The position numbers were made by a program, and so were the translations under genes. The notes under the pieces were generated by a model, which saw nothing but the letters and a program-made list of their open reading frames with translations, did no database searches and was not told the DNA's origin. From Oscillospiraceae bacterium (lineage in GTDB: Bacteria; Bacillota; Clostridia; Oscillospirales; CAG-272): a stretch of DNA of 64,000 nt. The stretch is taken from positions 12,800-76,799 of the forward strand of contig SVRP01000004.1 in the NCBI GenBank assembly GCA_015064735.1, read 5' to 3'. This document shows, piece by piece, positions 1 to 64,000 of the stretch. Position 1 is the stretch's first letter; every line of letters begins with the position of its first letter.

Positions 1-574
1 CGCCTACACCTACTATATGAATGGGGGTGCCGGGAACGTGAAGCTCCTCTCCCTGAATATGTGTAATACCAAGCTTTACGCCTTCATACGTTTCGTCTAT
101 CTCGCCGCCGGGATAGTAGCGGTTGTGGTCGGAAAGGGTAGTAAAATCATAACCCTGCTCGCGGTAATTACCAAGCTGAGCTGCGGGGTCGTGAGAGCCG
201 TCGGAACGGTAGCTGTGAACGTGGAGGTCTCCTCTCATAGGAGTAAGCTCATAGAGATCCTCGTAGAGGGAGTACATAGAAAACGTAGCAAGAGCCTTGC
301 CGTCCTTGGAAAGAATAACGGTGTGCTGCTGCTCGGAGGGGAATGCGTAATCAAACTGAAGAACTCCGCCCTTAGCTATAACCTTGATCACGGTGTGATG
401 TGCGGGATCTTTTCTTTCGGGAACGTCCGAATTAAGAGGAATAAGCGTTACGGTATATTCCTCATCCTCAAAAAGAAGAAAGGCTCTTTCGTTGGGGACA
501 ATTGTTATAGCTGTTTTTTTATCAGCGGGAACGACTGTGGGATAAATAGAATAGTTTTTTGTTTCGGGAAGCAT
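1..574 (-). CDS. PHP-domain metal-dependent phosphoesterase (CehA/McbA-like), N-terminal part; C-terminus lies beyond the window edge
   Basis: Not in ORF track because it runs off the edge. Manual minus-strand translation from ATG (574-572) behind GGAG gives MLPETKNYSIYPTVVPADKK...MRGDLHVHSYRSDGSHDPAAQLGNYREQGYDFTTLSDHN. DLHVH..SDG is the PHP metal motif. The + ORF 17..631 is its antisense shadow. Confidence 0.75.
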   Translation of the reverse strand, partial: MLPETKNYSIYPTVVPADKKTAITIVPNERAFLLFEDEEYTVTLIPLNSDVPERKDPAHHTVIKVIAKGGVLQFDYAFPSEQQHTVILSKDGKALATFSMYSLYEDLYELTPMRGDLHVHSYRSDGSHDPAAQLGNYREQGYDFTTLSDHNRYYPGGEIDETYEGVKLGITHIQGEELHVPGTPIHIVGVG

Positions 575-658
575 TTTTTACTCCTTCTTAATGTTATTTT
601 TGACAAAGATAATTATACACCCAAAAAATAAAAAAGTCAATATAGAAAAAGAATTACC

Positions 659-687
659 TTGACAATGGCGAAATAATATCGTATAAT
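659..687 (+). promoter_or_regulatory. SigA-type promoter of queT leader
   Basis: TTGACA (659-664), 17-nt spacer, TATAAT (682-687). Confidence 0.6.
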
Positions 688-692
688 TTTCC

Positions 693-735
693 TGTGAGTT
701 CGAAACCATCCTCACGTAAAACAAAACTAAGGAGA
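693..735 (+). promoter_or_regulatory. preQ1-I riboswitch
   Basis: Stem GUGAG (694-698) / CUCAC (711-715) with 12-nt loop UUCGAAACCAUC. A-rich tail GUAAAACAAAACUAAGGAG runs into the SD. Same layout as the B. subtilis queC aptamer. Sits upstream of queT. Confidence 0.75.
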
Positions 736-741
736 ATAAAA

Positions 742-1236
742 ATGAATAACGGTGGATCAAACAGGACTAAAAAAATTTGTATTTCTGCGGCGGTGGCGGC
801 ACTTTACGTAGCGTTTACTCTTATTGCGCGACTTATGGGACTTGATAGCGGCATGATACAGATAAGAATATCGGAAATGCTTTGTGTACTGCCAATATTT
901 CTGCCCCCCTCAGTAATAGGGGTAACGGCAGGTTGCTTCTTGTCGAATCTTTTGCTGTCGGGAAACTGGCTTGATATTCTTGTAGGACCCCTGGCGACCC
1001 TCATTGGTGCGCTCGGTACGTATGCGCTCCGAAGGTGGAAATGGATAGCGCCTATGCCCGCAGTCCTTTCAAATGCGCTTATAATTCCGTTTGTACTTGC
1101 GTACGGATACGGAATGGAGGAGGCTATACCTCTTATGATGTTGACGGTTGGACTTGGTGAGCTTATATCGGTTTACGGTCTCGGCTCATATCTTATAGCA
1201 AAGGGAAACGGTATATTCAAGGGATTGCAGTGTTGA
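742..1236 (+). CDS. queT: queuosine precursor transporter QueT (ECF S-component type)
   Basis: ATG 742 lies 7 nt after AAGGAGA. The track start at 694 is a GTG inside the riboswitch. Small multi-pass membrane protein (AALYVAFTL..., GVTAGCFLSNLL) behind a preQ1 riboswitch. Confidence 0.8.
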   Translation: MNNGGSNRTKKICISAAVAALYVAFTLIARLMGLDSGMIQIRISEMLCVLPIFLPPSVIGVTAGCFLSNLLLSGNWLDILVGPLATLIGALGTYALRRWKWIAPMPAVLSNALIIPFVLAYGYGMEEAIPLMMLTVGLGELISVYGLGSYLIAKGNGIFKGLQC

Positions 1237-1276
1237 ATTCCTAAAAATATAAAAATTATCGAATACGGAGGGAAAA

Positions 1277-2956
1277 ATGAAGAAACTACTTTCAATTTTT
1301 TTGGCATTACTTATGGTACTCAGCGTTTTGGCAGCATGTAAGAAATCCTCAGATGAGCAAGACTCCGACAAAAATCCGGGCTTAGAGGCTCCCTCGGGAG
1401 ATGGCTCAAATTCTGTAAGCGATTCGGATTCCAAGGATCAGAATTCCGAAGAAGATTACGACGATACTGTCAAGGTTCCCGACAGCTGGCTTGAAGGCGA
1501 TGACGGTAAGGACTACGGAACTCTTACCCTTAAGCTTCCCAAGAGAATCTACTCAAATTATCCCGCTGTGGAAATAGAGTGTATTTTCTCCAAGCCCGAA
1601 ATGGCAGAGACCCTTGTGTTTACCTCAAGCAAAGAGAGCGTAAAGATAGAAAACGGTAAGGTGTACGCGACGGGTGTAACCACGGTTGGCTATACTGCAA
1701 CAATCACAGCAAAGAGTCAGCACTTTGAGGCAAAGGCAACTATATACGTTGAGAACTACCAGGGATCAACCGCAAACGGCTCAAGTCTGAATCTTGAAAC
1801 ACAGATCGTAACAAGACAGAATCAGATAAAGTCTCACAGTGGAAGTGATGCAGAGAACCTTGAAAATATGGTTCTGTTTGTGGGCGACTCCTTCTTTAAT
1901 CCCGATAACTGGTGGACCGCATTCTATACAGATTATGCAACAAAGAAGGCCTATACCGTAGGAATTTCTTCTACCACCACCGAGGACTGGCAGGTAATTT
2001 CCGAAAAGCTCGTATATCCTTACGAGCCTAAGGCTGTCGTTCTTCACGTAGGAACGAACGATATATTCGACGATGGTGATAGCGGTGCTGAGACTGCCGA
2101 AAGTCTTAAAAAGCTCTTTAATACATATCACGAGCGTATGCCGAATACTAAGATATACTGGTTTAACATCGAGCCTCGTGTAGGCAGGAATTTCACAGAG
2201 CCCAAGGCAGCTAATGACGCAGTCAAGGCATTCGCAGCTGATAAGGATTGGCTCGTAGTTATTGATTCCGCAAGCTGGTGCTTCAACTCTGACGGATCTG
2301 TAAATTCCGCATTCTTCAAGGATAGCGTGCATCCCGCCGATGAAAAATACGCGCTTTACAGACAGGCACTGACCGATGCAGGTCTCGCAATTGAGAACAA
2401 GGCAGGAGCAGGAGACGTTCATTCGGTTCCCAACATCATAAGAGATAAATCCCAGCACGTAGGAACGTCTCACGTAGTTTATAACGGAAGCGAAATAAAG
2501 ACCGAGTACGTTGTTTCGGGAACTCTTACGGTTACCGACGTGGGAAGTAACCCCCACGCGGAATTTCAGTTCAGAGATTATCAGTGCAGATTCCTTATAA
2601 GAGACTATGACAACAACGGTAAATTCGGAGTATGCTGGTCGCTGGGCGGAGCAACAAACGAGGCGGGATACGAGGACTATACCCGCGGAAGCTCATCTCT
2701 CGTTCTTCAGTGGAAGGTAGTATTTACGCAGAAGAACGCATACTTTTACGTAAACGGAACGCTTAAGGCGGTATATTATAACGTTCCGAACCCTTCGCAC
2801 TTTAACCTCAGCACCGAAGCAATGACGGCAACCTTTACCGACATTAAGGTATATACCAAGGCTGCAGATTCGGCGGTTTACAATGAAGCTCTCACAGCTG
2901 TTTCCTCCTATGAAGCACAGGCAGGAACTGCTACAAGAGTTGAAAGAGTAGGCTAA
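1277..2956 (+). CDS. secreted lipoprotein with SGNH/GDSL hydrolase domain and C-terminal beta-rich domain
   Basis: Lipobox signal MKKLLSIFLALLMVLSVLAAC. SGNH blocks FVGDSFF, LHVGTNDI, DSVHP. Good RBS GGAGGG. Confidence 0.85.
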   Translation: MKKLLSIFLALLMVLSVLAACKKSSDEQDSDKNPGLEAPSGDGSNSVSDSDSKDQNSEEDYDDTVKVPDSWLEGDDGKDYGTLTLKLPKRIYSNYPAVEIECIFSKPEMAETLVFTSSKESVKIENGKVYATGVTTVGYTATITAKSQHFEAKATIYVENYQGSTANGSSLNLETQIVTRQNQIKSHSGSDAENLENMVLFVGDSFFNPDNWWTAFYTDYATKKAYTVGISSTTTEDWQVISEKLVYPYEPKAVVLHVGTNDIFDDGDSGAETAESLKKLFNTYHERMPNTKIYWFNIEPRVGRNFTEPKAANDAVKAFAADKDWLVVIDSASWCFNSDGSVNSAFFKDSVHPADEKYALYRQALTDAGLAIENKAGAGDVHSVPNIIRDKSQHVGTSHVVYNGSEIKTEYVVSGTLTVTDVGSNPHAEFQFRDYQCRFLIRDYDNNGKFGVCWSLGGATNEAGYEDYTRGSSSLVLQWKVVFTQKNAYFYVNGTLKAVYYNVPNPSHFNLSTEAMTATFTDIKVYTKAADSAVYNEALTAVSSYEAQAGTATRVERVG

Positions 2957-2961
2957 TAATA

Positions 2962-2996
2962 AAAAACGCTTTTGCAAAATTTTGCAAAAGCGTTTT
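2962..2996. terminator. bidirectional intrinsic terminator between convergent genes
   Basis: AAAAACGCTTTTGCAAA / TTTGCAAAAGCGTTTTT perfect hairpin with A-run and T-run flanks. Confidence 0.8.
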
Positions 2997-3000
2997 TATT

Positions 3001-3564
3001 TTACGGTAAGGCTTCTCCGTTCAGTAAATTGTTAAAAACAGTGTCGTAATCAAAAAGCAGCCTTGCCCCCTGAATGTGAATTATGCGCAGAGAAGCATAA
3101 TTATAAGTGGAAAGCGGACGGTCGAGGGCGTTGTCCGATTGAGCGCAGACTAAAATATCGTTATCGGTTGAACCGCTTATAATGAGGGAATGGTAGTATT
3201 CACCGCTTGAATTTGCAAGCTGTATAATATCTCCAATGCTCATTTCTCTTGCCTGTGCGGCGTTTATGCCGTAAGGACCAACCATTCCGTTGACCTCAGT
3301 AAAGGGAGCGGCTCCCGTCAGAAAATCGTACAGCTCATCGACACCCGTCCATGCGGGAGCTCGATCCTCGGAACTTATGTAGTACCAGCCGAACGTGGGA
3401 GTGTAATTCATAATACCGCATCCCGCAAAGATACATTGGGATACAAAGTTAGTGCAGTTGCCACCTGTGCCTGTAAAGTCAAAGAAAAGCGGGTTTCTTG
3501 ACAATGCCCATTTCCTTGCGTATTCTACAGCTTTTTCCCGGTTATACGGAAGCTCTATAAGCAA
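3001..3564 (-). CDS. putative amidase-domain protein (Amidase_6-like)
   Basis: YNREKAVEYARKWALSRNPLFFDF..GGNCTNFVSQCIFAG matches the putative amidase domain pattern (Y.R..A..YA..WA...NP.Y..F...GG.CTNFVSQC). Confidence 0.75.
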   Translation of the reverse strand: MLIELPYNREKAVEYARKWALSRNPLFFDFTGTGGNCTNFVSQCIFAGCGIMNYTPTFGWYYISSEDRAPAWTGVDELYDFLTGAAPFTEVNGMVGPYGINAAQAREMSIGDIIQLANSSGEYYHSLIISGSTDNDILVCAQSDNALDRPLSTYNYASLRIIHIQGARLLFDYDTVFNNLLNGEALP

Positions 3565-3682
3565 AACATCTTCCTCCTTGATAAATATTTATATTAAAGT
3601 ATATGCAAAAATCGGTTGAACTTGATGATGTTTTATGTTATAATTAATTTAACGTATAACTTTATCTTATGAGGTGCTTGGA

Positions 3683-4825
3683 ATGAGATTTTTACATACT
3701 GCGGATCTGCATCTTGATAGCCCGTTTGCATCATCCGATACGTTTGAGTCGGAATCGAGAAGAGCCGAGCAAAGAGCTGTGCTCGGAAGAATATTTGAAC
3801 TTGCAAAGGAAGAAAAATGTCAGATGATACTGATAGCGGGAGACCTGTTTGACGTAAAAAGTCTGACTCCGGAAACCGAAAAATACGTAACCGAGCTTTT
3901 CGGAGGCGCGGGGATGCCGATAGTTATTGCCCCCGGAAATCATGACCCATACATGGAAGGGTCCTTTTACAGTAAGACCCAATTTTCGGATAACGTATAT
4001 ATCTTTTCATCTAATGAACTCCAGCGGTTTGATTTTCACGAGCTTCGAACGAGGGTTTACGGATACGCATTTACCTCGACTGCGCTGACGTACAGTCCTC
4101 TTAACGGTCAGCCCCCGGCGATAAGGGACGGATACACCGAGATACTTTGCGCTCATGCCGATATTTCCGCTCCCGTATCAAGATATTGCCCCCTGACTGT
4201 AGGAGATATAAAGTCATTCGGACTTGATTATGCCGCGCTTGGACATAATCATAATCAGATAGGCGATATCCTTTCGGGAGACGAAAGCATACGCTATTGC
4301 GGATTTGCAGAGGGAAGAAGCTTTGACGAGCTTGGAGACGGCGGGGTATATATCGTTGACGTTGAGTACGGTGTATCACCTAAAATCGAGAGAAAAACAG
4401 TTTCAAACAGAAGATACGAGATAAGAGAGCTTGATATAAGCGACTGCGAGGATACAGTCGCGCTCAGACACGAAATATCAAGGATTTGTGAGGAATTCGG
4501 AAATGACGGAAGAACGTTTCTACGTCTGTGCCTTGTAGGAAATGCCGAGGCAGGAACCGTATCCGATACCGAAGCTCTTGAAAGGGAGCTCAGCAACGGT
4601 AACGTCTATTTGCAAATAAAGGATCTTACAGTTCCGGTAGCAAACGTGTCCGCTCTTAAAAACGATATATCCTTGAGAGGGGCATTTTATAACGCCTTGC
4701 TTGTGGGATTGAATGATCCCGACCCACAGGTACGGGCAAGAAATACTCTTGCTTTGCGCATAGGGCTTTCTGCCATAGACGGTGGACGAATAGCCGGAGA
4801 GGGAATGAAGTATGAAGATAATTGA
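3683..4825 (+). CDS. DNA repair exonuclease, SbcD/YhaO-like metallophosphoesterase
   Basis: MRFLHTADLHLDSPF, GDLFD and GNHD calcineurin-like motifs. ATG 3683 behind GAGG is preferred over GTG 3674. Confidence 0.85.
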   Translation: MRFLHTADLHLDSPFASSDTFESESRRAEQRAVLGRIFELAKEEKCQMILIAGDLFDVKSLTPETEKYVTELFGGAGMPIVIAPGNHDPYMEGSFYSKTQFSDNVYIFSSNELQRFDFHELRTRVYGYAFTSTALTYSPLNGQPPAIRDGYTEILCAHADISAPVSRYCPLTVGDIKSFGLDYAALGHNHNQIGDILSGDESIRYCGFAEGRSFDELGDGGVYIVDVEYGVSPKIERKTVSNRRYEIRELDISDCEDTVALRHEISRICEEFGNDGRTFLRLCLVGNAEAGTVSDTEALERELSNGNVYLQIKDLTVPVANVSALKNDISLRGAFYNALLVGLNDPDPQVRARNTLALRIGLSAIDGGRIAGEGMKYEDN

Positions 4826-7061
4826 TATTCAGATAATCGAATTCGGCGGACTTGAAAACCGTAGATTTACCCTTGATGGCGGATTGAATGTATTTGAGGG
4901 AGATAACGAAACCGGCAAAAGTACACTGTGGCTCTTTATAAAGTTTATGCTTTACGGTATGGCGAAAAAGGGAACGTCAGAGCGCGAACGCTCCATAAAC
5001 CGACTTTCTCACAGAGCATCGGGAACTATGACTCTTGAATGTGATAACGTAGAATACAGAATAGAGCGAAGCTTTAGCGAAAATTCCCGAGGAAAAGTAG
5101 TAACCTATAGGACAGACACGGGAGAGCGCGTTTTTGCCGATAAAGAGCCGGGAGAAGCACTTCTCGGTGTGGCGAAGGATATATTTGAGAGCAGCTGTGG
5201 AATAGGACAGTCAGCAGCCTCAAGCCTCGGAGGAGAAAAGGGAGCGGCTGCAATAAGAAATATCCTTTCTTCAGCCGACGAAAGCGTAGATATAGATAAA
5301 ATACAAAAGCGACTTGAAGCAATAAGAGTATATTACCGACATAAAAACGGTAAGGGCGGAAAGCTCTACGAAATGTCGGGAAAGATAAATCAGCTGGAGC
5401 AAAGACTCGAAAAGGCATCGGAAAACCGAATGAGAATAGCCGAAATTGAAGAAAAGCTTGAGAAAAACGCTCAGGTAACGGCGCAAAATGAGGAAAAATC
5501 CGAGGAAATAGGCGCGGTAATCGAGACAGCAAGAAAGCGAGAGGTACTGAGACGATTTGATGCTCTTGGTGAAAACCGACGGAAGAAGGCTTCGCTTGAT
5601 GAGCAAATAGAGATGCATAAATCCCGTCATGTAAGAAACGGATACATGCCGGCAGCTACCGACGTGGCAAATCTTAATATGGTTGCATCAAGCGCAGAGC
5701 GAATATCCGCAGCCGTTTCAAATGCCAAGGACGCTCTTTGTGAAGCTGAAAATAATATTCCCTTTGACAGGGAGCTTGCGCAAAAAGGCGAGCTTATAGA
5801 GAAAAACGGCGGTGCGATCGCGCTTAATGAACGTATAAGGAAATCAAAAAAGATCATATTGTTAGGCATCACGCTTTCAGGTATCGGAGTAAGTTTTGCC
5901 TTGGTTGCTGCATTTATTATATTTGTTTCGGTGGTAACGAAGCTTCCGGGAATAATTATTGCTGCCGTAGACCTCGCAATTTCTGCAATCGGTATTGCAG
6001 TTGCATGCGTATGGGGAGCAAAAAACAAGCGGATATGCAGAGAATACGGAAAGAAAAATATAAAAGAACTTTCCGAGTATATCGGTCTGTGTGCGGCTGC
6101 CTATGAAAAAAGAAACGAATATCAAAACAGCCTGCTTGAGCTTAATTCCGATCTCGTCAGAGCAGAGGAGCAAAAAAGGATAATAGAAGCCGACCTCGAA
6201 AGGGCAATAAGAAGGGTATCTCAGGACCTTCCCGTTTCAGCCGAAAACGCAAGGGCAGAGGCTGAGCGTATCAGAAATTTTCTTGATGAATATTCAGCTC
6301 TCGTAAGAGCAAAAGAAAGTATTTGTGCCGTAATTGAGAACGATGAGAAAATTCTTTCTGTATATGACGAGTCCGAGCTGAGAGCATTCGTTGCAGATAG
6401 CGGTGCAAATATTTCCGACAGAGAACTGAGGGATGCGGAAAATAAGCGAAAATTCTACGATGAACAAATAAGAGTGCTCCGCCAAAGAGACAATAATCTT
6501 CGAACAGAGCTTATAAATCTTAAGGCAACGGCGGAGGATCCTACGGCAATAGCCGACAGACTCGCAGAGCTGCGGGAAAGGCATGCGGAGGCGGATAACT
6601 ATTATGAAGCCGTGGTAACGGCAATTGACGGAATAGAAAGAGCTGCGGCATCACTTCAAGGCAATATAACACCGATGATTGGACACAAGGCGGCTAAGAT
6701 GATAGAATATATCAGCAACGGAGCATATTCCGCCGTGAATATGGGGAGAGACCTGAATATATCGCTTACCGACGGAGTTGGTCTTACTACAACAGAGGAA
6801 ATGATGAGTGGAGGAACAAAGGACGCATCCTATCTTGCACTTCGTATATCGCTTATGATGCAGATATTTGAAAAGGAATTGCCTCCGCTGATGATGGACG
6901 AGGTACTGTGTCAGCTTGACGGAACAAGAATGAAGCGAATTATCGGTCTTATCGGCGGGCTCTGCGAAAAGGAAATGCAGTGCTTGCTCTTTACCTGCCA
7001 CGAAAGGGAGGCAGAAGCATGCTCGGAGCTTGGAATAAAGGCTAAAATACACAAAATGTAA
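4812..7061 (+). CDS. AAA/SMC-like ATPase, YhaN/SbcC-like, with central hydrophobic hairpin
   Basis: N-terminal Walker A GDNETGKST, long coiled-coil-like E/K/R-rich regions and a C-terminal ABC-signature-like region. Overlaps the upstream gene by 14 nt. Confidence 0.85.
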   Translation: MKIIDIQIIEFGGLENRRFTLDGGLNVFEGDNETGKSTLWLFIKFMLYGMAKKGTSERERSINRLSHRASGTMTLECDNVEYRIERSFSENSRGKVVTYRTDTGERVFADKEPGEALLGVAKDIFESSCGIGQSAASSLGGEKGAAAIRNILSSADESVDIDKIQKRLEAIRVYYRHKNGKGGKLYEMSGKINQLEQRLEKASENRMRIAEIEEKLEKNAQVTAQNEEKSEEIGAVIETARKREVLRRFDALGENRRKKASLDEQIEMHKSRHVRNGYMPAATDVANLNMVASSAERISAAVSNAKDALCEAENNIPFDRELAQKGELIEKNGGAIALNERIRKSKKIILLGITLSGIGVSFALVAAFIIFVSVVTKLPGIIIAAVDLAISAIGIAVACVWGAKNKRICREYGKKNIKELSEYIGLCAAAYEKRNEYQNSLLELNSDLVRAEEQKRIIEADLERAIRRVSQDLPVSAENARAEAERIRNFLDEYSALVRAKESICAVIENDEKILSVYDESELRAFVADSGANISDRELRDAENKRKFYDEQIRVLRQRDNNLRTELINLKATAEDPTAIADRLAELRERHAEADNYYEAVVTAIDGIERAAASLQGNITPMIGHKAAKMIEYISNGAYSAVNMGRDLNISLTDGVGLTTTEEMMSGGTKDASYLALRISLMMQIFEKELPPLMMDEVLCQLDGTRMKRIIGLIGGLCEKEMQCLLFTCHEREAEACSELGIKAKIHKM

Positions 7062-7071
7062 GAGGATATAT

Positions 7072-7938
7072 ATGCGTAAATATTTGACTAAGGATTATAT
7101 ACAAGAGGGAAACAGCGTTCATATTTTTTCATCTACGAAAAGAGTTATCAGGGAAGCTGAGCATACCCACGATTTTATTGAAATCATATATATTTCCGCG
7201 GGAAAATGTATGCAGACTATAAACGGCGTTGACTATAATGTAAAGCATGGGGACATACTGTTTATCAATTACGGCAGTACACATTCATTCGAATGTGATG
7301 ATAGCTTTTCTTACGTGAATATATGCTTTTCTCCCGAAACACTCGGAGACAAGTTAGTAACCTCGGATAATGCATTTTCGCTTCTGTGTCTTACGGCATT
7401 CGATGAAATGCGAAACGATGCAAACGGAGGTGTCATATCCTTCTTCGGAAATGAGCGTAAGGAAATAGAGAATATTCTTTATGCTATGATTAGCGAGAGT
7501 AAAGAAAAACAGCCCTCATGGGGCAGGGTAACAGAAAATTATCTCAATATTCTTGTAACAAAAATGCTTAGAAAGACTCAAAGGGCGCTCCAGACCCAAA
7601 GTGTAAATAACGTATGGGAGGAGCTGTCGGAGTATATCGACAAAAATCTTGGGGGAGAGCTTACCCTTTCGAGCCTTGCGGGAAAATGCTTTTATAACCC
7701 ATCGTATTTTTCAAGAATGTTCAAGGAAAAATTCGGCACCTCACTCGTGGAATACGTAACCAGAAAGAGACTTGATTATGCTATAGAGCTTCTCGGTATC
7801 AGTGAGCTTTCGATTGAGGAAATATGCGAAAGAGCGGGATTTTCCGACAGAAGCAGCTTTTATTATGCCTTTTCAAAATACGTGGGCAGTACCCCAAGCG
7901 AGTATAGAAATGAAAAAGTAAAAAAATCCGACAAATAG
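7072..7938 (+). CDS. AraC family transcriptional regulator (cupin + HTH)
   Basis: C-terminal AraC HTH (SLAGKCFYNPSYFSRMFKEKFGTS...GFSDRSSFYYAFSKYVGSTPSEYR). Confidence 0.9.
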   Translation: MRKYLTKDYIQEGNSVHIFSSTKRVIREAEHTHDFIEIIYISAGKCMQTINGVDYNVKHGDILFINYGSTHSFECDDSFSYVNICFSPETLGDKLVTSDNAFSLLCLTAFDEMRNDANGGVISFFGNERKEIENILYAMISESKEKQPSWGRVTENYLNILVTKMLRKTQRALQTQSVNNVWEELSEYIDKNLGGELTLSSLAGKCFYNPSYFSRMFKEKFGTSLVEYVTRKRLDYAIELLGISELSIEEICERAGFSDRSSFYYAFSKYVGSTPSEYRNEKVKKSDK

Positions 7939-8028
7939 TGTCTCTAAAGTAAAAATAAAGTATTTCCAATCCTTCCTTTCGGTGATATAATTTAACTGTA
8001 ATATATTACCGAAAGGGAGGATCTTTTT

Positions 8029-9507
8029 ATGCATAAAAACGTACAAATTAAGCTTAATCAAAATGAATATCGCGAAAAGGTATATGCTTGCTGGTTGGGA
8101 AAGAATATAGGAGGAACCATGGGTACACCTTATGAGGGAACTCACGATTATCTCGACATTAAGGGCTTTGCGTCCGAAGCAGGCGCGCCTCTACCCAACG
8201 ACGACCTTGATTTACAGCTTGTATGGCTACATGCTGTTGAGCAGATAGGCAGTCGCGCCATAAACGCATCTACTCTCGGAGAATTCTGGCTTTCATTCCT
8301 TCCTCCTCACTGGAACGAATACGGCATAGGCAAAATAAATATGAAGAGAGGACTTATTCCGCCTCTTGCAGGAGATTACAATAACATCTGGAAGCACTCC
8401 AACGGAGCATGGATACGTACCGAGGTGTGGGCTTGTATGGCTCCTGCTTGTCCCGACATTGCGGCAAAATACGCAATTGAGGACGCAAAGGTAGACCACG
8501 GAATGGGCGAGGGTACGTATGCTGCGGCATTTGTAGCATCAATGCAGTCTGCGGCTTTCGTAGTCAAGGATATAAGAAAGTGCATAGACATCGGACTTTC
8601 TCAAATTCCCGAGGATTGCCGTATGTACGACAGTATCCGTATGGCTATCGACCTTTACGACGCAAAGACTCCCATTAAGGATGCGCGTAACGCTATCCAG
8701 CAGAGAAATGCCGATATAGGCAACGGTTGGTTTGAAGCCCCCTCTAATGTGGCATATGCAGTGCTTGGACTTCTTTACGGAGAGGGAGATTTCAAAAAGA
8801 CTATGATATACGCCATAAACTGCGGAGATGACACCGACTGTACCGGAGCGACCGTAGGCGCGACACTTGGAATTCTCGGCGGAATGGAGATGATACCTGA
8901 GGATTGGAAGGCTCATATCGGAGACGATATCGTAACTATCTCCATAGACCTTGGCGGTGTGTGCCGTAAGGTCCCCAAGACCTGTACAGAGCTTACCGAG
9001 CGTGTAGTTGCCCAGACTCCCCACCTTCTTTTCGATAACGACGCACCTGTTGTTCTTACCGACGGCGAAAATGAGATCCCCGAAAATATCGATGAAATCA
9101 TAGCTTCCTCGTGTAGCACAAGAAATATTCTTGAAGCAACCAAGCCGTATTCCATGCACTTTGACTTTACCTTTGCAAGCGCGGAGGTTACTCTCGACAG
9201 AGCACCCGATATAGCTCCTAACGGAGAAATAGGTGTTCATATAGACTTTATAAATAACCAGCTTGTTTACGATAGAGGCTACTACAACCTTAGCCTCCGT
9301 TGGTGGCTTCCCGATGGATTTGTTGCAGAGGGAGGCAGACAGACTCTCATGCTTCCGAGAAAGGATAAAAAGCAGACGGGTATGATAAGCGTTGACTTCA
9401 CCTTGAAGGCAGGCGAGCAGGTAGCATCCTCTAACCGTTGTGTTCTTGAGGTTGTAGCAGAGGGCAGACATACTCCTATGTATATACCTGTATTGCTTTT
9501 AGGTTAA
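8029..9507 (+). CDS. ADP-ribosylglycohydrolase family protein with about 170-aa C-terminal extension
   Basis: GKNIGGTMGTPYEG, NDDLDLQ and NCGDDTDCTGATVGATLG are family hallmarks. Confidence 0.85.
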   Translation: MHKNVQIKLNQNEYREKVYACWLGKNIGGTMGTPYEGTHDYLDIKGFASEAGAPLPNDDLDLQLVWLHAVEQIGSRAINASTLGEFWLSFLPPHWNEYGIGKINMKRGLIPPLAGDYNNIWKHSNGAWIRTEVWACMAPACPDIAAKYAIEDAKVDHGMGEGTYAAAFVASMQSAAFVVKDIRKCIDIGLSQIPEDCRMYDSIRMAIDLYDAKTPIKDARNAIQQRNADIGNGWFEAPSNVAYAVLGLLYGEGDFKKTMIYAINCGDDTDCTGATVGATLGILGGMEMIPEDWKAHIGDDIVTISIDLGGVCRKVPKTCTELTERVVAQTPHLLFDNDAPVVLTDGENEIPENIDEIIASSCSTRNILEATKPYSMHFDFTFASAEVTLDRAPDIAPNGEIGVHIDFINNQLVYDRGYYNLSLRWWLPDGFVAEGGRQTLMLPRKDKKQTGMISVDFTLKAGEQVASSNRCVLEVVAEGRHTPMYIPVLLLG

Positions 9508-9588
9508 GACTCTTGGTTAAAAATTAAAAAAAGTTTTATGGCTTTTTGGTGTTTTTGCCCATGGCGAAAAAAAGAAAAATATGGTATA

Positions 9589-9628
9589 ATATCAGTTGGA
9601 AGGATATCCTTCCAACTGATATTTTTTT
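9589..9628 (+). terminator. intrinsic terminator downstream of 8029..9507
   Basis: 15-bp perfect hairpin ATATCAGTTGGAAGG-ATAT-CCTTCCAACTGATAT followed by TTTTTT. Confidence 0.7.
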
Positions 9629-9641
9629 AGGACGGTGTGAT

Positions 9642-10175
9642 ATGCTGAAAAAGGGAGGATACGTCGTTTATCGTTCGGAAGGCGTTTGCATAATTTCCGA
9701 CGTGAGAGAGGAAAGCTTTGGCGCAATAGGACAAAAGGAAGAATATTATATTCTTACCCCTGTGAGTGATCCAAGGTCTACTGTGTACGTACCTGCAAAA
9801 AATGAGAAGCTCTGCGCATGTATGCGCAAATTGCTGTGCGCAAGTGAAATAATTGAGCTGTGTAATTCACTTAAAAATGAGAGGATCGAATGGTTGTCTG
9901 ACAGTCGCGGAAGAAATAATATATACAGAGATATTATATCCGCAGGAGATCGCAGAGATTTGATAATTCTCATCAATACCATTTTAGAAAAATCAGACGA
10001 TAACCGTGAGCATGGAAGAAAGATAGTGATAACAGACGAAAACGCATTGAAAAGAGCAAAGAAAATGTTATTCGATGAATTTTCGGCATCTACGGATATT
10101 TCGTCTGAGGAAGATATTATTCCATTACTTAAAGGAGAAATATCTCTCTCGGATAAAAAAATGCTTTTGCACTAA
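9642..10175 (+). CDS. CarD/CdnL-family transcriptional regulator-like protein
   Basis: MLKKGGYVVYRSEGVCIISDVREESFG..YYILTP resembles the CarD_CdnL_TRCF N-domain. ATG 9642 lies after the terminator, and the track start at 9546 (TTG) reads through that hairpin. Confidence 0.7.
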   Translation: MLKKGGYVVYRSEGVCIISDVREESFGAIGQKEEYYILTPVSDPRSTVYVPAKNEKLCACMRKLLCASEIIELCNSLKNERIEWLSDSRGRNNIYRDIISAGDRRDLIILINTILEKSDDNREHGRKIVITDENALKRAKKMLFDEFSASTDISSEEDIIPLLKGEISLSDKKMLLH

Positions 10176-10196
10176 TAAGTGCAAAAGCTTTTTTTT
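10163..10196 (+). terminator. intrinsic terminator overlapping the stop codon of 9642..10175
   Basis: GCTTTTGCAC-TAATAA-GTGCAAAAGC followed by TTTTTTTT. Confidence 0.65.
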
Positions 10197-11361
10197 ACCA
10201 ATTTGTATTCCAGCGTTGGTTATATTCCTTTTGTGAGCAACCGCTGTCCGAATCTATACTTTTTTGTGTTGACATAGCTCTTTTGCTATTGAGCATATCA
10301 AGATAAATTTCATCGTCAATGGGCAGGGAAACAGGCTTTTTCAACCATGCCGACATATATGCGGCATTGCATATAGAAAGCTCACAAATACCTTCCTCGC
10401 CATTTGCTATAAGCCGGTCGCCGTAAAGAATAGCACGTGTGAAATTCTTAATAATCTCAAGATGTCCGAAGTAAGGCTCGTCTGTTATCCTTGTAACAGA
10501 TGGCTTTATTTTTTCGGCTTCGGGATAGAGTCTGTACTTGGATTCGTCAACAGGAAGCTCGGTGAATTCAAGTACACCGTGCTCAATGACTATTTTGCCT
10601 TTGCTTCCCGATATTTCAAGTCGGTTAGTGCCGGGATAGTCTCCGGTAGAGGTTATAAATACCCCGGTAGCTCCGTTTTCGTATCTTGCGAAAATAGTCG
10701 CATCGTCCTCGACTTCAATTTGGTGGTATTTTGCCACGTCGCAGGCTGCGCTCACTTCAATAGGCATGCCGCATATCCATTGCCAGAGGTCGAGATTGTG
10801 GGGTGCCTGATTCATCAGTACTCCGCCGCCTTCACCGTCCCAAGTTGCTCTCCAATCGCCCGAATCGTAATAGCATTGCTTTCTGTACCAGTTGGTAATA
10901 ATCCAGACAGAACGCTTGATATCTCCGATTCTGCCCTCGCTAACCAAACGGCGAGCTTCACGGAAGAGCTTGTTGGTTCGCTGATTGAACATAACGGCGA
11001 AAATTTTACCGCTTTTCTTTGCGGCTTCCACCATTTCCTTTGCCGCCTTGCCGTAAACGCCGATTGGCTTTTCCGAAAGAACGTGCAGTCCGTGCTCAAA
11101 TGCCTTTACGGCGATAGGTGGATGATAGTAATGGGGAGTGGAGATGATTACGGCGTCAACAGAGCTGCTTTCAAAAAGGGAATCTGCATCTTCAAAAATC
11201 GGAACATCGGGATAAAGAGAAGCAAGCTCCGATCTCCTTTTAGCAGAGGTGTCGCAAAGAGCGCAAAGCTTGGCACCCTCAGCCTTTCCGGAATATATAC
11301 AGGAAGCGTGAGCGGAGCCGATGTTTCCTATGCCTATAATACCAATTCTTACAGTATCCAT
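10195..11361 (-). CDS. Gfo/Idh/MocA family oxidoreductase
   Basis: MDTVRIGIIGIGNIGSAH Rossmann motif and GDWRATWDGEGGGVLMNQAPHNLD C-domain motif. ATG 11361 is 1 nt after the upstream stop, so the track N-extension is rejected. Confidence 0.9.
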   Translation of the reverse strand: MDTVRIGIIGIGNIGSAHASCIYSGKAEGAKLCALCDTSAKRRSELASLYPDVPIFEDADSLFESSSVDAVIISTPHYYHPPIAVKAFEHGLHVLSEKPIGVYGKAAKEMVEAAKKSGKIFAVMFNQRTNKLFREARRLVSEGRIGDIKRSVWIITNWYRKQCYYDSGDWRATWDGEGGGVLMNQAPHNLDLWQWICGMPIEVSAACDVAKYHQIEVEDDATIFARYENGATGVFITSTGDYPGTNRLEISGSKGKIVIEHGVLEFTELPVDESKYRLYPEAEKIKPSVTRITDEPYFGHLEIIKNFTRAILYGDRLIANGEEGICELSICNAAYMSAWLKKPVSLPIDDEIYLDMLNSKRAMSTQKSIDSDSGCSQKEYNQRWNTNW

Positions 11362-11362
11362 A

Positions 11363-12541
11363 TCAGAAGGTGCTGTCCATATTGGAGACTGTGGATGTGT
11401 TAACGGCTGCTTTTCTTCGGGAGTTCTTCGCCTTTTCAAGGATCAGTTCCTTATATTTTGCGTGATCAAAGGACTTAACCTCTATATCGGAATCGGTCCA
11501 TGCGGAAAGATGCATTGCGTTTGAGATCGTAAGACCGTTTATACCCTCGCGTCCGTCGGCAACGAGGGGAGTACCGTGAAGGATATTAGCCGCAAAGGCG
11601 CGGAAAACACCCATATGCTGGGGATTCTGTCCGTCGGTTTCCACGTCTGACTTTACCATTTCGGGGTGTCCAAAGGGAATCTTGTTTGTAGCCGAGAACT
11701 CAGGCTCGGACACAGATGTTTTCCACATAGTAAGCGACGTACCGTCCTTTTCGTTTATGGCAATTATCTTGCCCTTTTCAAGGGTAACCTCAAATCTGTT
11801 GGTTCCGGGGAAATCGCCCGTTGTTGTAATAAATGTACCCGTGGCGCCGTTTGCATACTCAACGTAAGCCGTAACGTCGTCCTCAACCTCTATGTCGTGC
11901 CACTTGCCGAAATGAAGCTTTGCGCTTATTTTTTCGGGCATACCGCATATCCACTGCCAAAGGTCAAGATTGTGAGGACACTGGTTAAGAAGCACACCGC
12001 CGCCCTCGCCGCTCCACGTAGCTCTCCAATCACCCGAATCGTAGTAAGCCTGAGGACGGTACCAGTTGGTGATTATCCAGCTTGTACGGCGAATTTCTCC
12101 AAGCTCTCCGCTCTTGATTATCTCGCGCATTTTGCGATAGAGGCAGTTTGTGCGCTGATTCATCATAATAGCAAAGGTAACGTTACACTCGTCTGCTACC
12201 TTGTTCATTTCAAGCACCTGCTCGGTGTAAACTCCCGCGGGCTTTTCTATCATAACGTGAAGCCCCTTTTTCATAGCCATAATTGCGTAGGTAGGGTGGT
12301 CGTAGTGGGGAACTGCGACACAGATAGCATCAACAAGTCCCGAATCCATCATGGCCTCAGCATCGTCAAAGCGAGCAACGGCGTCGCCAAACTCCGCCTT
12401 CGCCCATTCAAGCTTTTCGGGCTTTATATCGCATACGGCGGTGAGAATTATTTCGTCTCCCGCTTCACCCGCGGTGATCTTTTTAGCATGGGACGAGCCC
12501 ATGTTTCCAAGTCCTATTATTCCAAGTCTTACTTTTTCCAT
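11363..12541 (-). CDS. Gfo/Idh/MocA family oxidoreductase (paralog of downstream gene)
   Basis: MEKVRLGIIGLGNMGSSH; GDWRATWSGEGGGVLLNQCPHNLDLWQWICGMP is nearly identical to the block in its neighbour. Confidence 0.9.
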   Translation of the reverse strand: MEKVRLGIIGLGNMGSSHAKKITAGEAGDEIILTAVCDIKPEKLEWAKAEFGDAVARFDDAEAMMDSGLVDAICVAVPHYDHPTYAIMAMKKGLHVMIEKPAGVYTEQVLEMNKVADECNVTFAIMMNQRTNCLYRKMREIIKSGELGEIRRTSWIITNWYRPQAYYDSGDWRATWSGEGGGVLLNQCPHNLDLWQWICGMPEKISAKLHFGKWHDIEVEDDVTAYVEYANGATGTFITTTGDFPGTNRFEVTLEKGKIIAINEKDGTSLTMWKTSVSEPEFSATNKIPFGHPEMVKSDVETDGQNPQHMGVFRAFAANILHGTPLVADGREGINGLTISNAMHLSAWTDSDIEVKSFDHAKYKELILEKAKNSRRKAAVNTSTVSNMDSTF

Positions 12542-12552
12542 AATAATACTCC

Positions 12553-13317
12553 TTAATTAAATCCTTGTGCTTTAAGATATTTGTAGCTTCTTGTAAGGCA
12601 GTCGAAGGGATTCTCGCCGTAGCAGTTATCCTGTTCAACCAGCATATATTCTACGCCAACCCTTTCGGCGACCTCAAATACGCGGTCAAAGTTTATGTTA
12701 CCCTCGCCCACAACAGCCATTCGCTGCTCTCTGCTAATGATGGCAAGATCCTTAAGATGAATGCACTCAACTCTGCCCGCAAGCTTTGAAAGATACGTCG
12801 CAGGGTCTACGCCTCCAACCTGCGCCCAATATGTGTCAAAGGTGATTCCGAAAAGATCGGCGGAGAAGTCCTCGCACATGCGGTCAAGATAAAGTATCCC
12901 GTTTTCGTCTCTTTCAAATTCAACGTGATGATTATGGTAGAAAAATTTATGTCCGTTATCCTTAAAGGCGTTTATTACGGGGGTGAATTTTTTTAGGAAT
13001 TCTGCATAGGCGCTAGGCATACCCGATTTTGTATTTTGCATCATGCCAAGGCCTATATTTCGACAACCGAATATATCGTGATCTCGGCAGACCTTTAATG
13101 GGTCATCCAGCATTTTATCGGGCTTTGTGTGAGTAAGGACACAGGAAAGCCCGTTTTTAGCTAACTCGTCGCGAAGCCATTCAGCCTCAAATTCGCAGGT
13201 TCCCGATACCTGAACGGTGGTGTAGCCAATGTCAGCAATCTTTTTTAAGGTTTCTGAAAAATCCTCAAGATTTGTTGCGAAATCTCTTACTGTAAAAAGC
13301 TGCGCGCCTATTTTCAT
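12553..13317 (-). CDS. sugar phosphate isomerase/epimerase family (xylose-isomerase-like TIM barrel)
   Basis: MKIGAQLFTVRD..., HNHHVEFE and IHLKD are typical AP-endonuclease-2/xylose-isomerase-like TIM features. 4-nt overlap with the upstream gene. Confidence 0.85.
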   Translation of the reverse strand: MKIGAQLFTVRDFATNLEDFSETLKKIADIGYTTVQVSGTCEFEAEWLRDELAKNGLSCVLTHTKPDKMLDDPLKVCRDHDIFGCRNIGLGMMQNTKSGMPSAYAEFLKKFTPVINAFKDNGHKFFYHNHHVEFERDENGILYLDRMCEDFSADLFGITFDTYWAQVGGVDPATYLSKLAGRVECIHLKDLAIISREQRMAVVGEGNINFDRVFEVAERVGVEYMLVEQDNCYGENPFDCLTRSYKYLKAQGFN

Positions 13318-14168
13318 GATTTTTCTCCTATTCTTTTAAGTATTGAATTAAGTGCGGAGCAAGCTGCATCAAATGCTTCGTCATTGGAAGCATATACCTT
13401 GACTCCCGTTTTTACCGACTCGCCGTTTTCAAGCTCGGAAAGCCCCGAAAATACCTTAAGATGAGGCTCAAGGGTCATAACCGAGCCCCCTCTGCTTACG
13501 TAGTCTGTAAGTATGCAGGGAATGTTTCCGAGCCCCTCGCCCGCGGGGACTACGGTGCCGTCCGCAAGAGCGTCCTTTATGTGAATATAATCTACGTAAT
13601 CACGAAGAACGGACCATGCTTCAAGGGTGTTGACACCGCACTGAATAAAGTTTGCGGGGTCAAATACAGCCTTGATTTTTGGAAGAGCCTTGTGGATTGC
13701 AAGACAGCTTTCTGTATTTTCACCGAAAATATTTTTCTCGTTTTCGTGGCAGAGAATAATGTGGTCGGGAGTCAGCTCGCAGAATCTGTCAAGACGTTCA
13801 ATAACCTTTTCAAGGCTTGCCTTTCTGTCCTCACCCTCAGCGGGGAAAAAACTGAAAAGTCTTATTCTCGATGCACCGAGAATGTCTGCGTATTCAAGAA
13901 TTCTTTTGAATTTTTCAATATGCTCGTCAAAATCTCCGTCAAGGGCAACCTTTCCGATAGGCGAGCCCATAGACCGTACGGATATTCCTCCGTCGTCAAG
14001 CTGCTTTCTGATCTCACGTGCCTTCTCGGCGCTTATTTTTGATATATTTACATTGTCAACTCCTCGTATTTCAAGCAGGGAAATGCCGTTTCTCTTTAAG
14101 GCTTCTATCTGTCCCGAAATGAAGGGGGATGCTTCATCGGCAAAAGCCGAAAGTCTTACGTTACTCAT
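13314..14168 (-). CDS. sugar phosphate isomerase/epimerase family (TIM barrel)
   Basis: LSAFADEAS..., CHENE, IHIKDA and LEPHL patterns of the same superfamily. Confidence 0.85.
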   Translation of the reverse strand: MSNVRLSAFADEASPFISGQIEALKRNGISLLEIRGVDNVNISKISAEKAREIRKQLDDGGISVRSMGSPIGKVALDGDFDEHIEKFKRILEYADILGASRIRLFSFFPAEGEDRKASLEKVIERLDRFCELTPDHIILCHENEKNIFGENTESCLAIHKALPKIKAVFDPANFIQCGVNTLEAWSVLRDYVDYIHIKDALADGTVVPAGEGLGNIPCILTDYVSRGGSVMTLEPHLKVFSGLSELENGESVKTGVKVYASNDEAFDAACSALNSILKRIGEKS

Positions 14169-14169
14169 G

Positions 14170-15000
14170 TTATACCCCCGAATAAGCCGAGAATCCGCCG
14201 TCTACGGGAATAACCACACCCGTAACGAAGGAAGACGCGCTGTTGTCGCAGAGCCAGTCAAGTGTACCGAGAAGCTCGGAGGGCTCTCCGAAACGCTTCA
14301 TGGGAGTAGCGCCGAGAATCTTTCCCGTTCGTGCCGTGGGTGTTCCGTCGGGATTGAAGAGAAGATCCTTGTTCTGCTTTGTAACGAAAAATCCGGGAGC
14401 TATTGCGTTAACTCTTATGCCGCAACCCGCAAAATGAACGGCAAGCCACTGAGTAAAGTTGGATACCGCGGATTTAGCCGCGCTGTATGCGGGAATCTTT
14501 GTAAGGGGACGGAATGCGTTCATGGAAGAAACGTTTATTATACATCCGTCTCGGTGAAGAAGATCGGGAGCAAATACCTGTGTAGGGAGAAGCGTTCCCA
14601 TAAGATTAAGACCGAATACGAAATCAAAATCGCTCTTATCGAGATTGAAGAAGGTTTTAATATCGGTTACGGTTTCGTCTCCTTCCTCGTAATATTCGTG
14701 CGCAGTTGTAGCTCTGGGGCTGTTTCCGCCCGCTCCGTTTATAAGTATATCGCACTTGCCGAAATCGGAATGTATGCTCTTGTGGACCTGCTCAAGACAA
14801 GCCTTGTCAAGGACGTTTACTTCATATGCCTTTGCGTGTCCGCCGTTTTTGTTTATTTCCTCCGCAACAGCATTAGCTGCCTCGTAATTTAAATCGAGAA
14901 GCGCAACAGATGCGCCCTGTTCAGCCAGATGAGTCGCAAAGGAAGAGCAGAGAACACCGCCCGCACCCGTAACTACAGCAATCTTATTTTCAAACAACAT
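14170..15000 (-). CDS. SDR family oxidoreductase, probable D-mannonate/fructuronate oxidoreductase by context
   Basis: TGAGGVLC glycine motif, NGAGGN, and catalytic YSAAK. Immediately downstream of uxuA. Confidence 0.8.
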   Translation of the reverse strand: MLFENKIAVVTGAGGVLCSSFATHLAEQGASVALLDLNYEAANAVAEEINKNGGHAKAYEVNVLDKACLEQVHKSIHSDFGKCDILINGAGGNSPRATTAHEYYEEGDETVTDIKTFFNLDKSDFDFVFGLNLMGTLLPTQVFAPDLLHRDGCIINVSSMNAFRPLTKIPAYSAAKSAVSNFTQWLAVHFAGCGIRVNAIAPGFFVTKQNKDLLFNPDGTPTARTGKILGATPMKRFGEPSELLGTLDWLCDNSASSFVTGVVIPVDGGFSAYSGV

Positions 15001-15002
15001 AA

Positions 15003-16061
15003 CTATCTGTCCTTTCTATTATTTGCGCGTGATTTTTCTATACCCTCAAAAAGACCTACTATATAGGTGGCTCCCAGAGCTCTGTCGTAAAGACCGTAAC
15101 CGTATCGACCCTTCTCACCCCATATCATCCTACCGTGGTCGGGGCGAACGTATCCGTCAAAGCCGTTTTCGACGAGAGCGTTGACTATTCCAAACATATC
15201 GAGAGAACCGCATTCGGTGGGATGTCCTACCTCATAGAACTGTCGCTCCGAGGTTATTTTTATATTGCGCAGATGCAGAAAATGAATTCTGTCCGCGTAT
15301 TTTGAAGCAAGGTAAACGAGATCGTTGTCGCTTGACGCACCGAGAGAGCCTGTGCAGAAGGTAAGTCCGTTTGCCCTTGAATCAACGATTTTAAGAAATC
15401 TGTCGTAATTCTTCTCGCAGGTGATGATTCTCGGGAGCCCGAAAAGTCCCCACGGCGGGTCATCGGGATGTATAGCCATGTTGACTCCCGCCTCCTCGGC
15501 TACCGGAATAACCGCCTTAAGGAATACTGACAGATTATTCCACAGATCCTCCTCGCTTACGTTTTCGTAAAGAGCAAGAAGATCTTTAAGCTCAGAAACA
15601 GTGTAGCTTTCGTCCCAACCCGGAAGAGAAAGCCCCCCCTCTGCGGGATTCATCGTAAGCAGAGTGGCATCGTCATATGCAAGGGAGTTGGCGCCGTCCT
15701 CGTGAATATGCTCAAGCTCACTGCGCAACCAGTCGAATACGGGCATGAAGTTGTAGCAAACGCATTTTACTCCCGCGCGTCCGAGCCTTCTGATATTTTC
15801 ACAGTAGTTTTCTATAAGCTTCGGCGCGTTCGGTCCGCCGTATTTTATTTCCTCAGGAACGGGAACACTTTCGACCACCTCAAATTCAAGCCCGTTCTCG
15901 TTTGCTCGATCCTTAAGCTTTTGAATACTTTCCTCGCTCCACACCTCACCGGGCTTTACGTCGTAGACAGCTGAGACGATACCGCTCATTCTCGGTATCT
16001 GACGTATTTGCTCAAGCGTTATGGGGTCGCTTTCTCCGTACCATCTGAAAGTCAGCTTCAT
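15003..16061 (-). CDS. uxuA: mannonate dehydratase
   Basis: MKLTFRWYGESDPITLEQIRQIP is the typical UxuA N-terminus. About 350 aa. Confidence 0.93.
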   Translation of the reverse strand: MKLTFRWYGESDPITLEQIRQIPRMSGIVSAVYDVKPGEVWSEESIQKLKDRANENGLEFEVVESVPVPEEIKYGGPNAPKLIENYCENIRRLGRAGVKCVCYNFMPVFDWLRSELEHIHEDGANSLAYDDATLLTMNPAEGGLSLPGWDESYTVSELKDLLALYENVSEEDLWNNLSVFLKAVIPVAEEAGVNMAIHPDDPPWGLFGLPRIITCEKNYDRFLKIVDSRANGLTFCTGSLGASSDNDLVYLASKYADRIHFLHLRNIKITSERQFYEVGHPTECGSLDMFGIVNALVENGFDGYVRPDHGRMIWGEKGRYGYGLYDRALGATYIVGLFEGIEKSRANNRKDR

Positions 16062-17428
16062 TTCTTTTCTCCTATAAGATTTTCAATATTTTCATAGCTT
16101 ACACGGTTTACAAGCGTGTAAAGTGTTTTTTCTTCAATGACTTCTCCGTTTTCGTAAAGCTCCGCGATATAAGAGCATAGAATACGACGGAAATAATCAT
16201 GGCGTGGATATGACAAGAAGCTTCTGCTGTCGGTAAGCATACCGTAGAAGGCTCCGATATATCCAATAGAGGAAACAGCCTCGAGAACCCTTATTATTCC
16301 TACCTTGTGGTCGTTAAACCACCAAGCCGCTCCAAGCTTTACGTTTCTGAAGCTTCCGGCAATAGACGCAAGCTCGTCGTTTGCGGAGGGGTTAAGCGTG
16401 TAAAGAATAGTTTCGGGGAGACCGCCCGAGAGATCCACCGCGTCAAGAATTCGAATAATATCCTTTCCGCATACCGCTGAGCCTACACAGTCGCATCCGC
16501 AGTCTGCACCAACCGTCTCAAAAAGGCGGCTGTTGGGATTTCTGTATGCCCCCAAATGGAGCTGCATAACAAGCCCGTGCTTGCGGTACAGAATCGCAAG
16601 GTCAACGAATATTCTGCCAAGGAATCCAAGATAAGCCGAATTGTCAGCCTTATTTCCCGAAAGAACATCCGAGAATGTATCGTTAGCCTCGTTGACCGAC
16701 GCAATTCTGTCGGGAAAATCGGCAATGCCCACGTCAGTAAAAATACAGCCTCTTTCCTTGAAAAAGAGAATGCGGGCTTCTGCCGCTAAGAGAAGGTCCG
16801 AATAAGAATTTATCTCCATGTTAGTCAGAGAAGAAAGCTTTTTTATATATTCCGAATACCCGTCTCGGTTTATTGTCATAAGATTGTCTGTCCTGAACGA
16901 GGGCGAAACGGTAATATCAAAGCTGCTGTCCTTTGCAATAAGGTCGTGGTATTCAAGAGTGTCGCATACGTCGTCGGTGGTGCCCACAAAGCGAACGTTG
17001 AATTTCTTCATGAGCTTTCGGGGAGACATATGGGTTTTGCGTATGTATTCGTTGGCTCTTTCGTATATTTCCTCCGCATTTTCAGAGCAAAGGGGAGTGT
17101 CTATGCCGAAGCAGAGCGAAAGCTCAGCCTGAGACCAGACCGAAAGCGGATTGCCGACAGCAAGAGGAAGAACAGACGCGTAAGCGATAAACTTTTCTTT
17201 CCAGCTTGCCTCACCGGTAATGTATTTCTCGTCCACACCTGCGCCTCTCATAAGACGCCACTTGTAGTGGTCTCCTCCAAGCCATATCTGCCCGATGCTT
17301 TCAAATTCCTCATCAAGATAGATTTCCTTTGGAGAGAGGTGGCAGTGATAATCGTATATGGGCATATCCTTTACCGATAAATATAGCTTTTCGGCAAGAG
17401 GAGAGTTGAGTAAAAGACTGGTTTTCAT
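16058..17428 (-). CDS. uxaC: glucuronate isomerase
   Basis: PIYDYHCHLSPKEI hallmark. About 456 aa. 4-nt overlap with uxuA. Confidence 0.93.
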   Translation of the reverse strand: MKTSLLLNSPLAEKLYLSVKDMPIYDYHCHLSPKEIYLDEEFESIGQIWLGGDHYKWRLMRGAGVDEKYITGEASWKEKFIAYASVLPLAVGNPLSVWSQAELSLCFGIDTPLCSENAEEIYERANEYIRKTHMSPRKLMKKFNVRFVGTTDDVCDTLEYHDLIAKDSSFDITVSPSFRTDNLMTINRDGYSEYIKKLSSLTNMEINSYSDLLLAAEARILFFKERGCIFTDVGIADFPDRIASVNEANDTFSDVLSGNKADNSAYLGFLGRIFVDLAILYRKHGLVMQLHLGAYRNPNSRLFETVGADCGCDCVGSAVCGKDIIRILDAVDLSGGLPETILYTLNPSANDELASIAGSFRNVKLGAAWWFNDHKVGIIRVLEAVSSIGYIGAFYGMLTDSRSFLSYPRHDYFRRILCSYIAELYENGEVIEEKTLYTLVNRVSYENIENLIGEKK

Positions 17429-17564
17429 ATTTTCTCCTTATAAGGCTACAACTTTAGTTATATTATACTAAAAAAATATATACAATGGAATTGCAAAAAT
17501 AATCTATTTTTATTGTATTTATGCGCATATTGTGATATAATAACAAAAAAAGAAAGGAGATATC

Positions 17565-18398
17565 ATGAAAAAATATAAAACAGAGGGATTATCATTCGCT
17601 CATTCGATAGATGAATCTCCCGATAATAAAAGCTTCAGGCTTCACGTTCACGACGATTATGAGATACTCTGCGTTGTTTCGGGGGGCGTAGGGTATATAG
17701 TAGAGGGCAAGGAATACGATCTTAGCCGCGGCAGTATTATGATAATGAGACGCGCCGAAATACATAGACTCGTTGTAAAGAAAAATGAAAAATACGAGCG
17801 CTATATAATAAACTTTTCTCCCGAGCTGCTTGAAAAATACGGATTTGACGTAAGCATTCTCGATGCGTACAATAACAGAGCACTGGGGGAGAAAAATCAA
17901 TATATGCCATCCGATCTTTCGGGTCTTGATCCAATAGGACATATGCGTCAGATGGCAGCGGTGCTTGACGTAACTCCTAACGAAAGCGTAGCGGTTGCCT
18001 ACACGGTGGCGTTGCTTTGTTCGGTCAATACGGCTTTTTATGCCAAAAATACGTCTCTCGGTAAACCGAGAGACGTATTTGAGGAGCGGATTGTTGACTA
18101 TATAAACGAGCACATTCTTGACGACATATCCCTTTCGGATATATCCGAGTCAATGCACATAAGCGTGTCTCAGCTCAACAGAGTGTTCAACAGAATGACG
18201 GGGATGTCGGTATATAACTATATCGTTTCCAAAAGACTGGTTTATGCACAGGGAATGATATCAAGAGGCGAGAGCGCCATAAATGCCTGTCAGACCTGCG
18301 GATTTAAGGATTATTCGTCATTTTACAGGCTATATAAAAAAAGATTCGGAACGTCCCCAACGGGAGCACAGAAGAAAAATATATCCTTTAAGGCTTGA
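17565..18398 (+). CDS. AraC family transcriptional regulator, divergent from the uxaC operon
   Basis: Cupin N-domain plus AraC HTH (SLSDISESMHISVSQLNRVFNRMTGMS...GFKDYSSFYRLYKKRFGTSP). Confidence 0.9.
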   Translation: MKKYKTEGLSFAHSIDESPDNKSFRLHVHDDYEILCVVSGGVGYIVEGKEYDLSRGSIMIMRRAEIHRLVVKKNEKYERYIINFSPELLEKYGFDVSILDAYNNRALGEKNQYMPSDLSGLDPIGHMRQMAAVLDVTPNESVAVAYTVALLCSVNTAFYAKNTSLGKPRDVFEERIVDYINEHILDDISLSDISESMHISVSQLNRVFNRMTGMSVYNYIVSKRLVYAQGMISRGESAINACQTCGFKDYSSFYRLYKKRFGTSPTGAQKKNISFKA

Positions 18399-18401
18399 CC
18401 G

Positions 18402-19379
18402 TCAAAATACGTCGTGGCTATCAAAAAAGTCTGAAACCTCGCGCTCGTATCCATCCTTGTCATCAAAATATGATGTGCCGTGAGAAGCAAAGGGAACTAT
18501 AAATAAACGCTTTTCCGAGGCGCAGGCACGGTAATTCTCATAGGTCATTTCTACGGGAACAAATCTGTCGGAAGAGCCGTGTATGAAAAGGATAGGCGTT
18601 TTGCATTTTTTCATGGCATCAAGAGTGGAATATCCGTCGGGAGACATATGAAGCTTCTTTTGACATATTTTCCGGACCATGGCAGTTTGAATTCCACCGT
18701 ATGGTAAATGAAGATTTTTATTAATAACGTGCTTCCATATAGCGTGGGGGGATGTAAAGCCGCAGTCGGCAATTACACCTCTCACGTTTTTTGGCAGCTC
18801 AAAGCCTGCAGTCATGAGAACGGTAGTAGCTCCCATAGAAACTCCGCAAAGATATATCGGCAGCTTGGCAAGCTCCTTGCGGCTGTTGATATATTTTATC
18901 CACTGAAAACAGTCAAATCGCTCGATAAGACCAAAGCCGATATACTGTCCGCCGCTTTCATTCTGACCTCTTTGCTCAATATAAAGCACGTTACATCCGT
19001 TGGAGTGGAAGAATTCACAAGCCCCTCCGAAATCCTTTGCCCACGTGGTTCTCCAACCGTGGACAGCGATTACCGTGCGTAATGCACCTTCGCAAATATA
19101 AAGATGACCGACAAGGCGCGCTCCGTCCTGCGCCGTTATGCTTACCCTTTGACAGTTGCATCTGAGAAGCTTGTGCGCGCTTCCTCTGCATTCTGTTTCG
19201 ATTCTCTCAATATCCTTGCATCCGGAAATGATTCTTTTGCATCTCATACCGGGATTTACCTTGAGATTTCTGTCAAGGGCAAGCTTTATCAGCGTATGGG
19301 TCATAAGTATCGAGGATATTCCTGCAATACCGAGGATAGCAGAAGATCCGGCAAGAGCAATTTTAGAATTTCTGTTCAT
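18402..19379 (-). CDS. alpha/beta hydrolase with N-terminal membrane anchor
   Basis: N-terminal TM segment (IALAGSSAILGIAGISSILM), nucleophile elbow GVSMG, and C-terminal HG. Confidence 0.8.
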   Translation of the reverse strand: MNRNSKIALAGSSAILGIAGISSILMTHTLIKLALDRNLKVNPGMRCKRIISGCKDIERIETECRGSAHKLLRCNCQRVSITAQDGARLVGHLYICEGALRTVIAVHGWRTTWAKDFGGACEFFHSNGCNVLYIEQRGQNESGGQYIGFGLIERFDCFQWIKYINSRKELAKLPIYLCGVSMGATTVLMTAGFELPKNVRGVIADCGFTSPHAIWKHVINKNLHLPYGGIQTAMVRKICQKKLHMSPDGYSTLDAMKKCKTPILFIHGSSDRFVPVEMTYENYRACASEKRLFIVPFASHGTSYFDDKDGYEREVSDFFDSHDVF

Positions 19380-19449
19380 GGCTTTCTCCGTAAAATAATC
19401 AAAACTTATAATGTATTTTTATCATTACGGAAATATTTATCCATTGTAA

Positions 19450-19497
19450 AAAAAGGAAACGCGCTGTCTTAAATGTTAAAAGGAGACAGCGCGTTTT
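19450..19497 (-). terminator. intrinsic terminator of the lipid kinase gene
   Basis: AAACGCGCTGTCT...AGACAGCGCGTTT hairpin. The T-run lies on the minus strand (complement of the A-run 19448-19454). Confidence 0.75.
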
Positions 19498-19519
19498 TAC
19501 AGATTATATTTTAATTAAT

Positions 19520-20422
19520 TCAATTTTCAACGGCAGCTTCTTCTGCCTTGTTTTGGATTTCTGCCGTGCGAGAGCTTCTTGCCGTATAGGACGACACGTT
19601 CAGAACGGTTTCTCCGTCAATCTGAGCAGGCTTGGGAGAGTCGTACTCAACCGTTATTTCATGACCCGTAAGAACGGTAACGTACTTTTCTTCTTTAATG
19701 TGTTCGCCCTTGAACAGAGAGGGGAATATCATAAGTGTCTTGAGCTTACTTGAACCGTGGAATACCATAACCGATAGCTTTCCATCCTCGGAGCATCTGT
19801 CCTGAGCGGGAGTGGGCATCATACCTCCGCCGTAGTATTTTCCGTGCATGGTAGGAGCTATCCATACCTTTTTGAACTCAGTGGTAACACCGTCAACGGT
19901 AACCCTTGCGTTTGCGGGCTTGTAATGGAAAAGGAGCCCCTTGATCGCAATGGCGGTATAGTTTACGGGCTTATCGGAGGTTGCACGGATTTTGTCCCCC
20001 TCCTCACAGCAATATCCGTCGATACCGTATCCCATGCCGTTGATGAACAGCGAGCTTTCGCCGTTAACAGTAACTGTGGGAAGTCCCGACAGATATTTCT
20101 TAATTGAAAATGGCTCGTCAAAGCGGTTCTTTCCAAACTCTCTTGCAAAATCGTTGCCGCTTCCGCAGGGGAAGTAAAGGACGTCGTTGTCAAACTTTAT
20201 TGCGGAAATTTTGTTTGCGAATCTGTTGAGGGTGCCGTCTCCGCCGCAGATGATTATGTAATCGTCCTTTTCCATAGAAAGAATGTCTTTTTCATAGACC
20301 TCATTTTTTGTCATATCGCAAAAAACAGCCTCGTCCTTTATGTAGCTATTAAGAGCCTCAAGCATATTTTCAGACTGTCCGTTGCCTGCGATAGGATTGT
20401 AAAATACGTATGCCTTAGCCAT
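19520..20422 (-). CDS. diacylglycerol kinase family lipid kinase (YegS/BmrU-like)
   Basis: ICGGDGTLN and PCGSGNDFAR motifs. Confidence 0.9.
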   Translation of the reverse strand: MAKAYVFYNPIAGNGQSENMLEALNSYIKDEAVFCDMTKNEVYEKDILSMEKDDYIIICGGDGTLNRFANKISAIKFDNDVLYFPCGSGNDFAREFGKNRFDEPFSIKKYLSGLPTVTVNGESSLFINGMGYGIDGYCCEEGDKIRATSDKPVNYTAIAIKGLLFHYKPANARVTVDGVTTEFKKVWIAPTMHGKYYGGGMMPTPAQDRCSEDGKLSVMVFHGSSKLKTLMIFPSLFKGEHIKEEKYVTVLTGHEITVEYDSPKPAQIDGETVLNVSSYTARSSRTAEIQNKAEEAAVEN

Positions 20423-20526
20423 AATACACCTCTTTAAAAAGTAAGTTTTTATAAATGTACATACAAATACATTATATATTATACATTAAGAAAAGAAACT
20501 GAATATCAACTAAAAATCAATTTTTG

Positions 20527-20554
20527 TTGAGAAAAGTCGTATTTCTGATATAAA
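20527..20554 (+). promoter_or_regulatory. candidate promoter for the plus-strand structured element
   Basis: TTGAGA (20527-20532), 16-nt spacer, TGaTATAAA (20546-20554). The predicted start falls at about 20560, the first base of helix P1. Confidence 0.4.
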
Positions 20555-20557
20555 AAA

Positions 20558-20788
20558 GAGGCTGAGTCATTTAGATGCAGAAGTCGTGAAAGCGTTCTCG
20601 TCGGCGTACAAAAGTACGCCAGAGGGCGTTTTCGCGGCTAAAAAACACACATAAAATGAAATTTGAGAGATCTATCTCGAAAATTTCTACAAAAAATCCG
20701 CTTTCACTATCATTTTTCGGATAGCAAAAGCGGGTTTTAATTTTTATTTATTCGTGTGTTTTTGATCTGCGCTAAATGACTCAGCCCC
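20558..20788 (+). ncRNA. candidate structured non-coding RNA (unclassified); a DNA-level inverted-repeat element is the alternative
   Basis: Nested helices: 20558-20581/20766-20788, hairpin 20582-20639 (4 G-U pairs valid only on the + strand), 20641-20650/20754-20763, hairpin 20658-20687, hairpin 20698-20733. No ORF of 60 aa or more. Confidence 0.4.
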
Positions 20789-20796
20789 TTTAAATT

Positions 20797-22215
20797 TTAG
20801 TTTTTAGTTTCCGATACAGATTCGATACTGTCCTCGGAGTTGTTTTCGGACTCAACAGCGGGAGCCGTTTCCTCAAGCACAAGATTGTCGTTTTCGGAAT
20901 ATTCTCTGCGGAATCTCTTCCACATGGGCGCGCAGATAAACAGAACGGCGCACCCTAAGAGAGATACGATTATCCAGGAGAATACGACGGGAGTCCATCC
21001 CGAGAATTGAGGAGGAAGCTTTTCGAACTTGAGGGTAGAGAGCCAAGCGAAAACGATAGTTCCCACAGAAGAACCGATGTAGGTACAAGCGTTAAGTACA
21101 CCGGAGAACAGCGAAACCTTTCCGCTCTTGACAAATCGCTTCGGAACAACAGTAATCAACATGAGATTGATTCCGTGCATATTCGCAACGATAACAGCCA
21201 TAAGAAGGATAGAGAGAAACGCGGAGTTTATCTGGAATACAAATAGCATGAGAACCGCGCTTGCAATAACTGCGGAGAAAACGAAGATCATAGCGGAACA
21301 GAAAACCTCATTTTTGAACAGCTTGCGGTGAATGAAATCGTAAGCTGCGAAGCTCAGGATTCCAAATACTGCAAGAATTACCGCAGAAAGGGTTGAAGCA
21401 AATTCGCCGAGACCAAAGGATTCCTTAATAAGGGTAGGAGCCCATTGCTCGATGCCGTCTCTCATTACACCCTGGAAGATTATGCCCATGAATATGAGTA
21501 CAAGGGGGAGAATAACGAAAGAGGGAAGCGGAATACCCGATTTTGCCTTTGAGCCTTTCTTCTTTGAAAGATCGGCATGAATGGGATTAACAAGAAGCTT
21601 GGGTGCCGAAACAGTCCAGCAAGCGCAGATAGCAGCACCCATAGCTGCGCAGATAAGCATTACCCATCTCCAGTTAAGCCCTATGAATGAGGTATCGCAA
21701 AGGAGAGGACACATTATAAAGAGAAGGATGGTTGCAAACTGAGAGCCCCACGAAACTCTTACTGCGGCGTAGGAATATTCCTCGTCGTTAAGATACATGG
21801 ACATTATGCGTACCATGGGAGGCCAGAGCATAGAATGAGCCACACCGTTTACAGACCAGAGAACAACCATGAGAACGATATTGTCAATGGAAGCAACGCC
21901 GGGAACAGCCATAAGAATATTGGTGGTTGCGGCAAGAGCAAGACCACCGGTTAACATATACTGAGCCTTTATCTTGTCTCCTATAAATCCGCAGACAACC
22001 TGACCGATACCGTACGAAATAGTCATACCGGTAAGGATCACCGCAAGCTGAACCTTAAGATCGTCGGCAACAAGACCGGTTGCCTCTCCGAAATCACGGA
22101 TAACGTAAAGCATCATGGCGTTGAAGTTCTTTCTCGTCATATAGCTTCCAAAATAAACCAACGTACAAAGCCACGAAATTATCTTCGCCTTTCTACTTAT
22201 AGCGAGTGAAGCCAT
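20797..22215 (-). CDS. MFS transporter (organophosphate:Pi antiporter-like N-terminal motif)
   Basis: 12-TM-like hydrophobic profile. YMTRKNFNAMM resembles the GlpT/UhpC Y..RKNF motif. ATG 22215 preferred over TTG 22263. Confidence 0.8.
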   Translation of the reverse strand: MASLAISRKAKIISWLCTLVYFGSYMTRKNFNAMMLYVIRDFGEATGLVADDLKVQLAVILTGMTISYGIGQVVCGFIGDKIKAQYMLTGGLALAATTNILMAVPGVASIDNIVLMVVLWSVNGVAHSMLWPPMVRIMSMYLNDEEYSYAAVRVSWGSQFATILLFIMCPLLCDTSFIGLNWRWVMLICAAMGAAICACWTVSAPKLLVNPIHADLSKKKGSKAKSGIPLPSFVILPLVLIFMGIIFQGVMRDGIEQWAPTLIKESFGLGEFASTLSAVILAVFGILSFAAYDFIHRKLFKNEVFCSAMIFVFSAVIASAVLMLFVFQINSAFLSILLMAVIVANMHGINLMLITVVPKRFVKSGKVSLFSGVLNACTYIGSSVGTIVFAWLSTLKFEKLPPQFSGWTPVVFSWIIVSLLGCAVLFICAPMWKRFRREYSENDNLVLEETAPAVESENNSEDSIESVSETKN

Positions 22216-22278
22216 GTCAATTTCTAAAATCCTTTCAAATACATCAAAAATTAAGTCTTGCAAAAATCATACCCGAAT

Positions 22279-22307
22279 ATTATATCATATTTGAGCGGTA
22301 ATGTCAA
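22279..22307 (-). promoter_or_regulatory. SigA-type promoter of the MFS gene
   Basis: Minus strand reads TTGACA-17 nt-TGaTATAAT. Confidence 0.6.
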
Positions 22308-22337
22308 TATCAAATATTATAAACTGTATGAGAGATA

Positions 22338-23450
22338 TCAGTTTTCGTCATTATTTCCATTGGAAGGAGCCGATTTTCTTTCCAAAGTTACGCTGAAGCA
22401 CGCTCCACCGTTATCACGGTTTTCCGCGGTTATATCACCGCCTTCAAGTATGAGAATTCTTTTTACAAGAGAAAGACCGAGTCCGTTGCCCTCAGATTTG
22501 TGCGAACTGTCGGCTTGATAAAATTTATCAAATATTCTTTTTTTTGCCTCGTCCGAAAGACCGGGACCCTCATCCTCAACGCTAAAGAAAATCTTTTGAT
22601 CATCGCCCTGCAGACGAATGCGTATGACTCCGTTTTCGGGACCGAATTTCACCGCATTTCCAATAAGATTTGACCATACGTGGTGCATCAGATTTTCACT
22701 TCCGTAGTAGCTTATATCATCCATTTCAACGTCAAAATCCACGTTTTTATTTTCCCAAGAGGGCTCAAGGGCAACGATGGCTTCCCGTATTTGTTCGTCA
22801 AGCTTGAAGGTTGATTTATCGGTAGTTATAGTTTGATTTTCAATTTTCGAAAGGAGCAGAATACTGCCCGTAAGTGATGAAAGACGCTGAGTGTTGTAAA
22901 GAATTTTTTCAACGTATTCCTTTTGCTCCTCGGAGAGATTTTCATCGTTCTGAAGAAGCATGGAATAGCCCTCAATAGCATTTATGGGAGTTTTGAACTC
23001 GTGAGAAACGTTTGAAATAAAGTCTGTTTTGAGTATTTCCGTAGCCTCAAGCTCCTCTGCCATAAGGTTGAATCCCGAATATATCTCCTGAATTTCCTGA
23101 GAGGAGCTTTTTGTTGAGATTCTGACCGAGAAGTCCCCCTCGGAAATTTTGGAGATAGCCAAGCCAAAGCGCTTGATAGGCTTGAGTATCCATACCGAAA
23201 GACCGTAAGTAGCCAATATACCAACTAAAAGGCTTATAATTATAAGGTCAACGATAAAGGGGAACTGAAATCCGTCGGGAAGAATAAAACTTTGTGTTAC
23301 CGAGCGGATGAGTGCATCAATTCCGTATGCTATAAGCACAATAAGGACAAGCTCTAAGGTGATAAAGAAAATAAGTCTGAACCGAAGGTCGAATTTTTGC
23401 TTCTTACGCTTTCGCAGTGCTCTGTATGTGTTGCTCCACTTGAATTTCAT
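22338..23450 (-). CDS. sensor histidine kinase (2 TM, HAMP, HisKA, HATPase_c)
   Basis: H-box SHEFKTPINAI, N-box NLIGNAVKF, G-boxes DEGPGL and GNGLGLS. Confidence 0.9.
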   Translation of the reverse strand: MKFKWSNTYRALRKRKKQKFDLRFRLIFFITLELVLIVLIAYGIDALIRSVTQSFILPDGFQFPFIVDLIIISLLVGILATYGLSVWILKPIKRFGLAISKISEGDFSVRISTKSSSQEIQEIYSGFNLMAEELEATEILKTDFISNVSHEFKTPINAIEGYSMLLQNDENLSEEQKEYVEKILYNTQRLSSLTGSILLLSKIENQTITTDKSTFKLDEQIREAIVALEPSWENKNVDFDVEMDDISYYGSENLMHHVWSNLIGNAVKFGPENGVIRIRLQGDDQKIFFSVEDEGPGLSDEAKKRIFDKFYQADSSHKSEGNGLGLSLVKRILILEGGDITAENRDNGGACFSVTLERKSAPSNGNNDEN

Positions 23451-24118
23451 AGCTTTACTACCTTATATCCGACACCGCGGATCGTTACTATCTTGAAATC
23501 CTTGTTGTCTCTGAAGCGGTCGCGTAGGCGTCCTATATGAACGTCAACGGTGTGGGTATCGCTTTCATTGTCATATCCCCATATCTCGTCCATAAGCTGA
23601 TGGCGGGTAAATATCTTTCCGGGAAATGCTGCCATTTTGTATAGAAGCATAAATTCCTTCTGAGGAAGAATAAAGGCCTCGCCCTTTACCGTAACGGTAA
23701 GAGAATCACATTCAAGTACAGTTCCTCCAATGACCTGACGTCGGTCGTTTATCATCTGAGCTCTGCGCAAAAGAGCTCCGACGCGAAGCACCATTTCATT
23801 TACGTTGACCGGCTTTACCATGTAGTCGTCGGTTCCCGAAATAAATCCCTTGCGCATGTCATCAAAAGCATCCTTTGCGGTTATCATCATAACGGGAGTG
23901 GTGTTTCCGCTCTCGCGCAGAGTGTGGACAAGTTCGTATCCGTCCATTTCGGGCATCATAATATCCGAAATTATAAGGTCGTAGTAGCTGCTATCGATAG
24001 CTTCAAGAGCTTCTTTTCCGTTTCCGACTCCCTTGACCGAATATCCGTTTTTCGTGAGAACGAGAGAAAAGAGACGAAGAAGCTCGCGGTCGTCCTCGGC
24101 AATAAGTATTTTTAACAT
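23447..24118 (-). CDS. OmpR/PhoB-family response regulator
   Basis: Receiver (AEDD...DLIISDIMMP...MITAK) plus winged-helix (TVDVHIGRLR...IVTIRGVGYK). 4-nt overlap with the kinase gene. Confidence 0.93.
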   Translation of the reverse strand: MLKILIAEDDRELLRLFSLVLTKNGYSVKGVGNGKEALEAIDSSYYDLIISDIMMPEMDGYELVHTLRESGNTTPVMMITAKDAFDDMRKGFISGTDDYMVKPVNVNEMVLRVGALLRRAQMINDRRQVIGGTVLECDSLTVTVKGEAFILPQKEFMLLYKMAAFPGKIFTRHQLMDEIWGYDNESDTHTVDVHIGRLRDRFRDNKDFKIVTIRGVGYKVVKL

Positions 24119-24212
24119 TCCGTTCCTCCTGGATTAGAGAGAATAAAGTTTTATACATTATACCACTTTATTATAAACCATTTATAAACTCTGTGTCAAC
24201 AATTTTTGAAGC

Positions 24213-24246
24213 AAATAAAAACTCCCACGGCATTTTTGCCGTGGGA
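24213..24246 (-). terminator. intrinsic terminator after the small membrane protein gene
   Basis: 9-bp GC-rich hairpin (24223-24231/24238-24246) followed on the minus strand by TTTTTATTT. Confidence 0.7.
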
Positions 24247-24252
24247 AGGTAG

Positions 24253-24789
24253 TTAAGACGCTTTTTTCTCTAATTTTTTCAACAGCTCCGACATGGGAAG
24301 AATGAGAAATCCGAGAGCGAAATTTCCTATTCCGTGAATAATATCAAATGGGAATCCCACTATTATCCACGCGACTGTCTGCTCAAAATTCAATCCGAAC
24401 ATGAGAGCTTGCGCAGGGGCGTAGAGAGTTCCGTAGCAAAGCCCGTGAATACAGCAGAGCAGGGGATAAACGGTCATGGCTAACCATACGGGCATCCGCT
24501 TGGGCAGAAGCATTGTGATTCCCCAAAGGATAGTCCATATGTAAAGATAAGGAACCCACCACATATTGAATCCCGCAAACAGACCGTTGAGAAAAACGTA
24601 TATGTAAATCGGTATGAGAGCCTTTGTCCTATAAACTACGGTATAGGTCATAGTCAGCATTCCGAGCAGGTGAATGTTGGGTAGACCCTCCATAAGTATC
24701 TTTGACAGGAACATGATAACCCCTAAAACAGGGAAGATTATCAATTCCCGTGTAGAGAGGAATTTTTTATTTCGTGTAGACGAGCTCAT
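24253..24789 (-). CDS. small polytopic membrane protein, putative ECF-type S component for cobalamin (CbrT-like) by context
   Basis: 178 aa with about 5-6 hydrophobic helices. Second gene behind a cobalamin riboswitch, after a DUF4430-like lipoprotein. Family assignment is contextual. Confidence 0.6.
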   Translation of the reverse strand: MSSSTRNKKFLSTRELIIFPVLGVIMFLSKILMEGLPNIHLLGMLTMTYTVVYRTKALIPIYIYVFLNGLFAGFNMWWVPYLYIWTILWGITMLLPKRMPVWLAMTVYPLLCCIHGLCYGTLYAPAQALMFGLNFEQTVAWIIVGFPFDIIHGIGNFALGFLILPMSELLKKLEKKAS

Positions 24790-25222
24790 AATGCTCTCCG
24801 TCGGCTATGGGGGTAGTATCAACACCGGTCGTACAATACTCACCGTCCTTGTATAATGCCCAATATGATTGGTCAACGTCGTAGTCCGCGGTAATTCCGT
24901 TCACGACCTTAACGTAGAGACCGTACTGACCTTGATCACCCGAAATAAGATTATGCTCGATCAAAGCATCTCCGAGAATTGCCTTATCGGTCTTAACGGT
25001 GAACGTAAGAGACTGATCCTCCGCCTGAACCTGTACCTGAACTGTTTTTGCTCCTGTACCAAAGGTTTTGTTTTCAAGGTATGTAGCCGATGCCCAAACG
25101 CCCTTAGCTTCAAGCTTGACACCGTCGGGAGTATCGTCCATTATGGCAACCTCCTCTTTACACGAAGCGAAGCAGAGGAGAATGAATAAAAGCGACAGGG
25201 TAATTGCTAAAGTTTTTTTCAT
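24767..25222 (-). CDS. DUF4430-like lipoprotein (putative corrinoid-binding)
   Basis: Lipobox MKKTLAITLSLLFILLCFASC. C-terminal ...YWALYKDGEYCTTGVDTTPIADGEHYELVY resembles DUF4430. B12 riboswitch upstream. Confidence 0.75.
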   Translation of the reverse strand: MKKTLAITLSLLFILLCFASCKEEVAIMDDTPDGVKLEAKGVWASATYLENKTFGTGAKTVQVQVQAEDQSLTFTVKTDKAILGDALIEHNLISGDQGQYGLYVKVVNGITADYDVDQSYWALYKDGEYCTTGVDTTPIADGEHYELVYTK

Positions 25223-25261
25223 TTTTGTTTTCCTTTCTTTTTAAAACGAATTTTAATCAAA

Positions 25262-25475
25262 AGGATAAAATAAAAGCGCGCCTCCACGGAAGCGCGAAAA
25301 AGGGCATAGCATACCCGAAATTCGTCTCCTCCGTTTGCCCAAGGAGCTTTTATGAAATCACAGAACAATAGGTCTTCCGACTTTGGTCTTGCCTTGCAAG
25401 ACACCTTACGGTAATGGCTGTTGCCGAGGAATTACACCTCGATTTCCCTATCGATATAATTGCCTGTCCAATTAC
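25262..25475 (-). promoter_or_regulatory. cobalamin (B12) riboswitch with terminator expression platform
   Basis: Minus strand reads ATAGGGAAATCGAGGTGTAATTCCTCGGCAACAGCC... with B12-box-like AGTCGGAAGACCT (plus 25370-25382). It ends in hairpin CGCGCUU-CCGUGG-AGGCGCG plus CUUUUAUUUU. Confidence 0.75.
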
Positions 25476-25511
25476 GTACGGAACTGTGTTTATTCTTTTG
25501 TTACGGATATT

Positions 25512-25556
25512 ATAGCACAAAACCGCAGACAATGCAATAGCAAAGTCTGCGGTTTT
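25512..25556 (-). terminator. intrinsic terminator of the GH39-like gene
   Basis: AAAACCGCAGAC...GTCTGCGGTTTT 12-bp hairpin with TTTTGTG on the minus strand. Confidence 0.75.
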
Positions 25557-25561
25557 AAAAA

Positions 25562-26920
25562 TTATAACGCGGTAATTTTGATAAGGTAAGTATCAAAAAG
25601 CTTCATGTTGATGTAGAGAGCAAACTGTTCGGCTGTGAAAATTTCTTCACGGATAAGCTCTGCGTCATGGGTATCGTCGGTGAGAATATACTCGACCTTG
25701 ACTCCGTTTGCGCTCTTTACGTTTTCAAATTCGACCTTAACGAGCTTGCCCTCGGTGGAATCGTCATCGTTGTAGTAGGTAAGAAGGAGCGCGCTGTCCT
25801 TGCCGTTAGTTGCCGCAGCGGAATATATGTTCTCGACTGAGCATTCAGCGTCTACGTAATCTCCAAGTTTTGGAAGCTCCTTAAAATAATAGAAAGCATA
25901 ATATGGCTTGGTAGGAGAAAGGTCAATGTCGCTGAATATGCCGCACCATCCGCCGGGACGGGCATCGTAGTACATCATCATATCAATAGGAGTTGCCTGA
26001 CCTACGCACATAGCCGAAGCTATAAGAGAGGTACCCTTTACGTTATACTTGGATATATATCGGGAATATTTATATTCCTCGCCTATCCAGCCCTTTACGT
26101 AGTTCCACTCGTTGTAGATAAGCTCGGGAACGGGAAGTCCTCTGCTGACGAAGGAATTTACAGCGTAGTCAGCAAGCTCCTTAACCTTTTCGGGGGTGGA
26201 GATATATCCGTGGAAGGAGTAGAAGTCAAGAGGGATGTTGCGTTCCTTAACAGCGTCAAGGAACATCTTCTTGATGGGATTTCCGGTTGAGCTTGTTTCC
26301 TTTGAGGAAGTAAATGCGGGACCGCCAATTTTCAGGTGAGGGAAGCAGGACTTAAGATACTTTGCGGCAACCTCATAAAAGTCAATAAACTGCTCGTTTG
26401 TGCCTTGCCAGCAGGGATTTGAGCCGTCGGGATTGCGGCAGTCGGCCTCGTTCCAAATCTCCCAATACTGAATATCGTAATGGAAGCCGTCAGCCCAGCC
26501 CTCGGTGTAGTGGCGGATAATATGCTCGCAGATACGCGCCCACTTATGAAAATCCTTTGGAGGATGTGTACCAACCTTGTGCTCGTGCTCAATAGACGCG
26601 CCAAGACGGTAAAAGGTTTTCGTTCCTACCGCAAGCGTATTTGCTATGTATTCATCGGTTGGCGCAAAAAGATAGCTTTCGGGATCGTTTTCGTCCGCGT
26701 CAAAATTCTTGAAAATGCGGTGAACGTCGACGGTATGCTCGCCACCGTACAAAGTACAAAACGCTGCGTCGTGATTGCGTGCGTATGGGATTTCAAGCGC
26801 CTTGTAGTATTCCGTGTTTCCCGTCTTTCTTACGGGAGAGCCTGCGGGTCCGTTGTTAACGGCATTCATGGGCTTGATTTTGCCATTTGTTTTTGAAAGG
26901 TCAAACCTTACTGTGGTCAT
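25562..26920 (-). CDS. glycoside hydrolase, clan GH-A, GH39-like
   Basis: HPPKDFHKWARICEHIIRHY and YWEIWNEAD resemble the GH39 xylosidase blocks PPKDYEKW and FEIWNEPN (acid/base Glu). No signal peptide. Confidence 0.7.
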   Translation of the reverse strand: MTTVRFDLSKTNGKIKPMNAVNNGPAGSPVRKTGNTEYYKALEIPYARNHDAAFCTLYGGEHTVDVHRIFKNFDADENDPESYLFAPTDEYIANTLAVGTKTFYRLGASIEHEHKVGTHPPKDFHKWARICEHIIRHYTEGWADGFHYDIQYWEIWNEADCRNPDGSNPCWQGTNEQFIDFYEVAAKYLKSCFPHLKIGGPAFTSSKETSSTGNPIKKMFLDAVKERNIPLDFYSFHGYISTPEKVKELADYAVNSFVSRGLPVPELIYNEWNYVKGWIGEEYKYSRYISKYNVKGTSLIASAMCVGQATPIDMMMYYDARPGGWCGIFSDIDLSPTKPYYAFYYFKELPKLGDYVDAECSVENIYSAAATNGKDSALLLTYYNDDDSTEGKLVKVEFENVKSANGVKVEYILTDDTHDAELIREEIFTAEQFALYINMKLFDTYLIKITAL

Positions 26921-27045
26921 AATTCCTCCTTATTTTTAACTGCAAATTACAGCAGCTTTAATTTGAACGTATTTTACCACAAAGATAAACGTAATTGGAA
27001 AATTATAATGCTTTTTGGCATAAATTGAATATTTAATGAGCGAAT

Positions 27046-27936
27046 TTACATATTTTTAGTTAGGATTTTCTCTCCGTCGAAAAGAAGTATTCCGTAAGCG
27101 TCTCCCATAAGGTTTCCTTCAAGCAGGAAATTTTTAAGATTTCTTTGCAAAGAAGTGTCCTCGGGAAGAGAAGAGAGACAGCCGTCTGAGTATTCGATAT
27201 TGAACACTCTCCAAAGGTCTGAATATTTATCGTTGCTGTCATACTCAACAATATCAAAAAGTGAAGCAAATGCGTAAATGTTGAAGCCTTCCTTGAACAC
27301 CCTTCCCTTGTAAGGGGGGAAGAGAAGCCACGAATGGCATGCCACGGGTAAAATTCCGTCCTTTACGTACTGCGGGTAGAATTCGTAAGCCTTTTTCAGC
27401 GAAGCAATAACGTCGGCTTCAAGAATGGGACCCTCAGACGGAATATGACACGTAAGAATAGGATCTCCGTTTTTAACTATATTCGTATATCTGCTTGGCT
27501 TAAAGGTTATTTCTTCGTATTCAAGCCGACCGAGCTTGAATCTTGTAAGACGGAAAAATTCTCCGTACCAGTATGCAACAAAGTTGCCCCATACCCCCTT
27601 AACCGACTTGCACTCAAAAAGCTTACAGCGAAGATCGGACATTGTTTCGTAAAGCAAGGATTCATCAAGGTCGTGCTTTTTGTAAAGTTCTTTAAGATAG
27701 GGAATACACAAAAGAAGAATTACCATGTCAGATGCGTAACGGTTTACTTGGGCGGCTTCTGCAATTTCCTTGAGATTTTCCGCAAAGCTTCTGTCCTTGC
27801 CGTTGAAGATTTTATCTCTTACCGCTTCAAAGTCGGTATCAAAATTTTTGTAGGATATGAGTTTTTTGTAGCATTCTTCAAGATCGACTATTGCTTCCTC
27901 GGGAAAATTTAACCTCAGAGCTTCCTTGCGTATCAT
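27046..27936 (-). CDS. hypothetical protein (possibly acyltransferase-like; family not confidently recognised)
   Basis: 296-aa ORF with AAGGAG RBS. Its start overlaps the upstream stop by 1 nt (TAATG). No motif I can name with confidence. Confidence 0.6.
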   Translation of the reverse strand: MIRKEALRLNFPEEAIVDLEECYKKLISYKNFDTDFEAVRDKIFNGKDRSFAENLKEIAEAAQVNRYASDMVILLLCIPYLKELYKKHDLDESLLYETMSDLRCKLFECKSVKGVWGNFVAYWYGEFFRLTRFKLGRLEYEEITFKPSRYTNIVKNGDPILTCHIPSEGPILEADVIASLKKAYEFYPQYVKDGILPVACHSWLLFPPYKGRVFKEGFNIYAFASLFDIVEYDSNDKYSDLWRVFNIEYSDGCLSSLPEDTSLQRNLKNFLLEGNLMGDAYGILLFDGEKILTKNM

Positions 27937-28874
27937 TATTTTATCTCCTTGCCGATAAAACGCATGGCATTGTTATAATAAATATTTTCAAGTATTTCTT
28001 TCGGCAGACGCACAGGAGAGATCCTTTTGCCGCATACCTCTTTGTATTCTCCGCCACCGAAGAAATGGGATGTAACCGTATTCTTTTTGTCGTTATACAT
28101 TCTTGCTTCTCCGACAAGGTGATTGGTGGCGTCTGTTCCGAAGAAAATTCTGTCGCCGTGCTTAAGGAAGAATTCCTCGGCTCTGTCACGGATGAGCGAA
28201 AGCTCCTCGTATATATTGAGAGCGGGGGTCATGTCCATATAAAGATTAGGGTATTTTTCCATCATATCGAAAGCCTTGTCGATATTTTCAGAGTAAAAGC
28301 CCATGTGCGCCATTGCTATTTTAAGGTTTGGATGGCGTTCGAGTATATTGTCCACCGATTGATAGTATCTGTCGTGAGTAGGGACGCTGTCATCGTATAC
28401 CCACCCCATTTTTATTGCCCGCTCGGGAGCCTTTGATATATCCCAGCTGTACGCGGGGTCATTGTTGTGCATTATTATAGGATATTGCTTCTCCTCGGCA
28501 AGAGCGAAGAAATTCTCGTAGATCTCGTGGTCGTAAAGATATGGGAAATTCTTGTAGTAATTTGGCTTACCTCCGCGGAGAAGCTTTATGCCGTCAAAGC
28601 CGTTGCTCATATAGTATTCGGCTTGCTTTGCAAAATCTTTTTCCGGAAGCAAACAGCAAAATGCGTAGCTTCCGTCTCCCATTTCTTCCTTGAGCTCAAG
28701 TGCTGCCTCGTTGCATTTTTCGTAAAATCCCTTATTATCTTCAAGACGGTAGCAGAAAGCCAGAATATTTATACCGCTGTATCCGTGGCGCTCGCACATA
28801 TCCTTGAAATAATATGCCGACTGCTTAACGGGAAGCGCGGTTTCTATGTGAACGTGAAAGTCGATCTTCTTCAT
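27936..28874 (-). CDS. amidohydrolase-family metal-dependent hydrolase (TIM barrel)
   Basis: MKKIDFHVHIE (HxH metal motif) and later IMHNND, AHMG, FGTDA. ATG 28874 behind AGAGG. Track N-extension rejected. Confidence 0.8.
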   Translation of the reverse strand: MKKIDFHVHIETALPVKQSAYYFKDMCERHGYSGINILAFCYRLEDNKGFYEKCNEAALELKEEMGDGSYAFCCLLPEKDFAKQAEYYMSNGFDGIKLLRGGKPNYYKNFPYLYDHEIYENFFALAEEKQYPIIMHNNDPAYSWDISKAPERAIKMGWVYDDSVPTHDRYYQSVDNILERHPNLKIAMAHMGFYSENIDKAFDMMEKYPNLYMDMTPALNIYEELSLIRDRAEEFFLKHGDRIFFGTDATNHLVGEARMYNDKKNTVTSHFFGGGEYKEVCGKRISPVRLPKEILENIYYNNAMRFIGKEIK

Positions 28875-28875
28875 T

Positions 28876-29487
28876 TTACACCTCTTTGATAATGTTGTAC
28901 AGATATGTTTTGAGCGCATCTGCGTTTCCGTCAAACAGATATCCCGTGATACCGAACGCTTCCGCACCCTTGATGTTTTTCTCGCTGTCGTCTATAAATA
29001 CCGTTTCCTCGGGCAAAATATCACAGACAGAGCAGAGATGCTCAAAAATCTCCGCATGAGGCTTCGTATATCCGCATACGGCGGAAAAGATACATTCCTC
29101 AAACTCATCAAGAACGGGAATTTCATTCCTGTGATTCGCAAAATACGTGCATATGTTAGAGAGAAGAAAAGTACGCACCCCGAAATCCTTTTTTATATCA
29201 GAAACAAGCTCTCTCATGCCCTCAATTTCCGGAATATTGTATATCCAATTATAGTAGATTCGGTCAACAGATCCGTGAAGTCTTTCGGGTAGCCTTTCCT
29301 TGCAGGCAAATACGACCTCATCATCGGTAATCGTTCCGGCATCCAGCCTGTCCCAATACAAACGGTCAAAAATGACCGACTCAAGTAAGAAAGAGTCCGA
29401 TGGATCGGAAACGTATTTTGACACCATATATGAGGGTTCGAAGTGAACCATAACCTGACCAAAATCAAAAACAACGTTTTTTATCAT
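28876..29487 (-). CDS. HAD-superfamily hydrolase
   Basis: MIKNVVFDFGQV (DxD-type motif I variant) and FIDDSEKN (motif IV). ATG 29487 behind GAGGA preferred over 29508. Confidence 0.8.
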   Translation of the reverse strand: MIKNVVFDFGQVMVHFEPSYMVSKYVSDPSDSFLLESVIFDRLYWDRLDAGTITDDEVVFACKERLPERLHGSVDRIYYNWIYNIPEIEGMRELVSDIKKDFGVRTFLLSNICTYFANHRNEIPVLDEFEECIFSAVCGYTKPHAEIFEHLCSVCDILPEETVFIDDSEKNIKGAEAFGITGYLFDGNADALKTYLYNIIKEV

Positions 29488-29645
29488 ATTTTCATCCTCA
29501 AAAATCATTTAAAATAATGATAGCACACGGGTAAGGCTTTGTCAATAAAATTTGATAAAGAGCAGGGAAAAAATTCAGTAATGGTATTGACAAAATTTAA
29601 AAAACATGATAATATAGTATCGAATACTACATTTGAGGTGAGGGT

Positions 29646-30431
29646 ATGGATAAAAGAAAGGTCATCTATTACAGCGACGAGCTTAATGACGAGTTCTCAA
29701 TAGCACAGATAGAGCCCAAGCCCATAGACGGTAATTACGTGTATATCCATAGCTCGGCAATAAAGAAATTCACGCATTTTTTTTGGTATCGCATAGTTGC
29801 CAATCCAATTGCGTTTCTTTATACCAAAATATCCTTTCATCACAAAATCGTAAATAAAAAAATCCTCAAGCCTTATCGGAAAACGGGATATTTCATGTAC
29901 GGAAATCACACGCAGGATATAGCCGATGCGTGTATTCCGTCTATGATAAACAATCCAAAGGACACATATGTAATAGTCCATGCCAACAATGTGTCAATGC
30001 CATATCTCGGACGTGTAACCCCCTCAATGGGTGCGTTGCCTTTGCCCGACGGAATGGACGGATACGGGAATTTTTTGAAAGCAATAGAAACGAGAATAAC
30101 CGAGGGCAGAGCAGTTGTAATATACCCCGAGGCACATATATGGCCCTATTACACGCATATACGTCCCTTTGCCGACACCTCGTTTCACTATCCCATAAAG
30201 TACAAAGCACCTACATTCTGCTTTACCAATACCTATCAGAAAAGAACGGTAGGAAAAAAGCCGAAGATCGTTACCTACGTTGACGGACCCTTTTTCCCGG
30301 ATGAAAGCCTTCCTTTGAGAAGCAGAAAAAAAGAGCTTCGCGATAGGGTGTACGAATGTATGTGCGAAAGAGCCAAGCTCTCAACGGTAGAGCAAATCAA
30401 ATATATAAAAAGAGAAGAGAACGATGGTTAA
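29646..30431 (+). CDS. lysophospholipid acyltransferase (PlsC/LPLAT-like) family protein
   Basis: GNHTQDIAD (H-x-D box variant) and VIYPEAHIW blocks. Paralogous to the C-terminal half of 31258..33039. Confidence 0.7.
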   Translation: MDKRKVIYYSDELNDEFSIAQIEPKPIDGNYVYIHSSAIKKFTHFFWYRIVANPIAFLYTKISFHHKIVNKKILKPYRKTGYFMYGNHTQDIADACIPSMINNPKDTYVIVHANNVSMPYLGRVTPSMGALPLPDGMDGYGNFLKAIETRITEGRAVVIYPEAHIWPYYTHIRPFADTSFHYPIKYKAPTFCFTNTYQKRTVGKKPKIVTYVDGPFFPDESLPLRSRKKELRDRVYECMCERAKLSTVEQIKYIKREENDG

Positions 30432-31254
30432 TATTTTATTTTGCGGAAACGACAGGGTTTTTGACGGAATGCTTACCGCCGCGCTGTCAATTATGAAGCG
30501 GACGGATTCCGACGAGCCGTTTACCTTTTACGTATATACCATGGACGTATCTCATATAAAGGATAGCTATTTGCCGGTAAACGACAGGCAGATGGAATTC
30601 TTTGAGGGTGTCATAAAGAAATATAACCGCGAAAATAAGGCGGTGAAGATAGACGTTACCGAAATCTATAACCGTGAATTTGCGGGAAGTCCCAATGAGA
30701 GCGCGTATTGCTCTCCCTACACGCTTATAAGGCTTTTTGCCGACGAGGTGGAGGGAATGCCTGATAAGCTTCTGTATCTTGACGTAGATATACTTTTCAA
30801 CAGAGATATACATCTTCTGTACGATACAGACATAGAGGGATATGAGTATGCCGCCGCAAGAGATCACTACGGTAAGTTCCTTATATCCCCGAATTACGTA
30901 AACGCTGGAGTTCTCCTTTTCAACCTTGCAAGGATGAAGGAGACAGGCTTGCTTGCAAAGGCGAGGGAGCTGATTCGAACGAAAAAGCTGGTTTTTGCCG
31001 ATCAAAGCGCAATAATAAGATCAACCGAGAAAAAGAAAATGCTTCCCCAAAAGTTCAACGATCAGAAGTTTTTGCATAAGCATACCGTAGTCAGACATTT
31101 TTCCAAGAGGCTTTTCTGGTTGCCTTATCCCCATACCGATAACGTAAAGCAGTGGCACGTAAGCAGGGTGCATAAGGTTTTCGGTTATTATTGCTTCGAC
31201 GATATATTGTACGAGTATATTTATTTAAGAGAAAAATTCAACAGAGAGGATTAA
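30424..31254 (+). CDS. glycosyltransferase family 8
   Basis: LYLDVDILF (DxD), NAGVLLFN, and FADQSAI patterns typical of GT8. Confidence 0.85.
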   Translation: MVNILFCGNDRVFDGMLTAALSIMKRTDSDEPFTFYVYTMDVSHIKDSYLPVNDRQMEFFEGVIKKYNRENKAVKIDVTEIYNREFAGSPNESAYCSPYTLIRLFADEVEGMPDKLLYLDVDILFNRDIHLLYDTDIEGYEYAAARDHYGKFLISPNYVNAGVLLFNLARMKETGLLAKARELIRTKKLVFADQSAIIRSTEKKKMLPQKFNDQKFLHKHTVVRHFSKRLFWLPYPHTDNVKQWHVSRVHKVFGYYCFDDILYEYIYLREKFNRED

Positions 31255-31257
31255 ATT

Positions 31258-33039
31258 ATGCCGGTTTCACATATTCCGATTTTTTATGCTTGCGATAACA
31301 CTTTTGTAAAATATACCGTGGTATCGCTTTACTCCATGATACAGAACGCATCAAAGGAGTATAAATATCATGTTTATATACTTCATACCGATATAGAGGA
31401 GGAGACTAAGGCAGATGCTTATGCTCTGGCAAACGAGAATTTTGAGATCTCCTTTGAGGACGTAACCGATTATCTCGATACTATTGCCGAAAAACTTCCG
31501 TTGAGAGACTATTATTCTAAGACTACGTATTTCCGTATGTTTATAGCCGAAATGTTCCCCGAATACGATAAGGCTATATACATCGACAGCGATACTATCG
31601 TTCAGGGCGACATAAGCAAGATGTATAATACCAATATTAGGGAAGCATATCTCGGTGCGTGCCACGAGCAGGCAATGGTTCAGGTTGACGAGTACGGTAC
31701 CTATGCGGAAAAGGTAGTTGGAGTGTCAAGATATAACTTCTTTAATGCCGGAGTTATACTCATAAACTGCGACAAATTCCGCGTTCATTTCGTTCTCGAT
31801 AAATTCATTCAGTATCTTCATACCTACAATTTCGTAGTAACACAGGATGAGGATTATCTTAATCTCATCTGTAAGGATCACGTTTATTGGCTTGACCAGA
31901 GATGGAATACGGAAATCTTCGGTAATATAGATTATCCCATAGAGGAAGCCTGTGTTCTTCATTACATCATGGTAAATAAGCCTTGGCACTACAAGGATTG
32001 CAGACACGGTGATATTTTCTGGAAATACGCCAAGGAGACCTCTGTGTATGAAGAGATGCTTTCCATTCTGGAAAATTACAGCGACGAGGAAAAGGCAAGA
32101 GACGTAAAGTCAGCCGAAAGTCTTCTGGCTCTTGCGGTGGCGGAGACCAAGAAGGAGGATAATTATATTAACCGCCTTAACCGCTCCGACAGAGCAAAGG
32201 ATAGAGTCGATATCGTAAAGAAGATAGAGCAATACGAGAGAGAAGGACGCTTTGACGAGGACGTTGAGGCAGACCCTCCCGGCAAGGTTCTTATGCCCGA
32301 AGATATAGACTATCTCAGAAAGGGCTACACAGATAAGCTTAAGACAAAGCTTGCGTTTATGATAGCGAGAAGGTTTGTAAACAGCCTCATCGATGAGAAG
32401 AAGATGATCATCAAGGAGATAAGGGGAATAGAGAACTTCAAAAAGCTTAATAGCGGAGCGATTATAACCTGTAACCATTTCAATGCCTTTGACAGCTTTG
32501 CTATTCAAATGGCATACGAGGCGGCAGAGCAGCCCGAAAGAAAGTTTTACAGAATTATACGAGAGGGAAATTATACCTCATTCCCCGGATTTTACGGTTT
32601 TTTGATGAGACACTGTAATACGCTTCCTCTCTCATCGAACAGAGAGACCCTCAAGAAGTTTACAGAAGCGGTTGATACAAGACTCAAAGAGGGACATTTC
32701 GTTCTTATTTATCCCGAGCAGAGCATGTGGTGGAATTACCGTAAGCCCAAGCCCTTAAAAACCGGAGCTTATATGTTTGCCGCAAAGAGCGGGGTACCCG
32801 TTCTGCCTTGCTTTATCACCATGAAGGATTCGGATATAATGGGAGACGACGGATATTTTGTTCAGGAATATACAATTCATATTTCCGCTCCTATCTACCC
32901 CGAGGACGGCTTGAACTACCGTAAGAACATGGTAAAGATGATGGAGAAAAACGCGGAAATCTGGAAGGAAATATACGAAACCGAATACCACATTCCCCTT
33001 ACCTATACTACCGAGACAAATAAGGCAGAGGAAGAATAA
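31258..33039 (+). CDS. fusion protein: N-terminal GT8 glycosyltransferase + C-terminal LPLAT-type acyltransferase
   Basis: N-half: IYIDSDTIV, NAGVILIN, QDEDYLN. C-half: ITCNHFNAFDSF (HxxxxD) and VLIYPEQSMW. Confidence 0.85.
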   Translation: MPVSHIPIFYACDNTFVKYTVVSLYSMIQNASKEYKYHVYILHTDIEEETKADAYALANENFEISFEDVTDYLDTIAEKLPLRDYYSKTTYFRMFIAEMFPEYDKAIYIDSDTIVQGDISKMYNTNIREAYLGACHEQAMVQVDEYGTYAEKVVGVSRYNFFNAGVILINCDKFRVHFVLDKFIQYLHTYNFVVTQDEDYLNLICKDHVYWLDQRWNTEIFGNIDYPIEEACVLHYIMVNKPWHYKDCRHGDIFWKYAKETSVYEEMLSILENYSDEEKARDVKSAESLLALAVAETKKEDNYINRLNRSDRAKDRVDIVKKIEQYEREGRFDEDVEADPPGKVLMPEDIDYLRKGYTDKLKTKLAFMIARRFVNSLIDEKKMIIKEIRGIENFKKLNSGAIITCNHFNAFDSFAIQMAYEAAEQPERKFYRIIREGNYTSFPGFYGFLMRHCNTLPLSSNRETLKKFTEAVDTRLKEGHFVLIYPEQSMWWNYRKPKPLKTGAYMFAAKSGVPVLPCFITMKDSDIMGDDGYFVQEYTIHISAPIYPEDGLNYRKNMVKMMEKNAEIWKEIYETEYHIPLTYTTETNKAEEE

Positions 33040-33042
33040 CAG

Positions 33043-33612
33043 ATGCAATCAGACCGCATTTATTACGAGCTCCTGCGAAGCGACCGTAAGACCTGTCAGA
33101 TTCAGGTCAAAGCTGACGGAAGTGTAATAGTCAGAGCTCCAAAACGAATGCCATTGCGGGATATAGAACGTTTCGTAAGCGAAAAATCCGATTGGATTGA
33201 AAACGCTTTTGAAAAAAACCGCAGAGCAAGAGAACAAATTAAGTATACAGAACCGTTAACCCACGAAGAAATAGGTAAACTTGCCAATATGGCGCTTGAG
33301 TACATTCCTAAAAGGGTGGAGCATTATGCGCCGATTGTGGGAGCAGAATACGGAAATATAACTATACGTAATCAGAAAACACGGTGGGGAAGCTGTAGCG
33401 GTAAAAAGAATTTAAATTTCAATTGCCTTTTAATGCTTACCGATGAAAGAATAATTGATTACGTTGTCGTTCATGAGCTTTGCCATTTAAAAGAGATGAA
33501 TCATTCGGAAAGATTTTGGGCAGAGGTCGAAAAGGTATTGCCCGAATATAAAGCAAGCAGAGCATGGCTCAAAGCAAACGGAACTGCAATAATCGCAAGA
33601 ATGACCAAATAA
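33043..33612 (+). CDS. YgjP-like (DUF45/M48-related) metal-dependent hydrolase
   Basis: WGSCS... and VVHELCHLKEMNHSERFW (HExxH) hallmark. Confidence 0.85.
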   Translation: MQSDRIYYELLRSDRKTCQIQVKADGSVIVRAPKRMPLRDIERFVSEKSDWIENAFEKNRRAREQIKYTEPLTHEEIGKLANMALEYIPKRVEHYAPIVGAEYGNITIRNQKTRWGSCSGKKNLNFNCLLMLTDERIIDYVVVHELCHLKEMNHSERFWAEVEKVLPEYKASRAWLKANGTAIIARMTK

Positions 33613-33616
33613 AAAC

Positions 33617-33661
33617 AAAAAGTGGCTGTCTCAAATGAAAATTTGAGACAGCCACTTTTTT
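33617..33661 (+). terminator. intrinsic terminator
   Basis: AAAAAGTGGCTGTCTCAAA...TTTGAGACAGCCACTTTTT. Confidence 0.85.
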
Positions 33662-33761
33662 GTGGGATGGTCAGATTTAGGCAGGAAGCGTCGATTTTCG
33701 GGGCATGAGGCGTACAAAGCGCAAAATATTCCAAAAAAACAAAAAAAAAGCAAAAAAACTA

Positions 33762-33790
33762 TTGACTTATTTTGTCAAATGGTGTAGAAT
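33762..33790 (+). promoter_or_regulatory. SigA-type promoter
   Basis: TTGACT-17 nt-TAGAAT with a TG just upstream. Confidence 0.5.
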
Positions 33791-33830
33791 AAGACATCAA
33801 TAATATTTTTTCAACAAGGAGAGTAGAAAA

Positions 33831-34541
33831 ATGGACATTTCTAACATTTTTTCCTCAATTGGCAGTACCTTTAAGGGTATGGCCAATATGTTCACCTCAG
33901 GTTCAGCGCTCGTTTTGATTATCGTAGCTGTAGTTGCATTTTTCTTTGCACTGTTTGGCTTCAAGCTTTTCAAAATCTTCGTTGGCTTCATGACCGGTTG
34001 TGCGGGTCTTGCTATCGGTTTCTTGCTTGGCTCCATAATCACTGCTATCATTGCATCAAGCGGCGGCTCCTCAGACGCTTTGAAGTGGATCCCCATTGTT
34101 TGCGCAATCATCGTAGGTATTTTGCTTGCGGTTTGGGGATATAAGCACCCCTTCGGTCTTATCAAGTTTGTTGTAGGCGTTCTTGTATACGGCGCGACCT
34201 GTATAAATTTCGTTCTTAAGATGTACGAAAAGACCAGCGATCCCGGAGTGTTCGCTATGATTTTGAACTACGTAATCCTTCCTACGATTATTACGTGCAT
34301 CGTGTGCTGGCTCGTTGGCTTGTTCCTCACGGCAGCTGTAATTCTTTCCACTTCTTTCGGTGGCGCATACTTGGGAAGCTCCTGCTTGCTTTCTTTGCTC
34401 AATATTCCTGCCGCAGGTATTATTGCGATCATCGTTGGAGTAATACTCGGCGTTGTTTGTATGATATTCCAGATCAAGAATAATAACGACAAGAAAACCA
34501 AGCTTAAAGACTTTTTGTTCGCAAAAAAGAAAAAGAGCTAA
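33831..34541 (+). CDS. polytopic membrane protein, function unknown
   Basis: 236 aa with about 7 hydrophobic segments and a lysine-rich C-terminus. RBS AAGGAGAG. Confidence 0.75.
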   Translation: MDISNIFSSIGSTFKGMANMFTSGSALVLIIVAVVAFFFALFGFKLFKIFVGFMTGCAGLAIGFLLGSIITAIIASSGGSSDALKWIPIVCAIIVGILLAVWGYKHPFGLIKFVVGVLVYGATCINFVLKMYEKTSDPGVFAMILNYVILPTIITCIVCWLVGLFLTAAVILSTSFGGAYLGSSCLLSLLNIPAAGIIAIIVGVILGVVCMIFQIKNNNDKKTKLKDFLFAKKKKS

Positions 34542-34555
34542 ATGATCTTTAATAT

Positions 34556-34596
34556 AAAAACATCCTCTGAGACGGCAGTTTCAGAGGATGTTTTTT
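34556..34596 (+). terminator. intrinsic terminator
   Basis: AAAAACATCCTCTGA...TCAGAGGATGTTTTTT. Confidence 0.85.
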
Positions 34597-34667
34597 GCTT
34601 GTAATCAAAAGCGTTAGCGGAAAAGAGAGTGAGTCCATAAAAAATAAACGAAAAAAAGTAAAAATTG

Positions 34668-34696
34668 TTGAAAAAATAACGAATCTGTGATATAAT
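34668..34696 (+). promoter_or_regulatory. SigA-type promoter
   Basis: TTGAAA-17 nt-TGaTATAAT. Confidence 0.55.
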
Positions 34697-34732
34697 ATAC
34701 GCATAAATTTTACGTAACCGAGGGAGGTTATT

Positions 34733-35956
34733 ATGAATAAAAGTAATCAAAAATTATCCATTCGCTGGGTATATATGATTGTGGGTGTTGTTGCCATGCT
34801 GTTTGCGGGTGTTCTATATGCATGGTCTATATTGAAGTCTCCTTTGACTGCTGAGTTTGGCTGGGGTGCCTCTGAGCTTGCTCTGAATTTTACTTTGGCT
34901 ATGACATTCTTTTGTATTGGCGGACTTTTGGGTGCTCAGCTGTCTAAACGGTTGGGACACCGAATAGCGATTGTATCAGCGGGTGTTTTATCTGCGGCAG
35001 GATTTATTCTTACGGCAATTTTGAATAATGTTCCGGTTATAATGCTGTATGTTACATACGGAGTACTTGCGGGTATTGGAATCGGAATAGCTTACAATGT
35101 TGTTATAGCAACAGTTAGCGCATGGTTCCCCGATAAGAAGGGACTGTGCTCAGGATGTCTGATGATGGGATTCGGAGCTTCGGCGCTGGTTTTGGGAAAC
35201 GTGGCTGATGCTATGTTTAAGAGTGCTATGGGATGGAGAGTAACTTATATAGTACTCGGTGTTGCGATTTTTGCAGTCTTGTCTTTGTCGGGAATTATAC
35301 TTAAGAAGCCCTCTCCCGAGGTTGTTTTCCCTCAGGTCGTAGGTCCAAAATCTTCGGGCGAAGAAGTGTTTGAGAAGCAGGACTTCACGTCAAAGCAGAT
35401 GCTTTGCCGTCCGTCGTTTTGGCTTGCATTTATTTGTATATCCTTCTTGGCGGCGGTAGGAAGCTCGGTTATCAGCTTCGCTAAAGATCTTGCGCTTTCG
35501 GTAAATGCTCCCGAAACTCTTGCGGTTTCGTTGGTCGGTGTGCTTTCTGTCTGTAACGGAATCGGACGTATCCTTACGGGTGCTGTGTTCGACATTATAG
35601 GCCGTCGTAAAACCATGCTGTGCGCAAATATTCTTACCATTGGTGCTACGGCGGTTACGTTGATTGCTGTGTCAGCGAATTCCTTAGTGCTTTGCATTGT
35701 CGGTGTGTGCCTTGTTGGAATGTCGTACGGAGCTTGCCCGACTATTACAGCGGCATTTACGTCGTCATTTTTCGGCATGAAGCATTTTTCAAACAATATG
35801 GCACTTATGACATTTACGGTTATGGTTGGCTCATTTGTTGCTACTGCATCAAATAAGGTTCTTGAAGTAACCGGTGGATACACAGCTACGTTTATTATGC
35901 TGTTATCCTTGACGTCGGTAGCATTGGTATTGAATATATTTATTCGAAAGCCGTAA
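34733..35956 (+). CDS. MFS transporter, oxalate/formate antiporter (OFA)-like
   Basis: RWVYMIVGVVAMLFAGVLYAWSILKSPL is the typical OFA N-terminus. 12-TM profile. Confidence 0.85.
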   Translation: MNKSNQKLSIRWVYMIVGVVAMLFAGVLYAWSILKSPLTAEFGWGASELALNFTLAMTFFCIGGLLGAQLSKRLGHRIAIVSAGVLSAAGFILTAILNNVPVIMLYVTYGVLAGIGIGIAYNVVIATVSAWFPDKKGLCSGCLMMGFGASALVLGNVADAMFKSAMGWRVTYIVLGVAIFAVLSLSGIILKKPSPEVVFPQVVGPKSSGEEVFEKQDFTSKQMLCRPSFWLAFICISFLAAVGSSVISFAKDLALSVNAPETLAVSLVGVLSVCNGIGRILTGAVFDIIGRRKTMLCANILTIGATAVTLIAVSANSLVLCIVGVCLVGMSYGACPTITAAFTSSFFGMKHFSNNMALMTFTVMVGSFVATASNKVLEVTGGYTATFIMLLSLTSVALVLNIFIRKP

Positions 35957-36009
35957 GGTATGAATGCTTGTAGGACGGTTCACAGAGAGTGGACGGCAAA
36001 CGCATATAG

Positions 36010-36038
36010 GGCTGACAGAGGAAAAGCTGTCAGCCTTT
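36010..36038 (+). terminator. hairpin (weak terminator) of the GGCTGAC family
   Basis: GGCTGACAG-loop-CTGTCAGCC followed by TTT. The stem sequence is related to the three hairpins at 39236, 43430 and 44005. Confidence 0.5.
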
Positions 36039-36070
36039 AATAAATAAGAATTTGACGGAGGTAGCTGATA

Positions 36071-36400
36071 ATGAAAGAACTTGTTGCTGCAAGCATTCTT
36101 TTCGCAGTATCCATCTTTTTGTTTTTTCTGAGTGTCCGTTCTTTTATGGAAAAGGGCTTTCTTTTTAACAATGCTTACATTTATGCATCCAAGCAAGAAA
36201 GGAAAAAAATGAATAAAAAGCCACATTATCGCCAATCGGCTATTGTTTTTTTATTGCTTGGTTTGAGTTTTTTATTAAATGCTCTCACCGTACTGCTTAA
36301 AGTAAATTGGATTTTTTACATAGCGATAGCGGTTGTCATAGTTGCTCTCATATATGCTATTGTATCAAGCATTACAATTGAGAAAAGTAATAAACAATAA
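36071..36400 (+). CDS. small membrane protein (DUF3784-like pattern)
   Basis: 109 aa with 3-4 TM segments. RBS GGAGGT. AT-rich relative to its neighbours. Confidence 0.65.
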   Translation: MKELVAASILFAVSIFLFFLSVRSFMEKGFLFNNAYIYASKQERKKMNKKPHYRQSAIVFLLLGLSFLLNALTVLLKVNWIFYIAIAVVIVALIYAIVSSITIEKSNKQ

Positions 36401-36403
36401 CAT

Positions 36404-36427
36404 TGTTACAAAATCCAATTTGTCGTG
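36404..36427 (+). repeat. junction motif copy 1 (TGTTACAAAATCCAATTTGTCGTG)
   Basis: Starts 4 nt after the stop codon. Shares AAAWTCCAAYTTGT with 38596, 39203 and 43969. Confidence 0.8.
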
Positions 36428-36460
36428 TAGATAGCGATGGCAGTTATTGTGTAAAAAATA

Positions 36461-36489
36461 TTGACATAGACGGCAAAATATGATATACT
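36461..36489 (+). promoter_or_regulatory. SigA-type promoter of ktrBA
   Basis: TTGACA-17 nt-TGaTATACT. Confidence 0.6.
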
Positions 36490-36509
36490 TATAAAAAATA
36501 ACGATGATA

Positions 36510-36556
36510 AAAGGAACCAGCTGACTGAAGAGGACCTTGGTTCCTTTATGCTTTTT
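36510..36556 (+). promoter_or_regulatory. terminator-like hairpin in the ktrB leader (possible attenuator)
   Basis: AAAGGAACCA (36510-36519) / TGGTTCCTTT (36538-36547) followed by ATGCTTTTT. ATG is at 36570. Confidence 0.4.
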
Positions 36557-36569
36557 AGAGGAAAATCTT

Positions 36570-37931
36570 ATGGTTAGGAAAAAGAAATTCACGCTTTCAA
36601 CCACGCAGATCATATTGCTCAGCTTCCTCGTTACCATTTTCATAGGAAGCGGACTTTTGGCATTGCCAATCAGCTCTGCAAGCAGAGAAGCGGTGCCGTA
36701 TCTCGATGCGCTTTTCACGGCAACCACCTCCACCTGTGTGACGGGACTCGTTACGCTTACCACAGTATCCACATGGAGTGTGTTCGGGCAGATCGTCATT
36801 CTGCTTCTCATACAGATCGGCGGTCTTGGTATCATCACCATTATGTCGGGACTGATGCTTCTTCTCAACAGAAAAATGGGCATCGGCGACCGTTTGCTCA
36901 TTCAAGATGCCTTCAATCTCAATACGATGTCTGGGCTGGCGAAATTCGTTAAAAACGTATTGTTCGGCACGCTGATTATCGAAGGGATAGGAGCTGTCCT
37001 GTATATGCTTGTGTTCGTTCCCGAGTTTGGGGCTGTGGGCATCTGGATATCGGTGTTCAATTCGGTTTCCGCTTTCTGTAATGCCGGCATTGACATTATC
37101 GCGGAAAACAGCCTTTGCAATTACGCAACCAATCCCTTGATCAATATCGTCACCTCTGCGCTCATCATTCTCGGCGGTCTCGGATATATCGTGTGGTGGG
37201 ATGTTCTCCATGTGATTAAAAGCCGTTCACCAAAGAACCGCAAGATATTCAGGCACTTGACCTTGCACTCAAAGATTGCCATTACGGTTACGGCAGGACT
37301 CATTCTTGTCGGTGCAATTCTTATATTTATTTTTGAATATGCTAACCCATTAACCATTGGAGAGATGTCCTTGTTCGATAAAATTCAGGTGTCCTTCTTC
37401 CAATCGGTTACCACGAGAACGGCAGGCTTTGCCTCTGTTCCGCAAGAGAATTTGACAAACGCTTCATCTGCCGTATCTATTATCTTGATGCTGATAGGCG
37501 GTTCACCAGTAGGAACGGCAGGCGGTATGAAAACGGTAACCATTACCATCCTTATCTGCTCGGCATTGGCTACCATTAGAAATAAAAACAGCGCAACCTT
37601 GTTCGGTCGCCGTGTTTCCGAGGTATCGGTGAAAAAGGCTGTTGCGGTAGCGATTACGTTTCTTACAATATGCTCCGCATCAACTATACTATTGATGGCA
37701 ACGAGCAATGCCTCCGCTCTTGATGCAGTCTATGAAACGGTCAGCGCGACTGCAACCGTCGGACTTTCAAGAAATCTGACGGCAACGCTGAACACCTTTG
37801 GAAAGCTAATTATCATCGTAACGATGTATTTCGGCAGAGTCGGTCCCATCTCGCTTGCGGTGGCGCTCGGCAGTAAAAACGAAAGTCAGAACGTCATTTC
37901 CGAGCCGACGGAAGATATCAGTATAGGATAA
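36570..37931 (+). CDS. ktrB: TrkH/KtrB-family potassium uptake membrane subunit
   Basis: Repeated pore-loop-like segments (TSTCVTGL, SAFCNAGIDI, TTRTAGF, TATVGLS). ATG 36570 behind AGAGGA. Confidence 0.88.
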   Translation: MVRKKKFTLSTTQIILLSFLVTIFIGSGLLALPISSASREAVPYLDALFTATTSTCVTGLVTLTTVSTWSVFGQIVILLLIQIGGLGIITIMSGLMLLLNRKMGIGDRLLIQDAFNLNTMSGLAKFVKNVLFGTLIIEGIGAVLYMLVFVPEFGAVGIWISVFNSVSAFCNAGIDIIAENSLCNYATNPLINIVTSALIILGGLGYIVWWDVLHVIKSRSPKNRKIFRHLTLHSKIAITVTAGLILVGAILIFIFEYANPLTIGEMSLFDKIQVSFFQSVTTRTAGFASVPQENLTNASSAVSIILMLIGGSPVGTAGGMKTVTITILICSALATIRNKNSATLFGRRVSEVSVKKAVAVAITFLTICSASTILLMATSNASALDAVYETVSATATVGLSRNLTATLNTFGKLIIIVTMYFGRVGPISLAVALGSKNESQNVISEPTEDISIG

Positions 37932-37942
37932 AGGAGAAGATT

Positions 37943-38593
37943 ATGAAAGCAAAGAAAACATACGCCGTCTTCGGACTTGGAAGATACGGCACAGCTGTGT
38001 CAAAAGAGCTTGTAGAGAACGGTATGGAGGTCATTGCAGTCGATACAGAGGAAAGGATCGTCAACGATGCAGCGGCATATCTGCCCGTGTGCAAATGTGC
38101 TGACGTGACTGATGCGGAGGTCATTTCTCGTCTTGGAATAGGTAATATCGATACCGTTATCGTTTGTATGGCGGGCAATCTTGAAGCGAGCGTGATGGCA
38201 GTCACGCTTTGCAAGGAGGCAGGCGTTAAGACCGTTATCGCAAAATGCGCCAATGAGATGCACCAAAAAATACTGCTTCGCGTGGGTGCGGATCAAGTGG
38301 TTTTTCCCGAAAACGAGTCTGGTATACGCCTTGCTAAGAACCTCTTAAGCTCCGGATTTATTGATATGATCTCTCTGTCAAGGGACGTGTCCATGGTTGA
38401 GATCGATGTGAAGGATGAGTGGTGCGGCAAGACCTTAATTGAATTAAATCTCCGAAAAAAATACGGATTTAATATCGTTGCAATCAAGAAAGGCGAGGAT
38501 GTCTCCGTAAATATCAATCCGGAGCAGGAACTTGATGCAGAAACAACTCTGATCGTTATTGCGAATACTACAAAGCTTGGAAAGTTAAAATAA
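37943..38593 (+). CDS. ktrA: TrkA/KtrA-family potassium uptake regulatory subunit (RCK)
   Basis: YAVFGLGRYG Rossmann (TrkA-N) plus TrkA-C. 216 aa. Confidence 0.88.
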   Translation: MKAKKTYAVFGLGRYGTAVSKELVENGMEVIAVDTEERIVNDAAAYLPVCKCADVTDAEVISRLGIGNIDTVIVCMAGNLEASVMAVTLCKEAGVKTVIAKCANEMHQKILLRVGADQVVFPENESGIRLAKNLLSSGFIDMISLSRDVSMVEIDVKDEWCGKTLIELNLRKKYGFNIVAIKKGEDVSVNINPEQELDAETTLIVIANTTKLGKLK

Positions 38594-38595
38594 GC

Positions 38596-38614
38596 TGTCA
38601 AATTCCAATTTGTA
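38596..38614 (+). repeat. junction motif copy 2 (TGTCAAATTCCAATTTGTA)
   Basis: Starts 3 nt after the ktrA stop codon. Confidence 0.7.
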
Positions 38615-38708
38615 TAATAAAGCTAAATAGAACGATGTGACGGATAGTGTCGTGACTTTTTGCGGTGGCGATGTTATAATGAACTCACAAAAGCAAGGAG
38701 GTTGCATT

Positions 38709-39200
38709 ATGACTTTTGGTGAAAAATTAAAAAAGCTGCGAAACGACAATCAGCTTACTCAAGACGAGTTGGCTGAAAAGATCTATGTCACAAGAACAGC
38801 TATCTCAAAGTGGGAAACTGACAAAGGATATCCAAGTATAGATAGCTTAAAACAACTCTCTAATCTTTTTCATATCAGTATAGACGAGTTAATATCCGAT
38901 ACCGATATCGAGAATAAGCGACTGCTTGATGAAGCGCAAAGTCGCAAATTTTATTGGTTCGCTATTGCTTGTCTTGCAGTAGCAACGGTCAGCGCAGTAA
39001 TCAACTATTTCACAAAGATACCATATCTCAACATTATCAGTTTTTCGGGAGTGATTGGATACATCGTGTTAGGTTTGCTTTCCAAGCCAAAATACAAGAG
39101 GATAGCTGCGAGGAAAATGGTGCTGCCGTATGTGCTTTCTCGGTTAGTGATACTTGCAGTTATCATTGCGGTTATAGCTTACGCATTTATTGAAACATAA
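38709..39200 (+). CDS. XRE-family HTH regulator with C-terminal membrane segments
   Basis: MTFGEKLKKLRNDNQLTQDELAEKIYVTRTAISKWETDKGYPSIDSLKQLSNLF is a Cro/C1 HTH. Two or three C-terminal TM helices. ATG 38709 behind AGGAGG. Confidence 0.85.
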   Translation: MTFGEKLKKLRNDNQLTQDELAEKIYVTRTAISKWETDKGYPSIDSLKQLSNLFHISIDELISDTDIENKRLLDEAQSRKFYWFAIACLAVATVSAVINYFTKIPYLNIISFSGVIGYIVLGLLSKPKYKRIAARKMVLPYVLSRLVILAVIIAVIAYAFIET

Positions 39201-39202
39201 AC

Positions 39203-39296
39203 AAATTCCAACTTGTCGTGATGATGATAAAGAGCGAGGGCTGACGGAAAACAACCGTCAGCCCTCAAAATTTGAGTCGCAGAAAGCAAAGAAAAG
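39203..39296 (+). repeat. inter-gene linker repeat, copy A (junction motif + GAGGGCTGAC hairpin + AAAATTTGnnTCGC...CAAAGAAAAG tail)
   Basis: Junction motif at 39203-39220. 12-bp hairpin 39236-39247/39255-39266. Tail to 39296. Aligns with copy C over about 95 nt. Confidence 0.85.
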
Positions 39297-39324
39297 CAAA
39301 TTCGAAGAAATTCACAAAATATAC

Positions 39325-39353
39325 TTGTTTTTCTTTCAAAAAAGGTGTATAAT
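39325..39353 (+). promoter_or_regulatory. candidate promoter of the thi operon
   Basis: TTGTTT-17 nt-TATAAT preceded by TG. Confidence 0.45.
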
Positions 39354-39365
39354 AATCGTACAATT

Positions 39366-39472
39366 AAACAGCGGGGAGCTTGATGCGCCTATGAGCGCGG
39401 ACAGGCTGAGAGGAAGGTAAGACCTTCGACCCATTAACCTGATTTGGATAATGCCAACGTAGGGATGCCTGA
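39366..39472 (+). promoter_or_regulatory. TPP (THI-box) riboswitch
   Basis: GGGGAGC...CTGAGA...ACCC..AACCTGAT.TGGATAATGCCAACG.AGGGA conserved THI-element blocks. Confidence 0.9.
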
Positions 39473-39490
39473 ACAATAGTGTATTCATTT

Positions 39491-39524
39491 GGAAGCTACC
39501 CAAAAAGGTAGCTTCCATTTTTTA
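39491..39524 (+). terminator. riboswitch-controlled intrinsic terminator
   Basis: GGAAGCTACC-CAAAAA-GGTAGCTTCC followed by ATTTTTTA. Confidence 0.8.
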
Positions 39525-39592
39525 TTGGTTCGTAGGTTTCCGCTGAATGATTGAATATTTTTATTCCGATCAAATCGGAGAAAGAGGCAAAA

Positions 39593-40414
39593 ATGCTTGG
39601 AAACTGTCTTGAAAACGTAAGAAAGACCACGCCACTCGTGCATAACATCACGAATTATGTTACCGTTAACGACGTGGCAAATGTGCTTCTCGCTTGTGGC
39701 GGTAGCCCTATTATGTCGGACGAGCCCGACGATGTGGCAGACATCACTTCCATCTGCGGAGGACTCAACATCAATATCGGTACGCTCAACAAGCGCAGCA
39801 TTGAAGCAATGTTTGTAGCCGGAGCGAAGTCTAACGAGCTTGGACATCCCGTTCTGCTTGATCCCGTTGGTGCAGGCGCAAGCGCGCTTCGCACTAACAC
39901 CGCAGTCGAAATTATGGAGAAAATCAAACTCGATGTTATCCGCGGCAACATCTCGGAGATCAAAACACTCGCGCTTGGAAGCGGCACAACCAAGGGCGTG
40001 GATGCGGATGCGGCAGATACCGTGACCGAGGATAACCTCGATCAGATGGTCGCCTTTGCCAAGAGCTTTGCCGCCAAGAGCGGTGCCGTTGTTGCCATCA
40101 CAGGCGCTATTGACCTTGTGGCAGATGCCGATAAGTGCTACGTGATCCGCAACGGTCGCCCCGAAATGAGCCGTATCACAGGCACGGGCTGTCAGCTTTC
40201 GGGAATCGCTACTGCATACGTTGTAGCCAACCCCGATAACAAGACCGACGCTGTTGCCGCCGCTGTGTGCGTCATGGGTCTTGCAGGTGAGATCGGCGTT
40301 GCTAATATGGCAGAGGGCGAAGGAAATTCCTCGCTCCGTAACCGCATTATTGATGCCATCTACAATATGGATGCCGAAACGCTGAATCAGGGAGCAAAGT
40401 ATGAAGTACGATAA
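39593..40414 (+). CDS. thiM: hydroxyethylthiazole kinase
   Basis: PLVHNITNYVTVNDVANVLLACGGSPIM hallmark. ATG 39593 behind GGAGAAAGAGG. Confidence 0.92.
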   Translation: MLGNCLENVRKTTPLVHNITNYVTVNDVANVLLACGGSPIMSDEPDDVADITSICGGLNINIGTLNKRSIEAMFVAGAKSNELGHPVLLDPVGAGASALRTNTAVEIMEKIKLDVIRGNISEIKTLALGSGTTKGVDADAADTVTEDNLDQMVAFAKSFAAKSGAVVAITGAIDLVADADKCYVIRNGRPEMSRITGTGCQLSGIATAYVVANPDNKTDAVAAAVCVMGLAGEIGVANMAEGEGNSSLRNRIIDAIYNMDAETLNQGAKYEVR

Positions 40415-41042
40415 AAAAGACCTACTTTTGTATGCGGTAACCGACCGTTCCTGGCTTGGTGAGCAGACCCTCTACGAGCAGGTGGAGGAGGCTCTCAAGG
40501 GCGGCGCGACCTTCGTTCAGCTTCGTGAAAAGGAGCTTGACGATGACACCTTCCTTGCCGAAGCTATTGAGATACAAGAGCTTTGCAAAAGATACAATGT
40601 GCCTTTTGTAATCAACGACAACGTGGAGATCGCAAGGAAAATGAACGCAGACGGTATTCATGTTGGACAGAGCGATATGGAGGCAGGTGACGTCCGCGCC
40701 CTTCTCGGTGAGGATAAGATACTCGGCGTATCGGCACAGACCGTAGAGCAAGCCATCCTTGCTGAGCAGCGCGGTGCGGACTATCTCGGCGTTGGCGCGG
40801 TCTTTCACACAGGCTCAAAAGCTGATGCCGATGACGTAAGCCATGAAACGTTGAAAGCGATTTGCCAAGCCGTAAGTATTCCTGTTGTCGCTATCGGCGG
40901 GATCGGTAAGCATAACGTGCTAAAGCTTAGCGGAAGCGGCATCTGCGGAATTGCCGTGATCAGCGCGATCTTCGCAGCCGAGGACATCACGAGCGCGACT
41001 GCAGAGCTGAAGGCTCTCACCGAACAGGCGGTAGCGAAATGA
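40401..41042 (+). CDS. thiE: thiamine-phosphate synthase
   Basis: LYAVTDR..., VQLREK, INDNVEIA, and DGIHVGQSD blocks. Confidence 0.93.
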   Translation: MKYDKKDLLLYAVTDRSWLGEQTLYEQVEEALKGGATFVQLREKELDDDTFLAEAIEIQELCKRYNVPFVINDNVEIARKMNADGIHVGQSDMEAGDVRALLGEDKILGVSAQTVEQAILAEQRGADYLGVGAVFHTGSKADADDVSHETLKAICQAVSIPVVAIGGIGKHNVLKLSGSGICGIAVISAIFAAEDITSATAELKALTEQAVAK

Positions 41043-41674
41043 TCAAGGGCGCGATATTTGACCTTGACGGAACGCTCCTTGATTCGATGTCCATATGGGA
41101 TACCATCGGAGAGGACTATCTTCGATCCCTTGGTATCGAGCCGAGAGAGAATTTAGCCGAAACATTCAAGACCTTCACCTTGGAAGAATCCGCCGAATAT
41201 TATCGAACACATTACGGCGTAACCTTGTCGGTTGCGGAAATCGTGGACGGTGTAAACCGAATGATCGAGGACTTTTATCGAAATACAGTATCTCTTAAAA
41301 AAGGGGTTTCCGAGTTCCTTGAACGGCTATCAAAGGACGGAGTGAAGATGTGTGTTGCTACGGTAACTGACAAGTATCTCGTAGAAGCCGTTTTGACTCG
41401 CCTGAAGGTCAGACAATACTTTGGCGAGATCATAACTACCGCCGAGGTGGGTTGTGGCAAGAACAAGCCGACGATTTATCGCACGGCTCTTGCTTATCTT
41501 GGAACGGAAAAGCACGAAACCCTCGTATTTGAGGACGTGCTCCACGCTCTGATGACAGCAAAGAATGACGGCTTTCCCGTTGCGGCAGTCTATGACAAGC
41601 ACGAGTTAAGGCAGACGGAAATGAAAGCAAACGGTGATTATTATATTACCAATTACGAAACAGTAAAAATATAA
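41039..41674 (+). CDS. HAD-IA family phosphatase embedded in the thi operon
   Basis: MIKGAIFDLDGTLLDS motif I, KPTIY, and FEDVLHAL motif. Confidence 0.85.
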   Translation: MIKGAIFDLDGTLLDSMSIWDTIGEDYLRSLGIEPRENLAETFKTFTLEESAEYYRTHYGVTLSVAEIVDGVNRMIEDFYRNTVSLKKGVSEFLERLSKDGVKMCVATVTDKYLVEAVLTRLKVRQYFGEIITTAEVGCGKNKPTIYRTALAYLGTEKHETLVFEDVLHALMTAKNDGFPVAAVYDKHELRQTEMKANGDYYITNYETVKI

Positions 41675-41742
41675 AACACAGCGGCAGACCGGGGGCACCA
41701 CTCTCTGTCGCTCAAGAAAAAATAATGTTTAGGAGAAAAAAT

Positions 41743-42546
41743 ATGAAAACAGCATTATCAATCGCGGGAAGCGACTCCTGCGGAGGCGCCGGTATTCAAG
41801 CAGATATTAAGACAATGACAATGAACGGTGTTTATGCCATGAGCGCAATAACAGCACTCACCGCACAGAACACGACCGGCGTAAGATCAATTATGGAGGC
41901 AACTCCCGACTTTTTGAAGGATCAGATCGATGCGGTTTTTGAGGATATCCGTCCCGATGCCGTAAAAATTGGAATGGTATCTTCTGCAAAGCTTATTAAG
42001 GTGATTGCCGAAAGACTTGCCTATTACAAAGCGAAAAACATTGTAGTCGATCCCGTAATGGTGGCAACAAGCGGTTCTGAATTGATGAAAACCGATGCGG
42101 TATCGGTGCTGACAAGAGAGCTTCTTCCTCTCGCTACTCTTGTTACGCCCAATATCCCCGAAGCAGAGGTCTTGTCAGGGCAGTCCGTTCACACGAAAGA
42201 AGATATGGAACGTGTGGCGAAGATGATAGGCGATACCTACGGATGCGCTGTGCTTCTAAAGGGCGGTCATAGCATCAATGATGCAAACGATCTTCTGTAT
42301 GCAAACGGCAACTACAAATGGTTCAGCGGTAAGCGTATCAACAATCCCAACACACACGGCACGGGCTGTACGCTTTCGTCTGCAATAGCATCAAACCTCG
42401 CAAAGGGATATGACCTTGAAACCTCTATCAGGAGAGCAAAGGATTATATCTCGGGCGCACTTGCGGCGATGCTCGACCTCGGGCAGGGCTCAGGACCTAT
42501 GAATCATGCTTTTGATCTGAACGGAAAATATGCGGAGGAAAACTGA
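41743..42546 (+). CDS. thiD: hydroxymethylpyrimidine/phosphomethylpyrimidine kinase
   Basis: ALSIAGSDSCGGAGIQADIKT and GTGCTLSSAIA motifs. ATG 41743 behind AGGAG. Confidence 0.93.
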   Translation: MKTALSIAGSDSCGGAGIQADIKTMTMNGVYAMSAITALTAQNTTGVRSIMEATPDFLKDQIDAVFEDIRPDAVKIGMVSSAKLIKVIAERLAYYKAKNIVVDPVMVATSGSELMKTDAVSVLTRELLPLATLVTPNIPEAEVLSGQSVHTKEDMERVAKMIGDTYGCAVLLKGGHSINDANDLLYANGNYKWFSGKRINNPNTHGTGCTLSSAIASNLAKGYDLETSIRRAKDYISGALAAMLDLGQGSGPMNHAFDLNGKYAEEN

Positions 42547-42547
42547 A

Positions 42548-43210
42548 ATGAAATTGACAACTCAAATGTCGGCAGCCGTAGAAGATATCTGGGCTGAATA
42601 TTACACGCACCCCTTTGTCAAGGGAATTGAAAACGGTACACTTGATCAAAAAAAATTCAGATACTATATCAAGCAGGACTATTTATATCTGATTGAGTAC
42701 ACCAAGGTGTTCGGCATCGGTATTGCCAAGGCGAAAAGCACCGAGGTAACTAAGCTGTTCGCATCCTACATACAGCTTTTGACTGACGGTGAAATGGACA
42801 TCCATAGAGGTTATATGGGCAGGTTCGGTGTTACCGAAGCGGAGCTTGCAGACACACCTCGTGCGCTTGATAATCTTTCCTATACCTCGTATATGCTCCG
42901 TGTAGCCTATGAGGAAGGAGAAGCAGAGGTATTGGCGGCGATCCTTTCCTGTGCTTACAGCTATGAGATGATTGCCCGTAATATCGTCAAGAACAATCCT
43001 AATTCCGTCAATCACGAGTTTTACGGTGATTGGATCAAGGGCTATGCAAGCGATGAGTACAGCAAAGAAAACAGCGTGCTTTTTGAAATGCTTGAAAAGC
43101 TGACTGCACATTACACCGACGAGCAGAAGCAGCACATCGTGGATATCTACGTTGCTTGCTCACGCTACGAGCTTGCTTTTTGGAATCTGTCTTGGAATAT
43201 GAGCAAATAA
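42548..43210 (+). CDS. tenA: thiaminase II / aminopyrimidine aminohydrolase
   Basis: HPFVKGIENGTLDQKKFRYYIKQDYLYL is the TenA/PqqC-like signature. Confidence 0.9.
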   Translation: MKLTTQMSAAVEDIWAEYYTHPFVKGIENGTLDQKKFRYYIKQDYLYLIEYTKVFGIGIAKAKSTEVTKLFASYIQLLTDGEMDIHRGYMGRFGVTEAELADTPRALDNLSYTSYMLRVAYEEGEAEVLAAILSCAYSYEMIARNIVKNNPNSVNHEFYGDWIKGYASDEYSKENSVLFEMLEKLTAHYTDEQKQHIVDIYVACSRYELAFWNLSWNMSK

Positions 43211-43213
43211 GAT

Positions 43214-43309
43214 ATGAAAAGGTGTGTAATTGTAGGCTGTTCTGATATAACCGCTTACGATAGGATCAACGGCATCATAACAGGCGAAGATTATGTTATC
43301 TTCTGCGAT
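43214..43309 (+). pseudogene. N-terminal fragment (about 32 codons) of a thiamine pyrophosphokinase (thiN/TPK)-like gene
   Basis: MKRCVIVGCSDITAYDRINGIITGEDYVIFCD resembles TPK N-termini (M..C.IV..G.......I...D.II.AD). After codon 32 the frame enters repeat-derived sequence and stops at 43438. No TPK-like continuation in any frame. Confidence 0.4.
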
Positions 43310-43316
43310 AGATTAT

Positions 43317-43354
43317 CAAAACGCAATATCTGCATCGCTGTAGTCAAAGAAAAG
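43317..43354 (+). repeat. partial, degenerate copy of the linker-repeat tail
   Basis: CAAAACGCAATATCTGCATCGCTGTAGTCAAAGAAAAGG versus CAAAATTTGCATCGCTGAAAGCAAAGAAAAGC (copy B). Confidence 0.65.
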
Positions 43355-43429
43355 GCTCGCCGAGCTGATAAAAACGATGAAAGCCGAAATCGCGGAGATG
43401 AAGAAACAAGCAAAGAATGCATAAGGAAA

Positions 43430-43486
43430 GAGGGCTGACCAAAACGGTCAGCCCTCAAAATTTGCATCGCTGAAAGCAAAGAAAAG
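43430..43486 (+). repeat. linker repeat, copy B (hairpin + tail only)
   Basis: 11-bp hairpin 43430-43440/43446-43456, then AAAATTTGCATCGCTGAAAGCAAAGAAAAG. Confidence 0.85.
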
Positions 43487-43495
43487 CCAAATCGG

Positions 43496-43524
43496 TTGAA
43501 AAGTTCATAGAAATATGATATAAT
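43496..43524 (+). promoter_or_regulatory. SigA-type promoter of the GNAT gene
   Basis: TTGAAA-17 nt-TGaTATAAT. Confidence 0.6.
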
Positions 43525-43560
43525 AAACTCATCGAATAAGAATTTGACGAGGTAATCAAT

Positions 43561-43965
43561 ATGAACATTGAATATAAAGTCATTCATGATTTTGAGTGTG
43601 AGGATTTGGAAAGGTTGTTTCTTTCGGTTGAATGGTCATCAGGACATTTTCCCGACAAGCTTGCAATTGCAATGAAAAATTTTAACACAGTATATTCTGC
43701 TTGGGATGGAACTAAGCTTGTTGGAATGATATGTGTTATGGATGATGGAATAATGAATGCCTATGTTCATTATCTTCTTGTTGACCCTGATTATCACGGA
43801 AAAACAATCGGCAGAACACTTGTAAATATGGTAAAAGAAAAGTATAAGGATTATATGCGAATTGTGGTTGTTGCTTATGATGATGAGCTGCATTTTTACA
43901 AAGCGTGTGGTTTTGAAAAGAGTAAAAATGCTTCTCCTATGTTTATAACTTCCTTGTGGACATAA
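43561..43965 (+). CDS. GNAT family N-acetyltransferase
   Basis: 134 aa. LLVDPDYHGKTIGRTLV (Q/RxxGxG/A-like acetyl-CoA motif). C-terminal YKACGFE. Confidence 0.88.
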   Translation: MNIEYKVIHDFECEDLERLFLSVEWSSGHFPDKLAIAMKNFNTVYSAWDGTKLVGMICVMDDGIMNAYVHYLLVDPDYHGKTIGRTLVNMVKEKYKDYMRIVVVAYDDELHFYKACGFEKSKNASPMFITSLWT

Positions 43966-43968
43966 TAC

Positions 43969-44066
43969 TGTTAAAATCCAATTTGTCGGTATGATGATAA
44001 GAGCGAGGGCTGACAGAAATCAATCTGTCAGCCCTCAAAATTTGCATCGCAGTAATCAAAGAAAAG
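43969..44066 (+). repeat. linker repeat, copy C (junction motif + hairpin + tail)
   Basis: Junction motif TGTTAAAATCCAATTTGTCGG, GATGATAAGAGC, 12-bp hairpin 44005-44016/44025-44036, and tail AAAATTTGCATCGCAGTAATCAAAGAAAAG. Confidence 0.85.
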
Positions 44067-44191
44067 AGATTTTGAAAAGTACTAAGAAAATAAATAAAAA
44101 AAACGCTCGAAACCGGTGTCTTGTGCCGAGAGAAAGCGTTTTGCTGAAAACTGTGGTCTTTTGGCAAAAGAGCAAGTTGGGGATAATAAAC

Positions 44192-44231
44192 AAAAAATCA
44201 GTCCTAATCTTACGAAAAGGACTGATTTTTT
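44192..44231. terminator. bidirectional intrinsic terminator (ends the tRNA-Pro transcript on the minus strand)
   Basis: AAAAAATCAGTCCT...AGGACTGATTTTTT. Confidence 0.8.
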
Positions 44232-44251
44232 GGTGCATAAAGCACAAATTT

Positions 44252-44327
44252 TGGTCGGAGTGACAGGATTCGAACCTGCGGCATCGACGTCCCAAACGTC
44301 GCGCGCTACCAGCTGCGCCACACCCCG
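44252..44327 (-). tRNA. tRNA-Pro (anticodon UGG), CCA encoded
   Basis: Minus strand reads CGGGGTGTGGCGCAGCTGGTAGCGCGCGACGTTTGGGACGTCGATGCCGCAGGTTCGAATCCTGTCACTCCGACCA. The 7-bp acceptor, D, anticodon (loop TTTGGGA) and T arms (GGTTCGAATCC) all fold. 76 nt. Confidence 0.95.
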
Positions 44328-44345
44328 ATGTGTGAAAAATATTCG

Positions 44346-44375
44346 ATTTTTAGGTCATTTTCCGTAAGTGGTCAA
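44346..44375 (-). promoter_or_regulatory. candidate promoter of tRNA-Pro
   Basis: Minus strand reads TTGACC-17 nt-TAAAAA(T), about 19 nt upstream of the mature 5' end. The -35 is part of a tandem GTTTGACCAC x2. Confidence 0.45.
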
Positions 44376-44423
44376 ACATGTGGTCAAACCGCTTTTACAG
44401 AGGATTTTGCGAGAGAGCAGAGT

Positions 44424-44469
44424 GCCGAAAAAGTCAGTGTTTACAAGGGTTTTCGGCGTTTTTTGTTTT
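44424..44469 (+). terminator. plus-strand terminator-like hairpin with no obvious upstream gene
   Basis: GCCGAAAA...TTTTCGGC followed by GTTTTTTGTTTT. Confidence 0.5.
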
Positions 44470-44495
44470 CTCGAAGAGTGTAGTCGGTGTCCTGC

Positions 44496-44533
44496 TCCCA
44501 AACGTCGCGCGCTACCAACTGCGCCACACCCCG
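44496..44533 (-). pseudogene. fragment of a second tRNA-Pro (positions 1-38 only)
   Basis: 37/38 identity to 44290-44327 (one D-loop difference). Homology stops exactly at the 3' edge of the anticodon loop. Confidence 0.85.
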
Positions 44534-44612
44534 AAAAATATAAATATTTTACCACGCCTTGATATTATATCAAAACCTTTCACTTTTGTCAACTGATATT
44601 TTACTTTTATTC

Positions 44613-44648
44613 AAAAAAAGTGTCTGCGAATTTTCGCAGACACTTTTT
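44613..44648 (-). terminator. intrinsic terminator of the EEP lipoprotein gene
   Basis: AAAAAGTGTCTGCGAA...TTCGCAGACACTTTTT hairpin with flanking A/T runs. Confidence 0.8.
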
Positions 44649-44654
44649 CATTGA

Positions 44655-46508
44655 TTATTTCTGACCAAGATTAAATTCAACGACAACGGGTGCGTGGTCG
44701 GAGAAGCTTGCAGCTTGATCTGTAAGAACTGTCTCGTAAACGTCAACAGAAACAGTATTTTTGCTGTCAAGCACGAATATATGATCAATAGATGCCTTGT
44801 AGTTTGAACCTAAGGAGTAGGGCCCGGGTATAAACAATTCAAGCTCGGGGACATAGGTTGGAGCACCGTGGCAGGAAGCGCCGTCGCTGCCTCTTACAGT
44901 GGTTGCTTCCTCATGACAATCCTTGAATTGAGCATCAAAGAGCTTTTTGCATTCTTCCGAGGATACAGTTGCATTGTAATCGCAACCGAGGAATACGGGA
45001 ATATCGGGATACAGCTCAATAACCTTATTTATTTCGCCGAGAGCGGTATCAATGTGTATCTTTCTGTTAATAGTTCCTACTTCGTTGCTTACGTTGTAGT
45101 TGGAAGAGAAGTGTGTATTGGATACAATGAACCTCTCCCCGGTCTTAAGGGACTCAAAAACAACGGTTGTTACTCCTTTTGAGTCATCAGCTGTGGTAAG
45201 TGTTCCGCTTTTATATGCAGAATCGTTCGCATACCACTGATAGTGTGTGTAGGTGGAATAGATTACTTTTACAGAGGATTCCTTGTAAAATACAGGCATT
45301 ACGTTGCCTTTTGCGCGATTGTAATCGGGAATCTCAACTTCCTTGTATCCGTTTTTTTCAAGCAGGGTCTTTATAGCACCCGATTCTCTCATTACAGGCC
45401 AATATTCATTTATGCCTATAACGTCAGCATCGAAGGCAAGATACATAGCAGCCGCATTTTCATCGCGGTTATCAATGAAATGCTCCTTGTAATCGCAAAG
45501 TCCCCAGCAGTTGTTGAACATGATTCTGTATTCGCTGTTGCTCGTGGGCACGGATTTACATTTAGCTGCATGAACATAATCGGCGCCCAAAATATCAGCC
45601 TCGATTTTTTTTACGAAAAGCTCCTTGGAGAGGAACTTGAACGCTTCCTCATAGCCGTAAAGATCATATGCGGAAATGCATAGATTACCTTCTTTTACGG
45701 AAATCTCATAATTTCCCTTGTCTATAGAGGGGGTAAGACCTCTGTTGGTTTGCCCTATAATAATTTCGTATCCGGAGGCAGGAGTTGAATCATCGATTAT
45801 TTCAAGATCAAGCCCAACCTTGTAATAAAGATGGTGCTTGAGGGAGGTAGCAACGTAGTATTCACCCTTGATAGAATCCTTTGGGAAAACTATCTTGTAG
45901 TTTTCGAGAGAATTTCCGGCACAGGTCTTTATTGGACAACCGGCTGTGCCTTCGAAGTAAAGGTCGTTTTTACTGTTATAAGCAAAATCGTCGTCAGGGT
46001 TAGCACTGAGAATTGACCTTGAAATGAAATAGCCGTATCCGGAAGTTATCGCGACCGAGTTCATACCCGTAATAACAATCTTGTTTCCGTAAAGCCCGCA
46101 GATGTAGTCGGAAGGACCTAAAAGCTGTTCGTGAGCAGAAGCGGACTCGGGTCTGTTGGTCTTGCCGATAAGAATTTCAACAGCACTTTCGACATACTCT
46201 ACGGCAGAGTCCTCTTTGCATTCAACGTAAAGGTCGAACTTCTTTAATATATCCATCTGAAGCTTGTTAGCGACTTGTTCAAGAGAATTAGCACCTTCGG
46301 GATAGATAATTACAGCATTAACATTTCCGTTTTCGCTGAGCTTAAGCTCAATACCGTTTTCATCTCCCGAAGCATCGGAGTCTGAGTGGGAAGAGCTCGG
46401 ACCGTTTGCAGAGGGTGCGTCGGTCGTCTTATCTGCCGTGTCTTTGCCGCACGAAACAATTGAAAAGACAATTATTAGTGAAAGAATTGAGGACAGTATT
46501 TTTTTCAT
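44655..46508 (-). CDS. secreted lipoprotein: two N-terminal alpha/beta modules + C-terminal endonuclease/exonuclease/phosphatase (EEP) domain
   Basis: Lipobox MKKILSSILSLIIVFSIVSC. C-terminal ...SFSDHAPVVVEF EEP hallmark. ATG 46508 preferred over 46532. Confidence 0.85.
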   Translation of the reverse strand: MKKILSSILSLIIVFSIVSCGKDTADKTTDAPSANGPSSSHSDSDASGDENGIELKLSENGNVNAVIIYPEGANSLEQVANKLQMDILKKFDLYVECKEDSAVEYVESAVEILIGKTNRPESASAHEQLLGPSDYICGLYGNKIVITGMNSVAITSGYGYFISRSILSANPDDDFAYNSKNDLYFEGTAGCPIKTCAGNSLENYKIVFPKDSIKGEYYVATSLKHHLYYKVGLDLEIIDDSTPASGYEIIIGQTNRGLTPSIDKGNYEISVKEGNLCISAYDLYGYEEAFKFLSKELFVKKIEADILGADYVHAAKCKSVPTSNSEYRIMFNNCWGLCDYKEHFIDNRDENAAAMYLAFDADVIGINEYWPVMRESGAIKTLLEKNGYKEVEIPDYNRAKGNVMPVFYKESSVKVIYSTYTHYQWYANDSAYKSGTLTTADDSKGVTTVVFESLKTGERFIVSNTHFSSNYNVSNEVGTINRKIHIDTALGEINKVIELYPDIPVFLGCDYNATVSSEECKKLFDAQFKDCHEEATTVRGSDGASCHGAPTYVPELELFIPGPYSLGSNYKASIDHIFVLDSKNTVSVDVYETVLTDQAASFSDHAPVVVEFNLGQK

Positions 46509-46797
46509 TTTGTTTTTCCTTTCATTAATCATGTGTTGATTTTGTTATCGGGAAGGTCAGGAAAATATATGATGTATAAACGCTCATATATTAAGAACGA
46601 TTTCACTTTAAATTATACATTTTTTTGTGGATTTTGTCACGCATTTTTTTGCTATATATTCGCCATTTTTTTACCTTTGACAATTAAATACAGACAAAAT
46701 TTTATAAGATGATGTATTCGACCTTGCTAAGAAATATTTCCGGAATGAATTTTTCAAAAAAATTCTTGCAAAAACGGTGGGTAATTTCAAAAAAATA

Positions 46798-46826
46798 TTG
46801 ACAGAGAAAAAAGACTGTGATATAAT
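46798..46826 (+). promoter_or_regulatory. SigA-type promoter of gdhA
   Basis: TTGACA-17 nt-TGaTATAAT. Confidence 0.65.
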
Positions 46827-46929
46827 GAACGGTAGAGTGAAAATTCGAAAACCATGGCTTTGCAAATGCAAGTCAGATAGGCTGAACTTTCATTTGCAAA
46901 GAAATTTTTACAAAGGAAGGTATACAAAA

Positions 46930-48282
46930 ATGAGTTTTAAGAATCAGTATCTTAACGAGCTTATGGAGCGCGTTGTGAAGAGAAATCCCAACGAGCCCGA
47001 ATTCCACCAGACCGTAAAAGAAGTTCTCGAGTCCATTGAGCCCGTAATCGAGGCGCGTCCCGATTACATAACCTCAGGCGTTCTTGAGAGAATGGTAGAG
47101 CCCGAAAGAATCATCAAGTTCCGCGTTCCGTGGACCGACGATAAGGGCAACGTGCAGGTAAACCGCGGATTTAGAATCCAGTTTAACAGCGCAATCGGTC
47201 CTTACAAGGGAGGACTCCGTTTCCACCCCACTGTTAACGAGAGCATTATCAAGTTCCTCGGATTTGAGCAGACCTTTAAGAACTCTCTTACCTCTCTCCC
47301 CATGGGCGGCGGTAAGGGCGGCTCCGACTTCGACCCTCAGGGCAAGTCTGACGCAGAGGTTATGCGTTTTTGTCAGAGCTTCATGACCGAGCTTTGCAAG
47401 TATATCGGTCCCGACACCGACGTTCCTGCGGGAGACATCGGAGTTGGCGCACGTGAGATAGGCTACCTCTTCGGCCAGTACAAGAGAATCCGTAACGAGT
47501 TTACGGGCGTTCTCACGGGTAAGGGACTTCCTTACGGCGGATCTCTCATCCGTCCCGAAGCAACCGGATACGGCGCGGTATACTACACCGTAGAGCTTCT
47601 TAAGTACTTCAAGGACGATATCAAGGGTAAGACCTTCGTTGTTTCCGGCTTCGGTAACGTTGCATGGGGAACCGTACAGAAGATCACCGAGCTTGGCGGT
47701 AAGGTTGTAACCATTTCCGGTCCCGACGGATACGTATACGATCCCGACGGAATCAATACCCCCGAAAAGATCGGCTATATGCTCGAGATGAGAGCATCTT
47801 GCCGTAACAGAGTTGAGGATTACGCAGATAAGTTTGGCGTACAGTTCTTCAAGGGTCAGAAGCCTTGGGGCGTAAAGGCTGATATTCTTATGCCTTGCGC
47901 TACACAGAACGAGGTTGGCATGGCTGAGGCTGAGCAGATCGTTGCTAACGGCATCAAGTACTACGTAGAGGTTTCTAACATGCCTACAACCAATGAGGCT
48001 ATGGCATATCTTAAGGCTAACGGTGTTATCATCGCTCCTTCTAAGGCGGTTAACGCAGGCGGAGTTTCCGTTTCCGGACTTGAGATGTCTCAGAACTCCA
48101 TGCGTTACAGCTGGACGGCAGAAGAGGTTGACGAGAAGCTTCACATGATCATGAAGAACATCTTCGACAACTCTATCAAGGCAGCAAACGAGTACGGTCT
48201 CGGTGATGACCTTGTTGCAGGCGCGAATATAGCAGGCTTCGTAAAGGTTGCTGAGGCTATGAAGGCTCAGGGAGCAGTTTGA
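46930..48282 (+). CDS. gdhA: NADP-specific glutamate dehydrogenase
   Basis: NPNEPEFHQ, KGGLRFHP, LPMGGGKGGSDFDP, and GFGNVAWG motifs. ATG 46930 behind AAGGAAGG. Track N-extension rejected. Confidence 0.95.
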   Translation: MSFKNQYLNELMERVVKRNPNEPEFHQTVKEVLESIEPVIEARPDYITSGVLERMVEPERIIKFRVPWTDDKGNVQVNRGFRIQFNSAIGPYKGGLRFHPTVNESIIKFLGFEQTFKNSLTSLPMGGGKGGSDFDPQGKSDAEVMRFCQSFMTELCKYIGPDTDVPAGDIGVGAREIGYLFGQYKRIRNEFTGVLTGKGLPYGGSLIRPEATGYGAVYYTVELLKYFKDDIKGKTFVVSGFGNVAWGTVQKITELGGKVVTISGPDGYVYDPDGINTPEKIGYMLEMRASCRNRVEDYADKFGVQFFKGQKPWGVKADILMPCATQNEVGMAEAEQIVANGIKYYVEVSNMPTTNEAMAYLKANGVIIAPSKAVNAGGVSVSGLEMSQNSMRYSWTAEEVDEKLHMIMKNIFDNSIKAANEYGLGDDLVAGANIAGFVKVAEAMKAQGAV

Positions 48283-48301
48283 TTAAGATTATTTAAAAAT
48301 T

Positions 48302-48333
48302 AAAATAAGGCTGTCGTCGGACAGCCTTATTTT
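48302..48333 (+). terminator. intrinsic terminator of gdhA
   Basis: AAAATAAGGCTGTC-GTCG-GACAGCCTTATTTT. Confidence 0.85.
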
Positions 48334-48348
48334 GTAGGTGGTGATACA

Positions 48349-48699
48349 GTGAATCCCGCGTGGATAGGATGCTATATAGCAATTCTCGTTGCGTTCTTTG
48401 TAATTTATGAGGAAAACCAAAGGGTAAAGTCGGTAACGGCAAAAATGATAATCGCAAAACGAAGAAAAAAAGAGGAGAAAAATCAGATGCTTGAGCTTGC
48501 AAAGAATTTTATTGGTAGGGAGTGTATGATTTACACCCTTAATTCGCAGTTGAACGGAATAATAAAAGAGGTCTGCGACGGTGCTATACTTGTGGAATAC
48601 AAGGGAAATATTGAAGCCGTAAATCTTGATTTCGTAACAAGAATACGTGAATATCCAACAAACAAAAAGGGAAAGAAAAAATCGGTTGTAATAGATTGA
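48349..48699 (+). CDS. hypothetical small protein (N-terminal TM + small C-terminal domain); start uncertain
   Basis: GTG 48349 behind AGGTGG gives a TM helix plus a basic linker. Alternative ATG 48484 behind GAGGAG would give a 71-aa soluble protein. Confidence 0.5.
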   Translation: MNPAWIGCYIAILVAFFVIYEENQRVKSVTAKMIIAKRRKKEEKNQMLELAKNFIGRECMIYTLNSQLNGIIKEVCDGAILVEYKGNIEAVNLDFVTRIREYPTNKKGKKKSVVID

Positions 48700-48717
48700 T
48701 TCCGAAAAAATTTTTGA

Positions 48718-49488
48718 TCAAAGATATTTATTTCTGTATTCCGTAGGCGTACATCCGATAGTCTCACGGAAACGCTTACAGAAATAGCTTGAGCTTTCAA
48801 ATCCGCACATCTGACCTATCTCGTTTACGGAAGCTATATTGTATTTCAGTAGCTGTTTTGCTTTGTTTATTCGTATACGGTTAAGGTCGTCCATTATGGT
48901 AGAGTGTCGCTCCTGCTTGTATATATGGCACAAAGAGAAGCGGTCCATCCCAAATTTCTCGGATATATCCAGAAGCGAAAGAGGCTTTGAGTACCCTTGC
49001 TCTAATATACGGTATATTTTGTCCGACAGCTTTTCCTTTTGTGACAGGACAGAGGATAAAAGCTCTGTTACATACGCATATCCGGCGGTAGAGCGTGTAA
49101 TTATGTCGCTTTTTCCGTTTGCAAGCTTAATAAGATGCTCGGTCTCCGTATTTAACTCGGGAGGTATTCGGAATCGCAGATAATCGCCTATGCCGATGCC
49201 GTCAAAAAAAGCTTCCGACATAGAAAAGGTGCACCATGCCGTGTAAAAATCCTCACCGTCGTAGCTGTGGGATACATGGGCGCGCATGAAAACGCCCTCG
49301 CCTTCGGATAACAAAAAGGATTCGTTTCCCACACGGTACGTTCCTACACCCTTTCTTACCCAAAGTATTTGATGGTACGCGAATCCCTCGGGGCGGACGA
49401 TCGCATTCTGCTTTGTGAAATCGCACAGCGTATTCAGACCTAAGGGTAACCATGAAAAAGCTTCTTTTTCTATTTCCGTAAATACCAT
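48718..49488 (-). CDS. AraC family transcriptional regulator
   Basis: Cupin N-domain plus AraC HTH (LLDISEKFGMDRFSLCHIYKQ...GFESSSYFCKRFRETIGCTPTEYR). Confidence 0.9.
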   Translation of the reverse strand: MVFTEIEKEAFSWLPLGLNTLCDFTKQNAIVRPEGFAYHQILWVRKGVGTYRVGNESFLLSEGEGVFMRAHVSHSYDGEDFYTAWCTFSMSEAFFDGIGIGDYLRFRIPPELNTETEHLIKLANGKSDIITRSTAGYAYVTELLSSVLSQKEKLSDKIYRILEQGYSKPLSLLDISEKFGMDRFSLCHIYKQERHSTIMDDLNRIRINKAKQLLKYNIASVNEIGQMCGFESSSYFCKRFRETIGCTPTEYRNKYL

Positions 49489-49610
49489 AACAATATCCTT
49501 ATATAAAATACAACATTTTATTATTGAAAAATGATTTTTATTGCAATATAATTATATCATAAAGGGTATAACTTGTAAACCCCAAAAATAAAAAGCTAAG
49601 GAGATTTGTT

Positions 49611-50618
49611 ATGGAAAAGGTAAGGCTTGGACTTATTGGCTGCGGAGGCAGGGCAAAAGCGCATATTAAGGGATGGCTCGCTATGGACGACGTTGAGGTG
49701 GTAGCCGTTGCTGATCCTATTGAGGAACGCAGAATGGAGGCTGCCGAAAATTTCGGATGTAAGAATATCTATAAAAATCATACGGAGCTTCTCGACAACG
49801 CAAATGGAAATATAGACGCTCTCGTTATTTGTGTTGAGCCTACGGCGCATGACGATATGGAGCTTAGGGCGGCGGAAATGGGTATTCCTTTCCTTGTAGA
49901 AAAGCCCATGTCTATAGATCTTGATCTGTGCGAGCGGATATTGAAGGCGGTCAAGGAAAAGGATCTTCTTACGTCGGTAGGATTTCAGGACAGATATCAG
50001 GATCTGACCGATATCATAAAGAACGAGCTTCCCAATCACAAAAAGGGGGGACTTGTTTACGGATCTTGGGTAGGCGGTATCCCCGGAGTATGGTGGTGGC
50101 AGAAGAAGTCCTACTGTGGCGGCCAGCTTGTAGAGCAGAATATACATCTGCTTGATGAACTTCGGTATCTCTTTGGAGAGCCTCTTTCTGTATATGCTAC
50201 CGCATCTACCGGAATCGTCAAGGCGGGTGAGCTTTGCTCTGAAGAATACGACACAGACGACCACTCCACGGCGGTTATCCGTTTTGAGAATAACGTAACG
50301 GCAACTCTTGTCAGCGGATGCTACATAAAGAAGAACGATGGAGTAAGACCCCGTTGCGGACTGTATATTACACTTGAAGATATCATTTTCGATTACCGTC
50401 TCCGCAATAATCTTATTATTGAAACGAAAAACGAAACAAGAGACATAAAGCGCGTTGAGGATCAAACCTACACCCTTGACAGAGCTTTTATTGATGCTCT
50501 AAAAACGGGAGACAGAAGTCTTATACGCTCGGATTACGAGGATGCTATGAAGAGCCTGAGACTTGGCTTTGCCGCAAATCGCTCCATGGAAACGGGAGAG
50601 GTAATTTATTTTAAATAA
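49611..50618 (+). CDS. Gfo/Idh/MocA family oxidoreductase
   Basis: MEKVRLGLIGCGGRAKAH Rossmann motif. EKP motif (FLVEKPMS). GGQLVEQNIHLLD. Confidence 0.9.
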   Translation: MEKVRLGLIGCGGRAKAHIKGWLAMDDVEVVAVADPIEERRMEAAENFGCKNIYKNHTELLDNANGNIDALVICVEPTAHDDMELRAAEMGIPFLVEKPMSIDLDLCERILKAVKEKDLLTSVGFQDRYQDLTDIIKNELPNHKKGGLVYGSWVGGIPGVWWWQKKSYCGGQLVEQNIHLLDELRYLFGEPLSVYATASTGIVKAGELCSEEYDTDDHSTAVIRFENNVTATLVSGCYIKKNDGVRPRCGLYITLEDIIFDYRLRNNLIIETKNETRDIKRVEDQTYTLDRAFIDALKTGDRSLIRSDYEDAMKSLRLGFAANRSMETGEVIYFK

Positions 50619-50637
50619 TAACTAAAAGGAGAAAAAT

Positions 50638-51390
50638 ATGAGACTTTGTGTAGCAATACCTTGTTTTTTTAAAAACGTAGACTTTTGTGATGCAATCAGA
50701 CGGGCGGCGGCTCTCGGTTATGATGCTGTAGAGACCTATAATTGGAAAACGCTTGACCTTGGCGAAGTTAGGAGAACTCTTGATGAAACCGGTGTCGAGC
50801 TTATCAGTATGTGTACTACCGAATTCAATCTTACCGATCCCGCATACCGCGATGCGTGGGTAGAGGGAATAAGGGAAACCTGTGAAGCGGCAAAAAAGCT
50901 TGGTGTCAAAAAGCTTATCACTCAGGTGGGAAAGGATACGGGAGCGCCTCGCGAGGAGCAACATGCGTCTATCGTGGCAGGACTAAAAGCAGGCGCGCCA
51001 ACTCTTGAAAAATACGGCATAACGGTTATGATCGAGCCTCTTAATACCTATGTAAATCATCCGGGCTATTACCTTTGGTCGGCAGTGGAAGCCTTTGAAA
51101 TTGTAAAAGAGGTAAATAGTCCTTGTGTAAAGGTGATATTCGATATATATCATCAGCAGGTCATGGAAGGGAATATCATACCGAATATTGTGAATAATCT
51201 TGACCTTATTGCCCATCTTCACGGTGCGGGACATCCGGGCAGAAACGAGATGCAGAACGGAGAGAGTGATTATAAGAATATAATCAAGGCTGTGGATGCG
51301 GCAGGATATACAGGAGCTCTCGGACTTGAGTATAAACCGCTTCTTGATCCTATTGAAAGCTTGAAAAAAGCAAAAGAAATTTATGGATAA
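50638..51390 (+). CDS. hydroxypyruvate-isomerase-like TIM-barrel protein
   Basis: LGYDAVE, MIEPLN, FDIYHQQVMEGN, and HLHGAGHPGRNE resemble the Hyi/OtnI family. Confidence 0.8.
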   Translation: MRLCVAIPCFFKNVDFCDAIRRAAALGYDAVETYNWKTLDLGEVRRTLDETGVELISMCTTEFNLTDPAYRDAWVEGIRETCEAAKKLGVKKLITQVGKDTGAPREEQHASIVAGLKAGAPTLEKYGITVMIEPLNTYVNHPGYYLWSAVEAFEIVKEVNSPCVKVIFDIYHQQVMEGNIIPNIVNNLDLIAHLHGAGHPGRNEMQNGESDYKNIIKAVDAAGYTGALGLEYKPLLDPIESLKKAKEIYG

Positions 51391-51490
51391 AATACTTTAC
51401 AATTAAATAAAAAAATGGTATAATAAGGCTGTGAGAGGTAGTTTGCCCAAGAGGTAAACGTTTTTCATAGCTTTATTTTTTGGAGGTCGC

Positions 51491-52531
51491 ATGAGAAAAA
51501 TTATTGCATTGTTAATGGTTATTATTATGATGTGCGTATCACTTGTTGCATGTGTGGAGAAGGAAAATAATGCACAAAATATGTCGGATACGGGTAGCTC
51601 GGATAGCACCGAAGGTCTCGGTGATTCCGAGGACAGCGAATCTGATTCCGTGTCGTCTGAGGTGCCTGCCACAAAAGAAGGAGCAAAGCTCGTCGGATTC
51701 CGAACAGCAGCAAGTCTTTACAGTGGTCCCTTTAATTCGACCGTGGGCTGGAAGGCAGCAGGAATGGGATATATAATAAAGACAAAATCCGGGAATTTGA
51801 TTGTAATAGACGGCGGTAACAGTGAAGACGCACAAAGCTTTTACAATCTTTTGCGTGAGTACAGTGATACCGAGCATATAACAATAGACTATTGGATTCT
51901 CACCCATCCCCATGGAGACCACGTAAATTGCTTGATAGAAATGAGCGAATATAAAAATATGGTCAGCAATATTACCATAAAAAACATGGTTTACTATTTT
52001 CCGGAGGGATTCAAGGATAGAAGCGGTAATACCTGTATAGCATATAAGGAGATGATAGGGAATGTAGCGAAAATCTTTAATGCTGACACGATAGAACCGA
52101 ATAACGGCAGTACGCTTCTGGTAAACGGAGCGAGAATAAAATTTCTCTACGTTCCCACCGATTACGAAAAGCTCAATAACACAAACCAATTATCATTGAT
52201 CTTTACAGTAACCACCGAAAAAAAGATAATGTTTACGGGGGATGCTTTTAACCATAGTCTTACCTTGCTTGCCAATACCAAGGGAGAAGATCTGAAATGC
52301 GATATTCTGCAGATGCCTCACCATTTTCTTTGCGATACGGGATATAAGCCGTTTTACGAATATGCTGATGCTCATACGGTCTTGCTGCCCACGTGTATAT
52401 CGGGGTATGATGCTATGAAAAACAGCGATGAGTATAAAAACAACACGGCAAATAAGGCTAATCAATTTGCCGAAAGTAATGCTGAAAAAGTGTATAAAGC
52501 ATTTGACGGAACTTTTGAGATAGACGTATAA
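51491..52531 (+). CDS. secreted lipoprotein, MBL-fold metallo-hydrolase
   Basis: Lipobox LLMVIIMMCVSLVAC. THPHGDH metallo-beta-lactamase motif. Confidence 0.85.
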   Translation: MRKIIALLMVIIMMCVSLVACVEKENNAQNMSDTGSSDSTEGLGDSEDSESDSVSSEVPATKEGAKLVGFRTAASLYSGPFNSTVGWKAAGMGYIIKTKSGNLIVIDGGNSEDAQSFYNLLREYSDTEHITIDYWILTHPHGDHVNCLIEMSEYKNMVSNITIKNMVYYFPEGFKDRSGNTCIAYKEMIGNVAKIFNADTIEPNNGSTLLVNGARIKFLYVPTDYEKLNNTNQLSLIFTVTTEKKIMFTGDAFNHSLTLLANTKGEDLKCDILQMPHHFLCDTGYKPFYEYADAHTVLLPTCISGYDAMKNSDEYKNNTANKANQFAESNAEKVYKAFDGTFEIDV

Positions 52532-52736
52532 CAAACATTGTGGTATTTTTAACGATTTTTACAAAAATATTTTAAAAAAATAGTACAAGGTTACAAAAAT
52601 TAGAAAATTTTGCTAAAAGACTTGTATATTTGAAAAAAATGAGTTAAAATATATAATTGAGAATAAAGGACATGCCCTAGGTATGCCGTTTTCAAAAAAG
52701 TCAAAAAATTTTTTAAATAAATGGAGGATTTTTACC

Positions 52737-53750
52737 ATGTCAGTAAAAGTTGCTATTAACGGCTTTGGCCGTATCGGCCGTCTCGCATTCAGACAGATGT
52801 TTGGTGCAGAAGGCTACGAGATCGTTGCAATCAACGACCTTACCAAGCCCGAGATGCTTGCTCACCTTCTCAAGTACGATACCGCTCAGGGTCGTTACGA
52901 CGGACACACCGTAGCTGCCGGTGAGGACAGCATCACCGTTGATGGAAAGACCATCAAGATCTATGCTGAAAAGGACGCTGCAAACTGTCCTTGGGCAGAG
53001 CTTAACGTAGACGTTGTTCTCGAGTGCACCGGTTTCTACTGCTCCACCGAGAAGTCTATGGCTCACATCAACGCAGGCGCAAAGAAGGTTGTTATCTCTG
53101 CTCCCGCAGGAAAGGATCTTAAGACCATCGTTTACTCTGTTAACGAGAAGACCCTTACCGCTGACGACAAGATCATCTCTGCTGCATCTTGTACCACCAA
53201 CTGCCTTGCACCTATGGCAAAGGCTCTCAATGACTACGCTCCTATCCAGAGCGGTATCATGACCACCGTTCATGCATACACCGGCGACCAGATGATCCTT
53301 GACGGTCCTCACAGAAAGGGAGACCTCAGACGTGCACGCGCAGGCGCACAGAACATCGTTCCTAACTCCACCGGCGCTGCAAAGGCAATCGGTCTTGTAA
53401 TTCCTGAGCTCAACGGCAAGCTTATCGGTTCTGCACAGAGAGTTCCTACCTGTACCGGTTCTACCACCATTCTCGTTGCAGTTGTTAAGGGTAAGGACGT
53501 TACCGTTGACGGCATCAACGCAGCAATGAAGGCAGCAGCTTCCGAGTCCTTCGGTTACAACGAGGATCAGATCGTATCTTCCGATATCATTGGTATCCGT
53601 TACGGTTCTCTCTTCGATGCAACCCAGACCATGGTTGCAAAGATCGACGACGATACCTACCAGGTACAGGTTGTTTCTTGGTACGACAACGAGAACTCCT
53701 ACACCAGCCAGATGGTTCGTACGATCAAGTACTTCGCAGAGCTCAACTAA
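52737..53750 (+). CDS. gap: type I glyceraldehyde-3-phosphate dehydrogenase
   Basis: [12 protein letters not shown] and SCTTNCLAP active-site motif. ATG 52737 behind GGAGGA. Confidence 0.95.
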
Positions 53751-53764
53751 TTCAATATATAAAC

Positions 53765-53802
53765 AAAAAATCCCACGCTCGAAATCGAGCGTGGGATTTT
53801 TT
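53765..53802 (+). terminator. intrinsic terminator of gap
   Basis: AAAAAATCCCACGCTCG...CGAGCGTGGGATTTTTT. Confidence 0.85.
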
Positions 53803-53860
53803 ATTGACAAATTTTCAATTTTTGATATAATAAAATCAATAGGCAAAGGGGAGGCAGAAT

Positions 53861-55567
53861 ATGAAAATAAATTTTAAGGTAATATCGGTAATTATTATTT
53901 TTTCCATGTTGCTGCTCAATATTGGTTGCGGTAAGAAAAATATGGAATACGGCGGACCGATTGGAGAGAGTGAGACTACAGAAAATCAAACGGAGCCTGT
54001 TGAGAGCGAAAAAATAAATACAGAGCCATATTTCATAAATTTAGACGGCTACACCGTGATATACCCCAAAAACGCAACCGATAAGCTTATAGGTTACCTT
54101 GAGAAATTCTGCGAGTTACTTGAGGATTATACGGGTGCGAAAATAGATCTTGCTTCCGACGCGAAAAGTGAGCAGGGAAAGGAAATATTGCTTGGAAATA
54201 CATCCCGCAAAGAAAGTGGCGATGCTAAAGATGAGCTTTCAAAGCATGAGAAACAAGAGGGAGCGTATATTATCCGTAATTACGGTGAGAAAATAGCTAT
54301 CGCGGGTAGGAATGAAAAGGTTATCATCAGAGCAATGAAACGCTTCCTTATGAACTATGCTAAGGCAAGCGAAACCGAGAAGTCCGTGCTTTTTTCGCAT
54401 GGAGAACGTGAAATAGGCGTTCTGAATACCGATAGTATGTTGTTTGAAAATTTTACGGAAATGTATGTGGAAACGCAATCTACAATAGCCAGTCTGCAAT
54501 CATCAAAGGAGCCTGATTCCTATGTGTATAGCTACGAAAGTATAATTGAGCTTGCCCATAACGGAGAGGATAACGGAACGTTGATTGCTACGTATACGGT
54601 ATATAGCAAGGATACGCGCAGGATTTATAAGAGTACGGACGGCGGAGAAAGCTGGGACTGTATTTCATACGTTCGGAATACTATTTCTGAAAATTCAATC
54701 AAGTCCAGTATGCAGGCATCGCTTTTTGAATTGCCGCGGGATATGGGAAGATTCAAGGCGGGGACTCTGTTTTTGGCTGACAGCACATACGTAACCAATT
54801 CGGACGGCATCGAGGCTACCGAAATAACCCTTTATTACAGTACAGATCTGGGCAAAAACTGGACATCATACTGCCAGCTTAAAAGTGGGCTGAACTATAG
54901 CGTTCACCTCGGTGTCTACGAGCCGTTCCTTTATTACGACGAGGAAACCGAAAGAGTTTATTGCTTCTACGCGGACGAAACCTACCCGAAAGCTTCCGAG
55001 GGAGTGCAAAAGCTTGTATGCCATTATACAGATGATATGGACAATTGGAGCGCGACGGTCGACGTAATAAACGGCGACGATACCGCATGGCGTCCGGGAA
55101 TGCCTTGCGTAACAAGAATGGGCAACGGCGAATATTTTCTTGTGTACGAGATATATGAGGAATCAATGGGAGCTCCGGTGTACTATCAGAAATTAAATTC
55201 TCTCAATGAATTTAGGTCTAAAGATTACGGAACGCATCTTGTAACTGCTGACGGTAAAAGCATAGGCGCATCACCTTGGTGTGCATGGACTCCTGCCGGA
55301 GGAGAATGCGGTACACTTGTTGTGGTAGGGAGCGGTTCGAATAAGGCAATATGGGGGCAAAGTGATATGTTTCTGAGCTTTGACTACGGTGAGACCTTTA
55401 TAGCAATTAAAAATCCTGTTCAGGTTTTAAGCTATGGAGTAAGAAAAATAGGGTACAGTCCAAGTGTTTTCTTTTCATCTGACGGAGAGACGTTACATTA
55501 CTGTACCAATACTGCCGATTTTAATTGCAGGGTAAGCGTTATATATTCGAATATCAAAATTTGGTAA
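53861..55567 (+). CDS. secreted lipoprotein: N-terminal alpha/beta module + BNR/sialidase-like beta-propeller
   Basis: Lipobox-like MLLLNIGC. BNR repeats STDGGESW and STDLGKNW. N-module homologous to that of 44655..46508. Confidence 0.8.
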   Translation: MKINFKVISVIIIFSMLLLNIGCGKKNMEYGGPIGESETTENQTEPVESEKINTEPYFINLDGYTVIYPKNATDKLIGYLEKFCELLEDYTGAKIDLASDAKSEQGKEILLGNTSRKESGDAKDELSKHEKQEGAYIIRNYGEKIAIAGRNEKVIIRAMKRFLMNYAKASETEKSVLFSHGEREIGVLNTDSMLFENFTEMYVETQSTIASLQSSKEPDSYVYSYESIIELAHNGEDNGTLIATYTVYSKDTRRIYKSTDGGESWDCISYVRNTISENSIKSSMQASLFELPRDMGRFKAGTLFLADSTYVTNSDGIEATEITLYYSTDLGKNWTSYCQLKSGLNYSVHLGVYEPFLYYDEETERVYCFYADETYPKASEGVQKLVCHYTDDMDNWSATVDVINGDDTAWRPGMPCVTRMGNGEYFLVYEIYEESMGAPVYYQKLNSLNEFRSKDYGTHLVTADGKSIGASPWCAWTPAGGECGTLVVVGSGSNKAIWGQSDMFLSFDYGETFIAIKNPVQVLSYGVRKIGYSPSVFFSSDGETLHYCTNTADFNCRVSVIYSNIKIW

Positions 55568-55584
55568 AAGCTCTATCGGCTATC

Positions 55585-55622
55585 CAAAAAAGAGGCTGTC
55601 TCAAATTGCATTTGAGACAGCC
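55585..55622 (-). terminator. intrinsic terminator of truB (shared hairpin between convergent genes)
   Basis: GGCTGTCTCAAAT-TGC-ATTTGAGACAGCC. The T-run is on the minus strand only. Confidence 0.75.
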
Positions 55623-55627
55623 CTTAG

Positions 55628-56533
55628 TTATAATTCAAATATTTTTATGGATTTAATTGCGCTTCCGTTTTCGTATTCACGTACCTCGCCGATGGCGAAG
55701 AAAGTTCCGTTTGCATCCGCAAGTCTTACTCTTGCCCCAAGGGGCAGAGAGGATTGTATCTTCTTTTGGTATATCTCACAACCGCCACGGCAAAGCTTTT
55801 CAAAAAATTCGGGTAAGCATACCTTGGGTAAGGAATCGAAAAGAGATTCGGTGGGGATAAGCTTCAAAATTCTATCGCTTTCTTCCATGGTCTCAAGCTC
55901 GGCTACTGAAAAAGAATTTTCTATCGAAAATCCACCCGCCTCAAGTCGCTCAAGGGTTGCCATTATACCGCCGCAACCAAGTGCCTTGCCTATATCCGCG
56001 CAAAGAGTGCGTATATAGGTTCCCGAAGAGCAGAAAACCTCAAGAATATAATCGGACGGTGTGGATGTTTTTGAGCATTGTAATTCAAATATCTTTACCT
56101 TTCGTGCTTCACGTTCCACAGTGATGCCTTTTCTTGCAAGGTCGCATAGCTTTTGCCCGTCCTTTTTCAGCGCGCTGTACATAGGAGGAATCTGCTCAAT
56201 CTCACCCAAAAATCCGGTACACGCAGAAATGACCTCGTCTGCTGACGGGAGCTTTTCGCATACGGCAAGAATATTCCCACTTGCATCTTCGGTGTCCGTG
56301 GTCATGCCCAAGCGGAGAGTTGCTCGATATCTTTTTGTGTCCGACACAAGGAATTCCGCTGCTTTTGCAGCTCTGCCGATAAGAACCACGAGAACTCCCG
56401 ACGCATCGGGATCAAGAGTGCCCGTATGCCCAACGCGACGGGTATTGTACAAACGGCGAACCTTCCCCACAATATCGTGAGATGTTACACCTACGTGCTT
56501 ATTGACAATAAGTACACCCGACGGCTCGGTCAT
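55628..56533 (-). CDS. truB: tRNA pseudouridine(55) synthase
   Basis: GVLIVNKHVGVTSHD and GHTGTLDPDASGVL motifs. Confidence 0.95.
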   Translation of the reverse strand: MTEPSGVLIVNKHVGVTSHDIVGKVRRLYNTRRVGHTGTLDPDASGVLVVLIGRAAKAAEFLVSDTKRYRATLRLGMTTDTEDASGNILAVCEKLPSADEVISACTGFLGEIEQIPPMYSALKKDGQKLCDLARKGITVEREARKVKIFELQCSKTSTPSDYILEVFCSSGTYIRTLCADIGKALGCGGIMATLERLEAGGFSIENSFSVAELETMEESDRILKLIPTESLFDSLPKVCLPEFFEKLCRGGCEIYQKKIQSSLPLGARVRLADANGTFFAIGEVREYENGSAIKSIKIFEL

Positions 56534-56554
56534 AGGAATACTCCTTTCGAAATT

Positions 56555-57799
56555 TTATTTTATGATTATATCGTCAAGTGGACGCTTGGGAACGTAGTGA
56601 ATATCCTCGCTGTCTCTGTAATACTTTACCTGACCGTCAACAGCCTCGGTAAGCACGACCTGTTCGTCGGGGACACCAAGTCCGAGGATAAGCTTTGGAA
56701 CAAGGTTATCGGGAAGAGAAAGGGCAGCTCTTATACTGTCAGCGCCCGCAGAGCCGATAATGCAACCGCCATACCCCTTTTCGTGCGCCGCAAGCATCAT
56801 GGTTTGAGCTACAATACCTACGTCAATCATGAATATAGGCTTTTCCTCGACTACGTTATTGTCATGGCAGATAACGATAAATGCCGTGGGCGCGTGATTT
56901 TCGGGAGGAAGCTTCTTGTCAAGAGCACTTGCCCAACGGGTAATTCCGAGAAGAGCGGCAACATCCTTATCATCCTGAACTATTTTGTATTTAAGAGGCT
57001 GCATGTTCATTGCTGCGGGACAATATCTCGCAGTATCGCAAATATCCTTGAGTATATCGTAGGGAATTCCCTTATCGGGTAGAAAGCTTCTCTTACTGCG
57101 GCTGCCAAGAACGAGTTCCTTAAGCATATTTGATTCCTCCTTTTTGGGAAGCTTGACCCAAGCCGAACAAATCGAAAATCCCTTTTCGGAGAAATTCTTT
57201 TCGTACTCGGTCATAACGTTATCCGTATTTTTCTCACTTGCGTGGAGATCTCTCGTCTGCCAGATTATTTCAGCGCCGAAACGCTCGAATTCCTCAAGAG
57301 AAAAATCAAAAAGCCCTGCGTTGTCGGTCTTGAAACGTAAAATCCCGTCCTCCTTGAGCATTCTCGCGTAGATCTCAAGAAAAACACTGTGAGTAAGTCT
57401 GCGCTTCGCATGTCTTGATTTTGGCCAGGGATCGCTGAAATTAAGATAAATGCAGTCAAGGGAATTGGCGGGAACACATTCCTCAAGAAGCTTTGCGTCT
57501 CCTATAAGAAAACGCAAATTGTCATTTTGCCTTTCTTCCTTGGAGGCATAAGCCTTTTCAAGGGCGACACAGCAAACGTCCGCAACCTTTTCCATGGCGA
57601 TAAAATTAATGTTTGGATACTTTTGCGCCATTCCAACAGCAAAGTTTCCCTTGCCACACCCGATCTCAAGATGAACAGGACGGCTATCGTCGTCAAAAAT
57701 ACCCGCAAAACCATCTCGAAGATCTCTTATATCCTTAATAAGGAGCTCGGAGCAGACCTCGATCCGCTCCGCTCCGTGTTTTTTCTTTCTTACTCTCAT
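56555..57799 (-). CDS. trmB: fusion: tRNA (guanine46-N7)-methyltransferase TrmB + C-terminal nitroreductase-family domain
   Basis: N-half: HLEIGCGKGNF, NFSDPWPK. C-half: SRSKRSF, nitroreductase-like core. No stop between the halves. ATG 57799 behind GGAG, 10 nt after the ychF stop. Confidence 0.85.
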   Translation of the reverse strand: MRVRKKKHGAERIEVCSELLIKDIRDLRDGFAGIFDDDSRPVHLEIGCGKGNFAVGMAQKYPNINFIAMEKVADVCCVALEKAYASKEERQNDNLRFLIGDAKLLEECVPANSLDCIYLNFSDPWPKSRHAKRRLTHSVFLEIYARMLKEDGILRFKTDNAGLFDFSLEEFERFGAEIIWQTRDLHASEKNTDNVMTEYEKNFSEKGFSICSAWVKLPKKEESNMLKELVLGSRSKRSFLPDKGIPYDILKDICDTARYCPAAMNMQPLKYKIVQDDKDVAALLGITRWASALDKKLPPENHAPTAFIVICHDNNVVEEKPIFMIDVGIVAQTMMLAAHEKGYGGCIIGSAGADSIRAALSLPDNLVPKLILGLGVPDEQVVLTEAVDGQVKYYRDSEDIHYVPKRPLDDIIIK

Positions 57800-57809
57800 A
57801 GTTGCTCCG

Positions 57810-58904
57810 TTATACGTTGAAGCGGAAGAGAACAATGTCTCCGTCCTTCATAACGTAGTCCTTACCCTCGCTTCGGTAAAGACCTGCTTCACGAACAGCG
57901 CTCATGGTACCGAGACGGTAAAGATCGTCGTAGGAGACAACCTCGGCTCTGATAAATCCGCGCTCAAAGTCGCTGTGGATTTTGCCAGCCGCCTGAGGTG
58001 CCTTGGTGCCGTTAACGATAGTCCAAGCCCTTACCTCGGTAGGACCTGCCGTAAGATAGCTGATAAGACCGAGAAGAGTGTAGCTTGCCTTGATAAGTCG
58101 GTCGAGACCGCTTTCGGGAATACCGAGGTCCTCAAGGAACATAGCTTTTTCCTCACCGTCAAGCTCTGCAATTTCAGCTTCAAGCTGTGCGCATACAGCC
58201 ATTATCTGAGAATGCTCACGCTCTGCCTGCTCCTTAAGAGCTACGTAGTTTTTGTTGCCTAAGGGCTCTTCGCCAATCTCATTTTCGCTTACGTTTGCGA
58301 CGTAAATAACAGGCTTCATGGAAAGAAGGGGAGTATCATAGAGACATTCAAGCTCTGATTCGTCAAGCTCAACCTCACGCGCGCTCTTGCCCTCGGAGAG
58401 AGCTGCAAGGAGCTTTTCAAAAACAGCAAGCTCGGATGCAAGGGTCTTATCACCCTTCATAGCCTTCTTTGTACGGTCGATACGTCGCTCAACCATTTCA
58501 ATATCCGAGAAAATAAGCTCAAGATTTATGGTTTCAAGGTCGCGCAGAGAATTTATATTTCCGTCAACGTGAATAATGTTCTCATCCTCAAAGCAACGGA
58601 TAACGTGAACGATAGCATCAACCTCACGGATATGAGAGAGGAACTTGTTTCCAAGACCCTCGCCCTTGGATGCACCCTTAACGAGACCGGCGATATCTAC
58701 AAATTCGATAACAGCGGGAGTGTATTTCTCCGCGTTGTACATCTTCTCAAGAAAATCGAGTCTGTTATCGGGTACGGAAACCACACCTACGTTAGGCTCA
58801 ATCGTGCAGAAGGGGTAGTTAGCAGATTCGGCTCCTGCGTTTGTCAATGCGTTAAACAGAGTACTTTTTCCCACATTGGGAAGTCCAACAATTCCAAGTT
58901 TCAT
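57810..58904 (-). CDS. ychF: redox-regulated ATPase YchF
   Basis: [21 protein letters not shown], 364 aa, and C-terminal TGS-like domain. Confidence 0.95.
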
Positions 58905-59261
58905 TTTTTAATATCCTTTTCAAAAAAATATATCCAATCTATTATACAATATTATAAAGATTTTTTCAAGGTTATTTGAAAAAATATTCCATAGCTATTT
59001 AAAGTTTTAAAAAAACGCAGTATACAGTGCGGATATACATGATTAAAGAAATATACGGTTATTTTCATGGAGAAAGAATTCTAAAATTCTCATATTTTTG
59101 CCAAAAAAACAGAAAAATCACACAATCGTCATAATTAATCATAAAAAATTCATTAAAAAGGTCAAAAATTATTAAAAAAATGTTTGCAATTTGGAAAATT
59201 ATATGTTATAATATGTCAGTAATGAGTTTACGTTCATTTTCACTGAAAGGAATGGAACAGA

Positions 59262-59954
59262 ATGTTGGATACTAAAATTCTTGTAATCGACGATGACGAA
59301 AATATATGCGAGCTGCTTAAAATATACTTCGAAAACGAGGGATACAGCGTTAAGGTCGCCAATGACGGAGTAGAGGGCTTGGGCTTTTTCAAAATATATG
59401 AGCCCGATCTCGTTTTGCTTGATATAATGCTCCCCAAAAAAGACGGCTGGCAGATATGCCGCGAAATAAGAGAAATATCTTCAAAGCCGATAATTATTAT
59501 CTCTGCAAAGGGAGAGGTTTTTGATAAGGTTCTGGGACTTGAGCTCGGAGCGGATGACTTTGTAGTAAAGCCATTTGATATGAAGGAGCTCAGCGCAAGG
59601 GTCAAGAGTGTTCTCCGCCGCTGTCAGGCTCATGCAAGTCAGGGAGATGAGGAGGTTATCAAATTCGATAATATTGAGATAAGCCATCAAAAGTATGAGC
59701 TTAAGCTCAGAGGAAAAGCAGTGGACGTTCCTCCCAAGGAGCTGGAGCTTCTCTATTTCCTCGCTTCTAATTACAACCGCGTATTCACGAGAGATCAGCT
59801 TCTTGACAAGGTATGGGGCTTTGACTACCTCGGAGATTCCAGAACAGTTGACGTGCATGTAAAGCGTCTGCGTGAAAAGCTTGAGGGAGTATCCGATAAG
59901 TGGATGCTTAAGACTGTTTGGGGCGTTGGATATAAATTCGAGTTGCTTACCTGA
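59262..59954 (+). CDS. OmpR/PhoB-family response regulator (no cognate kinase adjacent)
   Basis: Receiver (VIDDDE...DLVLLDIMLP...IISAK) plus winged helix (TVDVHVKRLR...TVWGVGYKF). Confidence 0.93.
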   Translation: MLDTKILVIDDDENICELLKIYFENEGYSVKVANDGVEGLGFFKIYEPDLVLLDIMLPKKDGWQICREIREISSKPIIIISAKGEVFDKVLGLELGADDFVVKPFDMKELSARVKSVLRRCQAHASQGDEEVIKFDNIEISHQKYELKLRGKAVDVPPKELELLYFLASNYNRVFTRDQLLDKVWGFDYLGDSRTVDVHVKRLREKLEGVSDKWMLKTVWGVGYKFELLT

Positions 59955-59985
59955 TAGAATATGTAACATAGCTGAATAAAAATCA

Positions 59986-60033
59986 GCCTCAAGGCGAAAG
60001 ATAAATTAAAGTCTTTGCCTTGAGGTGTTTTTT
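59986..60033 (+). terminator. terminator/attenuator hairpin whose 3' arm contains the SD of the downstream protease gene
   Basis: GCCTCAAGGC (59986-59995) / GCCTTGAGGT (60017-60026), then TGTTTTTT directly abutting ATG 60034. GAGGTG at 60022-60027 is the only SD. Confidence 0.6.
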
Positions 60034-61371
60034 ATGGGCGGAAATTATGGAAAAAAGAGATTTTTCAAGAGCTTTATCGACGGAGCGCGGAAGAAGAAAG
60101 CAGATGATAAAAGAAAAGGGGATTCGGCAGGTCGTCAGATAATTAAAAAGGAAACACAGTTGTATCAAAGTAATATCGGGAATCAAAAATCATACGAGGA
60201 AGAACAGCACAAAGATCTTGATTTATCTTTCACGGAAAAAACCGAAACAGTGTGGAATAAAAAAAGGAGTGAGCTTGCAAGAGCCGTGTGTGTTGCAATT
60301 ACCGTTATTGCCGTTTTAGCGTCTATAGGGGTAACCGGTTACGCACTTTATATAGCGAAAAAGGTACCTGCCGAAAATACATTCCCCACGATCGACCCGT
60401 ACGGAAATATACCCGAAGGGGAAAAAAAGGTTATTTTTATAAAGGAGCACGACAGCGAAAGCGGTGCCCTTACTCCTTCGGAAATTTACGAAAAGTGTAA
60501 AGGAGCTGTCGTTACTGTTTTATGCGAGGATAATTCATCGGTTGGCAGCGGATTTATATATTCGGCAGACGGATATATCGCCACAGCCGCGCACGTTGTG
60601 GAAAATTGTGAGCAAATAAGTGTAGTAACCTACAATAACCGAAAATTTATTGCCAAGCTAATTCAATCCGATACAAAAACCGATGTTGCATTGCTAAAAA
60701 TAGATGCAAAGAATCTGCCATGCGTTGAGCTTGGGATATCTTCGGAGCTTCTCGTAGGAGAAGACGTTTACGCAATAGGAACACCTGCTTCTGTTGATTA
60801 CGCCGGAAGCTTTTGCTCAGGCGAGGTAACCTATTTTAACAGAGTTCTGTCAATTTACGATAATACGGGAGCTCTTGAAAAGAAAATGACGGTTATACAG
60901 ACAAATGCGGTTCTGAATTCAGGCAATTCGGGAAGTCCGCTTTTTGACGGATTCGGCAGAGTAGTAGGAATGGTAACAATGAAGCTTGGCGGTGAATATG
61001 ACGGAATTGGCTTTGCGTTGCCTGCTGACGGTGTATCAAATATTCTTGATGCCATGATGAAAAATGAGATTCCTGACGACGACGTAGTATCGTCATTTGT
61101 AACTCTGGCCCCTAAGCTCGGAATATTCGGGGAAACGGTGAGCAAGGACGGAAAATACGGGTATCAGATAAGCTCCTTTGCCGAGTGTGGCTCGACTGCT
61201 AAGACCGTTCTCCGTGAGGGCGATACAGTAGTCGGTATCGACGGAGAAGAGGTAAGTCGATATGAAGAGATTGTGAATATAATAAATAGAAAAAAGCCGA
61301 AAGACACCGTGAGTGTAACGGTTATAAGAAACCGACAAAGCCTGACCTTTGATATAATTCTAGGTCAGTAA
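60034..61371 (+). CDS. membrane-anchored HtrA/DegP-like serine protease with PDZ domain
   Basis: TM anchor (VCVAITVIAVLASIGVTGYALYI). Catalytic triad contexts AAHVV, TDVALLK, and GNSGSPLF. C-terminal PDZ-like segment. Confidence 0.85.
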   Translation: MGGNYGKKRFFKSFIDGARKKKADDKRKGDSAGRQIIKKETQLYQSNIGNQKSYEEEQHKDLDLSFTEKTETVWNKKRSELARAVCVAITVIAVLASIGVTGYALYIAKKVPAENTFPTIDPYGNIPEGEKKVIFIKEHDSESGALTPSEIYEKCKGAVVTVLCEDNSSVGSGFIYSADGYIATAAHVVENCEQISVVTYNNRKFIAKLIQSDTKTDVALLKIDAKNLPCVELGISSELLVGEDVYAIGTPASVDYAGSFCSGEVTYFNRVLSIYDNTGALEKKMTVIQTNAVLNSGNSGSPLFDGFGRVVGMVTMKLGGEYDGIGFALPADGVSNILDAMMKNEIPDDDVVSSFVTLAPKLGIFGETVSKDGKYGYQISSFAECGSTAKTVLREGDTVVGIDGEEVSRYEEIVNIINRKKPKDTVSVTVIRNRQSLTFDIILGQ

Positions 61372-61505
61372 CAGAAAATATATCAAGATTGCACAAAATA
61401 ATTTAAAAAATCAAAAAAACTATTGCAAAAAGCGAACAAATCATGTATAATTAAAATATTATACACTGAGTGTTCGTTTTTTCTTTTGAAAGGAGGAAAG
61501 TAAAA

Positions 61506-62192
61506 ATGACTTTGTCATTTTGGAATGTAGTGCTGCGCTTGTTTGTGGCTGCAATTTGCGGAGGACTTATCGGAATAGATAGAGGAAGAAAGCGCAGAGC
61601 GGCAGGCTTTAGAACTCATATGCTTGTGTGTATGGGAGCGGCGCTGACTATTGTGCTTGGTATTTATCTCTCAAATCAAATATACGGTGTATGGGGCTTG
61701 GGAGATTTTTATAAAACGGATATATCGAGATTTGGAGCGCAGGTCATTAACGGCATAGGATTTATCGGTGCAGGTACTATTATAGTAACGGGACGTCAGC
61801 AGGTAAAGGGAATGACGACGGCTGCAGGTCTTTGGGCATCTGCCTGTATGGGGCTTGCTATTGGAGCAGGCTTTTGGGCAGCTGCTGTCATAGGCTGTTC
61901 TTGTATTATAATTACCATAGTTATATTTTCCAAGCTTGAATCATTTATCCTTTCACATTCGAGAAACGTGAATATATTTGTTGAATTTGAGAATGCTGAT
62001 GATCTTTCTACCATAATAGAGAGGATCAAGGAGCAGGATGTCCGTATTTTCGATATTGAGCTAACCAAGGCAAAGGGAGAATCCTATCCAAATGCGATCT
62101 TTTCCTTGCAACTTCCCAAAAGTAGGTCTCACGCATATGTAATGACGGCAATTGCGGAAATTGATACCGTCAGAACCATAGAAGAAGTATAA
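61506..62192 (+). CDS. MgtC/SapB family protein
   Basis: GGLIGIDRGRKRRAAGFRTH and GIGFIGAGTII motifs. ATG 61506 behind AGGAGG. Confidence 0.9.
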   Translation: MTLSFWNVVLRLFVAAICGGLIGIDRGRKRRAAGFRTHMLVCMGAALTIVLGIYLSNQIYGVWGLGDFYKTDISRFGAQVINGIGFIGAGTIIVTGRQQVKGMTTAAGLWASACMGLAIGAGFWAAAVIGCSCIIITIVIFSKLESFILSHSRNVNIFVEFENADDLSTIIERIKEQDVRIFDIELTKAKGESYPNAIFSLQLPKSRSHAYVMTAIAEIDTVRTIEEV

Positions 62193-62205
62193 GGAGGGCA
62201 GAGAA

Positions 62206-62904
62206 ATGTTAGAATTTTTTGATATTTTTCGCGGTAATTACATAGATTGGCTTACAGTCGCTGTCCGACTTGTTACGGCAATAATCTGCGGAGGAGTTAT
62301 AGGACTCGAGCGCGAAAGAAAGCGCCGTCCCGCAGGCTTCCGAACACACATTCTTATTTGTCTCGGTGCTGCAATGACAACCCTTACAAGCCAGTATCTC
62401 GTTTTGAACCTTCACATGTTTACCGATATGGCTCGTCTTGGCGCACAGGTTATTGCGGGTATCGGATTTATAGGCGCGGGTACAATTATCATAACCAAGA
62501 GACGTCAGGTTAAGGGACTTACTACGGCAGCAGGACTTTGGGCTGCCGCGATCGTCGGTCTTTGCTGCGGTGCGGGCTTCTTTGAGGCAGCTATCGTTTC
62601 TACGGCAATAATTCTTTTAGCGGAAATTGTTTTTGCAAAGCTTGAATATTTTATTGTTTCAAATGCAAGAGTTTGTAATCTCTACATAGAGTATTCGGAG
62701 ACGAGCAAGCTTGGAGTTATAGTTGATACCATAAAAAAGACGGGCGCATACATAGTGGATATGGAAATAACCAAAAAGGGCTCGGATGAGGGAAAAAACC
62801 CTTGCGCTGTGTTTTCGATACGTACACCCAGAAAAATCAAACATCAGGCTATGATGACAATGCTTGCTAAGCTTGACGGTGTAATTTCTGTTGAAGAGCT
62901 TTAA
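62206..62904 (+). CDS. MgtC/SapB family protein (tandem paralog)
   Basis: GGVIGLERERKRRPAGFRTH and GIGFIGAGTII. Confidence 0.9.
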   Translation: MLEFFDIFRGNYIDWLTVAVRLVTAIICGGVIGLERERKRRPAGFRTHILICLGAAMTTLTSQYLVLNLHMFTDMARLGAQVIAGIGFIGAGTIIITKRRQVKGLTTAAGLWAAAIVGLCCGAGFFEAAIVSTAIILLAEIVFAKLEYFIVSNARVCNLYIEYSETSKLGVIVDTIKKTGAYIVDMEITKKGSDEGKNPCAVFSIRTPRKIKHQAMMTMLAKLDGVISVEEL

Positions 62905-62921
62905 GAAAGGACTGCAAAATT

Positions 62922-63830
62922 ATGATCATTACAAATATTACGGGAATAGGCGATCCCCAGATTATCCTTTTTGAGGGTGTTTATTATTGCTATGCAACTA
63001 CCCCCGCAAGCGAAAACAAAAACTTTTACGTTTGGAAAAGTGATGATCTCGTAAATTGGAGCGATAAAATACTTTGTTTTGAAGCGTCAAAAGCTTGGGG
63101 AGACAGAGATTTTTGGGCACCTGAGGTGGTATATCACAACGGGAAATTTATTATGCACTATTCTGCAAGAAGAGCAGAGGATAACTCGCTTCGTTTGGGT
63201 GTTGCCGTATCCGACAGCCCGGAAGGACCCTTTACCGACGTTTACGGGAAGCCTATGTTTGACCTCGGATACGCAACGATCGACGGATCGGTGCTCATAT
63301 GCGAGGAGGGAAATTTCTTCTATTATTCAAGAGATTGCTCCGAAAACTGGGTTGACGGAGTAAGACTTAGTCAAACCTATTGTATGAAGCTTGATGATAC
63401 ACTCACCAAGGTAATAAGCGAGCCGATGCTTATGACTACGCCGACAGAGGAATATGAAAGAAAATCTCTCCACGTAAGGTCGAAGCCCACCCTTTGGAAC
63501 GAAGGACCTACAGTTATAAAGCTTGGAAACAAGTACGTAATGAACTATTCTACCAATTATTTCGGTAGCAACGATTACGCGATTTGCGTTGCGACTGCAG
63601 ATCATCCTCTAGGACCTTGGAAAAAGTCGGTGAATAATCCCGTGCTTTCCTGCAATCCCGACCTTTTCGGAGCAGGACATAATGCGTTCTTCAAGACTAA
63701 GAACGGTGAACTGTATACTTCCTTCCATATACAGACATATCCTGACAACCCCAGCGGAGACAGAAGAACCGTAATAGGAAAGGTTACGTTCAGTGAAAAG
63801 AACGGCGATATTTTCGAGGAAATAGAATAA
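62922..63830 (+). CDS. glycoside hydrolase family 43
   Basis: GDPQIILFEGVYY, WAPEVVYHNGKF, IDGSV, NEGPTV and GHNAFF five-bladed-propeller blocks. Confidence 0.88.
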   Translation: MIITNITGIGDPQIILFEGVYYCYATTPASENKNFYVWKSDDLVNWSDKILCFEASKAWGDRDFWAPEVVYHNGKFIMHYSARRAEDNSLRLGVAVSDSPEGPFTDVYGKPMFDLGYATIDGSVLICEEGNFFYYSRDCSENWVDGVRLSQTYCMKLDDTLTKVISEPMLMTTPTEEYERKSLHVRSKPTLWNEGPTVIKLGNKYVMNYSTNYFGSNDYAICVATADHPLGPWKKSVNNPVLSCNPDLFGAGHNAFFKTKNGELYTSFHIQTYPDNPSGDRRTVIGKVTFSEKNGDIFEEIE

Positions 63831-63976
63831 TCAAAGAAATGGCGGTATTTATTGAAAATATCGCCATTTTTTGCTAATTATTTTTGGAAAAAGTATTGAA
63901 AAGATTTGTAAAATATTGTATAATTAATTTGTATGCGAGATTAACGCAAAAATAATCAAAAAAGAGGTTTAGAACT

Positions 63977-64000
63977 ATGAAAATGAGAGCTCCTGCTGTG
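63977..64000 (+). CDS. start of an unidentified gene (8 codons, runs off window)
   Basis: ATG 63977 lies 9 nt after AAAGAGG (MKMRAPAV...). Too short to classify. Confidence 0.3.

Follow-up and report, generated by a model that had tools for sequence, protein, structure and literature searches.

Two short sequences flank small genes in a 64-kb stretch of Oscillospiraceae DNA (the window, i.e. the whole stretch analysed): a leader (L) located 5′ of the gene and a trailer (T) located 3′ of it. With moderate confidence, we regard L and T as variants of one joint of approximately 20 bp, a putative recombination site bounding small, mostly promoter-less cassettes in an integron-like manner. A preliminary description of the window had proposed exchangeable cassettes bounded by a short core and integron-like in their logic. 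This proposal is supported by the recurrence of the flanks in other genomes, the diversity of the cargo, an empty-looking site (locus L170) and the positions of homology breakpoints.

The L and T sites of the window

The window contains two copies of L and four copies of T (at positions 36410, 38600, 39203 and 43973), which are listed in Table 1 together with the surrounding genes and relics. The initial observation that two small genes share the same leader and the same trailer is real. The leader copies, AATAAGAATTTGACGGAGGTA (36043-36063) and AATAAGAATTTGACG-AGGTA (43535-43554), differ by a single base, which is an indel, and end 7 and 6 nt, respectively, upstream of the ATG. The trailer 16-mer AAAATCCAATTTGTCG is exact at 36410-36425 and 43973-43988, where it begins 9 and 7 nt past the TAA. 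As stated earlier, the products of the two genes are unrelated: Pfam analysis identified a DUF3784 membrane protein and a GNAT acetyltransferase.

No match to the leader was obtained in dinucleotide shuffles. The trailer 16-mer, with up to 3 mismatches, gave four matches in the window versus 1.5 expected, a marginal excess over chance; its real support comes from its position just 3′ of stop codons and from its recurrence elsewhere. Two further, degenerate trailers (38595-38615 and 39201-39218) lie directly 3′ of the stop codons of trkA and of an XRE-HTH membrane protein gene. The L and T copies of the window are degenerate relics. The resemblance to the core reported at 44247-44264 is coincidental, since TGGTCGGAGTGA belongs to tRNA-Pro itself (44252-44327, minus strand), of which it forms the CCA end and the acceptor stem.

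Table 1. Sites, genes and relics identified in the window.
Feature	Position	Strand	Sequence or basis
Relic A, 3′ coding region of int2 (second tyrosine recombinase of the element)	35972-36007	+	blastn 92%/38 nt to the intact int2 C-terminal coding region, L191 713-750
Hairpin A, int2-terminator type	36008-36035	+	GGCTGACAG..CTGTCAGCC; 79% match to hairpin 44006-44035
Leader site L1	36040-36063	+	ATAAATAAGAATTTGACGGAGGTA; supplies Shine-Dalgarno sequence
Cassette ORF 1, DUF3784 small membrane protein	36071-36400	+	Pfam PF12650, E 3e-12
Trailer site T1	36404-36425 (core 36410-36425)	+	left arm degenerate; weak fold, -1.9 kcal/mol
trkH-trkA module, own promoter 36461-36489	36461-38593	+	Pfam and promoter scan; between T1 and T′
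Trailer-type site T′	38595-38615	+	GTCAAATTCCAATTTGT, 3′ of trkA stop codon
XRE-HTH plus transmembrane gene module, own promoter, ORF 38709-39200	38652-39200	+	Pfam HTH_3
Trailer site T3	39201-39218	+	ACAAATTCCAACTTGTCG
Hairpin B plus tail B	39235-39296	+	repeat comparison
Tail C, without hairpin, fused to int2 relic B	43324-43354	+	GAAAAG microhomology at junction vs intact int2 in L191
Relic B, int2 3′ end, last 25 codons	43347-43421	+	tblastn 88%/25 aa, E 3e-7, int2 of L191
Hairpin D plus tail D, int2 downstream region	43430-43486	+	repeat comparison
Platform promoter TTGAAA-17-TATAAT, TG-extended	43496-43524	+	11/12 match; 10 nt 5′ of L2
Leader site L2	43535-43554	+	AATAAGAATTTGACGAGGTA
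Cassette ORF 2, GNAT acetyltransferase	43561-43965	+	Pfam PF00583
Trailer site T4	43969-43988 (core 43973-43988)	+	left arm degenerate
Hairpin E plus tail E, second copy beyond cargo	44006-44066	+	like arrangement in L094, L196, L198, L204
tRNA-Pro (UGG)	44252-44327	-	ARAGORN and Rfam
Element-end sequence gtaagtggtcaaacatgtggtcaaac (44364-44389) and 39-nt partial tRNA copy (44496-44534), attR-like	44364-44534		repeat comparison

Consensus and architecture of the sites

The consensus of L is CGATAAATAAGAATTTGACGGAGG-N7-ATG, which can be laid out as CGATAAATA-AG-AATTTGACG followed by GGAGG-N7-ATG. That of T is (GTT)CGACAAATT-CC-AATTTGTCG(AAC), a perfect palindrome of 20-26 bp, readable as 9-2-9, 8-4-8 or 12-2-12 with an asymmetric CC centre. 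The leader and trailer cores had been described as imperfect direct repeats of each other; L and T are related 20-bp sites identical at 15 of 20 positions. The preliminary description had seen no attC-type palindrome; this needs correcting, as the T family does have a palindromic consensus, which has become degenerate in the window.

When sites were selected by their arms alone, their centres fell into two classes, TCCA and AAGA. All four combinations of half-sites exist: (i) L, (ii) T, (iii) hybrid T-left/L-right joints (L093, position 6339; L123/L124, 10524; L199, 8017) and (iv) L-left/T-right sites, which include L170 and the site 5′ of the apramycin-resistance gene apmA. The L and T copies sit in direct orientation.

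The T consensus has a predicted fold of -9.6 kcal/mol (z = -5.7). The four window copies fold no better than shuffles and the variation between the arms of T includes no compensatory changes, so that a hairpin substrate is not supported by covariation. A 0A-box-like sequence, TGTCGAA, occurs in at most about a third of T sites, as inferred from base frequencies (A 59% then A 34%), and is absent from all T copies of the window. CodY, Spo0A, LexA and dif boxes, whose half-sites differ from those of L and T, were rejected as the identity of the sites. At gathering and E≤1 thresholds, Rfam contains no family matching L, T or the hairpin-tail module described below; the only matches were a tRNA and a TPP riboswitch, plus a sub-threshold SSRC10 (24.5 vs 56 bits) at 39197-39271.

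Recurrence of the sites and composition of the cassettes

A scan for the 16-mer, using one genome per species, yielded at least 120 loci. Among the matches listed, 87-88 of these carry AAATTCCAATTTGTCG; the hosts are chiefly Oscillospiraceae and other Clostridia MAGs from gut and rumen, and the sites often lie close to contig ends. An ORF of at least 60 aa ends within 15 nt 5′ of T at 34 of 88 loci, again among the matches listed, compared with 3 of 33 for chance variants of the motif. At 11 of those 34, the nucleotide directly 5′ of the motif is the first base of the stop codon, e.g. TAAATTCC.

The search of other genomes for further ORFs with the same flanks, proposed at the outset, revealed many, at unrelated loci. 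Outside the window, MAGs of Oscillospiraceae and other Clostridia contain L-ORF-T units at over 15 loci that are independent of one another, and IMG/VR contigs contain them as well. Units were identified in the window (twice) and in L006, L009, L011, L024, L039, L045, L063, L081, L093, L094, L167, L196, L199 and L237. Such units are also carried by Campylobacter pTet (L202), being present in 85 pTet plasmids, and by Enterococcus plasmid pJXZ076-99K (L121), while units containing apmA occur in Enterococcus and Staphylococcus plasmids and in one Streptococcus genome. Only seven exact copies of T were found in IMG/VR, and the phage GenBank collection gave no informative T matches. Literature searches by T sequence (both strands) and by concept retrieved no description of an L/T cassette system.

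In Akkermansia, foldback structures are bounded by inverted copies of T; Pfam analysis of their neighbours detected no recombinase.

At the sequence level, a cassette starts just right of AATTTG, includes its own Shine-Dalgarno sequence and ends with the left arm and centre of the T that follows; its stop codon abuts or overlaps this T. On the 5′ side it is preceded by a promoter ending in L-left, and on the 3′ side it is followed by T-right and a terminator. Further cassettes are stacked through hybrid joints (T-left plus L-right) between consecutive ORFs. The resulting order (promoter, L, ORF, optionally hybrid and ORF, T) was observed in the window, L094, L123, L196, L199 and L121, in short arrays of 1-4 units. 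A catalogue of the cargo, as the preliminary description suggested, reveals diverse products: GNATs, a glyoxalase, MazG, PNPOx, SAM methyltransferases, a cyclase, DUFs, small membrane proteins, lipoproteins and ApmA. An empty-looking site is represented by L170, which consists of a promoter, an L-left/T-right site and a terminator, with no ORF. One metagenome scan for unoccupied platforms gave mostly L variants still followed by an ORF, and only L170 looks empty.

Breakpoints of homology

Comparison of strains, species and plasmids revealed that presence/absence breakpoints coincide with the motifs, as anticipated. Homology breaks inside the sites, in the interval that reaches from their centre to the last base of AATTTG. 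When all loci were compared, an L or T site lay no more than 12 nt away from 25 of the 75 internal homology ends. One and the same platform is found with different cassettes, and one and the same cassette on different platforms.

The trkHA block of the window reappears in L093 at 89% identity. The shared stretch runs exactly from T to T′, and its neighbours differ on either side; homology to L093 starts at T1 and stops after ..CCAATTT in T′. That to L199 starts at T′, and the XRE-HTH/transmembrane module (91.7% identical) lies within the L199 cargo array. L229, of the same species, departs from the window inside T3, and the homology of L193 and L192 to the window starts at L2. The GNAT ORF (97.8% identity) has another promoter upstream and another T variant downstream in L193. 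This boundary lies at the stop codon, because the T-left halves of the two loci differ.

Similar relationships were found among the other loci. In L128 and L237, the same upstream gene with CGATAAATAAGAATTTG is followed by different cassettes, and the cyclase cassette was found behind three different upstream sequences. L063 and L237 have a common module up to T and diverge beyond it; for L237 and L239 the reverse holds, with agreement 3′ of T and different sequence 5′ of it. One module is located behind an L-centre site in L063 and behind a T-centre site in L237. Plasmid pKKS49 retains ..CGACAAATTCCAA, directly followed by unrelated DNA. This break agrees with the published limits of the segment shared by pKKS49 and pAFS11, which have nothing in common but apmA with 72 bp of upstream and 64 bp of downstream sequence (PMC6157413).

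The mobilizable-element platform

Cassettes are repeatedly found in a mobilizable element of gut Clostridia that integrates at tRNA genes, where they occupy the cargo slot. The parts of this element follow one another as MobL relaxase, int1, int2, terminator hairpin with a "tail", promoter with L, cassettes, T, hairpin with tail, tRNA-Pro and attR. The int1 and int2 genes encode tandem tyrosine recombinases and are co-directional with the cassettes. Four of the seven distinct elements inspected (L094, L196, L199 and L204) carry L/T-bounded cargo directly after int2; L198 carries other cargo, and L200 and L214 carry none. The cargo of L198 is flanked on both sides by hairpin-plus-tail duplicates, without L or T, and these repeats may form a second level, at which insertion into such elements really takes place. 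L063, L196, L199, L204 and L136 have all kept the promoter plus L-left unit.

The longer module common to three places in the window, two of them 3′ of trailers, consists of a hairpin, GGGCTGAC..GTCAGCCC, and a tail, TCAAAATTTG..TCGC.G.A..CAAAGAAAAG (hairpins and tails B, D and E in Table 1). Both window leaders have, just upstream, a relic of the 3′ end of int2 and the terminator hairpin of that gene; a hairpin of type A follows the int2 stop codon in every element inspected. In L191, an intact int2 gene end occupies the position of relic B, with flanks that are 99% identical. The window holds the decayed remains of two cargo slots whose integrases were deleted to relics of 36-75 nt. The earlier statement that no integrase is in view thus has to be corrected: the 3′ end of a tyrosine recombinase gene persists in two relics, and the gene is intact at the equivalent position in related contigs. 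In the 64-kb window, searches with an HMM of the element tyrosine recombinases and with phmmer using large serine recombinases recovered only the 25-codon relic.

A tRNA-Pro gene occupies the same position as in the window in 9 related elements, and gtaagtggtcaaacatgtggtcaaac with a partial tRNA is found at the right end of the elements in L204, L209, L214 and L200; L204 and L209 diverge inside the partial tRNA. The related loci contain MobL, int1, int2, tRNA-Pro and the partial tRNA. What the window retains (int2 relics, element-end sequences, tRNA-Pro and a partial tRNA copy) appears to be a remnant of a mobilizable element and not the element itself.

The platform integrases contain PF14659 and PF00589, and their best solved relatives are XerA, Tn1549 Int and XerD; IntI4 gave a match of E 1e-7 only, over the catalytic motif. 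No recombinase emerged as a consistent neighbour of the motif: the ORFs within 3.5 kb of at least 120 T loci included XRE-transmembrane genes at 10 loci, tyrosine recombinases at 4 and large serine recombinases at 3. Most T loci have no recombinase within 8 kb. Large serine recombinases, in tandem in L237, are encoded 0.7-2.3 kb 3′ of T in L237, L239, L074, L089 and L091.

Possible mechanism and alternative explanations

If L and T are recombination joints, cassettes would be inserted, exchanged and stacked by site-specific recombination, with the exchange point no further left than the site centre and no further right than the last base of the common AATTTG core. By analogy with attI x attC recombination in integrons, the likeliest route would involve a trans-acting recombinase, and T, in view of its predicted fold, could form a perfect hairpin while conjugative transfer keeps the DNA single-stranded. 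The candidate enzymes are the paired tyrosine recombinases of the element or the large serine recombinases located near some T sites. The junction of a circular cassette would read ..CGACAAATTCC|AATTTGACGGAGG...

A more far-reaching version, which we put forward tentatively as a possibility, is that gut Bacillota harbor an integron analogue of independent origin, in which a promoter-plus-L platform beside paired tyrosine recombinases, located on conjugatively mobilized elements, captures, stacks and exchanges promoter-less cassettes through the sequence-conserved 20-bp palindrome T. Recombination would then probably take place in the single-stranded DNA of conjugative transfer, and apmA-type resistance genes would already have been exported to Enterococcus, Staphylococcus, Streptococcus and Campylobacter.

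Several points speak against recombination joints: (i) the window encodes no recombinase, and most T loci have none within 8 kb, (ii) no circular or excised form of a cassette was observed, (iii) the arms of T do not covary and the window copies fold no better than shuffles, (iv) the centres of L and T differ, a situation in which classical recombination of double-stranded DNA by tyrosine or serine recombinases would fail, (v) in one case, the GNAT boundary between the window and L193, the break misfits a fixed exchange point, (vi) the L198 cargo lies between hairpin-plus-tail duplicates and has neither L nor T and (vii) homologous recombination can also produce breakpoints at short conserved sequences. 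The last point leads to the strongest alternative, which we nevertheless consider rather unlikely, namely that L and T are conserved expression signals (a 5′-UTR with a ribosome-binding site and a stop-proximal 3′ element) and that the genes are shuffled by RecA-dependent or homology-facilitated events, with no dedicated recombinase, because the sites and the promoter and hairpin-tail modules serve as homology patches. L indeed carries GGAGG 7-10 nt ahead of the start codon and usually has a TATAAT box 10-14 nt upstream, a terminator-like hairpin usually lies 10-30 nt downstream of T, and in the mobilizable elements the promoter plus L-left and hairpin plus tail units provide longer conserved flanks of ~60 nt each. 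The boundary at a stop codon rather than in T, and the lack of a consistently adjacent recombinase, also fit this explanation. However, in the best-resolved comparisons homology on one side ends inside the 20-bp site, with no longer flank in common, and the 20-mer is retained in Akkermansia, Streptococcus, Enterococcus and Campylobacter without the surrounding promoter and terminator modules. Moreover, neither a ribosome-binding site nor a stop signal needs a perfect 12-2-12 palindrome, and no Rfam family matches the sites.

The palindrome would suit an operator, since it is typical of those bound by dimeric HTH proteins, and T might accordingly be a target of, for example, the XRE-HTH membrane proteins, or else a functional RNA hairpin, carried along by regulated accessory genes. 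XRE-HTH plus transmembrane genes are the commonest neighbours of T, adjoining it in 10 of ~90 loci (among the matches listed) and in the window. We judge this explanation improbable: T is placed 3′ of stop codons and not in promoters, most T sites have no XRE neighbour, the arms do not covary and the window copies do not fold. It would also leave the hybrid joints, the Shine-Dalgarno-bearing L and the breakpoints within sites unexplained.

We consider it very improbable that the sites are selfish REP- or MITE-type repeats, spread by a RAYT-like or other transposase and landing 3′ of stops. The four T copies of the 64-kb window all lie within 8 kb at module boundaries, and single window sites have neither target-site duplications nor terminal inverted repeats. 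The sites partition unrelated genes instead of interrupting otherwise collinear sequence, and L is tied to ribosome-binding sites. In favour of such repeats are the REP-like position of T as a short palindrome directly 3′ of stop codons, its frequent proximity to contig ends and the inverted copies in the Akkermansia foldbacks. Group II intron ends, IS200/IS605 ends and DGR IMH sites were also rejected, as the sequence 3′ of T is heterogeneous and lacks their signatures. Finally, chance or a single local segmental duplication followed by gene replacement, in spite of the marginal trailer statistic and the larger ancestral context (int2 relic plus hairpin) common to both cassettes, is already refuted by the recurrence of the flanks outside this genome: they enclose ORFs with no mutual relationship in dozens of unrelated genomes, in phage-like contigs and in plasmids, spanning four phyla. 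Moreover, the leader was never matched in shuffles.

Should a separate cassette-capture system exist in gut Clostridia, it would account for the units of ~0.4-1 kb (apmA, GNAT-type) that cross phyla, and small genes would shuttle as units among mobilizable elements, phages and plasmids. It would further imply site-specific recombination directed at a target both defined and very short. The sequence CGAYAAATnnnnATTTGWCG, combined with the ribosome-binding-site and stop-codon context, would offer a handle for metagenome mining. Even if L and T are homology patches only, they would predict breakpoints of gene flow in gut Bacillota.

Comparison with known systems

The carrier is a conventional tRNA-targeting mobilizable element, and the position of the cassettes resembles that of phage morons and of ICE or IME hot-spot cargo, i.e. 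accessory promoter-gene-terminator units between an integrase gene and an attachment site or between phage modules (L123, L094, L199). For such cargo, we know of no common 20-bp joint across unrelated elements and phyla and of no stacking through hybrid joints.

REP elements are short palindromes directly downstream of stop codons, a location shared by T; they occur as tens to hundreds of dispersed copies per genome, together with a RAYT gene. T differs in its low local copy number (four in the 64-kb window), its role at module boundaries and its paired L variant, and no RAYT gene was seen. Unlike MITEs, L-ORF-T units hold intact, unrelated ORFs between direct, not inverted, sites, without target-site duplication.

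Serine invertase and resolvase sites (hix, gix or res type) consist of two inverted 12-bp half-sites around a crossover dinucleotide that is identical in both partners, and are used by a cognate serine recombinase. The 12-2-12 reading of T around CC and the large serine recombinases encoded near five T loci might suggest such a site. Against it stands L, which has a different centre and is nevertheless interchangeable with T-left. Two related flanking sites with different central spacers (AAGA vs TCCA) recall lox/FRT cassette exchange in the laboratory, where, by analogy, differing spacers would permit exchange and disfavour excision. In contrast to that design, L-centre and T-centre left halves join one and the same right-hand module; no Cre- or Flp-like enzyme was found, and the likeness is an analogy only.

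The pdif sites of Acinetobacter plasmids are 28-bp XerC/XerD sites (11-6-11) in alternating or inverted orientation. Like L and T, they are short sites bounding gene modules, often with resistance genes, and the recombinases are apparently encoded elsewhere. L and T are of the 9-2-9 (or 8-4-8) type, in direct orientation and with two centre classes; in addition, L is tied to ribosome-binding sites and T to stop codons.

The closest parallel is provided by integrons, which to our knowledge are essentially absent from Gram-positive bacteria. The L/T system works like an integron but is not one, as it lacks the IntI-type integrase and the attC sites that define integrons. The L and T sites are 20-26 bp long and conserved in sequence, whereas attC sites are imperfect palindromes of 57-141 bp conserved in structure; attC contains R''(RYYYAAC)...R'(GTTRRRY), and T has no such core and inverse-core motifs. 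The platform recombinases are of the PF14659+PF00589 type, in tandem, and not IntI with its specific additional domain. The L/T platform is carried by a mobilizable element located at a tRNA gene, its hosts are Bacillota, its arrays comprise 1-4 units and its enzymes are candidates only. What the two systems have in common is (i) small cassettes of one ORF, for the most part lacking a promoter of their own, that are expressed from a platform promoter beside a tyrosine recombinase gene, (ii) a palindromic site at the 3′ end of the cassette, often containing the stop codon, (iii) core sequence that is conserved on the right-hand side of the exchange point (G|TTRRRY in integrons, |AATTTGWCG in L and T), (iv) hybrid joints between stacked cassettes and (v) a cargo of GNATs, glyoxalases, DUFs and resistance enzymes.

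Leader and trailer sites

Two small genes of the window, whose products (a DUF3784 protein and a GNAT) are unrelated, share their flanks, as stated in the preliminary description. Both are preceded by a leader (L), AATAAGAATTTGACG(G)AGGTA, and followed, a few bases past TAA, by a trailer (T) with an identical 16-mer, AAAATCCAATTTGTCG. The stop codon of trkA and that of an XRE-HTH membrane gene are each followed by a further, degenerate trailer. The core-like resemblance noticed earlier at 44247-44264 comes simply from tRNA-Pro, whose CCA end and acceptor stem lie there. A hairpin, GGGCTGAC..GTCAGCCC, together with a "tail", forms a module of ~60 nt that is repeated in the window. A sub-threshold Rfam match to the Streptococcus sRNA SSRC10 (24.5 bits versus a gathering score of 56, E 0.32; 39197-39271), spanning T3 and hairpin B, is probably due to chance.

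Features of the window and loci with complete L-ORF-T units (L-numbers: loci or contigs from related genomes, metagenomes, plasmids and phage-like contigs)
Feature	Position or locus	Remark
Leader	36043-36063	DUF3784 gene
Leader	43535-43554	GNAT gene
Trailer T1, 16-mer	36410-36425	DUF3784 gene
Trailer T', degenerate	38597-38613	trkA
Trailer T3, degenerate	39201-39218	XRE-HTH membrane gene
Trailer T4, 16-mer	43973-43988	GNAT gene
Hairpin-tail module	39235-39296, 43430-43486, 44006-44066
Tail without hairpin	43324-43354
Hairpin resembling that of the module	36008-36035
int2 relic, 36 nt	35972-36007	second integrase of the element
int2, last 25 codons	43347-43421	second integrase of the element; 5' of the GNAT leader; 88% identical to the intact L191 gene
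L-ORF-T units	window (two), L006, L009, L011, L024 (isolate), L039, L045, L063, L081, L093, L094, L167, L196, L199, L237
L-ORF-T unit	Enterococcus plasmid pJXZ076-99K
L-ORF-T unit	85 Campylobacter tet(O) plasmids

A scan for T (query AAAWTCCAAYTTGTCG, one genome per species) yielded at least 120 loci. Among the 120 matches listed, 87-88 (two counts differ slightly) contain AAATTCCAATTTGTCG, nearly all of them in gut or rumen Clostridia (Oscillospiraceae, Acutalibacteraceae, Faecousia and others), the remainder in a few Akkermansia and one Streptococcus; the T loci among these matches often fall in the terminal blocks of their contigs. In its consensus, T forms a perfect palindrome, CGACAAATT-CC-AATTTGTCG, reaching 12-2-12 in some copies, and is better conserved in its right flank (A-R-C-W-G) than in its left. 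T adjoins ORF ends: among the matches listed, an ORF of at least 60 aa ends within 15 nt 5' of T in 34 of 88 sites, in 11 of which the nucleotide directly 5' of the motif is the first base of the stop codon (e.g. TAAATTCC). The control for this adjacency, using chance pattern variants, gave 3/33.

The L consensus, (C)GATAAATAAGAATTTGACGGAGG, is followed after 7-10 nt by a start codon and is typically located 10-14 nt 3' of a TATAAT box. L and T are identical at 15 of 20 aligned positions and differ mainly in the centre (AAGA in L, TCCA in T); essentially just these two centre classes were recovered by an arms-only search of 359 kb not chosen by motif.

Several variants were observed. The left half of the leader is duplicated in tandem in L181 (719-756; GCGATAAATAAGAATTTGCGATAAATAAGAATTTGTCG). 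In GC-rich Oscillospiraceae MAGs (L038 41-420, L016 2605-2700, L079), T adjoins a repeated hairpin element, gtcattccgaaccag..ctggtgtgggaatc, whose unit is repeated in tandem, 322 nt apart, in L038. In Akkermansia (L090 4739-5150, also L004 5216-5565, L110 4288-5170, L053), two inverted T-type palindromes (GG vs CC centre), with outer flanks that are likewise inverted repeats, enclose a GC-rich foldback of 330-860 nt containing long internal inverted repeats. This structure might represent an element, invertible or MITE-like, that uses the same site; ORFs neighbouring that of L090 contain no Pfam recombinase domain.

Cassettes and recombination joints

L-ORF-T units (cassettes) of 100-270 codons occur at many independent places. 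Successive ORFs are linked by hybrid sites (T-left + L-right, e.g. GAAATTCCAATTTGACGGAGG) in L093, L199 and the phage-like contigs L123/L124. The reciprocal L-left/T-right site is found 5' of the apramycin-resistance gene apmA and in L170, where it has a promoter on one side, a terminator on the other and no ORF. The cargo includes enzymes (GNATs, glyoxalase, MazG, PNPOx, SAM methyltransferases, a cyclase), the DUF3795, DUF3784, TfoX_N and OmdA families, lipoproteins, membrane proteins and ApmA. In the Campylobacter plasmid pTet (L202 1972-3745), a whole unit with a 140-aa ORF lacking a Pfam match lies directly past the preceding stop codon; the DNA 3' of tet(O), in which the unit lies, looks Gram-positive in origin. 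In the Enterococcus faecalis plasmid (L121 6001-6600), a 5'-truncated tyrosine-recombinase frame starts a few bases past the T downstream of apmA.

Comparison of loci shows that the sites coincide with recombination joints, as judged from where sequence homology breaks. The trkH-trkA segment of the window is 89% identical to L093, from a related species, precisely from T1 to T', with both neighbours different. The L199 cargo array contains an XRE-TM module with 91.7% identity to that of the window (38598-39201), preceded there by TfoX_N instead of trkA, and the same-species contig L229 diverges from the window within T3, past ..CCAA. The GNAT ORF is 97.8% identical in L193, with homology beginning at L and another promoter in front. 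L128 and L237 have a common gene end and CGATAAATAAGAATTTG, followed by different cassettes; the cyclase cassette is preceded by three different upstream sequences. L063 and L237 share a module as far as T and diverge beyond it, while L237 and L239 share the sequence past T and differ before it. One module has two left partners: the site before it has the L centre in L063 but the T centre in L237. In S. aureus pKKS49, ..CGACAAATTCCAA is kept after apmA and unrelated DNA follows, in agreement with the published statement that the sequence common to pKKS49 and pAFS11 is limited to apmA plus 64 bp 3' and 72 bp 5' of it (PMC6157413). Over all loci compared, 25 of 75 internal homology ends lie no more than 12 nt from L or T. 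Jointly, these comparisons put the probable point of exchange within the stretch that runs from the site centre to the end of AATTTG, with one exception: the T-left halves of the GNAT copies differ between the window and L193. In the main rival to site-specific exchange, conserved expression signals would be where homologous recombination takes place; readings of the sites as operators, REP-like sequences or products of chance fit poorly.

The mobilizable element

In related contexts, the platform belongs to a tRNA-integrating mobilizable element with two tandem tyrosine recombinases, ordered as follows: MobL relaxase, int1, int2, hairpin + tail, cargo slot, (hairpin + tail), tRNA-Pro, gtaagtggtcaaacatgtggtca and a partial tRNA. 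Homologues of int2 (474-478 aa, PF14659+PF00589) number more than 7,600 and are mostly found on short contigs. Seven distinct elements were inspected, of which four (L094, L196, L199, L204) have L/T-bounded cargo, one (L198) other cargo enclosed by hairpin-tail duplicates, and two (L200, L214) none.

In the window, the GNAT leader is preceded by the int2 remnant, its hairpin and tail, and a TG-extended promoter; the flanks of the intact int2 in L191 are 99% identical to the window. The shorter relic, 5' of the DUF3784 leader, adjoins hairpin A. Given the int2 relics and the element order in related contexts, we read 35972-44534 as what decay has left of such cargo slots beside tRNA-Pro. The 64-kb window retains no recombinase, and its T copies no longer fold.

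The int2 of L094 (2805-4241) has an extra C-terminal module similar to the arm-type DNA-binding domain at its own N terminus (..GTGCVYQVNDTLWEGSFFPRLPYGKRKKFNVYAKTRDECEKLL..), an unusual architecture among tyrosine recombinases. The post-int2 hairpin-tail module has a second copy beyond the cargo (L198 6440-6490 and 8085-8135; the last two modules of the window), even with the HTH-HipA cargo of L198, which lacks L and T; the duplicate may represent a second site of insertion or a region of arm-type sites. A TPP-riboswitch-controlled thi operon sits between direct tail copies (39266-39296 and 43324-43354), and the GAAAAG microhomology at which tail C joins the int2 relic suggests a deletion junction. 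The element brings its own tRNA-Pro and terminates within a partial tRNA (window 44252-44534; L204 6500-6770; L209 4030-4300), L204 and L209 being identical through ..gagtcccgaac, past which their tRNA remnants differ; the arrangement is that of a classical tRNA-targeting attachment. Many int2 metagenome contigs (L215, L218-L223) end 45-150 nt past the int2 stop codon, within the adjacent tRNA or hairpin-tail, in keeping with an element end that breaks assemblies because it is multi-copy or multi-context.

Possible mechanism and comparison with known systems

The data fit an integron-like logic, in which the platform promoter would end in L-left, cassettes would supply the AATTTG-proximal ribosome-binding site and finish in T-left, and a common core would lie at the exchange point. 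We infer that single-strand attC-like, or other non-classical, recombination is favoured over textbook double-strand recombination, since the L and T centres differ yet both serve as left partners, the T consensus is a strong ssDNA hairpin, and the platform moves by conjugation. Candidate enzymes are the tandem tyrosine recombinases of the element or, alternatively, large serine recombinases 0.7-2.3 kb 3' of T at five loci. The latter lie in every case on the T-right side and have the same orientation; they are two in tandem 0.7 kb from T in L237 (6049-9678) and L239 (4790-8416), and single, at 2.3 kb, in L074, L089 and L091.

No published account of an L/T cassette system was found in the searchable literature, which is absence of evidence only. 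The occurrence of cassettes and joints is well supported, and we rate the system as belonging among site-bounded gene cassettes. It is distinct from pdif modules, morons and REP elements. It operates like integrons, and its diverse cargo resembles theirs, yet it does not qualify as an integron: the element integrase is not IntI, and the sites do not have attC architecture.

Follow-up and report, generated by a model that had tools for sequence, protein, structure and literature searches.

The segment from 36.0 to 44.25 kb of the window, the 64,000-nt stretch of Oscillospiraceae DNA analyzed here, is probably a decayed tandem array of modules that lie beside a tRNA-Pro gene and are bounded by a short conserved tail (T), the identity block of an attachment site. 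The sequence comparisons suggest that T belongs to integrative, mobilisable elements of gut Clostridia inserting just past the terminator of the tRNA-Pro gene. Each integration into a resident T would add one more unit and one more T, later deletions would have removed the integrases, and T-bounded modules of 0.1-6 kb with one or few cargo genes would be left over. An earlier note on this DNA had described a single modular linker made up of a junction motif (J), a hairpin (HP) and the tail. The three copies, the degenerate tail, the lone J motifs and the related hairpin that it listed are all present where it had placed them and, as evidenced by shuffled sequences, far exceed chance. They do not form a single unit, however, as J, HP and T are found independently of one another and each have their own sharp boundaries.

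Layout of the array

On the plus strand the order of units is DUF3784/TrkHA/XRE-HP-T (copy A), thi operon-T only, integrase stump-HP-T (copy B) and promoter-GNAT-J-HP-T (copy C), followed by tRNA-Pro. The first element encountered is the related hairpin (TAGGGCTGACAG...CTGTCAGCCT, 36008-36035), which is 79% identical to that of copy C, lacks both T and an outward promoter and runs straight into the next gene's leader. The core of this leader, AAGAATTTGAC (36046-36056), is located immediately 5' of the DUF3784 ribosome-binding site and is repeated at 43538-43548, upstream of the GNAT gene. J stands alone twice, as AAAATCCAATTTGTCG (36410-36425) between the DUF3784 stop codon and the TrkH/TrkA module, and as AAATTCCAATTTGTAT (38600-38615) between the TrkA stop codon and the XRE-type gene/promoter. 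Copy A (39203-39296), with J at 39203-39218, a spacer at 39219-39235, HP at 39236-39266 and T at 39266-39296, is the end boundary of this run of modules.

The second T-bounded unit (39297-43323), 4058 nt from one tail to the next, holds a promoter, a TPP riboswitch (39362-39482), the genes thiM-thiE-HAD-thiD-tenA and a TPK-like gene truncated after about 32 codons. The junction between the T of copy A and the thi promoter with its riboswitch recurs in locus L135, with another gene upstream. Next comes the degenerate T-only copy CAATATCTGCATCGCTGTAGTCAAAGAAAAG (43324-43354), the left extension of which, TCAAAACG, is also found on the T-only copy of contig C28, and the same T-only variant is seen at positions 142-171 of locus L024. 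At its end starts an integrase remnant (43352-43423), the last 23 codons and TAA stop of a gene for a 480-aa tyrosine integrase. Deletions, rather than clean att junctions, account for the joints of the T-only copy with the truncated TPK-like gene and with the interior of the integrase gene. The stump directly precedes the hairpin of copy B (43430-43486; HP 43430-43456, T 43456-43486), in the arrangement that is found 3' of intact integrase genes.

An outward promoter and leader (43496-43548) are placed to drive the GNAT gene (43561-43965); the promoter, TTGAAA-17-TATAAT with 11 of 12 matches, occupies 43496-43524 and the leader AATAAGAATTTGAC 43535-43548. Copy C (43973-44066), consisting of J (43973-43988), a spacer, HP (44005-44036) and T (44036-44066), is the final boundary ahead of the chromosomal flank of tRNA-Pro(UGG). 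The tRNA gene (44252-44327) lies on the minus strand, convergent with the array and 186 nt from the T of copy C. Of the four T copies that the window thus contains, which differ mutually at 2-6 positions, three have a hairpin. To the left of the block lies an MFS gene whose two closest relatives directly adjoin a tRNA-Pro.

The tail and the integrase-bearing elements

T comprises 31 nt, CAAAATTTG-N12-CAAAGAAAAG, with edges that are sharp on both sides. A 40-nt pattern of the 3' arm of the hairpin and the tail gave three matches without mismatch in the window and none in 100 shuffles. Of the roles that the earlier note had entertained, that of a recombination site is supported for the tail, because direct repeats of T flank integrase elements, a tRNA-Pro adjoins it and a copy follows the integrase stump. 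Intact elements are mobilisable, measure 9.6-13.1 kb and end in two tandem tyrosine recombinase genes, HP and T, with a second T at the opposite end. The recombinases are IntA (about 335-400 aa) and IntB (about 480 aa); the 480-aa protein, usually the second of the pair, has Phage_integrase and SAM-like domains, and HP-T follows directly 3' of its stop codon.

Three such elements, all with IntA and IntB, lie between direct repeats of T. In L153, two T copies (35-64 and 13135-13164, 32/32 nt identical) bound 13.1 kb of DNA with Fic, an RHH-like protein, IntA, IntB and a type I restriction-modification system that was read from reading frames only. L156 carries T at 93-122 and 9737-9766 (28/31 nt identical) around 9.6 kb with a MobP3 relaxase, IntA and IntB. 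The element of MT835887.1 (12.7 kb) encodes a relaxase, IntA and IntB and is placed between a T-only copy and an HP-T-terminator-tRNA-Pro sequence. An integrase end was detected before HP-T by blastx in 22 of 106 copies, a search that missed diverged integrase ends in other copies. In the window, 43353-43421 matches integrase residues 458-480 with 96% identity (tblastn), and the DNA of the stump aligns with the 3' ends of intact integrase genes. This genome contains no intact integrase, the nearest tyrosine recombinase being 24% identical and on another contig; any integrase activity in it would belong to the past or be provided in trans.

The chromosomal target does not vary: whenever a tRNA gene lies within 450 nt downstream of a copy, it is tRNA-Pro in convergent orientation on the opposite strand (29 of 29). 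Spacings from T to T range from 82 nt to 13.1 kb. Full integrases occur only in the two largest units of this tally, to which the MT835887.1 element adds a third; units of 82 nt to 6 kb have none, and many are single genes of 0.5-1.7 kb. These integrase-free units, with the four T copies and the 23-codon stump of the window, agree with accretion of the CIME type, in which att-bounded units without recombination genes lie beside or between integrase-bearing ones. In L026, the order is integrase-HP-T, five genes, T and tRNA-Pro, the five genes being a two-component system and an ABC transporter by reading only. Elements that integrate, decay until only att-flanked forms are left and accrete in tandem have been described, with precedents in CIMEs, in ICESt1/ICESt3 of Streptococcus thermophilus and in the 'tandems' and 'remnants' of Faecalibacterium (PMC5704250, PMC12084326). 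Neither an excision product nor a circular junction was observed, and a strain pair with an empty site was not found.

Within T, about 12 genuine hairpin-less copies start exactly at CAAAATTTG. Across 125 copies, whose shared ancestry is a confounding factor, positions 4 and 6 follow the left context and positions 15, 18 and 31 the right. Comparison of left with right copies in the two informative T pairs narrows the stretch that they have in common to positions 8-15. IntA and IntB would be expected to act on T, with strand exchange in its variable centre at approximately positions 8-15 (TG-NNNN-GC). The symmetry of T is limited to TTTG...CAAA, and a clear inverted pair of core-binding arms is absent.

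These data also bear on an explanation that requires no dedicated enzyme, in which a terminator-plus-promoter linker of 60-95 nt would allow genes to be shuffled by homologous recombination between its copies. The copies are indeed 80-100% identical across 60-95 nt, enough for RecA-dependent exchange, their hairpins are placed after stop codons, many have a promoter downstream, and the genome has no matching integrase. Nevertheless we regard this mechanism as quite unlikely, since it leaves unexplained the direct repeats around complete integrase-bearing elements, the constant tRNA-Pro neighbour, the solitary T copies with exact edges and the switch from left-linked to right-linked positions inside T.

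The attachment-site reading places the T family close to tRNA-associated IMEs and ICEs, with which it shares direct repeats around elements encoding a tyrosine integrase and a relaxase as well as a constant chromosomal target beside a tRNA gene. As in CIME tandems, repeat-bounded units lie side by side, and those without an integrase retain both boundaries. Unlike in tRNA-associated ICEs, however, the identity block does not lie within the tRNA gene but past its terminator, there are two tyrosine recombinases in tandem on the elements, many units amount to one promoter-bearing gene, the site is accompanied by a covarying hairpin, and the units have an internal second breakpoint motif formed by J and the leader. 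A further likeness is to the pdif modules of Acinetobacter plasmids, small accessory modules bounded by short XerC/XerD recombination sites in many contexts. T lacks their 11-6-11 dif-like symmetry, though, its sites are direct and not alternating, and the array is chromosomal and adjoins a tRNA gene, with element-encoded integrases that contain arm-binding domains as recombinases.

The hairpin

HP has a stem of 11-13 bp and an A-rich loop of 5-8 nt, and those of the window have folding energies of -26 to -32 kcal/mol (z -4.1 to -6.5). The compensatory pairing noticed earlier is real and general: a set of 96 distinct hairpins taken from other genomes covaries at stem positions 6, 7, 11 and 12, where the pair type changes but 78-95% Watson-Crick pairing is kept, far more than with shuffled partners. 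On the plus strand, G.T pairs outnumber A.C pairs in the stems by about 30 to about 7.

Usually, HP directly follows a stop codon, either that of a cargo gene or that of the second integrase gene. In 87 of 103 copies it is preceded by an ORF of at least 60 codons on the same strand that ends no more than 45 nt upstream, mostly within 10 nt. HP is located 3-15 nt past the stop codons of dozens of unrelated genes, which would agree with a hairpin behind 'any gene next to attP' only for a very diverse set of elements. It is absent at T-only junctions and in L156, and is therefore not required for the T-flanked structure.

With its GC-rich stem, short loop, position a few nucleotides past stop codons and fixed orientation, HP resembles an intrinsic terminator. 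As the earlier note had observed, however, it is followed on the sense strand by AAAATTTG, in all copies, and not by a U-run, and dozens of unrelated genes have the same sequence behind them. The minus strand past HP has a weak, interrupted T-run, and copies A and B are flagged as terminators on that strand by a lenient scan only. A canonical intrinsic terminator was thus rejected for both strands. Rfam 15 gave no match at gathering score; copy A was overlapped by a chance-level hit to SSRC10 (24.5 bits, gathering score 56). The covarying stem and its fixed orientation after stop codons nevertheless make an RNA-level role plausible. HP would lie on the element side and form, on the preceding gene's sense strand, a single-stranded stem-loop that is most likely terminator-like or protects the 3' end, and it may shield the unit against the convergent tRNA and the promoter of the next unit.

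A second breakpoint and the spread of the family

The core of J has four matches in the window, all on the plus strand, and none in shuffles. J comes after at least 25 different stop codons, many of unrelated genes, and marks a second breakpoint. In other genomes, 10 or more different ORFs are preceded by the leader AAGAATTTGAC, which usually stands behind a conserved promoter. T, J and leader share AATTTG, with the breakpoint 0-2 nt after it. J and the matching leader may represent a second breakpoint type that serves the exchange of single ORFs within a unit. The promoter-like element that had been proposed after each full linker is found 3' of copies A and B, but behind copy C only a -35 box is evident. 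Promoter and leader of the window also precede other genes in L010, L016, L024, L047 and L123. L047 reproduces the frame of the window (integrase 3' end-HP-T-promoter-leader...J-HP-T-tRNA-Pro) with a cyclase instead of the GNAT.

Such observations raise the question of an integron-like cassette platform, in which IntA and IntB would capture and swap single genes at short AATTTG-type cores in T, J and leader, with HP-T as attC and the outward promoter as Pc. Its basis would be the identical frame around different single genes, the range of ORFs behind the leader and of stop codons before J, the shared AATTTG with its adjacent breakpoint, and the many single-gene units. As in integrons and CALINs, small unrelated accessory genes form arrays of one orientation, often without an integrase, each gene is followed by a site of 60-95 nt with a stem-loop that is conserved more in structure than in inner sequence, and the outward promoter is conserved. 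The integrases, however, are not of the IntI type: TIGR02249 (cut-off 265) gives IntA/IntB 36-46 bits, and NF011946 (cut-off 435) about 31 bits. The sequence of the site is conserved, its flanking cores are direct instead of inverted repeats, and it has no R''/L''-L'/R' fold; the consensus fold of 33 J-type copies is the central perfect hairpin alone. Identity with attC, which entails an IntI-type integrase and an imperfect palindrome over the whole site with inverse end cores, was rejected on both counts. Furthermore, cassettes often have their own promoter and the integrase is co-directional with the array, the promoter unit stands behind many left contexts and not specifically behind the integrase, most array-bearing genomes lack the integrase, and no circular cassette was seen. 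We consider such a platform unlikely.

The spread of the family is likewise informative about the miniature insertion that had been suggested earlier, a non-autonomous MITE- or REP-like hairpin that would have entered and duplicated an AATTTG..TCG target. In copies A and C the core AATTTG-(0-2 nt)-TCG does flank the hairpin on either side, as previously described, and J with its spacer appears from the aligned copies to be laid out like T (AATTTG-12 nt-(T/C)AAAGA). The left core is missing in most copies, however, where the hairpin abuts the stop codon of an integrase or cargo gene, and the J-HP spacer, 13-22 nt long, is not constant in sequence either. Full copies are confined in this genome to the locus of the window, where all three HP-T copies fall within 5 kb; besides these, contig C28 has one T-only copy and C26 one HP-like sequence. 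Since copies are not dispersed around the genome and the Y1/RAYT transposase (PF01797) is absent from it, a dispersed repeat of the REP/BIME or MITE type was rejected, and a miniature insertion is highly improbable.

The repeat is also not restricted to the copies that were first noticed. More than 100 exist in other genomes, and the family is widespread in relatives. Most genomes of the genus have it, often at the end of a contig and with arrayed copies at distances of 0.5-6 kb. Among species-representative genomes, a scan yielded 106 tailed copies, almost all in metagenome-assembled genomes of gut, mostly ruminant, Clostridia. Individual modules, among them TrkHA, TauE, NadABC and a promoter-acetyltransferase unit, are reused in differing contexts.

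Separate modules of the repeat family

The repeat features listed for this locus in the earlier note were all found in the window by direct reading and a repeat scan, and all lie on the + strand. Copy A consists of the junction motif J (39203-39218), a 17-nt spacer, the hairpin HP (39236-39266) and the tail T (39266-39296); copy C has the same order, with J at 43973-43988, a spacer, the hairpin at 44005-44036 and the tail at 44036-44066, and copy B comprises a hairpin (43430-43456) and a tail (43456-43486). The repeat scan also gave a degenerate tail, a T-only copy (43324-43354), and both methods returned J alone (36410-36425 and 38600-38615) and a related, HP-like hairpin (36008-36035). A 40-nt pattern of 3' arm and tail matched the window three times with 0 mismatches and the J core matched four times, in each case on the + strand; neither pattern matched shuffled sequence. 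Within the 2.1-Mb assembly the full element is restricted to this locus.

Homologs outside these copies were identified by BLAST and by a pattern scan. As evidenced by BLAST against 60 relatives, the element is present in most genomes of the same genus, often in several copies, often at contig ends, and in arrays spaced at 0.5-6 kb. An exact-pattern scan of species-representative genomes yielded 118 stretches, with a recognisable tail in 106 copies. These derive from gut MAGs, for the most part ruminant, that carry labels such as Clostridia, Eubacteriales and Oscillospiraceae; the tail-less matches come mostly from unrelated phyla and are chance hits. Note that the majority of loci belong to fragmented MAGs, and the repeat accounts for the breaks of MAG assemblies at this site.

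The single modular linker of the earlier note dissolved into three modules, T, HP and J, that also occur separately. T spans 31 nt, CAAAATTTG-N12-CAAAGAAAAG, and is sharply delimited at either side. About 12 genuine copies without a hairpin start exactly at CAAAATTTG, and to the right of its final AAAAG at least five unrelated continuations each recur: a tRNA terminator, a GGGATTTTC-type flank leading to tRNA-Pro, the left end of mobile elements, a convergent gene's end and a conserved promoter. About 110 of 125 copies carry HP as the immediate left neighbour of T. J (AAATTCCAATTTGTCG) precedes HP in roughly one third of the copies and is also found alone; many unrelated genes have a stop codon that J overlaps or that lies no more than about 10 nt from its start.

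Isolated modules were also observed on other contigs of the same assembly. A T-only copy (CAAGAATTGCATCGCTGTAGTCAAAGAAAAG; G000:C28:58063-58093) lies 3' of a canonical terminator in an ordinary intergenic region, has its variant and its TCAAAACG left extension in common with window positions 43316-43354, and may be an unoccupied secondary site. At G000:C26:88103-88139 a hairpin of the same family (AGGGCTGGCAGAAACGATCTGTCAGCCCT) is followed by a shortened tail-like AAAAATTTGTAAACAAAAAG. At a contig end (G000:C4:113-135) the J motif forms a perfect palindrome, CGACAAA-TTCCAA-TTTGTCG, with the end of a GNAT-like gene on one side and an XRE-type gene with its own promoter on the other.

Tandem recombinases and the probable position of crossover

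In the relatives, HP-T comes directly 3' of the stop codon of a gene whose 480-aa product has Phage_integrase and SAM-like N-terminal domains. An integrase end precedes HP-T in 22 of the 106 copies by blastx, which missed some diverged ends. As a rule the gene for this integrase, IntB (about 480 aa), comes second in a tandem pair, after that for IntA (about 335-400 aa); the closest counterpart of the integrase in plasmid records is 41% identical. In the window, positions 43353-43421 encode its last 23 residues at 96% identity, and the TAA (43421-43423) lies seven bases 5' of hairpin B. An intact copy is absent from the genome, whose nearest tyrosine recombinase is 24% identical and sits on another contig; no recombinase was found near the repeats in the window, all three tyrosine recombinases of the genome being on other contigs. 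Within the 480-aa protein (L030 7792-9234 (-); also L026, L061 and L154), the N-terminal segment of arm-binding type recurs at the C-terminus (44% identity over 52 aa, E 2e-9), and the 23-codon stump in the window is the end of this C-terminal repeat.

Whole elements carrying the pair are bounded by T. The 13.1-kb element at locus L153 encodes Fic, a type I restriction-modification system assigned from reading frames alone, an RHH-like protein, IntA and IntB, and has HP-T at both ends with tails identical over 32 nt. The 9.6-kb element at L156 encodes a MobP3 relaxase, IntA and IntB between two copies of T (28/31 identical) with unrelated flanks, and is devoid of the hairpin. In MT835887.1 a 12.7-kb element with relaxase, IntA and IntB lies between a T-only copy and IntB-HP-T-terminator-tRNA-Pro, and at L026 the order is integrase-HP-T, five genes (a two-component system and an ABC transporter, read without a profile test), T and tRNA-Pro. 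As the left junction of these elements tends to be T-only while HP is found at the integrase side, HP is part of the element and not of the target. MT835887.1 (L161), a GenBank entry from human faeces named 'UNVERIFIED: Bacteriophage sp.', is actually a bacterial chromosomal fragment in which the integrated relaxase and tandem-integrase element adjoins tRNA-Pro(AGG); no phage structural genes are evident in its ORF list. It is the one weak match to the element among phage records, and 72,556 plasmid records gave no match.

Wherever a tRNA lies within 450 nt downstream of a copy, it is a tRNA-Pro on the opposite strand (29/29), and at the shortest distances the T-run in this tRNA's own terminator has the A-rich end of T as its reverse complement. 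In many uncultured gut Clostridia the tail with its adjacent hairpin can serve as a marker of a hot spot beside tRNA-Pro where genes are gained and lost.

On this comparative evidence we infer that IntA/IntB act on T and that crossover takes place in its centre, at positions 8-15. The tails of MT835887.1 have positions 4-15 in common, with differences on both sides, and those of L156 positions 8-16; the overlap, positions 8-15 (TG-NNNN-GC), is the most variable part of T. Over 125 copies, in which shared ancestry is a confounder, positions 4 and 6 track only the left context and positions 15, 18 and 31 only the right. A lox-like crossover inside the hairpin loop was rejected, the T-only junctions starting exactly at CAAAATTTG without the 3' arm and L156 having no hairpin. 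At L073 (about 1330-1400) T is preceded by the 3' arm only, the 5' arm being absent (AAAAAATATC|GTCAGCCCTCAAAATTTG...); it is the sole junction seen that is compatible with a break inside the hairpin.

The hairpin beside the tail

The window hairpins fold with -26 to -32 kcal/mol (z -4.1 to -6.5). Compensatory pairing, noticed before in the three window copies, proved general: among 96 distinct hairpins, with stems of 11-13 bp and A-rich loops of 5-8 nt, four stem positions change pair type yet remain paired, far above shuffled partners. These are position 6 (C-G 74, G-C 17), position 7 (T-A 83, C-G 8), position 11 (G-C 52, C-G 26, A-T 11) and position 12 (A-T 35, G-C 33). Among pairs other than Watson-Crick, G.T on the + strand predominates (about 30, against about 7 A.C), which favours a single-stranded form of the + strand, though two polymorphisms make up most of these cases.

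The placement after stop codons that the earlier note had proposed to check is widespread: in 87 of 103 copies an ORF of 60 codons or more on the same strand ends no further than 45 nt upstream, mostly within 10 nt. Its view that HP is not a canonical terminator also stands, since AAAATTTG directly follows the stem; the reverse strand offers only an interrupted T-run. In our reading HP is a putative stem-loop, terminator-like or protective of 3' ends, that would serve the final gene of each unit and be carried along owing to its position next to T. A recombination role as folded DNA is conceivable. An attC-like extended fold was rejected: copies A and C, folded as single sequences, do pair their spacer with the beginning of T, yet the spacer is freely variable, and the consensus fold of 33 copies keeps the central hairpin alone, with no longer attC-like helix. 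Rfam gave a chance-level match only.

The array beside tRNA-Pro and known systems

From left to right, the window contains an MFS gene; the HP-like hairpin and a leader, the core just before the next gene's ribosome-binding site; DUF3784 and J; TrkH/TrkA and J; an XRE-type gene with J-spacer-HP-T(A); a promoter, TPP riboswitch and thi operon whose last, TPK-like gene is cut after about 32 codons; the T-only copy; the integrase stump with HP-T(B); the conserved promoter and leader, GNAT and J-spacer-HP-T(C); and, after 186 nt, tRNA-Pro(UGG). T-to-T spacings are 4058, 132 and 580 nt here and 82 nt to 13.1 kb over all loci; only the two largest units in this tally contain full integrases, the MT835887.1 element being a third. 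L047 reproduces the right-hand frame of the window exactly (integrase 3' end-HP-T-promoter-leader ... J-spacer-HP-T-flank-tRNA-Pro), with a cyclase gene instead of GNAT, and TrkHA, a TauE gene, NadABC and the promoter-acetyltransferase unit each recur in varied contexts bounded by these motifs. The two closest relatives of the MFS gene directly adjoin tRNA-Pro, which fits a reading of the 8-kb block as accreted DNA. Synteny yielded no exact empty site, as these two relatives, the only ones (73% identity), both lie beside a different tRNA-Pro. The cut ORF (43214-43323) begins 4 nt after tenA and resembles the N-terminus of thiamine pyrophosphokinase; Pfam gave no match for the 74-aa TPK-like ORF.

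The pattern matches a published three-step model in which site-specific integration is followed by decay, which leaves att-flanked elements devoid of recombination genes, and by accretion of further elements at the flanking att site (PMC5704250), as well as the 'tandems' and 'remnants' of Faecalibacterium (PMC12084326). Five features differ here: a site located past the tRNA terminator, recombinases in a tandem pair, many single-gene units with their own promoter, a covarying hairpin beside the site, and a second breakpoint system made up of J and leader. A miniature insertion, one option of the earlier note, and REP/RAYT or MITE origins were discarded, the genome having no Y1 transposase and its copies not being dispersed. 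The outcome is like that of integrons, but the system fails the tests that define them. Our literature search found no description of this site or of the tandem tyrosine recombinases.

The cassette-like behaviour of the leader and J junctions was confirmed at the loci analysed here, and IntA/IntB, the candidate enzyme, together with T are likely to be the machinery behind them. It is a tentative and rather doubtful extension that T, J and leader are versions of one AATTTG-type core, all used by IntA/IntB in an integron-like Clostridial gene-capture platform of unrelated parts, with single-gene, promoter-bearing cassettes that end in the covarying stem-loop and T, are stockpiled beside tRNA-Pro and can be exchanged between mobilisable elements and chromosomes. 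Should single-gene units indeed be substrates of the integrases, the system would count as a Firmicutes analogue of integrons. The cargo includes thiamine and NAD vitamin pathways, potassium uptake, acetyltransferases, restriction-modification and transporter modules, a range that makes the site relevant to the exchange of metabolic and resistance traits among gut anaerobes.

The tRNA-Pro genes bear further traces. In the window (44252-44592 (-)), a 38-39-nt copy of the 5' half of tRNA-Pro(UGG) (44496-44534, 97% identical) lies before the tRNA gene itself. The copy ends at the anticodon loop and has a perfect TTGACA-17-TATAAT promoter (44592-44564) in front of it; between half copy and tRNA, 168 nt hold a second, weaker promoter and a direct repeat, GTGGTCAAAC-ATGTGGTCAAAC. 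At L155 and in MT835887.1, tRNA-Pro 3' halves cut at the anticodon loop lie beside a 62%-identical integrase. These halves suggest a second integrase lineage whose site in the same tRNA is the anticodon loop. An 18-nt copy of the tRNA-Pro 3' end (TGGTCGAGGTGACAAGAT), about 190 nt before an intact tRNA-Pro(CGG) and with a conserved spacer (L159 about 2770-3000, L160 about 6050-6300, L070 and L005), looks like a scar or att of a third element type using the tRNA 3' end.
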